Under the pieces are notes generated by a model. The model was not told the DNA's origin. It ran no database searches and saw only the letters and a list, made by a program, of their open reading frames with translations. A stretch of DNA of 62,399 nucleotides, counting the filler, from Collodictyon triciliatum (Eukaryota): assembly GCA_043381765.1 (NCBI GenBank). It is 3 parts of 3 records of this genome, joined end to end, with 100 filler letters (N's around TTAATTAATTAA, not from the genome) between each part and the next. Parts side by side here need not be neighbours in the genome. Positions count along the whole stretch, not along the records: positions 1 to 28,514 come from JBHJMP010000975.1; 2 more parts are not named here. One strand, 5' to 3'. Position 1 is the stretch's first letter, and each line of letters starts with the position of its first letter. This document shows positions 1 to 62,399 of this stretch, piece after piece. Made by a program: the position numbers and the translations under genes.

Positions 1-12964: not shown

Positions 12965-13903
12965 TCAATACTTGACGGCTTTGAAGTGCTTAGAGAAGAG
13001 GTGCTCCTCGGATGTTATGGGAGGATACTTGGGAGCCTCGCCTTCCTCGGAGACGATGCATTCGACCAGGGTGTCCGGGTTTGGATTGTGGAAGAAGGCG
13101 ATGGACTGGCGGCGTGTGTCCACACCCAAGTCCTGCGGCGGATTGACAACGCGATGCATGGTAGACTTCCAGCGGTCGTTTGTCCAGCGGGCCATCAGAT
13201 CGCCAAGATTGACGATGAACGAGTTCGGGATGCTGGGCACGTTCTGCCAGGAGCCGTCCTTGTTCATGACTTGCAGGCCGCCCGGGGCGTCGTCAGTCAG
13301 CAGGATGGTCAGGCTGCCGTAGTCAGTATGGGCCGAGGCACGCAGCTGGCCGGGCTCTGGAGCGTGGTCCTGGTGAGGGTAGTTAAGGATGCGGATGGCC
13401 GACTGGTTGCGGTCCAGCTTGTCCTCGAACCAGTCTTCGGGCAGCTTCAGGGCCAGCGCAAAGATGCGCATGAGCTGGGCGGAGAGCTTCTCCATGGTGC
13501 GGAAGTAGGTGGTCACGTGTTCCTTGAAGCCCTCCGGCTGGTCCGGCCATGGGATGTCGGTTGCGTTGATGCAGATGCTGTACGTCTCTTTCCAGTCGAA
13601 AATGGCGGGGGCATTGGCGTCCAAGGTGCGGGACAAGACCTCCTGCTGTACATAGCCGTACGTGAAGTCCTTCTTCAGCCCAACCTTTTGTTTCTCGCTC
13701 AAGGGTAGATCAAAGAAGCGCCGAGAGATGTCCCATATCCCGTCGATTATGTCCCTGGGCACATTGTGCCCCGTGATCGCCAGGAACCCGACCTTCTCGC
13801 ATGCAAAAAGCATCTCAGAAACAACCTTGTTGCGCTCTGCACTTCCTGCAGGCTGGTCGAACCAGTTTGTGAGGTCAATGACTGGGACGCTAGCTTCTGC
13901 CAT
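12965..13903 (-). CDS. 2-oxoglutarate/Fe(II)-dependent oxygenase, IPNS/DIOX family; uninterrupted CDS
   Basis: VPVIDL...ACEKVGFLAITGHNV (DIOX_N), HTDYG (HxD), STMHRV (distal His) and RQSIAFF (RxS). First ATG is at 13903; the ORF-track start at 13909 is TTG. Confidence 0.93.
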   Translation of the reverse strand: MAEASVPVIDLTNWFDQPAGSAERNKVVSEMLFACEKVGFLAITGHNVPRDIIDGIWDISRRFFDLPLSEKQKVGLKKDFTYGYVQQEVLSRTLDANAPAIFDWKETYSICINATDIPWPDQPEGFKEHVTTYFRTMEKLSAQLMRIFALALKLPEDWFEDKLDRNQSAIRILNYPHQDHAPEPGQLRASAHTDYGSLTILLTDDAPGGLQVMNKDGSWQNVPSIPNSFIVNLGDLMARWTNDRWKSTMHRVVNPPQDLGVDTRRQSIAFFHNPNPDTLVECIVSEEGEAPKYPPITSEEHLFSKHFKAVKY

Positions 13904-14945
13904 GGCCAACCTCTAGAAGTAAGATTCCTTTTATTGGTGATGTTAAGCTATGTTAGTTATTATGTGCTTGCATGGTGCTGCGCGCCTGTCCGTCAGCGCA
14001 ATACTGGACCGGTAGATTCAACAACAGGACCAGGCAGATGCAATATTCCGTGTGAATGAATCAGTGACAGGCACCGATGTTCTGCTTGAGAATTTTCTCA
14101 TCGCTGGCGAATGATAGTCTCTTAATGCCTGTGAAATCGAATAATGCCGTGGTGGCAATAGACGTCGGATTGTGCGTGTCCGTATAAATACCTCTCGGAA
14201 GGTGCAATTACAAATCTAAATCTGGAAAATCTCTCAGCATGTCGCCACCTAGCAGCCTTAAGTTTGCTGCTCTGGCTCCGATTGAGGCGAATCGTTGGAG
14301 TTGCGCAATACTGCGATGGATTAATTAATGATTCAAGGTGGTGTGAACAAGATGAAAAAATAAATAAATAATGCCAACCCTTTTAACTACTGGTGGTGTC
14401 CTTTGTTCCATAAGATGCCTTGACAAAACCTTCGCCGGGTGTCCCAAACATGTTGTTTAATGGCGCAGCCCATCCCATCGCCTTCAAAGGCCACCAGACC
14501 GAATAGGCGGCCGAATGAGGTTCAGGCCTTCACAAGAAGATTCTGGCTGGCTCGGCAACCAGAGACCCGAAAACTTCTTTTTGTGGCAAATTTACCTTTA
14601 GACCACAATACAGGCACCGAAATCTCAATGCACCCACTACACTCTCACTACAGCTTAGCGATATAGCACTATGTGTTTGGTCGGGTTGATTTGGTGTCTT
14701 CGATTACCCCATTGAGAATCCAATTCTGGGTGGAGGGCTGTGCGTGGTCTTTACAAGATTTCCATCAATCCGCACATATTCAAGCAATGTTGGGATAATG
14801 CATCTTACAATAGTTTAAGACAACGCGCTTCTGGTACCTGGTACTCATATGATCATAATGATCAATTGATATGGAATATAATGTTGCACATATTTACTAG
14901 AAGGGGTATAACCTCGAAAGATTGGTAAACCTGGCGCGCTAGTAT

Positions 14946-17205
14946 CTAAGGTCTCGCCAATTTTTTCGCAAAGATCGTGTAGTGGTGAGGGCTGCCAGGA
15001 AAGACCTTACAGCCTTCTTTTTTTTCTTTTTTTTTTAGAGGAATGTACATGCATTTTTGAAGGGTTAAATGAACTTTCTCGAGTGTATTATTAGTGCTGT
15101 TATAGTCCCTTGTCAAGAATACAATTTGTTTGCTTTCTGAGCGATTGCATTCCTTACATATGAGACATCTATACAACTTTTTTGAATTTCCTTTCAGTTT
15201 CATATAACCAGTTCTTTTTCGCAGTTGCAGCACATCTTGGAGGTTCTAAATTCATATACACTCCCTGTTTCAAAACGTTTGGATAGTATTTTTCGTAATC
15301 CCCTTCCGTTTGTTGGCATAAAATGTTTCATCAGACATTTTCTGCTCCAGCCTCCATACACCAGTACAACATCCTTGCCAAATGTCTTTTCGTTTCGGTC
15401 CATAAACAATTCTTCACTTCTTTTTGTATTAACATACTGTCTCCATCTCATCTTTCGAAAAGTTACGTGTTCATAAAATCTGGATAGTTCTACTGGTATC
15501 TTGATTTCATAGACACACATTTTCGAAATTATTTATAATCGACCGTGCACGAATTATGTTTACTCAGTTCTGTCTCTAAATCGATTAAAGATGCTCTTGA
15601 TGTCTCAAACTGCTTATTCCCTTCAAAAGTCATATGACCAAAAGAAACAGCACTTTGTAAACATGTTGCCATGAATATCTCTGAAGCATCGTATTTTTCT
15701 TTTTTCTCGCGCAAGAGTATTGTGTAATTTTTAAGAGATTTGCTATCATGTCTTGTTTGGTGTGCCGTGTAACGTAATTTCTTACCTGTCCCATCCACCA
15801 TATAAACCAAATTAAACTTACCTGCATCCACTCCAAATATTATTTTTGTCGCTAATAAAGATAACTGCTCTTCGGAAAGTTCATCTATATAAACATATTC
15901 TTGGGGTTTTTTTTGGATTTATTTGGATTTTGAATTTGAAATACCTTTGTTTTTAAATAATAATGACACCGTCAAGTTGTCTGTTTGTATCATGTATTTA
16001 AGATTCTAGTCTCTTTGATGAAAGACCCTCTTCTTCATTTCAAAGAAGTCATCCCATAGGGTCTCTTTGCATCCTGATATATTCTTCAGTAATGATGTTT
16101 TCTCATATGATACTAATAGAGCTATCAAACATGAGTATCTAGAGCAATATGACATGGTATATTGTTAGTTCTTTTAGAGATTAGTTGAAGCAGTTTGGTT
16201 CCAATGTCTTAAAAAATGCGATTCATGTAAATCAGACACGGAATGTACTTATTTGAATCGACTTTGGCGTCATAATCCATACCATTTACAATATCGCTGG
16301 GATGATATGATGCAAATGCATGCCTCGCATTCTTCGCTACTCTGACCGCAAGCGGAGAGAGATGTGGGAATGTGTCGTGCGATATCTCCCACAGCATATC
16401 CAACCCCTGCTACCCACGCAACCAATCAACCAGTTGGGTCGCCCACCTGACCAACTCACTATCACTGACTTCTTTCCAGTGCTAGCCTCTCCACGGTAGT
16501 GTCTTCCCCTACTCGCGTTTGCTCTCTCCCATGCGCTCCCATCCCACCCCTTTGTATGGCATAACCTCGCTAAACTTTGAATCGAATAAAGGAAAAAAAA
16601 ATGATGCATTTGCATTTAATCCATTCTTTGTATTGTTCCGGTATGTCGAGTTTCTTGAAGATGGCTTTTTTTTTAACTTTCGTAACTCTGCCTTTTTAAT
16701 AGCTTCCGTAATATTCTCATCTTTAGGAACTGTTTGATTTATAAGGCGCAGTAACTTCTTTACAAAATGTTCATTAATGTTATTATGATAAGCTGTTAAC
16801 ATTTGATTCGCCAAGTACGGTAATGCATGAGACAGTTTAACCAACAGAAAGCGTTCTTCTCGGGTCAAAAGGAATAGAAAATCATTGAGATAAAAAGTCA
16901 TCATGTCATCTCTCAAACCTGGATGCTTTAGCTGGCGGGTCTATCTTGTGGAACTTTTCCGACTATCTTTAAGGTGAACAAAAAAACTTTCCATCGATTG
17001 TTGGGAATTGTTGTGATTTCAGTATGTACCATCTTGCAAACAGATAAGTGTCGGTAACCAAATTATTACACAATTAAACCGTATCGTTGATTTTGTCATA
17101 GTCATCCGTATTCTTTACAATAGACTTTAGAGGTGTTTTCACATTTCGATAGCCTGGTTTTACAGACTTTAAATTCTCAAACTCAAGATGGTTTCTTTTC
17201 TTCAT
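14946..17205 (-). pseudogene. Fanzor1 (eukaryotic/viral TnpB-like RNA-guided nuclease), disrupted by stops, frameshifts and a LINE insertion
   Basis: N-terminal VKTPLKSIVK...TYLFARWYIL, AYHNNINEHF, YIPCLIYMN, RTNNIPCHIALDT and MIQTD..VSLLF. RuvC-I IFGVDAGK, FRKMRWRQYVN, VYGGWS..MPTNGRGLR, YEFRTSKMCCNC, CKEC and RuvC-III TRDYNS. This fits the Fanzor D...TS-xx-C4 zinc finger...RD signature. Clear homology ends at about 15075. Confidence 0.9.
16307..16615 (+). mobile_element. 5'-truncated LINE family A copy (16322-16600) with A-tail and 15-bp TSD, inserted in the Fanzor ORF
   Basis: TSDs ATGATGCAAATGCAT (16307-16321) and ATGATGCATTTGCAT (16601-16615). Tail CTTTGAATCGAATAAAGGAAAAAAAA. Fanzor homology resumes on both sides. 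Confidence 0.88.
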
Positions 17206-17252
17206 CTGAAAGTCTTTGTTTTACCTTTTTCCTTTAGAAAACTACCGAGTTT

Positions 17253-17260
17253 TCAATTTT
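17253..17260 (-). promoter_or_regulatory. AAAATTGA motif (mimivirus-type early promoter consensus) upstream of the Fanzor ATG
   Basis: Exact octamer about 47 nt upstream of ATG 17205. Further AAATTGA copies at 17274-17280 and 17308-17314. The AT-rich context lowers significance. Confidence 0.4.
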
Positions 17261-19168
17261 TATAAAACTTTAGTCAATTTGTCAATCTTTTAAAAAAATG
17301 CACAAAATCAATTTAGGTAAAATGAAGCATCTGCCGATACTCTCAAAATGTGCGTATTGTGGAAAACAAACACACAAAGTTTTTTTATAAGTGATTTGAG
17401 ACAAAACGCTGAGAGCCGATTCTGCGAGTTCGAAAGGGCAGCCGTATAGCTTTTGCGACTGAAAGTCAACATATCGGCCCCAAACAACATGATTACCGCC
17501 GCAAGTGTGGATAGTGTGCTTTTTTGAAATGCATGTTTGGTGGCAGGTTTATAGGGTGGGTTCTGTCTAGGCCAAGGCAAGGCTTTTTTGTAATGTTTTA
17601 ATTATAATGAAAATATTACTAAATGCAAAATAAAATATAAATTGGTTGCAGGAATAGAATGAGATTACAAAGTATTTTTAGCATTATTATAAAAACTAAT
17701 CACACTATTATATTATTCAGGTTCTTTCTTGGATTCATCAAAGCTCCTGCTTTCGCCAATCCAGATTTAATTTGATGGTTGTCTGTGCAATAAACTGCTA
17801 TAAATCGGTACACTTTCGTTGTATGAAAAAGTATTGTCCTTGAAAGGGATAAAACCAAGTTCGTCACAACCTTTGTAATGAAGTTTACTCATTTACAGGC
17901 TGGATGAGACCGAAAGAAAAAAAAGAAAAGGACAAGAAAAAGAAAAAAGAAAAAAGAAAAAAGAAAAAGAAAAAAGAAAAAGAAAAAGAAAAAAGAAAAA
18001 GAAAAAAGAAAAAGAAAAAGAAAAAGAAAAAGAAAAAAGAGAAATGAGAAATGAATCAGAGCAACTAATACTGAACACTTATCTTGCTGCCCGTGGGTCG
18101 ATGGCTAGGGTCCGAGGTCTTTTTTTATTCCCCATTATTACTAATATTAATATTATTCGTTTCAAAGAGCCCGCTCTGCCATATTAGTAGTTTGTTGTAC
18201 TCACAGGTCGGTGGCAGCCGGCGTCTTGATCGTCGGTGTGTCTCGATGCATAGCCTGTGTTGTGAATGATGTGGTCAAGTGACCTTTTCGCTCTCTGGGT
18301 TGGCTGCGTCGGCCTTCTTGTTTTGCATATGATCAGTGGGCATTCCACAGGGCAGGGGTGTGGTAGGCAGTCTCGTCCTTCTCGGGTGCGCTCTTTCCGA
18401 TCGCTTGCGTGTTTTTTTTTTTTTCGGCTTCAGGATGTAGCGGGTTGGGAGAAGAAGGAAAGAACACCGGCATAATGATATTATTTTCAAGAGTATGTGT
18501 CTTATTCTCTCAGCGTTTATTATTTCTCAGCAAGGAGACTTTTTCTTATTCATGTTTTCTTTTATTATTGCTCCTCTCAAATCTCTGTCTCAGTGTGACC
18601 ACATTTGTTCAAGTTGTATTGTTTATGACAGATCAGGAGATCCTGGCTCGTATTTGAGCATATCACTCTTAACAATATAAATACAAAAAACTAAAAATTT
18701 AGTATGTATAATAGAATATAAAAAATAAATTAAGGATAAAAATACAAAGTATAATAATTTCCACATATATAAAACTCAATACGCCACAAGTTTCGCCTTA
18801 AACTAATGACCCATCCAGAAGAAGTTATTTGACATGAAATAACTGGAATCATTCGAATGTATTGATGCCTTATGTAGCAATTTTGTGACATGGAGAAAAA
18901 CATAGTGAAATTATTGATAAAGGCACATGCTCGCTTGACGCATCAATTGATTTTGTCCATCTTTCTGTATTCGCATGTCTTTTTCCCAAACGAAAGAAAA
19001 AAAAAGCCGAAGCGGAAGCCAACAAAGAGAAAAGGTAAAACCAAGGAGCCGAAGAGAGAGATGCTCAGAGATGAAGAGAGAAGCAGAGAAGTGTCCCTGA
19101 TTCTTTGAGACGAAAGGGAAGAAAGTGGCAAGTCCGGTAACCCACTTTGTCCTCCTCTGCGCTGTAGG

Positions 19169-19284
19169 ATGCTTCCAGCTTTTCGATCGGTGCTTCGTGT
19201 GCCCATCTCTGCCCGCTTTATGTCTGGTATGGGCCAAACCCGCACACTTCCAACTCTTTTTCGTCTGCCTATTTTTTCTTCCTT

Positions 19285-19339
<55 letters not shown>

Positions 19340-22149
19340 TTTGTTTACTTTTTCCCTACAAACCAAATTATGTACTCTTTTTCTTTTATTTCAAATAAAT
19401 TATCATGGACTTGTGAGTTTACCAATTAAAAAAAAACACACACAGCGGATGGAATCAGTGTCAAGTTCCCGGCAATGTCTCCCACCATGACTGAAGGGCG
19501 CATCGTTACATGGAGGAAAAAAGAGGGTACGTATATATTGCTGGTGTAATCAAAACACAGAATGGGAGCACAAAGCGATACAGCACAACTAGATGTAGAT
19601 ATATGCATAATAAATTACCTCTTGCATTAAAGATGAAATAAAACTGCTATGACATGGAATTACAGGAGACAAGGTTTCCCCTGGTGATGCACTCTTTGAG
19701 ATCCAGACTGATAAGGCCACTCTCGACGTGGAGGCCACTGAAGAGGGATTTCTGGCGAAGATTTTGGTACGATTGATGTCCTCTTCCAGACATTAATACC
19801 ATCATTTCATATTGCCATCCTTAATCTATTATTTTGTATATACTTAAAATGCAACGGGTTTTAAACCTATCATGTTAGATGCCTGCTAGCGAGTCAGTCA
19901 TTAAAGTTGGAGATCTTGTAGCCCTAATGGTCGAATCAAAAGACGACATCACCAACGTCAAAGTGCCATCATCGAGTAAACTCCATCCCGAACCAAAACA
20001 GATTAATATTATCCATATTAATGTTCTATGTAAATCTCATGAGACATTCACGTCGATGCTTTTATTTTGTATTCAATTACAATTATGGTGTTAATGTGAT
20101 GTACACCCTTCAATTTGCAGAGCCTGCTGACGCACCTAAAGCTGCTCCACAACCTCCAAAAGCTGCTATCGAAACAAAGCCATCATCGCTTACACTCGTT
20201 TCGTCACCCTCACACAAGGAAGAGGAGCAGACAGTGTTATTCCCCTCTGTACGCAGACTCTTGTCCTCATACAACATCTCTTCCTCCAGCATCAAAGGAA
20301 CCGGTCCAGCTGGGCGAATCACCAAAGGAGATGTCCTCATTTACGTTTCCTCCAAGAAACTCACTGGTTTGTAACATTGATTCACACTTCATCTCAATTT
20401 GATTTAGCTATCCAATTCAAAATTTAGTATCGTCGGTAGACGACTTTCATATATATAATTTTTCAAACATTGAATTTTTGATTTTAATGCCTCTGCTTTG
20501 TGATCCAAAATGTGCAATTAGAGCTTTCACCTGACCAAATCAAAGCTGCGGCTTCCTTGTCACACTCCATTCCGAAGAGAGAGCTCAATACACCTATAGC
20601 AAAATCCTCTCAACCAGTAAAATTTCCGACTCATGATTTTGCATTATGGTTTCAAAAGATATTCTTATGGCCTTTAAATTCAACCTGCATATCATCAATT
20701 CATTTCGGCTATACACAGACCCAACCTTCTGTGGAAAAAGCACTTGGCGCCCAATCGCCATTATCCAAAAAGGACATTCCTCATCTCTCATTGTCTGTAG
20801 AGTGCGACTATGACGAACTCTTGAACACTCACAAGACTGTCAATGGTCTGATACTTTCTTTTATATTATCAAAAGTCCTTTATTACAATATATTGATTGA
20901 TTATGTTTAGTTAAGAAAATCAACCGAAAAGGACTAATTGCCAAGCCCTGACATAGAGCTTTCCGGCGTTGAAAAAAGCATTCCAGTTGAATCCCTTATT
21001 GTAAAAGCTGTTGGTATTGCACTCCGTCAAGTTCCTGAAATGAATGTCCAGTTTGACGCTGGTAAATTTTATAAATAGATTCTTGAACTATTCACATGAG
21101 CCACCGTGTCCGTGTCATAATCTTGGTTTTGTATTTCGTAATTTCTTACGATTTTATAGTAATAAGAAGTATTCTGACTTAAATTTAGCATCCGAAACAT
21201 GGACACAGCAAAATAGTGCATGTGATGTGGAATTGATATCACTTAATCCTGACGATACCACATCCAAAGTGGTTCGAAAAGTTGACAAAGTTGGACTGTC
21301 AGCCATCTCTAGTAGTATCAAAGTATGTGGTATTGCATCGTTACCACCCTTTTTCCAAGCTCGAGTTAGGTTTCCCATCTTATTCATAATCTATTTACTC
21401 GAAGGGAGAACAAGACTCTAAGGATGCGACGTCCGCTCCAGTCAGGTAGTTATATATTTGATGAGCGGATACACGTATCTGTACGAAAAGGGTCGAATAG
21501 AGGCTTATCTTAATTTATACTTTTACAAACTAAAAATTGTTTGGGTGTAACGTTCGTGACCAATTTTATGAAATCTCTCAGCCTCGCCGTATATGATTCT
21601 CTGGAGGTCTTGCACAGCGAGCATATCGTCCGAGCCCCTTCTGTTGCATCTGTATCGGTCGGTTCCGCATACGAGGTAGTCGAGTCATCCAAGCCATCTT
21701 TCTTTGACGTGGACGCTGATTATGTTGGTGTTTCTGACGACCTGGATGAAACAAAGTATGCTGCTGCACTAACCATGATTGATAATCAATTTTTTTTTGT
21801 TTTCGTATGCTCTTTCTGCGAATACTAAAACAGATGATACTCGACAAAATGACTTTTTCTCTTCAAAATTTCTTTGTGATATCATATTATTTGATACTGA
21901 TGAAAACGTGTGCATTCAATCACCCATGTGCCCACTCATGTTCGTCCCTCACTTGAATCAAGAAAAGCGAGCATACCATGATTTAACTCTTCCTTTAGAC
22001 CAATTTCTGCAGATGATGTTAGAGTATCCAACAAAGTGCAGCTCACGGTCTCTTGGGACGCACGCCTGGTTGATGAGCAGACAGCCTCACGCTTCCTCAC
22101 AGTTGTCAAGGAATATATCCAAAACCCGAGTTCCATGCTGCTCAAGTAG
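19169..22149 (+). CDS. PDHX: Pyruvate dehydrogenase E3-binding protein (protein X)-like / catalytically degenerate E2 paralog, mitochondrial (multi-exon span)
   Basis: Arg-rich presequence, lipoyl domain ([10 protein letters not shown]...EIQTDKA), E3-binding domain (FPSVRRLL...[13 protein letters not shown]), and a C-terminal SWDARLVDE lacking the His of the DHRxxDG motif. Stop TAG at 22147-22149. Confidence 0.8.
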
Positions 22150-22869
22150 ACAAAATAAACAAGATTTCAAACCAGATTGCTCCGTGTTATGCTTTGTTGC
22201 TGTAATCATGGTTGATGATTCTGCTCAGCACATCGGTAACAGTCAAATTTAATCACATGACCGGGCTCTGACCCCTCCAAGAGAGAAAAGAGAAAAAAAA
22301 AAAGGTATTTTTGAGGAAAATTGGAGAGTTAGAAGGTTTAGTGCCGCATTCTCTTTTGCCTGAAATCATCACGCATCGCGGCAGTTGTAAGTTATTCCTG
22401 TCTGAATATCCACTGACTTCTGAAGAGGGGAATCCGAGCCCTTTGTGTCCTTATCCCCATCGTGTCGACCTCCTGCGCACCCCGCTTCGAATCAGCTCGC
22501 ATCTCCCCAGGAATCGCACGCGCGCTCAGGATTTCGTTGTTTTCCAGTGCTCAGATACAGAAAAGAGAGCTTGCACCCTTTGATAATGTCCAGAATCGTG
22601 CGCCACATTTGTATATGATGCTCGAACGAAATGCCATTCTATTCCTTTAGGCTGGTGTGGCGCTGCTTTCCACCAAAGGCAGACCCGAGCGGATGTCTGC
22701 GAGAATGATCGTCCACAAATCAACATCAACAAGCGCGAGCAATTGTGAATGAGCGCAAGTCGTAGTGAATCTGCGAAAGACTTGGAAGAGAGCCGATCAT
22801 CGGGACCGTCGGAAAGATCAGCCCGAGAGAAGCCAGCTTTATCTTTCTTCCTTTTTTTTCTTCTCTCTT

Positions 22870-22971
<102 letters not shown>

Positions 22972-23320
22972 ACTGTAAAGAGCCAGAACACCAGTCATAC
23001 AACCAAGGCCTTTAAAATAGTTTGCTCCGCTCTCTGCTTAATTGCTTAAAGCATGAATTGTTATGTAGTTACCTGAAAAAAAAAGAAAGTAAAATAAAAA
23101 AGATTGACTCTGCTTCACTCCTCGTGCAAGTTTGTAAACGTAACACGGAAGAAATACACACACTTTCTTGCTGAGGGCTACTATTGTTCCAGACGATTCC
23201 GGAGTCGAAAACTCCCGCCACTTCTTGGCGAGGACATCACTTGCACTTGACTGTCTGAATCTGCCAAAGGAACTGTTTTCATAACTAAATAAACTCTGCA
23301 AACTGAAACAGGAACGAGAG

Positions 23321-25734
<2,414 letters not shown>

Positions 25735-26331
25735 AAGTAGTCCAGAACAATTCTCTGCCATTCCCGCAGCCCGAACCAACTCGCGATGCCTTTTTCCCTC
25801 GAAAATATCACTTACAAACCAAAACAATTCCCTGATGATGCCCATATAATCCTTTGCTTTTCTCAATTCTCTTTTGCAAGACATTGTTTCTTTCTTCCGT
25901 GTTGAACATTTTCATCGCCCTTACTCGCCGAGAAGCCCTATTTTAAACAAATTGAATAAACAAAGACAAACGAAGCCCCCTTGTCGCATATCACGACATG
26001 TTATTGTTATTAGGTCAGATGAGGTACGTACTGCAGAATGCTGAAGATACATGTGGCTTATTTGAATTAAAAAAAGAAAGGATATTATTTTCATTTCTTA
26101 TACTCTGTTTCTTTCTCTCTTTTATTTTTATTGTGGCGCGCCTTCGGGTGTTGTGCGAGGCCTTTGCTTCTTCTGCCGCTCGATTCCAGCCTCGATGATA
26201 AGACGCTCGCGGTACTTTGCGAGGTTGTAGTTGTACCGGGTGATGTCCCTAGGGGTTTTTTTTTCTTTAGCAGACGCCTTTTGACAACACAGGACTCATA
26301 TTTATATTGTAGCATTAGAAAGACAACATTG

Positions 26332-26951
26332 ATGCCGCCTATATCTGATGATGAAGGCGACCCGCACGCACCAGCTGATCGCAGACGTGATAATAAAGGA
26401 GCCTGCTGCTGTCAGGTAGGTTGGGAGTCCTTTCCCTGTTACGCGTTTGAAACATCTACTTATTTACTTTTGTATAGTTTCATCCGCTCATATGAAAAGA
26501 GATCCTTCTCGCAGGGCACCCAAAGTTTTCAATATTATTTAAGAAAAAAGAGTTGAAGATAGCAGCCAAGAAATATCAAAGACTCTGTAGAAAAAAGCGG
26601 AGACGCATGGAACTTACTAGTCATGAAGAATGCCAGGTTTCCAAATGACAGCCCTGCCACGCAACCTAGCATCAGAGACTTCTTGGTGGTTGGGTGAATT
26701 GTTCTCTTGGGTGTGTTGTTTTGTTGGGCTTGCTTGGAGCCAAGAAAGTTGTTCTGTGTGTCCATGCTGCTGGTGGGTTAGTTAGCTTGCGTTGCGGCGG
26801 AAAAAAAAAGTTTGTTTCTGCAACAAGAAAACTCTGTGATGTGAGCGATTCTAGCGGAGATACTGGCACCGCTATTGACTTGAAGGGCTGGGTGCAGTTT
26901 CCCAGCCTCGAGACTATCCAAGACACTAAGGCCAAGGAGACTGACCAATGA
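26332..26951 (+). CDS. Small hypothetical protein (~110 aa), 3 predicted exons
   Basis: Exons 26332-26415, 26563-26693 and 26828-26951 join in frame via GT-AG sites: MPPISDDEGD...GACCCQ|QPRNIKD...DFLVVG|KLCDV...ETDQ*. No family recognised. Confidence 0.5.
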
Positions 26952-27467
26952 GTTTAGAGACTGATTGACTCCACAGTGGGTAGGGGGAAACTTTGGAAAA
27001 ATGAATGCACTGCGAATGAAGACTTGGACAAGGTTCCTTTTTTTTAAAAAAAAAAAAATTAATAATTATTTGGTCGGCAGACGCAGGAAGAAATTAAATA
27101 AATCTGCGCTCGCACGTTGCAAGAGCAGATACGAATCGATTGGGCTCGATCGTGAGAAAAAGAGAAAAAAGAGAAAAACAGAAAAGAGAAAAATAGAAAA
27201 ACAGAAAAACAGAAAAACAGAAAAACAGAAAAACAGAAAAACAGAAAAACAGAAAAACAGAAAAACAGAAAAACAGGAAAGAGAAAAACAGAAAAAGAAA
27301 GAAAAAGAGAAAAACAGAGAAACAGAGAAACAGAAAAACGGAAAAGAGAGAGAAAAAAAGCTGAGGATAATGTTCATGCGCCTGAGATCGTGAAAGGGAG
27401 AAACGCAGGGCAGCCCTTTGATTTTCCCAGAATAGTGCAAAGAAAAAAAGCATGCCTTATTTGACCT

Positions 27468-27677
27468 GTTTATTATTCTTCCTTTCAGTTTGTGCAGCGT
27501 GGTGGGGATTTCAGCTCTGGTTCGCTAGCCATCGTTTGCGTGGACGCTACTTGGTGGCCGTGTGGCAGAGAAGTAGTCGGTAATCAGTGATTGCATCCTG
27601 CGGTTTGGCCTGTAGCCTGGGTCTTGTGCTTGCGTGAGAGAGGCAAGGCGAGGTTGAATCTCTTTCTCAGCTTCTTT
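27468..27677 (-). mobile_element. 3' fragment of LINE family B
   Basis: Closely similar to 10470-10680 and the inverted match of ~27900-28105. Confidence 0.85.
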
Positions 27678-27693
27678 ATCAAATAATAAGATA

Positions 27694-28109
27694 TTGGCAT
27701 TCTGGGCAGTGATGCGAGGCCATTTGCTATGGACTATGTGGATAGCACGCATATACTACACAAAGCAAGATTCAACAACCAGCCACCCATTCCTGATAAT
27801 AAGCTGAATGACATCATTCAAATCTCTTTCCTCAATAGCTTTCTTCGCCACCTGCACGTTCTCTACTACTCAAACCCTGTGAGAAGAGACATGTGGAAAG
27901 GGGCTGAGAAAGAGATTAAACTTCCCCTTGTCTCTCTCATGCAAGCACAAGACCCAGGCTACAGGCCAAACTGCAGGATGCAATTGCTGATTACCGACTA
28001 CTTCCCCGCCACCCGGCCACCAAGTAGCGTTCATGCAAACAATGGCTAGCGAACCAGAGCTGAAATCCCCACCACGCCGCACAAAATTGAAAGGAAGAAT
28101 GAAAAAAAA
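27694..28109 (+). mobile_element. 3' fragment of LINE family B with A-tail
   Basis: FWAVMRGHLLWTMWIAR and SFLNSFLRHLHVLYYSNPVRR. Ends AAAATTGAAAGGAAGAATG-A(n). Confidence 0.85.
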
Positions 28110-28414
28110 CTTTGCTTTCTTGATACACAAGATTAAAGACCCATCACAGCGCGGTAGAAAGGCAGACACATTCGTTTATCTATTTTTGGAAATTAATATA
28201 ATAGATAGAAAACTATATATCAAGCTTTTTATGTTATTAATAATAGTTACAATTATATCAAATTATTGTACAATTTTCTTCCTATATTATTGTACAATAA
28301 GTTTAATCCGAAGATTTGAACTGAGTCGCTAAGATTCCCAACCCAATTCTTCTAGGCGAAAGTGATCCCTTCGGCTTCATTTCCCCTAGCCGAAATTTTT
28401 TAAAGGGAAACCAA

Positions 28415-28702
<288 letters not shown>

Positions 28703-28882
28703 CCTCCACCTCCATTTTCTCCTTTGTGTCGTCTTTTTTTTTTTCCTCTCCCCTTTATCTTTTAACCCCCTAGTTGCCTGTCCATTTCTCGCTGTTTGGT
28801 ATGTGGTCTGAGGCATCGTGTTCTGACTAGAAACTTGCTTGGTATTTCTTCTTCTTTTTGGATGTATCTATGGAACTCTCAG

Positions 28883-31800
28883 AGGCTTGTCTGGGATGGT
28901 GTGCGCAGGTGGAGCGTCTCTTGGCTGAGACCGACCAGGTCCGACAGGAAAGCGAAGATACCGGCCCCAATGCAGAGTTGCAGTATTGGAAGAGTCGCAT
29001 GGCAAAGTTCAATAGCATCATCGACCAGCTCAAGTCCAGAGAATGCAAGATTGTCATAGGTGTTCTGACAGCGGCAAAGTCGCCCATCTTGCAACAATGG
29101 AGGACCCTTAATAATAGAATCACAGACGCTGGAAATGAAGCCAAGGTTTCTTTCTGTCCTATTTTTTTTTTTTTTTATTCGTCGACATCATCGCTCCATT
29201 TTTTTTTTTTTGGTTTGCTGTTGCTACTTGACAACCTCCTTCCTTCATCCATCATAAATTTCTCCTCATCCTTTTCCATTCTGACTATGAGCTTCTGTGT
29301 CTCTGTTCACATTCATTCATTCATGTTGGGTTAGACTGAAATCGTTCAAATACCGAAAAGTAGAGGTATCTCATTAAATTATCATCTCCTCGTAGGACAA
29401 CGTCAAGTATTTGTATACTCTGGAGAAATTCACTGAACCTCTTTACAAGAGCGACCCTGTTCAAATGCTCGATGCTGTCCCGGGACTTATCTCAGCTATT
29501 CAAATGATGCAGAGGTACACTTTTTTTTTTTAAAAAATTCTTAGTATTGTATAGCCTTCCTTATTTCAATCAATCATATACCATGCACGCTTACATACAT
29601 AATATATATAAACAAACGCGGCTTTTATTCTCACTTAATCTCATATACTCTAAATTTGTAGTCCAATAATGTTGTTCTGTGATACATTATCTTTCAATCT
29701 TTCTCTCCAATTTTCGATTTTTTTTTTCGCTGCTTTATCTACATGATTCGCAAGAGTAATAACCAAGTACTACTCCTCCTTTTCTCTCCTTTTTCTCTCT
29801 TTTTTTCTCAGTTGAATATAACCAAAAGGAAGCTAATCACTCTTATTATCCAATTCTCATTCCACAGCATCGCCCGTTACTACAATACATCTGAGCGCTT
29901 GACTGCCCTCTTTGTCAAAATCACCAATCAAATGATCAAGTGCTGCAAGAGCTACGTAATGTCTGGAGGCGAACTATGGAGACAGGAGCACGGATTACTC
30001 GCCCAACGCCTCCAACAATGTATCGACCTGAATGAATGTTATCAAGAACATTACCGCCAAGCTAAGGTCTTCTTATTTCTTTCATTGGATATTTTTTCTT
30101 CGATACAAATGAACACTTTTAGCTTAATCAAAATATGAAGATTGTGACTTATGTTTCTATACAATATATTCTTATAGCCTACTCTATTCCTTTCACATTT
30201 AACTCAAAGTCTTGTAACCCCTTTAACTTTTGAACTATTATTCCCTCATACGTATGCCCAATGTTTCGTACTATATGTATGATCATCATTTATCTATTAA
30301 TTGAGAATGATTCAGAATGAAACCTTACGTGGATACCTACTTTTTCCTTTCCACCTCCCTATCTTTATGGTATGAAGGCCGCCAATCAAGCAAGTCGAGC
30401 CAATCGCCACTTTGATGTCAGCGAGATGTACATCTTTGGAAAATTCGACCTTTTCTGCAAGCGCATCCAGAAGCTCATCGACTTCTTCTCCACCATCGAC
30501 CAATTTTCGAAATTATCTTATGCAACTAAAATTGATGGGATGGAAGGAATCATCAAAAAATTTAACCTGATCTTGCAGACTTTTCAGACGCGCCCCTACG
30601 ATCTCCTTGACCACAGAAATCCAGTTTGCTTATGATTATACTCATTATCTTCACTTCAATCGAATCACTAGTTCCTTTCCTACATTATACAAATAGTGAA
30701 ATCATACAAAAGTCACTCTACTTATATCTAATTTACGTAAAACATATTCTTCCATATCATATTTTGCAGTCCTTTTTAACTATTCTCACCTTAAATATGG
30801 AATTCTCTCAGGATTTCGATAATGACTACGTGAGCTTCTTGAAACAAATCACCGATTTGGAAGAAGAAATTCAACGCTTCATTAATGAATGCTTCTCAAA
30901 GATTACAAGCACGGAAGGTGCCCTTCAGCTTTTGAAGCAATTCCAAAGTGTCCTCCAGAGAGAGAACATGAAGGTGAAAAAATCCAAAAACACCACCAAC
31001 AACAANCCCCCCCCCCCCCCCCCCCCTAAACAATGAACTGAAGAGTAATCGCATTTGATAAAACTATTTTCAAAGAGTTTTATTGCTCATTTGAATTTCG
31101 TATCTCCCTTATTTATCAGATGAAAACGACCACAAGAAATAGCTAAATTCTATTTAATTTTCAGGCTGATTTAGAGCAGAAGTATCTACTCATCTTTACA
31201 AACTACGGACGTGACCTTAAATTGGTCAGCGAAACGTATGAAAAACACAAGGAGAATCCTCCAGTCCCTCGTAACACCACCCCTGTTGCTGGTGCAATTT
31301 GTAGGGATTTTGTTTTTGTTTTGTTAACAGTCCTCCTCCCCTTACAACATCAAATTCATTTTACATAGCAAGTTAATAATTGTTTTAAGCACCTGTTACT
31401 CCCTTCTTTGTACCTCATATGTCACCCATTTATTTCCCCCCAGCATGGTCTAGACAATTACTCAGACGCATTGAAACTCCTATGAAGCTCTTCCGTACTT
31501 TGCCTCAACTGATGGAAACTCCTGTTGGCTATTCTTGTTACTAATTGTGTTTTTGTGTGCTTGTGTTACCCCTGAATTTCCGATTTATGATGATATGTCA
31601 TTCAGATATTAATTTATAATGATTCGAACTTAGTCGGCTTATACATATTTTCGAGTAGGAGGCCAAAAGAATTATCAAGACGTATAACAAGTTAGCATCA
31701 GTACTGATATCATTTGAAACTCTGTGGCATGATGGATGGTGTAAATCATTAGCATCTGTCAAGGTAAGACTCCAATCTTCCTAACCAATCACACTTGGTC

Positions 31801-34800
31801 ATAAAATTATTGCTTCAATACAATGGGATGCATGGCCTAATGGCAAAACAAATAAACAAATAAACAAACAAACAAAATAAGTTCATCACATATTAGGCTA
31901 GCCTCGGCACCACTCTGTTCACGAAGCACCCTGATGGTGGACAATTGTGCGTGAATTTTGATCCCCAGATACTGCAGCTCATGAAGGAAACCAAGATGCT
32001 CTCGAGAATGGATTTACATATACCAGAGAACGCCCTCCTGCTTTCCTCACAAGAGGATAGATTTAAGGTATAAGGCAAGATACCATTGTATTAGGAATTA
32101 CCTAGCGAGCCATTATCTATGGCCGAGCTACCTGGCTTTTATTGGATCACTATGATACATTCTTTTACCTTTCTGATGAGCTTTAATCACAGAAATACTC
32201 TGACAAACTGGCTTTTGCCTTATTGGATTACGAGCGTGTCACATCCAAGATTGGGCAAATCTATAAAAAGTTAATGAAGCCTCATTTGGACCAGTTGAAC
32301 TACACCATCAACCTGGTAATTCTGATGATAAATATACCCAGAACTATCCTTTTCAATCCTTGCAATTTTGTTTCCCCATTTAACATTTTGTTAATTGTGG
32401 TTATTTAATATCACACAGGGACTTACATCAATCACTTGGTCCTCACTGAATATCGACACTTATATTAAATCTATACACGAATGTCTGGATGCGATCAATG
32501 ATATTGTTGACAAGGTTGTACCATTTTCACTATATTTGTCGCAGGCACTCAACCTGGAAAAGACTCTTAAGCATTTGCAATACTAATTATCTGAATTAGC
32601 AATATATATATTATTGTTATCTTTGATGCTTTTCCCAATCAAAACCTTCAAGACTTTTTTTTTCAACCAAGCCGCAGGGTACTGAAAATACTATTCTTGT
32701 CTAGGCCAATGACATTTTGGAGTGCCGCGTGGATACCAATATTCGCTTCATTACAAATACCCAATTACTTGTACTCCCGAAGGACAGCGAGACATGGGGT
32801 CTATCTGAATTCGTTAAGCGAATTGAAAAACATGTTGTTGCACAAGCAGAGCTTCTGGACATCCGCAGCCAGGCTATCGAGCGGGCTGTTGATGAGTTAG
32901 TTACCACCATCTCTAAAGGTTATACCGAGGAACAAATGTCCATAGTGGAGAAGGAGCACGGTTCTTTGCTCTGGCACTTCACGCGCCTCAACCGAGAGGC
33001 TATCTTGTCCTGTGTAAAGGGAGGACTGCATGCCTTGAAAAAACTTTTTCAATCTACTCATGTCCCGCACGGTCTCGGGTTTGCAGCTGTCAACGCAGCC
33101 CTTGATGTTGTCCCGCTGTTTAATGTCTGTATCCAACCCTACACCGATATTGTGAATCGCATTCATTAATAGACCTGTTTGCTCGTGTGCATCTTTCCTT
33201 CTCTTGCCTATCGTGTCATTCTCAACTTCATCCCTCTTATGCCCTTTTCCTGGGAAAAATATGTATATATGAATTTCGCCTTAACCGTCGTGATAGCAAT
33301 CGAACTGAGCGTTCCAAATGTCATCATGAAACCGAACATTACTGAAATCCAACAGTGCTTGAACGAAGCCGCCGTTGGTGTTCTCGCCACACCAAAGTAC
33401 ATCTACCAATGGACAGATGTACGTTTCTCCTCTTACTTTCCCTCAGAGAAAAAGCGTGCGAACACACCCAATAGATGTGGCTCTACTCATGTGATTATGT
33501 CAGACTGATTCGAAGGCCACCCTAATTCCTATACGTCCCATTAAACGGATTTTTCTTTCAATTATGCAGGACCGCTCAAAACCCCACGACCAATTGGAAA
33601 ACTTCTACTCATTCGTATCAAGCAACAAGGAAGTTGTCAAGGTAATCTTTCACCTCTAAAGTTACCATGCTGTAAAATACCTTACTCCCTCGCGAAACAT
33701 GGAGCCCCCTAAAGGAGGCATTCATGTATGAGCATCCAATGGATTCGATTTAATTCAGCTAATGTTAAAAAAAACAAAAAAAACTTGCCACTGAAATGAA
33801 AGGTAATCCTGTTGCTAACCGGCTCGAGTGCACATCTCAAAAAAGATGTCGATGTTTATCTTCAGAGCTTCAAGGTATATGAGGACATCTGGAAGGTTAG
33901 GCTTCTGCGACACCAATGCTTTACGGATTAATCAAATTGCCTGTGACCCTGATATTGTTTCCTTTGTTAATATCATATTACATTGTATGATATATAAACC
34001 TGTTGAGATATCCAACCGCTTGCTATCAACGTTTAGATGGACAGAACCGAGGCCTTTAATAAGTTCACATCTTCGTCACCCACCCTTGAGGACTACAGCC
34101 GTGAAATGAAACGCTATGATGACTTGCGAATTACCATCAACGACATATCTTCTGTTCAGTACATCGGGTGTCTATCAATAGATTGCTCCCCCATCAAACA
34201 AGCCCTGAAAGACCAAGCGATCGACTGGAAGCAGCAGTAAGTTGAAACTCATAATTGTGCGGGATAGACTATTGCCCAGTCAGCCGGGCTATGTGGCATG
34301 AGAAAGAGAGAAAAATCAATTGCGGACACGAAGAAAACATTACTTAATTATATACTGTAACACAGGTTCGGGCGACATTTGAACAAGAAAGTTAAGATTG
34401 ATATGGACAAGATAGTCTCATTCATGGAAGAGACAGACTCTAAACTCCATCGAAAGGTCATTCTCTAAGCCAACAACAAAGCCAACATATTCATGACCAA
34501 TGAGCTCGTTGTTCTTTAAAACAATTGCACCTACGTTAAAGTTAAATTAAACACAGATTTTGGATCTTGATGACGTGAGACAAACCATGGAGGTACTTGA
34601 TAGCCTTCGCGAACTAGAGACCGAAATAGACATTAAATTTGCCCCGATTGAAGAGTCGTATGCACTTCTCGCCAAATATGAGATATCTGTTGCTAAAGAG
34701 GAGCTCGAGCATGTTGACAACTTGCGTGACAACTGGAAGCGCTTGAAGGCGGTTTCTTCTCAAGTTTATGATAATATCAGTAAACTACAGGTACTCTTCA

Positions 34801-37800
34801 AGAGACAAATGAAAAGCAACACAAGAAAATCTTACCCATTTTCCTGTATTGATACATTTAACCCTAAAATAATATGATAATGTCAACACAATCTTAATTT
34901 TTTTTTTGGTTTATGTTCACAGCCTGGTCTGAAGAAGAATTTAGTCAAATCTGTCAAAATCTTCGCAAGCGATGTCATTTCGTTTAAACTTGACTACGAC
35001 AGAAATGGGTAACATTGGATTTTTTTTTATTTATATAAAAAATTGGTCAACATTTATCACTTAATTCCGATTTTGAAGTCTGAGAAAAGGTCGCACAACT
35101 GAAGACATACTTTTTTTTTTTTAAAACTTAAGTCCGATGGTTCCTGGAATCAAGCCAAGAGATGCCTTGAACAGACTGCGTGACTTTGAGAGAGGGTTTG
35201 AAGAGCGCAAGAGAAAATGGCTCACATATTCCGTTGGAGAAGGTCTTTTCGGGCTGCCTGTGACAGATTACCCGGAGCTCACGTCCGTTGAGAAGGAGCT
35301 GAAGCTGCTTTCAAGCTTGTATCCAAAAACAAAAGGAAAAAGGAAAAAGGACAAGACAAAGAAAACAATTAATAACCGTGAAAAAAAATCCTGCTCATGA
35401 GATACCTTTTTTTTTCTCTGCCTCACACCATATTCAGACTTCTCAGTTTTTGCTAGTCGTATTTCTTTGACACCCCTTACAGATACACTCTTTACAATGA
35501 TGTCACAGTCACCATATCGGGATACGCAGAGATTCTCTGGTCTGATCTGAATTTGGACGATATTCAGGTCCAAATCAACGATTTTCAAGGGAAATGCCGT
35601 AAATTGCCCAAGGTAAGCAGATAAAAATAATTTAATTATGGCCATTTTATATTAATTGATATCTGTCTATTGATTGAGATTGGTGTAAGTTTTCCGTAGA
35701 GTAAGCAGTGGATATGGCTCCATAAATATCAAGATAATTCGCTACTCTCTAAATGAACAATTTTTAATGCAGGACATGAAATCATGGGACGCTTACCTGG
35801 AACTGAAGAAGACAATTGACGATTTTGTTGAAACACTACCACTTCTTCGCTTACTGAGCGATAAGTCCATTCGTGCAAGGCATTGGGCTGAAATCATGAA
35901 AATCACAAAGACGTCTTTCAAATTAGACCCTGGTTTGATATTCTTCTTGTATCACAACCAACTCAACCATCCCTTATTAACAGTATCCCGTGGGTCATTA
36001 ATTACACTTACGCGATTGTCCAAGACTAAATCATCCTTTCTCATCCATTCAAACCCCTTCCCTCCCTCCTTCCATTATATACAGAGCTTTTCAAGTTAGG
36101 TAACCTGCTTGATTTGCACCTGAACGCTTTCACCGAGGACGTGGAAGAAATCTGCAACGCAGCCACCAAAGAAGCTGAAATTGAAATTAAGATGAAGATT
36201 GTTGAGGAAGAATGGGTCGAGCGCGCATTCACTTTTGGTGAATTCAAAGAACGGGTAATTCAAAGACATCTATATATGAAACTACTTCAAACCATTACAT
36301 CTCAAAAACTTTAACATGCCCTTCTGTTCTGCCTCCACTGAATCAGTATTATTGCAGGGCAATCTAATCCTGAAAGGAGGGGAAACATCTGAAATTGTGA
36401 CAGCCTTGGAAGATTCTCTTATGTTACTTGGGGCCCAAATGTCTAACCGTTATAATGCTCCCTTCAAAAAAGAAAGTACGGCATGCATTTCTAAAATGAT
36501 CATCTCTCTCCATTTTAACCCGATGACATCGTTTAAAGCATAATACCTTGATTTCTATCTTGAATGAAAAGTTTGCAGCCAGAAACTAAGATTCTTTTGC
36601 GATATTCTTCGTTACTTCAACAGTTCAATCATGGATTCACAAACTGACAACCGCTAGTGAAGTCATCGAAAGATGGCTTCAAGTGCAAGCCTTGTGGATT
36701 TACCTTGAAGCCGTGTTTGCTGGAGGAGGTGAGATATTGACAATAAATGGGCGATTCATCTGAAGCGTTTTTTTTTTTTTAAAAAAAAAAAACAACGAAA
36801 TAAACGCAAACCGTAAGGTATATTTTCGAAAAACTGCACGGTGTTTGATATATAATATAATCAGCAATAATGACTTTTTTAAACAATCAAGATATCGCAC
36901 GCAATCTCCCGAAGGAAGCAAAGAAATTTGCAACAGTCGATAAAGCCTGGGTCAAGATTATGCAAACTGCCATCGAAAATCCCAACGTTATTACATGTTG
37001 CTGCCAAGTGAGCAATATCTTATAATTGTGCCCATTTTTATTGCAACTGAACTATGGCGCAATCTTTAACATTTTGATCACACTCAAAGTTGGCATCACG
37101 ACCACAGCCTGATTATAAATGTATTCATACAGGATGAGAACCTTCATAATCTGTTGAAAGACCTGTTCGAAAGCTTGGAGCAATGCCAAAAATCCCTCAG
37201 TGGATATCTTGAAAAGAAACGTCAAGTTTTTCCTCGCTTCTACTTCGTGTCCGACACAGTGCTCCTTGAAATTCTTGGTAGTTAATCATTCCAAATTTTG
37301 GATACTAGCCTCCATCGCGATATATCTTTGAAAAACAAAAACAAAATACTCATTCCTTTATGGAAATCGAAACAAACAGGCCAAGCTAGTGACTCTCATT
37401 CCATTCAACCTCATTTGAAGAGTGTCTTTGACAACATTGCCCGCGTTGAATTTGATCGACTTGAATACAACAAAATTCTTCGGTTCGAATCTAGTGAATG
37501 TGAGTTATCGCATTACTTTCGCAATCACTGCCATCCGAAGCATAGTGCAAATTACAATAACTAACACGAAGTACTTTGCAGCCGAGAAGGTGTCCCTGTT
37601 CAAGCCTTTGAATTGTGAAGGAACCGTAGAAAACTGGCTAAATGTCCTGGTGGAAAAGATGAAGGAAACTATAAAGGTACAGGGAACAACCACACATAAA
37701 TACCTCCTTTTTTTTTAATGCAAATATATTCAAAGTCAGTTTTTTGTCGACACTAATACTGATACTGAGATTGATATTGTAGAACATTATTCGGGCTGCT

Positions 37801-40800
37801 TCGAGTCAAATGATTTCAATGTCTCTGGAAGAAATTCTATCAAAATTCCCAGCTCAAGTCTCGCTGCTTGGGCTTCAGCTCATGTGGACACAGTCTTGCG
37901 AAGATGCCCTGAACAAGGCCAAGGTATACCTGATACCAGTCACCTTTCTTGGAATAAGTTCTTTTTTCTCTCATGTGAATGGGTGCCCACTTTGGACTAC
38001 ACGCCAATTTTTTTATCATAACTATGCCCTCTTCTTTCCAACACTAGACCGAAAAGGGCATAATGCAGCTAACAAACCGCCGTAATATGGAAATCCAACG
38101 ACACCTCGTCGACATGACCACAAAAGACCTGGATGGACTCACTCGCGTTAAGATTGAAACACTTATCACCATTCAGGTGCACCAACGTGACGTATTTGAC
38201 GACCTAGTACGCAGACAAATCAAGGTTGGCCTATATTCTTTGTCTTCAATTGGATTTTTTTTATTTATCGTATCGATACGATGCAGATATTTTTGTCTGA
38301 ATACATGTCTTATTTATTATTATTATCATTATTATTATTTTAAATTAATTTGTCAACATCAACAAAACATAGTCGGCAGCCGACTTTGAGTGGCAAAAGC
38401 AGAGCAGATTTTACTGGAAAGTTGATATGGACGAATGCATCGTGTCCATCACCGACGTCGATTTCCCTTACTGTTATGAGTATTTAGGATGCACTGACCG
38501 TCTTGTGATTACTCCATTGACAGACCGCTGCTACATCACTTTGGCGCAGGCCGTCGGTCAGTTTGACCCTACGAATTCTAATGACTCTATTTATTACGCT
38601 GCTACCTTAAAAAAAATATCTTGCTCAGATGATACCTATAATTCCTAACATGACCTACTGTAAACATCCACAACATTATGGAGTCTTTCAGGCCATAACC
38701 TGATATATGTCATCAGGAATGTGTCTTGGCGGTGCCCCTGCTGGCCCGGCAGGAACAGGAAAAACAGAAACGGTCAAGGACATGGGCAAAGCATTGGGAA
38801 AATTCGTCGTCGTCTTCAATTGCTCGGATCAAATGGATTACAAAGGGCTGGCCAAGATTTTCAAGGGCGTGGCACACAGTGGCTGCTGGGGAGACTTTGA
38901 TGAATTCAATCGTATTAATCTTGAGGTCAATATTAATGTCTTTTGGTCATCTTGGGCTGCATTTATCTTCACTATCTATTTTTCCTCTATCATGTATCGA
39001 AGCCCTCATAGTATGACTCAAGCAAAGTTCTCTTTTAGGTGCTTTCTGTGGCTGCCCAACAAATTGCAACAATATTTGAAGCCAAGAAAGAGCGCAAGAC
39101 CTCCTTTGTACGTATTATTGTGTTAGCACAGATGGATGATTCCCGTCATTTTTTTCATAAACATCGTTCAATAATGTGCACGAAATCTAATGAACCACAA
39201 TGTAATAAGAACTTCACTGATGGGACTCAAGTCCCACTGGACTCCAACTGCGGTATCTTCATTACCATGAATCCTGGGTATGCTGGTCGCCAAGAACTCC
39301 CGGAGAATATGAAGCTTCAGTTCCGTTCAGTCGCTATGATGGTCCCCGACAGGCAATGCTCTTTTTTTTTTTTTTCCCTAATCCAAGACATGAGAATGAT
39401 GGAAGGCTCTTGCTCACCATACCTATGAACCCATTCACATAAGACAAAAAACTTATTGGGTCATCACTCTAATTGTACATGTGTTTAAACTTAGACAAAT
39501 CATTATGCGTGTGAAACTTGCTGCTGCTGGTTTCCAAGAAAATATGAACCTTTCTCAAAAGTTTGCCATTCTCTACCGTCTGTGCGAGCAGCAGCTTTCA
39601 TCCCAACGTCACTACGGTAATCTTTCCTCCATTGTGCACAATAAACAATTTCTAGATACTTGCCCACTTATCACCCATATTAAAACTTTTGAAAATTACT
39701 TGGCCTAAACCAGATTTTGGTCTGCGCAACATTCTCTCTGTGCTGCGTACGGCTGGTTTTGTCAAGCGCCAGTATCCAAAGGATACCGAAAGCACCATCA
39801 TGATGAGAGTCCTCCGTGACATGAATCTCAGCAAACTTGTCGATGAAGATGAGCCCCTCTTTATGTCTCTCCTCAACGACCTCTTCCCTAACCTACAAGT
39901 TACTAAGCCCAAGTATGCCGAATTGGAGAAAGCCATCGAACATCAGGTGATGTACCACCCACTCCCCCTACATCTCTTGGACATCCAACCACTGCAAATA
40001 TTTTAAATATCAGGAATATAATCATCTTCTTTCTCATCTGTAGACTTTTTTTTTTTAAAAAAAAAAGAAATAACATTTTAACATCATCTTACCCCATTCA
40101 GGTCGACATGGCTGGTCTCATCAATCATCCAGACTGGAACCTGAAGATCATTCAGCTTTACGAATCCTCACTGGTGCGCCATGGTGTGATGGTCCTCGGT
40201 GCAAGCGGGGCTGGTACGTTCTTAATCCTCATAAAAAGTATGCAAGGGCGATTATCGGGAGAGTGGTTTAGCTTATCGCGATCCTAAGCCACGCAATATC
40301 TACAGGGAAAACAAAATGTATCAAGACTTTGATGGGATCGCTGACTGAGATGGGCATCATCCACAAGGAGGTTCGAATGAACCCAAAGGTAACGCCGCAT
40401 TCACCCTCGTTGAGTTTTTCCAATCTATAATGAAATGAAATGCCTGTGACTCCATCTGCCTTTGCATAATGTAGCATGTGTGTGTGTGTCAAGTACAATA
40501 TGTAATTATTCATGAAACACGAAATAGGCCATTACATCGCCACAAATGTTTGGAAAACTGGACCCTTCTACGAACGACTGGACAGATGGAATCTTCTCTG
40601 CACTTTGGAGAAAGGTACTGCTATAAAATAGGGATGAAAAAGTTTGTTGACCTGTTTCTCACACGCGCGCATCTCTACTTTACAGGCTTGCCGCAAGCGT
40701 GCCGATAACCAGTGGGTCTGGATTATCCTGGATGGTCCTGTCGACGCCATCTGGATTGAAAACTTGAACACAGTCCTGGATGACAATAAGACACTCACCC

Positions 40801-42379
40801 TTGCCAACGGCGACAGAATCCCAATGTCTTCAACCTTGAAGCTGATCTTTGAGGTGGAGAATCTGGACAATGCTTCTCCGGCCACTGTGTCCCGTGCTGG
40901 TATGATCTACATGAGCATCTCAGCTTTAGGTGAGCTTTTTTTTCTTCTCCTTTATTTTTTTTTAATCTGGGATGGTCTATCGACACGTCTCTTTGTCTCT
41001 ATCTACCTATGATTTTTTTTCATGCTTTAATGATTTCTCACAAGGCAAACAGTAAACTGATATACAACAGTATCCAAATTTATCCAACGACCCCCCAAGA
41101 GATTCTCATTTCACTTTTTTTTTTTTTTTTAACAAAAAAAAGGTTGGAAGCCTGTGCTTGATGCATGGCTGAAGAGAAGACCTGAACCCGAGGCTCAGGT
41201 ATTGAGGCAGCTGTTTTATCAGCACTGCGACACATTCCTGAAATTCATCTCGGAAAATTGCACAAGAGTCATGCCCGTGACTGATGTGATTCAGGTGCGC
41301 TCTATACATATCTCTTTTAAATGATCTCTTGTAGAATATTCCTGTAGCAAGTTGGTTTAACTGAGCGCAGCCAAATCGCATATTTTTCTCTCTCCCAATC
41401 ACAAACTTTTCATTTTTTTAAAATATTTTGTCAACAGGTGACGAACACTCTTCATCTCTTGAAGCAGTTGATTCCATCCCGTGAGGAGAATCAAGTTCCG
41501 ACCAACCAGCACTTAGAGAGACTATTTGTATTCTGCACAAGCTGGTGCTTCGGAGGGTTACTCGAATCTGAGGACAGAGTCAAATATATGGAGGTTCTAA
41601 AATCAAGTGGCCTTAGCATCCCCGACATGACCGGCCAGTCAACCGATGGAGGCCTGCCAGAAACAGTTTTTGAATACTATGTCGATGAAAAAGGCCGGTG
41701 GAAAAACTGGACCACAAAGGTACATACGCCAAATAGAAACCATCTAAATACTGAAAATAAGTAAAAGGAAAAAATGGAAAAAGGTTGCAATTACCTTCTA
41801 TGTTGCATAACTTCTTTTAGAGCCATTTTTTCCCTTTATTCGATTCAAAGTTTTTAGAGCCATCTTATATCATTATTTCCCTCAAATATATGAAGTTGAC
41901 AATCCTATTTAATAGGTCGAGGAATATGTTTATCCAACAACATTTACACCTGATTTTTCCAACCTGCTGGTACCCACTGGTAAGAGTTTCAGATAAAGAT
42001 TCTTTTCCATCAAAATGTAGCAATGTATTGACCAACAGCATTCACGTCCAATATTACTTAGTTGACAGCGTCCGCATGGAATTTTTGATCGCTTGCTACT
42101 ACAAACAAAGCCGCGGTGTTCTTCTTGTCGGTTCTAGCGGAACAGCAAAGACGGTCACAATCAAAGGATTCCTGTCAAAGTTTGACACAGAACAAGAGCT
42201 CTCCAAGTGCATCAATCTGTCTTCAGCCACCACACCCGAGCTCCTCCAGAGAACCATCGAAGGATTGGTCGACAAGCGTATCGGATCAACATATGGGCCA
42301 GCCGGAGGAAAGCGTATGGGATGCTTTATCGATGATATCAGCATGCCGGAAATCAACGAGTGGGGCGATCAGGTGCCTA

Positions 42380-42433
<54 letters not shown>

Positions 42434-45400
42434 GTCCTTTTTTTTTTGACTGGTCACATATAATGCTGTCCTCTAGCATAAATCCAATTGGTGCACCCTA
42501 TGTTGATTTTTATGAGCACAGTAGCTGTGATGAATTATGTCATGTAATATTTTTGAATGTATCATCAGATCACCAATGAGCTACTGCGTCAGCTGATCGA
42601 AGAAGGCGGATTGTACAGTTTAGACCGCCCTGGAGAATGGACTACTATTGTGGATATTCGATTCCTCGGTGCCATGATTCAGCCTGGTGGCGGCCGTAAT
42701 GACATTCCCAATCGTCTGAAGCGTCAATTTGCCGTTTTTAATTGCACAATTCCATCCAATCAATCCATCGAAAAGATTTGGGGGTACTTTTTTTTCTTTA
42801 ATCCTACACATTATCTTCTATTTTTTTTCCTTCCTTATATTTTTTGTCCTTTTAAAAGCTAACAAAACAAACTCTCACAACAAACCATCAACAGTGATAT
42901 AGCTTATATCTACATGAAAAGTGATTATGATATAGTTGCAACCTGAGATTCAACCAACCAACCAACCAACTCACTCCCCATATTTTCTTATCCATGAATG
43001 AGGTGACCCTGATACTAGAATATCTAATTTTTAAACAACTAGCACGATTGTTGAAGGCCACTTCTGTGCAGACAGAAAATTCGACTTCAAAGTCATTGAA
43101 TCTGCCCGTAAGTTGATTCCGCTCACGCGTCGTTTATGGCAACTAACAAAGTCCAAAATGCTCCCCACCCCGAATAAGTTCCATTACAACTTCAACCTTC
43201 GCGACCTGAGCAGAATCACACAGGTTCAGGAAGTTATTAGCAGATACTCCAATGATTAGCAGTAACCCTGGAAGTTGTACAATATGGTGATTGACTTTTT
43301 TCTCCAAAAAAAAAAACCTAGGGTCTCATTGACACTCTTGGTGAGGTCATTACAACACCCACACTTCTATACAAACTATGGAAGCATGAATGTTGCCGCG
43401 TCTTGCAAGACAAATTTACTAATCAGGAGGATATCGACTGGTTCAACAAAACTATTCTGGAGGTGATGCATTCTGATGGACTTCCCCAAGAGATTATCAC
43501 CCAGGTTCGTCTATCTTTGAATTCACCAAAATTCTCTATTTCCATTCACGTGCATTTCTTGCTACTCAATCTGTGCCGTGCTATTGTTTGTATCTTTTAC
43601 TACATAATTTTGATGAAATCTCTAAACACATTTTGAATCAAAATCTAGTGTTCGGAAGAGCCTTTCTTCATCGACTGGAATAAAGTAGTTGACCTGGAGG
43701 AGGCTGAAATTGAACCAGCCATGAACCGTAGCTATGAATACTGCGGTAGCATCACGAAACTAAAGGACAAACTCGAGGAGTACCAGAAACTATATAATGC
43801 AAACATTCGAGGACACTGTACGGTCTTCACATTTTCTTTACCTTAAAATTCCGATGTTTTCTGCCCCAAAAAAACAAACATCTCAATCAGTACATTTACC
43901 CGAAATTTCATAGCACTCGACCTCGTGCTTTTCGACGATGCAATCAGACATCTTGTTCGAATCTCCAGAATTCTAAGGCGTCCTAGAGGGAGTGCACTTT
44001 TGGTTGGTGTCGGAGGTTCAGGAAGACAATCCCTCACCAGACTGGCCACATACATAGCGCAATACAGTGTATTCCAGATCACAATTACAAAGAACTACAA
44101 CCAGACAAATCTGATGGAAGACATTAAGAATTTGTAAGTCCACCGCTCAAGGTTCTATCTAGAGTCTATCAAAAGGACAACAAGCTGATCACTGACAGGC
44201 ATCGAGCCTATCTGAATATCTTGAATTTATCCTAATGTGCTTGCCATACTTAGGTACAAGATTGCTGGCGGTGCAGGAAAGGGTGTATCATTTATATTCA
44301 CAGATAACGAAATCAAGGATGAAATTTTCTTGGAGTATATCAATTGCATTCTATCAACTGGTGAAATTCCTGGTCTATTCACTAAGGATGACTTGGATGC
44401 AATTCTAACTGATCTTCGTCCTGTATTTAAGAAAGAAAAGTATGATGTTGACATCTGCCACACATCTTGTTCATACATCGATTCACTTGAATTCTCGTAT
44501 ATTGCGAAAGAGCTTCTCCACGACTACACTAACAAAAAAAAAATTACATATACAGGGGTCCATCTGGCATCGATACGAACGACAACCTGTATACCTATCT
44601 CATAGACCGTGTTCGCCGCAATCTGCATATTATTCTATGTTTCTCTCCTGTGGGAGACAAATTCCGGAGTCGTTCACTCAAATATCCTGATACACTACAT
44701 TTCATGCTTCTTTCTCCCATGAAATACAAAGGAATGCGGATATTTATGTATATATTTAAATCCAAATATGAGTGTCTGTATTTGCTTTTTCCATAACCAC
44801 TTGTAAGTTCCCGGGACTCGTCAGTGGTTGTACGATTGACTGGTTCAGTAACTGGCCAAAGCAAGCACTCATTTCTGTTGCCGAAAAGTTTCTTGGAGCA
44901 TTCCCAATCCAATGTACGCAGGCCACAAAGGATTCACTAATCAGCTTCATGGGCATCACTCATGACCTTGTAATATCTCTATTTGGAACCCTTGATAATC
45001 AAATATCAGCTTCAATACATATATAAAAAAAATCAGCTTCAATACATATAACTCTTCGATGCTAAACTGAAAATCCGAAATTAACTTTTTAGGTTGGTCG
45101 GTATACGAAAGAGTACTTTGTTAAGTTCCGCCGCACTACATTCGTGACACCGAAGTCTTACCTCTCCTTCATTAACAGGTGACTGTCACTCATAAACTGT
45201 AAAAGACATATATCAACTTTCTCCACATCGACTCGCCTCCCTTTATCTGTAACATTATCGAAAACTCAGAAAAACTAAATCTGTTGCGCCGTGATATTTG
45301 TCCATATCTAAACTTACCTTCATTACGACAGCTACAAAAAGATTTACAGCCAAAAGCGTGCTGAAATCGGCGAATTGGCCAAAAGAATGAACTCTGGTCT

Positions 45401-48400
45401 TCAAAAGCTGCTTGAGGTTACATTCCAGCCCGTTAATTATACCCTCCACTTTATTGTTGATGTGTCTATACTTTTGCAATTACCCATGTAGTTCAATATT
45501 TCCTTTGGTATGGATGTCTATGAAATATTTGCGAACGTGAACCAATACTATCCCTAATTTTCAAGGCTGGAGACGGAGTTAAAAAAATGAAGATAGAGCT
45601 GATGCAGAAAGAAAAAGATCTTGCTAAAGCCCAGGAGAAGGCTGCGGCATTCTTGGTGGAGATTACTGAAAGCACGAAAATTGCCGAGAAAAATAAGGCT
45701 TCTGTATTGAAAGTGCGCGAACAACTTGCCGAACAAGCTGGTCGCATTGATGCCGAGAAGCAACAGGCCGAGAGGAGACTGGAAGCTGCGGCACCATTGC
45801 TCGCCGATGCCGAACAGGTATCGCGTATACACATTCTCAATTTGAACACCACTGTAAATCGGACTTTGGCGTGGAGTATGCCGTTTCCTATTCACCTGCA
45901 CTCCGTTGTCTATATGAAGAAAGAATGGACGAGTAATTTCTATAACAACTTTTAGGCTCTAAATCAAATCAAAGCATCCGATATTGCGGCCGTCAAGAAG
46001 CTTCCGAAGCCACCAAATCTGGTGAAGCGTATTATGGATGGCGTGCTTGCCCTTCGGCGATTCCCGATGGACCCGTTCAAGTTGGACACTGAAATCACTG
46101 AAAAGATGCAGGTATTGTCATCGTGGAGCAAAGCCATGAAAATGATGGGTGACTCAACCTTCCTCAAGCAACTCCAGGAGTTCGATAGGGTTCGTTTATT
46201 TTTCCCCAACCCGTCCTTCCCTTCCTTCTTATCATCTTTCTCTCGCATGGGTGTTCCTTGTTGCTCCTACGCCTACCCCACCCAACGTCCAACATTTTCG
46301 CGAGACAATACAAGGAAACGTCTTACATGTATACCAATTTACTAAGCAGTATTTGCCAGAAAATATCTGAATTACACTACATCGCTAGGATGCTATCAAT
46401 GACGAGACATGCGAACTCCTTGAACCCTATCTTAGGATGGAGGACTTTAATCGTGAAGATGCGGAGAAATCGGCTGGTGCTGTGTCTGGTCTTTGTGCTT
46501 GGGTTCGTGCCATGCATTCATACCACTTCATCGCAGCCGAAGTCGAACCCATGCGAGTTGCTGTACACCTGGTATTGTATTATTTTTTTTTTGACAACTA
46601 ATCGAGCAGCGATATCCCCTCCTCGATTCTCCTCTACAAAATATCTCAAAGTCACTCCACCGGATGAATCATGCGATTTATGTATTTAATCTACGCGCTT
46701 TTCCTGTAGCGAAATACATCCATCATCCACAAAAGGTATTTAACCACATATTCGCTAGGCTGAAATTAGTTTGAACGCGGCAAAGAAAGAATTGCAAAAG
46801 GCGCAAAGCGAGCTGGACGAGAAACAGAAGGCACTTGATGTGATGAAGGCGAAGTATGATGTCGCCATGAGAGAAAAACAGGCCATGATAGATGAGGCTG
46901 ATAACTGCAAGCGGAGGTAAGCAGCTGTGAAATAATAAGCGAGCGAATCCCACCACAATTTCACCATTTAATTGTCCAAATGCTCGTACTGATATATATC
47001 TCTTTCATATCTCAGTATCACAGCGGCTACTGCTTTGATTGGTGCTCTCAGTGGGGAGAAGGAAAGATGGACTAAGCAGAGCAAAGAGTTTGAAGAGACT
47101 ATCAACAGGCTTGTCGGTGATGTTGCCGTCGCCGCGGCTTTCATGTCTTACAGTGGACCATTTAATCAAGAGTTCCGATCACGTTTGGCAGATGCTTGGT
47201 TCGACGTGGGTGTTCTATTTCATCATGTCCACTATGAATCTGATATATCCCCGCCATAGCGACAAACATTACAACAGCCCGGTATCTTTTGCCAGTTTAC
47301 ATATAAATTCAAAAACATTTAGGATTTGCGCAAAGGAAGAATTCCGTTCACGGAATCTTTGAATGTCATCAAATTCCTCGTGCATGAAAACACAGTCGGT
47401 GAATGGAATCTACAGGGACTCCCTACTGACGATCTTTCCACACAGAATGGTATCATCGTCACTAGTGCATCTCGCTATCCACTATTGATCGACCCACAAG
47501 GGTTTGTGAACCAATCACGTTTAATTTAATTTTATTTGTGCCGTGCTATCAATTACATATTCCATTAAATTATGCCTCTTACAATTTTATAAATTAAATA
47601 TTTTTCCTTATATCATACAAACTGATTCATCTCTCTAACAGGCAAGGCAAAGAATGGATTAAAAGGAGAGAGGCCAGCCGCAACCTCAAAATCACTACTC
47701 TGTTGGACAAAAACTTCCGCCTACAAATCGAAGAGTGCCTATCATTCGGTATACCCATTCTCATCGAGGATGTCGAAGAAGAACTCGACCCAGTCATCGA
47801 CAATGTCCTGGAGAAGAATTACATTAAAACTGGTCGCTCTACAAAGGTTAAACTTGGAGATCGTGAGGTCGATGTGTCTCCTGAATTCTACGTGAGTTTA
47901 TGATATGTTTATTTAGTATTGCATTAATTGATACATTACACATGGGAACGCTTTCATGAAACAGAGAACGGACAGTTCATTGTCGCTGATTACCACTATC
48001 ATTATAGCTTTATATAACGACAAAATTGGCCAACCCAAGATTCTCTCCTGAAGTAGCTGCAAAGACGGTTATCATCGATTTCACAGTGACATTAAAGGTC
48101 CTCATTATCTTTTTATATTTTTTTTGTATAAAATGGAAGCCTCCTCTATAAATTCCTTGAGTCAGTGAATCAGTTGTCTTTTTTTTGTTTTGTTTTGTTT
48201 TGTTTTGTTTTGTTTTGTTTTGTTTTGTTTTGTTTTGTTTTGTTTTGTTTTGTTTTGTTTTGTTTTGTTTTGTTTTGTTTTGTTGGCTTATATCACATTC
48301 ACATGTCAGGGCTTGGAGGACCAGCTGCTGGGACTTGTGATTTTGAAGGAAAAGGCTGAGCTCGAAAAGCAGAGACTTGGTCTATTGGAGGAAGTGAACA

Positions 48401-51400
48401 CCAACAAAAAGAAGATTCAGACCCTCGAAGACGTAATACATATATTTTCTAGATTGAAGCGACAGGACAGTGGAGCTTAACAGAGTCTTTTTGTACCGAA
48501 GCAACGCTTATACTCACAAATTCACTTCTACCTATCATATACAGGACTTGCTCTTCCGTCTGTCCAATACAAAAGGAAATTTGTTGGACGACCACACTCT
48601 GGTGGAAGTGCTTGCTACCACGAAGCAGACGTCCGAGGAAGTGTCGGAGAAGTTGATTGTTTGCTACGAAACAGAGAAGCAGATTAATAGGTATCACTCA
48701 TCCCAGTTAGCAAAATATTCTGTATATTGTGCGAACTTCGCTCTATATTAAGGAATTTTCCCTAATTACGACCTTCGTTGACCAAATGCACAGTAAGCTC
48801 GCGCATATTAAATTAATATCTGCTTGTACAGCGCTCGTGAGGAGTTCCGCCCGGTTGCTGCACGTGGCTCCATTCTTTATTTCCTTGTCGCAGAAATGAG
48901 TTTAGTGAACCACATGTACCAAACATCTCTGGCCCAGTACCTCAAGCTATTCGACGGCTCAATGGAGCGCTCCACTCCCTCTCCATTCACCCAAAAGCGC
49001 ATATCAAACATTATCGATTACCTGACCAATTCTGTCCACAAGTACATCGCTCGAGGGCTGTTCGAAATTCACAAGTTACTCTTCGTCTTGCAGATGGCGC
49101 TGAAGATCGATCTTTATGCCTCTAGAATAGACCACAAAGAATATATGTGTCTTATCAAGGTAAAGTAATGATAAGTCTTGACTGTGCCTACCATTTGTCT
49201 ATAACTGTGATATTATATCCCAAAGAAAGAATTTGGACTTGCATGTTTACTCACATCAATTGAAAATGCAGGGAGGAGCTGCACTGAATTTGCAATCTGT
49301 CAAGAAGAAACCATTCTCGTGGATTACAGATACCACGTGGTTAAATCTAATTGCTCTGTCTGATTTACCACAATTCAAGGAAATTATCCATTCCATCACA
49401 GAAAATGAGTCAGTATGGAGAAAGTGGTACGAGCTTGAGGCACCAGAGGAGGCAGAAATTCCTGACGGGTATGCTTCATATAAATTTTTGTGTTTTTCTT
49501 TTCCTCTATCCTATTGTATTCGGTCTACGTACTTGGAAGGAAAGCATTTTCCTCATCACTTTGTCTTGCATATAGCTATGAATCTCGCTTGGACAAGTTC
49601 CGAAAGCTGGTATTGGTTCGTTGCTGGTGCCAAGACCGTACTATGCTCGCCGCCACGTCTTACATCATCAGCGCCTTAGGAGAATCTTACGTTGAGAGTG
49701 TAGGGATGGACCTAGATGCTGTTGTCAACGAGACAGACACCCGCACCCCTATTGTGTGCCTCCTGTCGCTCGGTTCAGACCCCACCAGCAACATTAATAC
49801 TCTTGCGAAGAAATACAAAGTGGTGAGTAAATACGTCTGCAACCCACTGCCTGATAATATTCTCACCAAAATATTAATAAATAAAAAAAAAAGAAGGAGA
49901 AAAGATAATTAAACTATTCTGCGTGCTTATACATTCTCATGAAAAAGCATCTCGATACACTTATATCCGATGAATACATTCATGAACCGCTATCCTCCTC
50001 CCCATCTTAGAAACCAGAGCAAGTATCCATGGGGCAAGGCCAAGATGCACCGGCTAGGCGATTGATTAATCAGGCCATGCAGTCTGGAGGATGGGTTATC
50101 TTGCAAAATTGCCATCTTGGTCTCCAGGTTGACTATCCAGCTATACTTATCTGTTTTTTTTTTCTCCTGTCTAATGACTCAAAAATTTGAGCGTTGGTGT
50201 TTATAAACCTTTATTATGTCTTAGTTTTTGGCAGATGAGGTTGTATCCATGCTATTGACAACACCAGAAATCCATGATGACTTCAAACTATGGATTACAA
50301 CCGAGCCTGTCTCGAAGTTCCCAATCAACTTGCTTCAAATGGCTGTAAAGCTCGCTAACGAACCTCCACAAGGAGTCAGAGTAAGTTATCGCACACTTAT
50401 AACATGCCATGAAGGATATATTCATAAATCAACCTGTTATTTACATTGCATTTGTCGTCCTTCTTTCCTTGATTTCACAGGCAGGACTAAAGCGTACGTG
50501 GAACTGGATAACCCAGGAGACTCTGGACCTGATAGACAAACCTCAATGGAGAATGCTGTTATATTCTCTCAGTTTCCTGCATACAACGGTAATGAGATAT
50601 CTCACCATAATGTGTGCAATTACAATACACCTAAGGACTTCCCCGCCAATTCCACCATAACATAATTCAAAATGTTCTACAGGTTCAAGAGAGACGCAAA
50701 TTTGGCCCACTAGGTTGGAACATACCATATGAATTCAATCAATCTGACTTATCAGCCGGACTCCAATTCATTCGAAACCATATGGACAACGTGAGTATAT
50801 CAACAATCTGGTGCTGGCACCGACCTATCAAGGAGAAGCCTTATATGTCATGTGAAGTCATTTGTAAAATATGGTCGAATAAGTGTGCTGACTATATCCG
50901 CCGTATATCCAGATGGACCGTAAGAGGGGCATTGTATGGACAAATGTGCGCTATATGCTATGTGAAGTCCATTACGGTGGACGTGTCACAGACGAGTTTG
51001 ACCGTATCTTGCTATCCACGTATGGTAATGAGTGGTTCAAGGACGAGATATTCGAACAAGGATTTGAATTTTTCAAGAGTAAGTAATTCTAAATCCCCCA
51101 CCCCCACCCCCACCCACAGCAACTCGCCTTCCTTGGGGACTCGAAAACCATGCATGGTCTCCTCGCAAATTTCCCTAACCTGAAATTCTCACCATGTGTT
51201 GCCTATCCATCCATCCATCCATCCATAGAATATCCGATCCCCAGTTGCAAGAATGTGAAGGAATTCCGTGAATACATCGAAACCATTCCGCTCACGGATA
51301 CCCCTGAAATATTCGGAATGCATCCGAATGCTGACATCACCTTCCGCACGAACCAAGCTTCTGATATTCTGAGTATGCCATGACAAATAATACGCTCCGT

Positions 51401-52933
51401 TATTGTATTCGACATATCTTCTTTTTTTCTTCAAAATGTGTTACTAACATGCTGAAACTACCTCCCATTATATAGACACTATTTTGAATGTGCAGCCGAA
51501 GGATTCTTCCGGAAGCGGAGGCGAGAGTCGTGAGTCTCAGGTGCTTGCAATGGCACAGGATATTCTTTTGAAGCTGCCCGCGGACTACGTCAAGGTATAA
51601 TCTGGCAGATGCGCTGTGCTTATGTGTCCTGATTTTGTTTTATAAATTTTTTTTTTTTCGTTGAGACAAGTCTCATAGCTACTGACTGTACATGCCACTC
51701 GCATAATAATATTAATGATAATAATAAATTGTCGCCCTCGATGCCCATCCACCTACAACCAACCACTTGTCATCAGCAATCAAATAATATGAGATACAAT
51801 CATTAGAGCAAGGTCAAGGAGGACATCAAACGCCTTGGAGGTCAGACGCCTCTGAACGTCTTCTTAAGCCATGAGGTGCATCGCATCCAAGTAGCCCTCA
51901 GCACAATTCGCCGCACACTGGGCGACCTGCAACTCGCGATTGCAGGCACCATCGTGATGAACGAAAACCTGATTGGCATCCTCAACTCGTTGTACGATGC
52001 CCGTGTCCCTCCGCTGTGGGAGAAGCTTACGTGGTCTTCGTCCACACTGGGTTTCTGGAACGAGGACTTGAGCCTTCGCTGCAAACAATACACAAAGTGG
52101 CTCAAGGACGGACAGCCTCTTGTCTTCTGGCTGACGGGCTTCTACAATCCCCAGGTAAACACACATCCACACACGGCATAGAGCACGATGCACAGCCCAG
52201 CGACTCACTCTTTCTTTCTTCTGCGGCCCAGGGCTTCCTCACGTCGATGCGTCAGGAAATTGCGCGCGACCGCAAGTGGGCGCTAGACACGGTCAAGATC
52301 AACACGGAAGTGACCAACAAGGAAGAGCGAGACGTGAAGCAGGCTCCGCCAGAGGGTGTCTTTATCCAGGGCCTTTTCATCGAAGGAGCAAGGTACGGCA
52401 CTAATCGCACACCAGTGTCCATCTATGTCTGTTTATGTCTAGTGGCTTGTTGTGATTGTTGTGATTGTTGTGATTGTTGTGAAATCATACGTTAAATATT
52501 CGAAGGGATGGCAGTAACAAGCACATGATACCTTATCCTATTCTAACATCGCCCTCTCTCTCTTTCTCATTCACTCACTCACTCACTCACTCACTCACTC
52601 ACTCACTCACTCACTCACTCACTCACTCACTCACTCACTCACTCACTCACTCACTCACTCACTCACTCACGCGGCATCACCACGCGCAGCTGGGACAAGT
52701 ACAAGTGCCAGCTGATCGAGTCCAAGCCCAAGATTCTGCACACGTCCATGCCCGTCATCCACGTGACGGCATCCACAAACCCGCCCGCTTCGGCCCACGT
52801 CTACAACTGCCCCGTCTACCGCACCCCACAGAGAACCGACCGCAACTACATCTTCGACGTCCAACTCAACACGGACGACTCCGCTGCGCGGTGGACCATG
52901 CGTGGCGTCGCGCTCCTCTGCTCCAAAGTCTAG
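28883..52933 (+). CDS. Axonemal outer-arm dynein heavy chain, gamma/DNAH5-DNAH8 class; 5' end missing at gap; many tens of introns
   Basis: [17 protein letters not shown] and [24 protein letters not shown]1 [33 protein letters not shown]2 GASGAGKT, P3 GSSGTAKT, P4 GVGGSGRQS, stalk, and C-terminal [13 protein letters not shown]. Confidence 0.95.
33129..33296 (+). other. U12-type GT-AG intron in the dynein gene
   Basis: Donor GTATCCAA; CCTTAAC at 33279-33285, 11 nt from the TAG end. Removal gives PLFNVSIELSVPN. Confidence 0.75.
35319..35482 (+). other. Probable U12-type GT-AG intron in the dynein gene
   Basis: Donor GTATCCAA; TTCTTTGAC at 35463-35471, 11 nt from the CAG end. Removal gives LLSSLYTLY. 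Confidence 0.6.
39353..39494 (+). other. GC-AG intron in the dynein gene
   Basis: Only AG|GCAATG ... TTAG|A restores the conserved [14 protein letters not shown]. Confidence 0.8.
41815..41863 (-). mobile_element. Ultra-short LINE family A 3'-end insertion with ~12-bp TSD in a dynein intron
   Basis: TTTTAGAGCCAT (41815-41826 and 41852-41863) flanks TTTTTCCCTTTATTCGATTCAAAGT. Confidence 0.85.
44682..44806 (+). other. U12-type intron with AT donor, best-fit AT-AA termini
   Basis: Donor ATATCCTG; branch TTCCATAAC at 44789-44797. Ending at AA (44806) restores [17 protein letters not shown]. Confidence 0.75.
45005..45050 (+). repeat. 19-bp direct repeat flanking TAAAAAAA (possible tail-only retroinsertion)
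   Basis: ATCAGCTTCAATACATATA at 45005-45023 and 45032-45050. Confidence 0.6.
52570..52670. repeat. (ACTC)n microsatellite in the last dynein intron
   Basis: Direct reading. Confidence 0.95.
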
Positions 52934-53424
52934 ACGAGCCTCTGTCTCCTCCTTTTCCTAAACATCTCCTTCCTTTTCCTTGGCACCATGTCTTCTCTTG
53001 CGCAGAGGGGTTTGCTCTCCTTTTATTATATTCTACCGACCGACCTTATTCTCTGGGCGCAACGGAGCAGACACAGAAGATGGAGAAAATAAATAATAAT
53101 CAAAGCAGGTGATGCGGGATACCCGTGATGAAAAAAAAGTTGCGCTTGTGGCGGCAGGGAAAAGATCCGGCCCCTCGCTCCACCCTCAGCTACCGACTAC
53201 GCCAAGAGGACTACCAAAACTGGATTATTGGCGTGCACAACAGCTCTCCCTTTCGCGCCACCCACCGACAGGAAACTGTTGCTTGGGAGTCACAGACTGC
53301 GACGACGTTTGTTGCGATCATCAAGAGGAGCGATTGTTTGGCAGCGACCATTGTGTGGCGTGCTGGTGAGAAGGATGTGCCGTAATGTTCTTGGCGTCTT
53401 TGCTTGTGCAGGTCACCAAGCTCC

Positions 53425-56400
53425 ATGGCTGAGATCGAGCCAAACATGGACTTGTTATGGGAGGTTTGTTTCCTTTTTCTTTTTTCTTTTTTCTTTTTTC
53501 TTTTTTCTTTTTTCTTTTTTCTTTTTTCTTTTTTCTTTTTTCTTTTTTCTTTTTTCTTTTTGTTCATTTTCATGTATAGTCGAGAGGCGTTTGGACAGTC
53601 ATCAAGCTACAGTCCTTTGGTTTTTCCGGGCCTAACTTGCTCATTATGAACCTTTGCTTTTCCAGGGGCTGATACCCGTCACAAATTTTGAGAAGATTTC
53701 TTCAGGCAAACTTTGCCAGTTTTCGATTCACCTATTAGAGAAGCTCGAGGGTCGCGATGTTGAGGTATTTATTGTATATATACCGTGGAATGTCATATTT
53801 ACTGATGCGCTTATTTCTATTTTATCAATATTTATTTATTTGATCGTTAGTTGGTAATTTTATCAAATTACTGGTTACATGTCTATAGCTAGTCCAGGCT
53901 CTAACGAATGTCACGTCAGATGATCTTGTATATTATGTGGACAAATATGCTCGCAAATTAATGCTATTTTCTTGCTTAAAATGGTTCATCGATCGGTACG
54001 GTTTTTTTTTCTTCATATTTCTACGTCGACCTATGTATGATTATATGAAAAAATCAGATTGCCGCTAAAATACTTCCATTTACCAGTGTATCCCTCTCTT
54101 TTGGGATTATTCATTTTCTTTTTATTAAATCTTGCTTAAACTTTCAGAGATTTGGACACAGATTTGCCGTTGTTTTGGATTGAAGTTGAAGAATATAAAT
54201 GCACAAAAGATGCAGAAGAAAGAATGGCCAAAGCCTGGGAAATATTTGATAAGGTTTACATTTTGAATTCATATTTTTGTTGGACATTATTACGCGCTCA
54301 TAGTATTTTGCCTCCTGTTGGTTTTTTTTTTCCTACAGATGTTAAAATTATAAAAGCTCATTCATGTATTCCCTAAAATCATGAATATAGTATGTAAAGC
54401 AAGATTCCCAACACGAAATAGTTGTCACTACTACATTACGGGAAAAGATTCTCAATAGACTCGTTTGCACTCATTGCTTATTTTTCTCTTTTTATTTATA
54501 TTATCACGTAATTTTTCAATCCAGTCATGTAACATCCTTGTGAAATGTGTCACTGACATTTGCATTACCATTTTGTTATATTTGCAGTCTAATCCCACAC
54601 CGGATATATTTGATCAATTACAAGACGAAGTTTTAAAAGATGTTAAGGCCGATTACTACACCAAACTTATGAAACACCCTGTTTTTCACTCGTATGCAAA
54701 TGCTATCCACTCTGCTCTTCCAGCTCTAGCAAAGAACCAGAAGGAGGTAAATACCAAATTAAAAAAAAAAGAGTAACTGATATGGTTCAAACCAAATGTT
54801 TCAACTCACCATGACTTCCGTTTACTAATCTACATTTTTATTTTACTTTTGTTTTATTTTATGCAATTGTGAATATTGAATATAGTTGGAGGTTCATTTT
54901 ATGATCAGAAAAGGGTACCACGTATTGAATTTGATGGGAGCTTTGGAACAAAATGACACAATATCGGTTAGTTAATTGGACTTTTGCTACAATTTACCTT
55001 GATGAGTTGAATAAAGCTGTATTGTAGGCCTATTGTTGGATAGGTTTACCTGAATTCACCAGTATGAAAGCCAAGCATGATTTTCGCATTGTTTTTAGGG
55101 AAAAGAATATGAGGTTGACATTGAAGATGTTTTCTCAGACCCGCTCACCTACAATACTGGATTGTCTATTCGACGCTTTCTTACATTCCCTGTGTTGAAA
55201 AGTTTTATTGACAAGGAAATGAATACAGAGAATGTTAACTTTTGGCTTGCGGTTGATGATTATAAATATATTTTGGTGAGCCAACACCGCTTTAGAATTA
55301 TATTTACAACTTAATACGTATTATATAATACATCTCTCTAATAATACAACTTTTGTTTTACTAGACTTTTAGAGAAATATTGCTATGAGTTTCCCAAATG
55401 TTCTTTGTCTTTTAAAATTCAAGTCCTTTTTTATTTATGCACCCGCTATGAACATTCCCTCTTGCTTACATAAATATTGTATTAAATTTTAGAGAGAGAA
55501 TCCTACCTTTTCTGTCACAGAGATTCGGTCCTTCGCCGTAAAAATTTGTTCTCAGTACATTAACGCCGGTGCACCCAATGAAGTGAATATCCAACACGAC
55601 CTTCGTGATAAGATAGAAAAAGAAGTAGAGCAAAATCCTTCGATGGTAACATTCGATGGAGCACAGGTATCTAGTAGAAAGAATCGCATCAATATCTTAA
55701 TTTTCTTCATATCTCAAGTGAGGTATACAAAAAAGAAAAAAGAAATTCCTGAATGTCGATACCACAACCTCTTCGTAGCATGAGATTCTACTGCTCCTGA
55801 AAAGGAATTCATTCGATCGTTTCTTGAAGAGCTCCGAGTATCAGGTTGGGGGTGTCTCTTCATTTAATTTTCCAATTCTTTTCAGCAAATGCAGTATATA
55901 TGAATTTCTGTTTGATAAAGATTCTCTTAACAAAATAAACTTAACTTCTTTCAACCAGGAATTTGCTGGAAAGCTAAACGGATTGCCCTCGCTATACACA
56001 CTTGACCCAGACCGAAAAAAACGAGACGACAAGTATTCGTCAAATATTACGTCCTGTTGAAAAAAAAGTTATTTGGATTAGACCAACAAAAATTATTATT
56101 AAATCTTGTTTAAATTATGCAATCCCATAAATGTTGCAGATTCAGAGAGCGATTCAAATTACCTGAGACTGAGTGCCTGTCTGTGGAGATAAATTGCTCA
56201 TTGGAAGGAAAGAAAATGACGCTGCATGGTTCGATACAAATATCGTCTAATTATGTGAGCTTCGCAGCCACTGTATTTGGGTTCAAGACACGTGAAGTAA
56301 AATCCTATGAATATTATTTCTCTTTTTATCGTCTCTCATTCAATTGTAAGAGGAAAAAGACAATAGACAACTGAAAACTTATCCACTCAATATATTGTTA

Positions 56401-56927
56401 TTCATTGGATTACCTTCGCACAGGCCATCCCATTCAGAAGTATACAAGAGATAGAACCAGAAGCACAATTGGATGGTAACGAAATGGCTATTAAAATTGT
56501 GACGTTGAATAGGTCATTCAGCTTCAAGAATTTCACAAACTGGAGAAAGGTTAGCGAAATCTTAAGATGCATATTTCTTAATCGCAATTTCATGCTAACA
56601 TCTCCAACCTTTTCATATCAACACAGGCATACGCACTAATACGGAAATGCTGGTTAAATGCTGAAATGCGGTCAGTTGTGATGATGAATCCTGAGGAAGA
56701 AGAATATCAGAATGACACAAAAGAGAACGAGAAAGGTCTCACATATTTTGCATGCAATAGTTTACTTTCTTAAAATAATATCACTACTCATTCTAATTGA
56801 CAATTGATTTAACATTATATTAATAATTAAATAGAAAGCTCTGTTCTTACTGATAAAGACTGGTCACTGTTCCAAGAGGGAGCCAAAGTTGTGGCTTTCA
56901 CGAAGGACACCCCAATTCTTAAGACTG
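53425..56927 (+). CDS. Two-RGS-domain plus GRAM-domain protein, possibly followed by a cNMP-binding-like domain; 3' end lost in gap
   Basis: RGS1 LPLFWIEVEEYK...AWEIFDKY...IFDQLQDEV. RGS2 NTENVNFWLAVDDYK...YINAGAPNEVNI...FDGAQ...SFDRFLKS. GRAM FRERFKLPETECL...HGSIQISSNYVSF. Then LTDKDWSLF...FTKDTPIL. Confidence 0.8.
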
Positions 56928-57038
56928 TGCGTCTACCAATTTTTCTTTTTTCTTTTTTCTTTTTTCTTTTTTCTTTTTTCTTTTTCTTTTTTCTTTTTTC
57001 TTTTTTCTTTTTTCTTTTTTCTTTTTTCTTTTTTCTTT

Positions 57039-57138
57039 NNNNNNNNNNNNNNNNNNNNNNNNNNNNNNNNNNNNNNNNNNNNTTAATTAATTAANNNNNN
57101 NNNNNNNNNNNNNNNNNNNNNNNNNNNNNNNNNNNNNN
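57039..57138. other. Scaffold gap with TTAATTAATTAA linker
   Basis: N-runs flank the linker at 57083-57094. Confidence 0.9.
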
Positions 57139-57167
<29 letters not shown>

Positions 57168-57169
<2 letters not shown>

Positions 57170-57375
57170 TAGGTTTGTGTCGTAAGACATCTGCCACGGC
57201 ATAGCCAACCCTGCCACCCACACAGCCAATCAACTATTTGGGCCGCCCACCCGACCAACTCGCTATCACTGATTTCTTTCTAGTGTTAGCCTCTTCACAG
57301 TAGCGCCTTCTCCTGCTAGCGTTTGCTCTCTCCCATGAGCACCTATCTCGCCCCTTCGTATGGCAGAAGCTTTTG
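57168..57375 (+). mobile_element. Diverged 3' fragment of LINE family A
   Basis: Matches 16360-16560 (CCAATCAAC, CTATCACTGATTTCTTTCTAGTG, GTTTGCTCTCTCCCATG). Confidence 0.8.
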
Positions 57376-57778
57376 AACTTTCATTTAATTGGAGAAAAAT
57401 TGAATCGATTAATTGAATACTTTGTGATGTTTGTCAAGTTTAGCATTTGGCTATGTCTTCGATGCCACCCTATTATTAAACATCAACCAACAACCAACCC
57501 AAAGCCGCAACTAAAGGATGGCCGTGATGTTACTACACAGGCACATTGTTCCTTTTCCAAAAAATACATTCAAAATAAATTGTAAAGGAAATTTTATTTC
57601 CTGGAAAAAATCTACTTCTGTCGACATGGACGGAATGTTCGATTGAATATTTTTTTTATTAGTATATAAACGCGGTGGTTTTGCTCGCTCTCAATATCAA
57701 ATGCTTCCCAACACCATCCAAAACTGAAACAAAACAGAACAAAACAGAACAAAACAAAACCAATTCATACAGCGCCAC

Positions 57779-58330
57779 ATGAGTCAGCCAGGAAGAACCT
57801 ACCTGCAGCGGGCATTATTGCTCGCCGGATGGCTTCTTGTTTCTACGTTATCTGCGAGCGCTGATGACAAAGTTTACTTGGCAAACATCATCGCGAGTCG
57901 ACCTGGGGTCAAAGCGCGCCGAGAAAAGCTGCATTCTGAAGAAACCTTGAAGAGAGGCTCGCATCAGCACGAGCACAATTCTTTTTTCTCCTGTGGAACA
58001 CCAGTTGATAAAGGTTTTTTAGATAAAGAAAAATATTTGAATCCATTTACACACGATAGACACTTATGTATATCAAGTAGTTTCTTTTATCCTTTTGAGT
58101 TTTTTTCTTTTGATTTGCTTTTTCATTTTCTATTATTTTTCATAGGTGTAACTCGTTCTTACGGAAGAGGCCAGGCGAAGCCAACGTTTGAAGACAACGT
58201 GTGCCTAGAGACTATATGTGATGACCCAACCTACGTTCTTGGATATGTGGATGCCTTGCAAAGCGGGAACGTTGAACATGTCACCGCAAGTGAGTTACGC
58301 ACCCACATTAATAATATCTTTACTACGTAT

Positions 58331-58407
<77 letters not shown>

Positions 58408-59983
58408 TTGTAAGATTTACAACACGAACCATTTTTATTATCATGAGCTACAGCAGCTGAATCGAAAAATTACAATCACGCAGGCGTTAAGGTTTATTCC
58501 ATCGGCAAGGACGATTACAGCGAAGCGTTCTCTGATTTGCAAAAGTCTAGTTTTCAGAAAGAGGTGATGGATGCACACTTTCAAGGCACCCACATCGACT
58601 TTGACTTTGAGGATTTTGTAATCAACTCTACCTACCTGTGGCATGGAGAGGTTGTCCCGTACGGATGTCCGATCGAAAAAGTCGGAGATGGTACGTATAT
58701 AAATATATTAGGGCTCCAATTTATTATGACTTTTTCCCATTAAATCCTTAATATTACTATATATTTTGGCAGCAAGAAACGATTACACTTCCTCTTTTTT
58801 TTTTTAAAAAAAAAAAAAAAACATGCCCATACAGGTAATCGTGACAGGAACTGTTTGCATGCTTACAACGGATATGATGGGGGCGACTATCTATGTCTGA
58901 ATCCCTCGAGTTGCAATCCTCTTTGTGCTCTTGACTTAATCCTGGATGGTGCTCCTGGCACGGAATATTGCACTTGCATTTGCGTGGACTACAGTGAGTG
59001 TAATGATGTAAGCCTTTCATAAAATCATTACAATTTGAATCTTTTACTCACTTCATATAACTCTTAAATAAGCATTGAAGTTTTTCTTTGGATAACTGTT
59101 TGGTAGATCTTGTCAACTATTTTATGTGCCCATCATTAATAAATTTTAAATATAGTAAGCCATACTTTTTTCTATGTTATATCGAATAGTTGATTGGAAA
59201 TGGAGTGTGTGATGATAAATGCAATGTGGCTCCAGCGAACTATGACGGTGGTGACTGCTGTTTAGACCCTGCCCTTGGGAAGTGCTTCGACCATCGTCGA
59301 AAACTATTCCAAAGAAGTCAGCATTTGATATACTCATCATAGATTCCATTATGTACCTGGAATGTCTCAATAAAATTACGATAACTCAAGAAGCTGCTTT
59401 ATATAGGCTTTGCTGATATCGTGGAGCTGAGGGAGCATGCGAATTCCAACTTCTCTACATCGCTATACATTTACGTTGGAACAACAGAGAGTGATTTTTA
59501 TCATTTAATATGTCATAAAATCCTTTTAAAAAAAGTGACGCCTAACATAGATGACATATATATATCATATAGGTACGTCTCTACTTGGAATTTCTGTTTT
59601 CCCTTGGACAATTGATTTCAGTCAATCTTCCGAAGGAGGGCTTCTGATGGAGAAATCGGTTTGGGGAGATGGCTATGATTCTACCTTCCACGGAACGGTC
59701 GCTGTTCATGAAGTAAAAACTAATATACTTTTTTTCCAACTTATTATTTTTAGGAGCTTAATTGAACTAATTACACATCAATGCGTTCTGAATGCTGTTC
59801 TTTCCTTCCTTCAACTTAAGGAGATAATACTTGCTCTGCATTCAAAAAACTTACAATCCCCAAAATATGACGGTGTTAGGCAGGTCATTCCTTTGGACTT
59901 TGGCATACATTCCATGGTGTTACCGAGCTCCAAGATGGTAATGAGAAAGATTGCGTGTTATGAGCATGAATATACACTAATTT

Positions 59984-60060
<77 letters not shown>

Positions 60061-61606
60061 CAGATTGCTCTGACCCATGCTACGAAGCTCAGTACCCAAC
60101 CGGTGGTGAAGGAACCATGTTAAAGGGAGACTTATGCTCTGATACGCGACCAACCCCGTTGAATTATGCGTGCAATGACCCTGAGCCATGTCCAGCAGAC
60201 GTAAAAACACATTATCATATATATTTGAAAAAATTAAGATACAAACCACAATCATTATTTTATGATAGTGCACCACTTCTGTTATATTCTGGTAATCATT
60301 GTCAACCATTTAATACATATAATCGACATACAGGCCTTGATATCAATAATACAATACCAAACTGAGTAATCTGTGAATTGAAATTACAAATAGGTCTACT
60401 TGTTGGAATGTATGGATTGCGGATTTAGACCCTGGTCTAATACGCCTCTTGAAAATGTCATGGGTTATTCTATCCCTACTGGCGATTGCGCAAACAAGGA
60501 ATTTTCACCCCAGCAGGTATTTTTTTATTTACTTGTGTTTATCTGCCACCATATAATTATCTTTACCGCCTTCAATCTGTTGAAGATAGGGAGTTCTGAA
60601 TTTGGTATATAAAAACCGTTTGTAGAACTATTAGAAACACTATTACGTGATTGAATGCGCCAGAGTCATAAATTTAATTAAATACACTAGAACGCTAGAG
60701 CACGTTGCTATTATGACCTCTATTACTCCGATTGGGATAACTCAGGTATGTATCTCCCCAGCAACTGCTAATCTATAGCACCATCAGGTTTACATCCACA
60801 GTTTCTATCCATACCTTGTATATGTCTAAATTTCAAAAAAAGTTATACATATAATTACTCAACACATAGATTTACCTGGACAAATTGTCATTCCACCGGT
60901 TGTAACTCGCTTGTCGTCCAATTCTGTGAAGGTCACTTGGAACCCCCCTTTGAATAAAGGTTGAATTACTCATCTAGTAAATTTCCATATTTTTTTGGAG
61001 CCTTCCTATTTATTTACTGAAAAAAATCGAGCCCAAAAGATGTGTATCTATCGCCTACATTTCGCTGTTGATCAGGTTGATTCAAAGAAATGATCTTTAC
61101 AGGAAGTTCAGGTTCGACATACTATATTCTTCGCCGAAGCCCGTCGTTCGAAGACGGCGATATCCGAGTTAATGCGACGGAATACCTTGATACAAATGCT
61201 GCGTAAGAGTCATCTAGATATTAGAAAGTTTTCCAGAATATTTGTTTCCTTGTGATGGATATGTCTAGAACTACGATTCGTTGAATCCTCCAGCGAATCT
61301 AAGGATATGTCTTACGATGCTATTTAGATATGATTTACTTACAATCTTTATCACATACATCACAGAGACTCAGCCAGATACAGCTACATGGTCAAAGCAG
61401 CAAACGACGCTGGAGAAGCCCCATTCTTTGGTAAGATGCAAGAGGAGCCGAAAGCCTCCGACGATGATGGAAGTCTCTCATCCGGTGCGATTGCAGGTAT
61501 TGTTGTGGGAGGCACTGTTGGCGCTGTTGCAGTTGCAGGTGCTGCTGTGTTTGCTGTTAAGAGACGTAAAACCCAGAAAGCCCTCGAACTGAGCCAACTT
61601 GGATAA
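57779..61606 (+). CDS. Pappalysin-like (peptidase M43) metzincin with LNR repeats, FN3-like region and C-terminal TM anchor (multi-exon span)
   Basis: Signal peptide, then LNR-like VGDGNRDRNC..YDGGD and IGNGVCDDKCN..YDGGDCC. Zinc motif HE|AGHSFGLWHTFHG, GDLCSDTRPTP, Met-turn NVMGYS and FSPQQ. VKVTWNPP...Y.VKAANDAG, then TM GAIAGIVVGGTVGAVAVAGAAVFAV followed by KRRK. Confidence 0.85.
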
Positions 61607-62399
61607 TCTCGTCGCACGCAACATCCGCTAGAAATCTCTGGTGCGAGTTAAAAAAAAAAAAAAAAAGAGGCAAAATAAGGAACATTTTTATATGTTTGTT
61701 CCGCTGATTGTCTACTCCCGAAGTCTTACGTAACTGTTTAACACAGAGGGGATAAGTTCATACTTTTTTATCTCATTTTTGTCTCATTTCACCTCTGGTT
61801 GTGTTGTGTTGCGTAGAAAGCAGATCCTTTGGGGTGAAATATTAATCGATTAGATTATCCATTAATTTCATCAGCCCATTTTTTTCTATTTTTCTTTATG
61901 GCCTTTCCTTTCTTGATTTGATTATAACATTAGTTATTGAGATAAAAGAAAAGCCGAGGAAACCGCCTACGCCTCTAGGACAAGAAAGAGCTGTGGACAA
62001 GACAGTGGAAAACCCCGGTTTGTGTGGTTGGAGTTTTTGTGTTTTGGAAGGAAAGAAAGAAAAGGAAAGAAAAGAAAATAGGAAGGAGAGAAAGTGGTCT
62101 CACACGCAGATTAATCTATCCGAGGTGAATCAACTCAAACGTGATTTCTGGTTGTATTCGAGACTGATAGAAGAGCGGATAAGGTTGTCGGGTCGATGAA
62201 AGTACGCACATGGCAGTTACTTCTCAGACAAGGTTTACATCCTATTTCATTCCACAGCATGAGTCTTTTGAGGGGACAACGGGTCACTTTCCTTGCGTTT
62301 CTTGCTGGGCGACTCTGACAAAAAGCGATACATCGTTGTTTGTCTGGTATTATCGGAAGTGGCGCTTGACCGTCCCCTGGTTTCGGAACCGTGCGTAGC

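What the first reader, a model, noticed from the sequence alone, without database searches (positions are those of the whole stretch)
14946..17205. Full-length but decayed Fanzor1 RNA-guided nuclease gene with no partner transposase in view
Seen: fragments in several minus-strand frames concatenate into a complete Fanzor1-like protein, from the N-terminal KTPLKSI region to RuvC-III. All three acidic catalytic positions remain (GVDAG, EFRTS next to the C4 zinc finger, TRDYN). The gene has in-frame stops, frameshifts and a LINE insertion. Established: Fanzors are TnpB-derived omega-RNA-guided DNA nucleases of eukaryotic transposons and giant viruses. Inference: intact sister copies may exist in this genome and define a Fanzor system from a poorly sampled protist. 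No transposase or clear TIR was found nearby.
Basis: partly seen in the sequence, partly recalled or inferred. Interest (0 to 1): 0.8.

Follow-up and report, generated by a model that had tools for sequence, protein, structure and literature searches.

The report
Dead Fanzor1 nuclease gene copy
This is a broken, no longer functional copy of a Fanzor1 RNA-guided DNA-cutting gene that sits in a repeated mobile element of a flagellated eukaryote; it is a fairly ordinary relic of a large known family whose nearest intact relatives are in giant viruses.

Summary
On the minus strand, 17205 down to 14946 is colinear with residues 1-630 of an intact 648-aa metagenomic protein, P0002 (621 codons, 58.3% identity). 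P0002 matches the solved Fanzor1 proteins GtFz1, PpFz1 and SpuFz1 (E 2e-28 to 4e-23).

The copy is dead. It carries 5 in-frame stops, 7 frameshifts and a 293-nt insertion at 16322-16614. The insertion is the 3' tail of a LINE, with poly(A) and a 15-bp target-site duplication.

The catalytic Asp, alternative Glu and Asp and all four zinc-finger Cys remain. In all, 30 of 34 family-invariant columns are kept.

No transposase, TIR or omega-RNA was detected.

Contigs of three public runs show that about 14.9-18.4 kb is a repeated unit. Copies there lack the LINE and carry an extra base at four of the window's frameshift sites. Sister copies therefore exist, but none was shown to be intact.

The family is very large (3147 clusters). 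Its nearest other relatives lie on giant-virus contigs, the closest of them beside DDE_3 transposases.

Verdict: new member of a known kind, modest interest.

The parts
14946..17205 (-). Fanzor1 pseudogene, from start codon 17205-17203 to stop 14948-14946. It has no introns and is broken by 5 stops, 7 frameshifts and one insertion.
   Evidence: colinear with P0002 residues 1-630, 58.3% identity over 621 codons; matches to solved Fanzor1 proteins.
15826..15828 (-). RuvC-I catalytic Asp codon (GVDAG). The neighbouring family-invariant Pro is changed to Ala.
   Evidence: column D364 kept, P365 changed
15251..15253 (-). Alternative RuvC-II Glu codon (EFRTS), next to the zinc finger. The canonical RuvC-II position 34 residues upstream holds the invariant Gly (codon starting at 15355).
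   Evidence: PMC10530073 passages
15105..15107 (-). RuvC-III catalytic Asp codon (TRDYN)
   Evidence: column D604 kept
15147..15232 (-). CxxC...CxxC zinc finger. All four Cys codons are kept (they start at 15232, 15223, 15158 and 15149).
16322..16600 (+). 5'-truncated 3' end of a LINE, inserted in antisense to the gene, with poly(A) at about 16590-16600
   Evidence: sequence; three other copies in the window at 78-84% identity; zf-RVT ORF in front of the copy at 12143-12369; contigs of runs X3 and X2 join across it
16307..16321 (.). Target-site duplication of the LINE insertion, first copy. The 15 nt agree with 16601-16615 at 13 of 15 positions.
   Evidence: read
16601..16615 (.). Target-site duplication of the LINE insertion, second copy
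   Evidence: read
17206..18410 (-). Upstream part of the same repeated unit. It has no recognisable ORF or domain. The far boundary is approximate.
   Evidence: contigs of X2 and X3 bridge 17205 into it; depth falls after about 18426; a loose end lies at 18408; no family or transposase match.
17790..18180 (.). A/G-rich microsatellite expansion private to this copy
   Evidence: low-complexity repeats; X3 contigs skip 17782-18079, 17787-18183 and 17797-18077
14890..14945 (-). 3' flank, where an omega-RNA scaffold and the element end would be expected. Nothing was detected. The end of the repeated unit falls somewhere in 14809-15009.
   Evidence: depth bins; no match to the model of the viral 3' RNA; z-score -0.22

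Best explanation
The stretch is a dead copy of an intronless Fanzor1 gene of about 650 aa. It lies in a repeated mobile unit of about 3.5 kb (roughly 14.9-18.4 kb of the window) in the nuclear genome of a flagellated eukaryote.

Active family members would work as described for Fanzor1. The protein binds an omega-RNA transcribed from the 3' end of its own element. It recognises a short TAM next to a DNA target that pairs with the guide. It cuts with one RuvC site, made of the RuvC-I Asp, a relocated Glu beside the zinc finger, and the RuvC-III Asp. This step is inferred from solved relatives and from the literature, not shown here.

This copy cannot make the protein. After insertion it accumulated 5 stops and 7 single-base frame changes. 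It was then hit by a 5'-truncated LINE, and it gained a microsatellite expansion upstream.

It carries no transposase of its own, so it would have depended on a transposase in trans or on copying by homology (inferred). Its lineage is sister to Fanzor1 genes on giant-virus contigs, which points to exchange between giant viruses and hosts. The direction of that exchange is unknown.
For: Identity as Fanzor1:
- Colinear full-length match to P0002.
- P0002 matches GtFz1 at 2.1e-28, PpFz1 at 2.7e-24 and SpuFz1 at 3.7e-23. These are the only 3 credible hits of the 5 listed; the other 2 are myoglobins at E 0.38-0.62.
- The window's own 110-aa fragment hits the same three proteins.
- 30 of 34 family-invariant columns are kept, including the three acidic residues and four Cys.
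- Gly at the canonical RuvC-II place with a Glu 34 residues further on fits the rearranged site described in PMC10530073.

Decay:
- The lesions are listed.
- The LINE identity rests.

Repeated unit:
- 829 contigs of run X3, 122 of X2 and 41 of X5 lie on 13000-19000 at 80% likeness or more.
- X3 depth is confined to about 14.8-18.6 kb.
- Long pieces differ from the window by about 10-14%.
- Contigs join 16302 to 16621 without the LINE (3 in X3, 2 in X2).
- Single bases are added at 15206, 15492, 16133 and 16301, which are four of the window's seven frameshift sites.
- At 16211 nearly all depth reads C instead of A (X3 246.1 of 259.7; X2 13.7 of 13.7). On the gene's strand this removes the stop that replaces invariant E236.

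Relationship to viral genes:
- 288 relatives were found on IMG/VR contigs and 80 were kept. Of the 81 fetched loci, 78 hold complete ORFs of 555-640 aa.
- In the trees, window+P0002+P0107 form one clade (support 100). It is sister (support 91; 96 in FastTree) to the clade holding viral loci L002, L003 and L005.
Against: - No TIR, TSD or exact element ends could be defined. The ends rest on 200-nt depth bins and one loose end.
- No complete sister copy was seen, so 'family with intact members' is not shown.
- The nature of run X3 (labelled RNA by a guess) and its relation to the window's source are unknown. Its near-identical contigs may be the same locus.
- No omega-RNA was detected. The covariance model of the viral relatives' 3' RNA gives no hit at the gene's 3' end: 16 hits, all at E>2, and none within 14850-15100. 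The 3' flank folds no better than shuffles, z -0.22.
- Pfam gave no family above its cut-off for the six window fragments or for P0002.
- The sister relation to the viral clade has support of only 91 in the better tree, on a long stem of 0.85.
Confidence: 0.88

Rival explanations
1. The gene is a remnant of an endogenised giant virus (a piece of integrated Nucleocytoviricota DNA), not a host transposable element.
For: Apart from the small P0002 group, all close relatives that could be placed lie on IMG/VR viral contigs, many of them named GVMAG. The gene has no introns. The neighbouring 2OG-Fe(II) oxygenase gene is intronless and richer in G+C than its surroundings, 0.495.
Against: The repeated unit is only about 3.5 kb and its depth falls off sharply on both sides in run X3. 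The flanks are ordinary cellular DNA, including a dynein heavy-chain gene with introns. The oxygenase region is not part of the repeat (X3 depth there is 0). No other viral gene was noticed among the window's ORFs, but these were not searched systematically.
Confidence: 0.07
2. It is a processed (retro-copied) pseudogene, made by LINE machinery from a Fanzor mRNA.
For: The gene has no introns. There is an A-rich tract at 15014-15036 near its 3' end. LINEs are active in this genome.
Against: The A-rich tract lies inside the reading frame's tail, 66 nt before the stop. The repeated unit continues about 1.2 kb upstream of the ATG in other copies. The intact relatives are also single ORFs, so absence of introns is the family's normal state.
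Confidence: 0.03
3. The match is to a different TnpB-derived group (Fanzor2 or a prokaryotic TnpB from contamination), not to Fanzor1.
For: Pfam assigns nothing above its cut-off. The only hint is the Cas12f1-like TNB domain at E 0.11 for P0002.
Against: All three nuclease hits among solved structures are named Fanzor 1. The N-terminal 400 residues also align to them. The locus is embedded in eukaryotic DNA, with a LINE inserted in it.
Confidence: 0.02

Closest known systems
Fanzor1 RNA-guided endonucleases with solved structures: Guillardia theta GtFz1 (9cer), Parasitella parasitica PpFz1 (9cf0), Spizellomyces punctatus SpuFz1 (8gkh)
   Same: Full-length sequence similarity of the intact relative P0002 (E 2e-28 to 4e-23) and of the window's RuvC-II/zinc-finger fragment. 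The order of RuvC-I Asp, relocated Glu next to a CxxC...CxxC finger, and RuvC-III Asp is the same. The lack of a transposase and of inverted repeats is also reported for the GtFz1 locus (PMC10432273, passages).
   Different: The window's gene is a pseudogene. The family is shorter, about 620-650 aa. The solved chains are 1032-1259 residues, but these include a maltose-binding fusion partner, so their native sizes were not compared. No omega-RNA was found here.
Fanzor1-type genes on giant-virus contigs of IMG/VR (loci L002-L081)
   Same: 37-47% protein identity to P0002 over nearly the whole length. They are single intact ORFs of 555-640 aa. They have the same invariant catalytic and zinc-finger columns. 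They are the sister group in the trees.
   Different: The viral genes carry a conserved structured 3' RNA that ends in GGTGTAA about 81 nt after the stop. Its structure has 34 pairs, 90.9% of cells paired, and 20 pairs with compensatory changes. The window does not match it. Flank DNA shows no similarity to the window. The closest viral loci (L002/L004, L003, L005) have a divergent DDE_3 transposase gene upstream, and the window has none.
TnpB of IS200/IS605 and IS607 (the prokaryotic ancestors)
   Same: One RuvC nuclease domain split by a zinc finger. The guide RNA is encoded at the 3' end of the element (established knowledge; PMC10530073 passages).
   Different: The canonical RuvC-II Glu is replaced by Gly and a Glu 34 residues downstream takes its place, as described for Fanzors and the 'TnpB2' subset. 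The host is eukaryotic, and there is no TnpA.

Membership tests
Fanzor1 | Significant sequence similarity to experimentally characterised Fanzor1 proteins over REC and RuvC regions | tested here: met
   P0002 against GtFz1 2.1e-28, PpFz1 2.7e-24 and SpuFz1 3.7e-23, with matched stretches covering residues 4-575; the window fragment hits the same three; the window is colinear with P0002.
Fanzor1 | RuvC triad with a rearranged RuvC-II: the canonical Glu is replaced by Gly or Pro, and an alternative conserved Glu lies downstream | tested here: met
   invariant G521, E555, D364 and D604 are all kept in the window. The feature is described in PMC10530073. Which column is the canonical RuvC-II place is my reading of the motif, not a structural superposition.
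Fanzor1 | Zinc finger (CxxC...CxxC) inserted between RuvC-II and RuvC-III | tested here: met
   C562, C565, C587 and C590 are invariant in the family and kept in the window.
Fanzor1 | Conserved structured omega-RNA overlapping or following the 3' end of the ORF | tested here: inconclusive
   Present in the viral relatives. Not detected in the window. No DNA of close sister copies was available to test conservation.
Fanzor1 | Intact ORF / active nuclease | tested here: not met
   5 stops, 7 frameshifts and a 293-nt insertion. This copy is a pseudogene of the family, not a working member.
Fanzor1 | Residence in a eukaryotic or eukaryotic-virus genome, within a mobile element | tested here: met
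   Eukaryotic context: a dynein heavy-chain gene in many exons and LINE fragments. Repeated unit. The element type is not determined, since no TIR, TSD or transposase was found.
Fanzor1 subfamilies 1a-1d (Jiang et al. 2023) | Placement in a labelled reference phylogeny | not testable with these tools
   No labelled reference sequences of the subfamilies were available. The paper's supplements are closed.

The most novel reading that the evidence does not exclude
The window's copy may be a relic of a still active, compact (about 650 aa), intronless Fanzor1 lineage. In this reading the lineage moved between giant viruses and this protist lineage, and now lives in the host genome as a multi-copy unit of about 3 kb. 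The unit would have a new kind of 1-kb non-coding 5' part, no transposase of its own, and an omega-RNA unlike that of its viral sisters. Intact copies elsewhere in the genome would then be working RNA-guided nucleases.
Probability: 0.25. Interest if true: 0.5.

Novelty: new member of a known kind. Interest (0 to 1): 0.3.

Why it matters
In itself it matters little. It is one dead copy of a family with thousands of members, and Fanzor loci without a transposase are already on record.

It has some value as a pointer. It marks a small host-resident branch (the window, P0002 and a few metagenomic fragments) that sits next to the large giant-virus radiation of Fanzor1-type genes. That makes it a concrete case for studying exchange of RNA-guided nucleases between giant viruses and their hosts.

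If the genome holds intact copies, they would be compact intronless Fanzor1 enzymes with an undescribed guide RNA.

Tried and rejected
Searches that found nothing or could not run:
- Whole-genome search for copies: no genome is held for this window.
- Pfam on the six window fragments and on P0002: nothing above the cut-offs.
- PF26935, which is precomputed on most relatives, is not in the local Pfam copy, so I cannot name it.
- Related DNA in metagenome contigs: only one distant locus, L001, at 21% identity. It was not useful for flanks.
- Viral contigs searched with P0002 alone: none. The family alignment A1 was needed.
- Rfam on the whole window: 0 matches.

Attempts to identify the organism:
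- A LINE ORF searched against the protein collection gave no hits.
- An exact look-up of the oxygenase found it is not in the collection.
- The organism remains unidentified.

Partner transposase in 17206-18700:
- ORF pieces gave nothing above the cut-offs.
- tblastn with the DDE_3 transposases and other upstream ORFs of viral loci L002-L006 gave nothing below E 0.08 anywhere in the window.

Element ends and flanks:
- TIRs: only low-complexity pairs were found. The best inverted match between the two presumed ends scores 16, against a shuffle mean of 17.8.
- Transfer of the viral flanks: nhmmer profiles of the viral 5' and 3' flanks gave no hit at the locus.
- The covariance model R1 of the viral 3' RNA gave no hit at the locus.
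- The fold of the window's 3' flank is not better than shuffles.

Sequencing runs:
- RNA run X1 covers only the oxygenase gene and 50-60 nt of the LINE tail. This says nothing about expression of the pseudogene.
- Shares of words in all five runs were small, 0.05-0.10. No habitat claim is made beyond noting that flanking host sequence appears in X5 and X1.

Full report
**What is in the sequence.** Stop-to-stop frames on the minus strand between 14946 and 17220 hold recognisable protein pieces in three frames. The 110-aa piece at 15200-15532 finds three metagenomic proteins at 66-70% identity. One of them, P0002, is an intact 648-aa protein (sequence). tblastn of P0002 against the whole window gives six colinear HSPs from 17205 to 15081, covering residues 1-612, and nothing else in the window below E 0.9.

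I wrote a frameshift-aware alignment. It runs from the ATG at 17205 to residue 630 of P0002, with 621 codons aligned and 362 identical (58.3%). The frame then continues to the stop at 14948-14946.

**How it is broken.**
- Five in-frame stops: 17076-17074, 16211-16209, 16008-16006, 15921-15919 and 15531-15529.
- Seven frame changes, each equivalent to one lost base: near 16992, 16936, 16691, 16297, 16133, 15492 and 15208.
- One 293-nt insertion at 16322-16614.

**The insertion.** It matches 12143-12369 (84%), 57160-57371 (83%) and 10406-10172 (78%) elsewhere in the window. The copy at 12143-12369 follows directly on an ORF with the zf-RVT domain of reverse transcriptases (E 1.4e-7). A second such ORF lies at 10792-11154. 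Read, the insert lies on the + strand and ends in a poly(A) run at about 16590-16600. It is flanked by a 15-nt duplication, 16307-16321 and 16601-16615, with 13 of 15 positions identical.

**What family it is.**
- P0002 matches three solved proteins named Fanzor 1: Guillardia theta (2.1e-28), Parasitella parasitica (2.7e-24) and Spizellomyces punctatus (3.7e-23). The aligned stretches run from the N-terminal region to the zinc finger. The two other rows listed are myoglobins at E 0.38-0.62, which I take as chance.
- The window's own fragment hits the same three.
- Pfam gives nothing above its cut-offs for the six fragments or for P0002.
- In an alignment of 42 family proteins, 34 columns are invariant. 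Among them are D364 (RuvC-I), G521, E555, D604 (RuvC-III) and four Cys.
- The window keeps 30 of the 34. The four changed are E236 and Y304 (both now stops), P365 (now Ala) and E391 (now Asp).
- Passages of Jiang et al. 2023 (PMC10530073, read) state that Fanzors replace the canonical RuvC-II glutamate by Pro or Gly and use a conserved glutamate about 45 residues further on. Here Gly521 and Glu555, 34 residues apart with the Glu directly before the first CxxC, fit that description.

**Size of the family.** A full scan of 1.84 billion representatives finds 3147 clusters at E<=0.001 and 537 at E<=1e-30. The word-based search lists 104 proteins. After P0002's own cluster, the best of these is 46% identical.

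**Sister copies.** No genome is held for the window. A search of public runs with 13000-19000 lists five runs with small shares, 0.05-0.10, and I laid four of them.

Run X3 (organism A, kind guessed) gives 829 contigs at 80% likeness or more. Of these, 118 are at least 99% alike, 182 are 95-99%, 284 are 90-95% and 245 are below 90%. Depth is zero from 13000 to 14808 and after 18628, and high in between. Metagenome runs X2 and X5 give 122 and 41 contigs over the same span.

What the contigs show:
- The long pieces listed differ from the window by roughly 10-14%, for example 39 of 345 letters.
- Contigs bridge the ATG into the upstream DNA (X2 records 10-13, X3 records 17-18).
- Contigs join 16302 to 16621 (3 contigs in X3, 2 in X2) or 16321 to 16621 without the LINE.
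- Contigs skip the microsatellite at about 17.79-18.18 kb.
- Part or most of the X3 depth has one added base at 15206 (89 of 173.7), 15492 (82.3 of 140.1), 16133 (96.3 of 119.6) and 16301 (108.6 of 166.6). These are four of the window's seven frameshift sites.
- At 16211 nearly all depth reads C for A. On the gene's strand this turns the stop at invariant column E236 into a Glu codon.

So diverged copies of a unit of about 3.5 kb exist, and they are less damaged at these places. The tables show only the best-supported rows (817 differences and 128 indels are not shown). Contigs give no complete copy, so an intact sister gene is not shown. X5 also holds flanking host DNA (13000-13155 without a difference), and RNA run X1 holds the neighbouring oxygenase gene.

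**Partner transposase, ends and guide RNA.**
- The 1.2 kb upstream of the ATG has no frame longer than 97 aa. It has no Pfam match above the cut-offs on either strand.
- The transposases and other upstream ORFs of the nearest viral loci find nothing in the window (best E 0.085, and that hit lies elsewhere).
- Inverted repeats around the locus are low-complexity only. The two presumed ends share nothing beyond chance.
- The 3' flank folds no better than shuffles (z -0.22).
- Passages of Saito et al. 2023 (PMC10432273) report that no transposase lies within the Spu-1 elements, and that the GtFz1, NlovFz2 and MmeFz2 loci lack inverted repeats and a clear transposase. The absence here is therefore not unusual.

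**Relatives in giant viruses.** With the family alignment, 288 stretches of IMG/VR encode relatives, and 80 loci were kept. Many contig names carry the label GVMAG, which I recall stands for giant-virus metagenome-assembled genomes. Of the 81 loci fetched in all, 78 hold complete ORFs of 555-640 aa, and three run off their contigs.

- Among the viral loci, DNA similarity stops about 85 nt after the stop codon and about 400-450 nt before the ATG.
- The 3' part forms a conserved structure ending in GGTGTAA. On 54 loci, 34 pairs have 90.9% of cells paired, against 44-53% when the partners are slid. Twenty pairs have compensatory changes, and 0 of 500 shuffles reach this. One helix is poorly aligned (54.9% paired).
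- A covariance model of this RNA (30 pairs) finds 16 weak hits in the window, all at E>2, and none at the gene's 3' end.
- nhmmer profiles of the viral flanks also find nothing at the locus.
- The viral loci closest to the window's group (L002/L004, L003, L005) have a divergent upstream gene with DDE_3 and HTH domains (E 1e-8 to 1.5e-15). This is an IS630/Tc1-mariner-type transposase, in line with the Mariner/Tc1 association of some Fanzor1 described in PMC10530073.

**Trees.** A FastTree of 78 rows places the window's reading with P0001, P0002, P0107 and P0003 (support 99). That group is sister (support 96) to a 29-row clade holding L002, L003 and L005. Here 65 of 78 viral ORFs had been dropped as more than 80% identical to a kept one, and P0016 as identical to L003. 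An IQ-TREE quick search on 34 rows that I chose gives the same picture. The window+P0002+P0107 clade has support 100 on a long stem of 0.85, and the sister relation has support 91. The root is set by distant family members only, so the direction of any transfer is open.

**Context and organism.** The window holds the following:
- LINE fragments.
- An intact intronless 2OG-Fe(II) oxygenase gene.
- Parts of an FAD-type oxidoreductase gene and of a lipoyl-protein gene.
- From about 28.8 to 53 kb, an outer-arm dynein heavy-chain gene in many short exons. Its best solved matches are a 'Dynein heavy chain, putative' chain and the flagellar outer-arm gamma chain.

This is a flagellated eukaryote. I could not identify it further.

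**Verdict.** The finding is real and correctly read. It is a dead Fanzor1 copy inside a repeated unit, with sister copies elsewhere, and it belongs to a very large known family. It is a new member of a known kind, and interest is modest. The one point of wider interest is its position as a host-resident branch beside the giant-virus radiation. The supplements of the two Fanzor papers, which list loci and subfamilies, were closed. They may already contain this organism or clade.

Noticed in passing
L002-L081 (IMG/VR loci), about 55 nt before to about 81 nt after the stop codon of the Fanzor ORF, e.g. L009:7776-7913: The giant-virus Fanzor1-type genes share a structured 3' RNA of about 136 nt that ends in GGTGTAA, where similarity between loci stops. 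It has six well-supported helices with many compensatory changes. On 54 loci, 90.9% of cells are paired and 20 of 34 pairs have changes on both sides. It is probably the omega-RNA scaffold and the right end of the element.
   Followed up: yes
L004:4645-5733 (-), L003:4676-5623 (-), L005:5130-5675 (-): The viral loci closest to the window's clade have a divergently oriented DDE_3 plus HTH transposase gene (IS630/Tc1-mariner type) directly upstream of the Fanzor gene.
   Followed up: partly
e.g. L009:5598-5891 (+), L016:5529-5864 (-): Most other viral loci have a conserved 400-450 nt stretch upstream of the Fanzor ATG. It holds either a Lys/Glu-rich ORF of 85-100 aa on the same strand (no Pfam match) or a C2H2 zinc-finger ORF of about 111 aa on the opposite strand (weak Pfam hint only).
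   Followed up: partly
window 12968-13903 (-): An intact intronless 312-aa 2OG-Fe(II) oxygenase gene (DIOX_N plus 2OG-FeII_Oxy) lies in a G+C-rich island (0.495, against about 0.36-0.40 around it). Contigs of a metatranscriptome run match it nearly exactly. Its origin (native or transferred) was not examined.
   Followed up: partly
window 10172-10406, 10792-11154, 11645-12369, 27690-28049, 57160-57371: There are several fragments of one LINE family, including ORF2 C-termini with zf-RVT and the shared 3' tail. The last 28 nt of the tail recur at 3321-3348, 9791-9818 and 41826-41853. The tail is by far the most abundant sequence in run X3 (depth about 2700).
   Followed up: partly
window about 28800-53100 (+): An outer-arm axonemal dynein heavy-chain gene is split into many short exons with short introns. 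One frame near 31030 translates with an X, so the window holds at least one undetermined base there.
   Followed up: no
window 8310-8720, 17900-18050, 22800-23000, 27100-27400, 48150-48300, 52550-52700, 58400-58500, 59980-60060: The window holds many long microsatellites and homopolymer runs, seen as repetitive translations such as CMYV, KQN and HSLT repeats and poly-K/F. The genome is rich in simple repeats.
   Followed up: no
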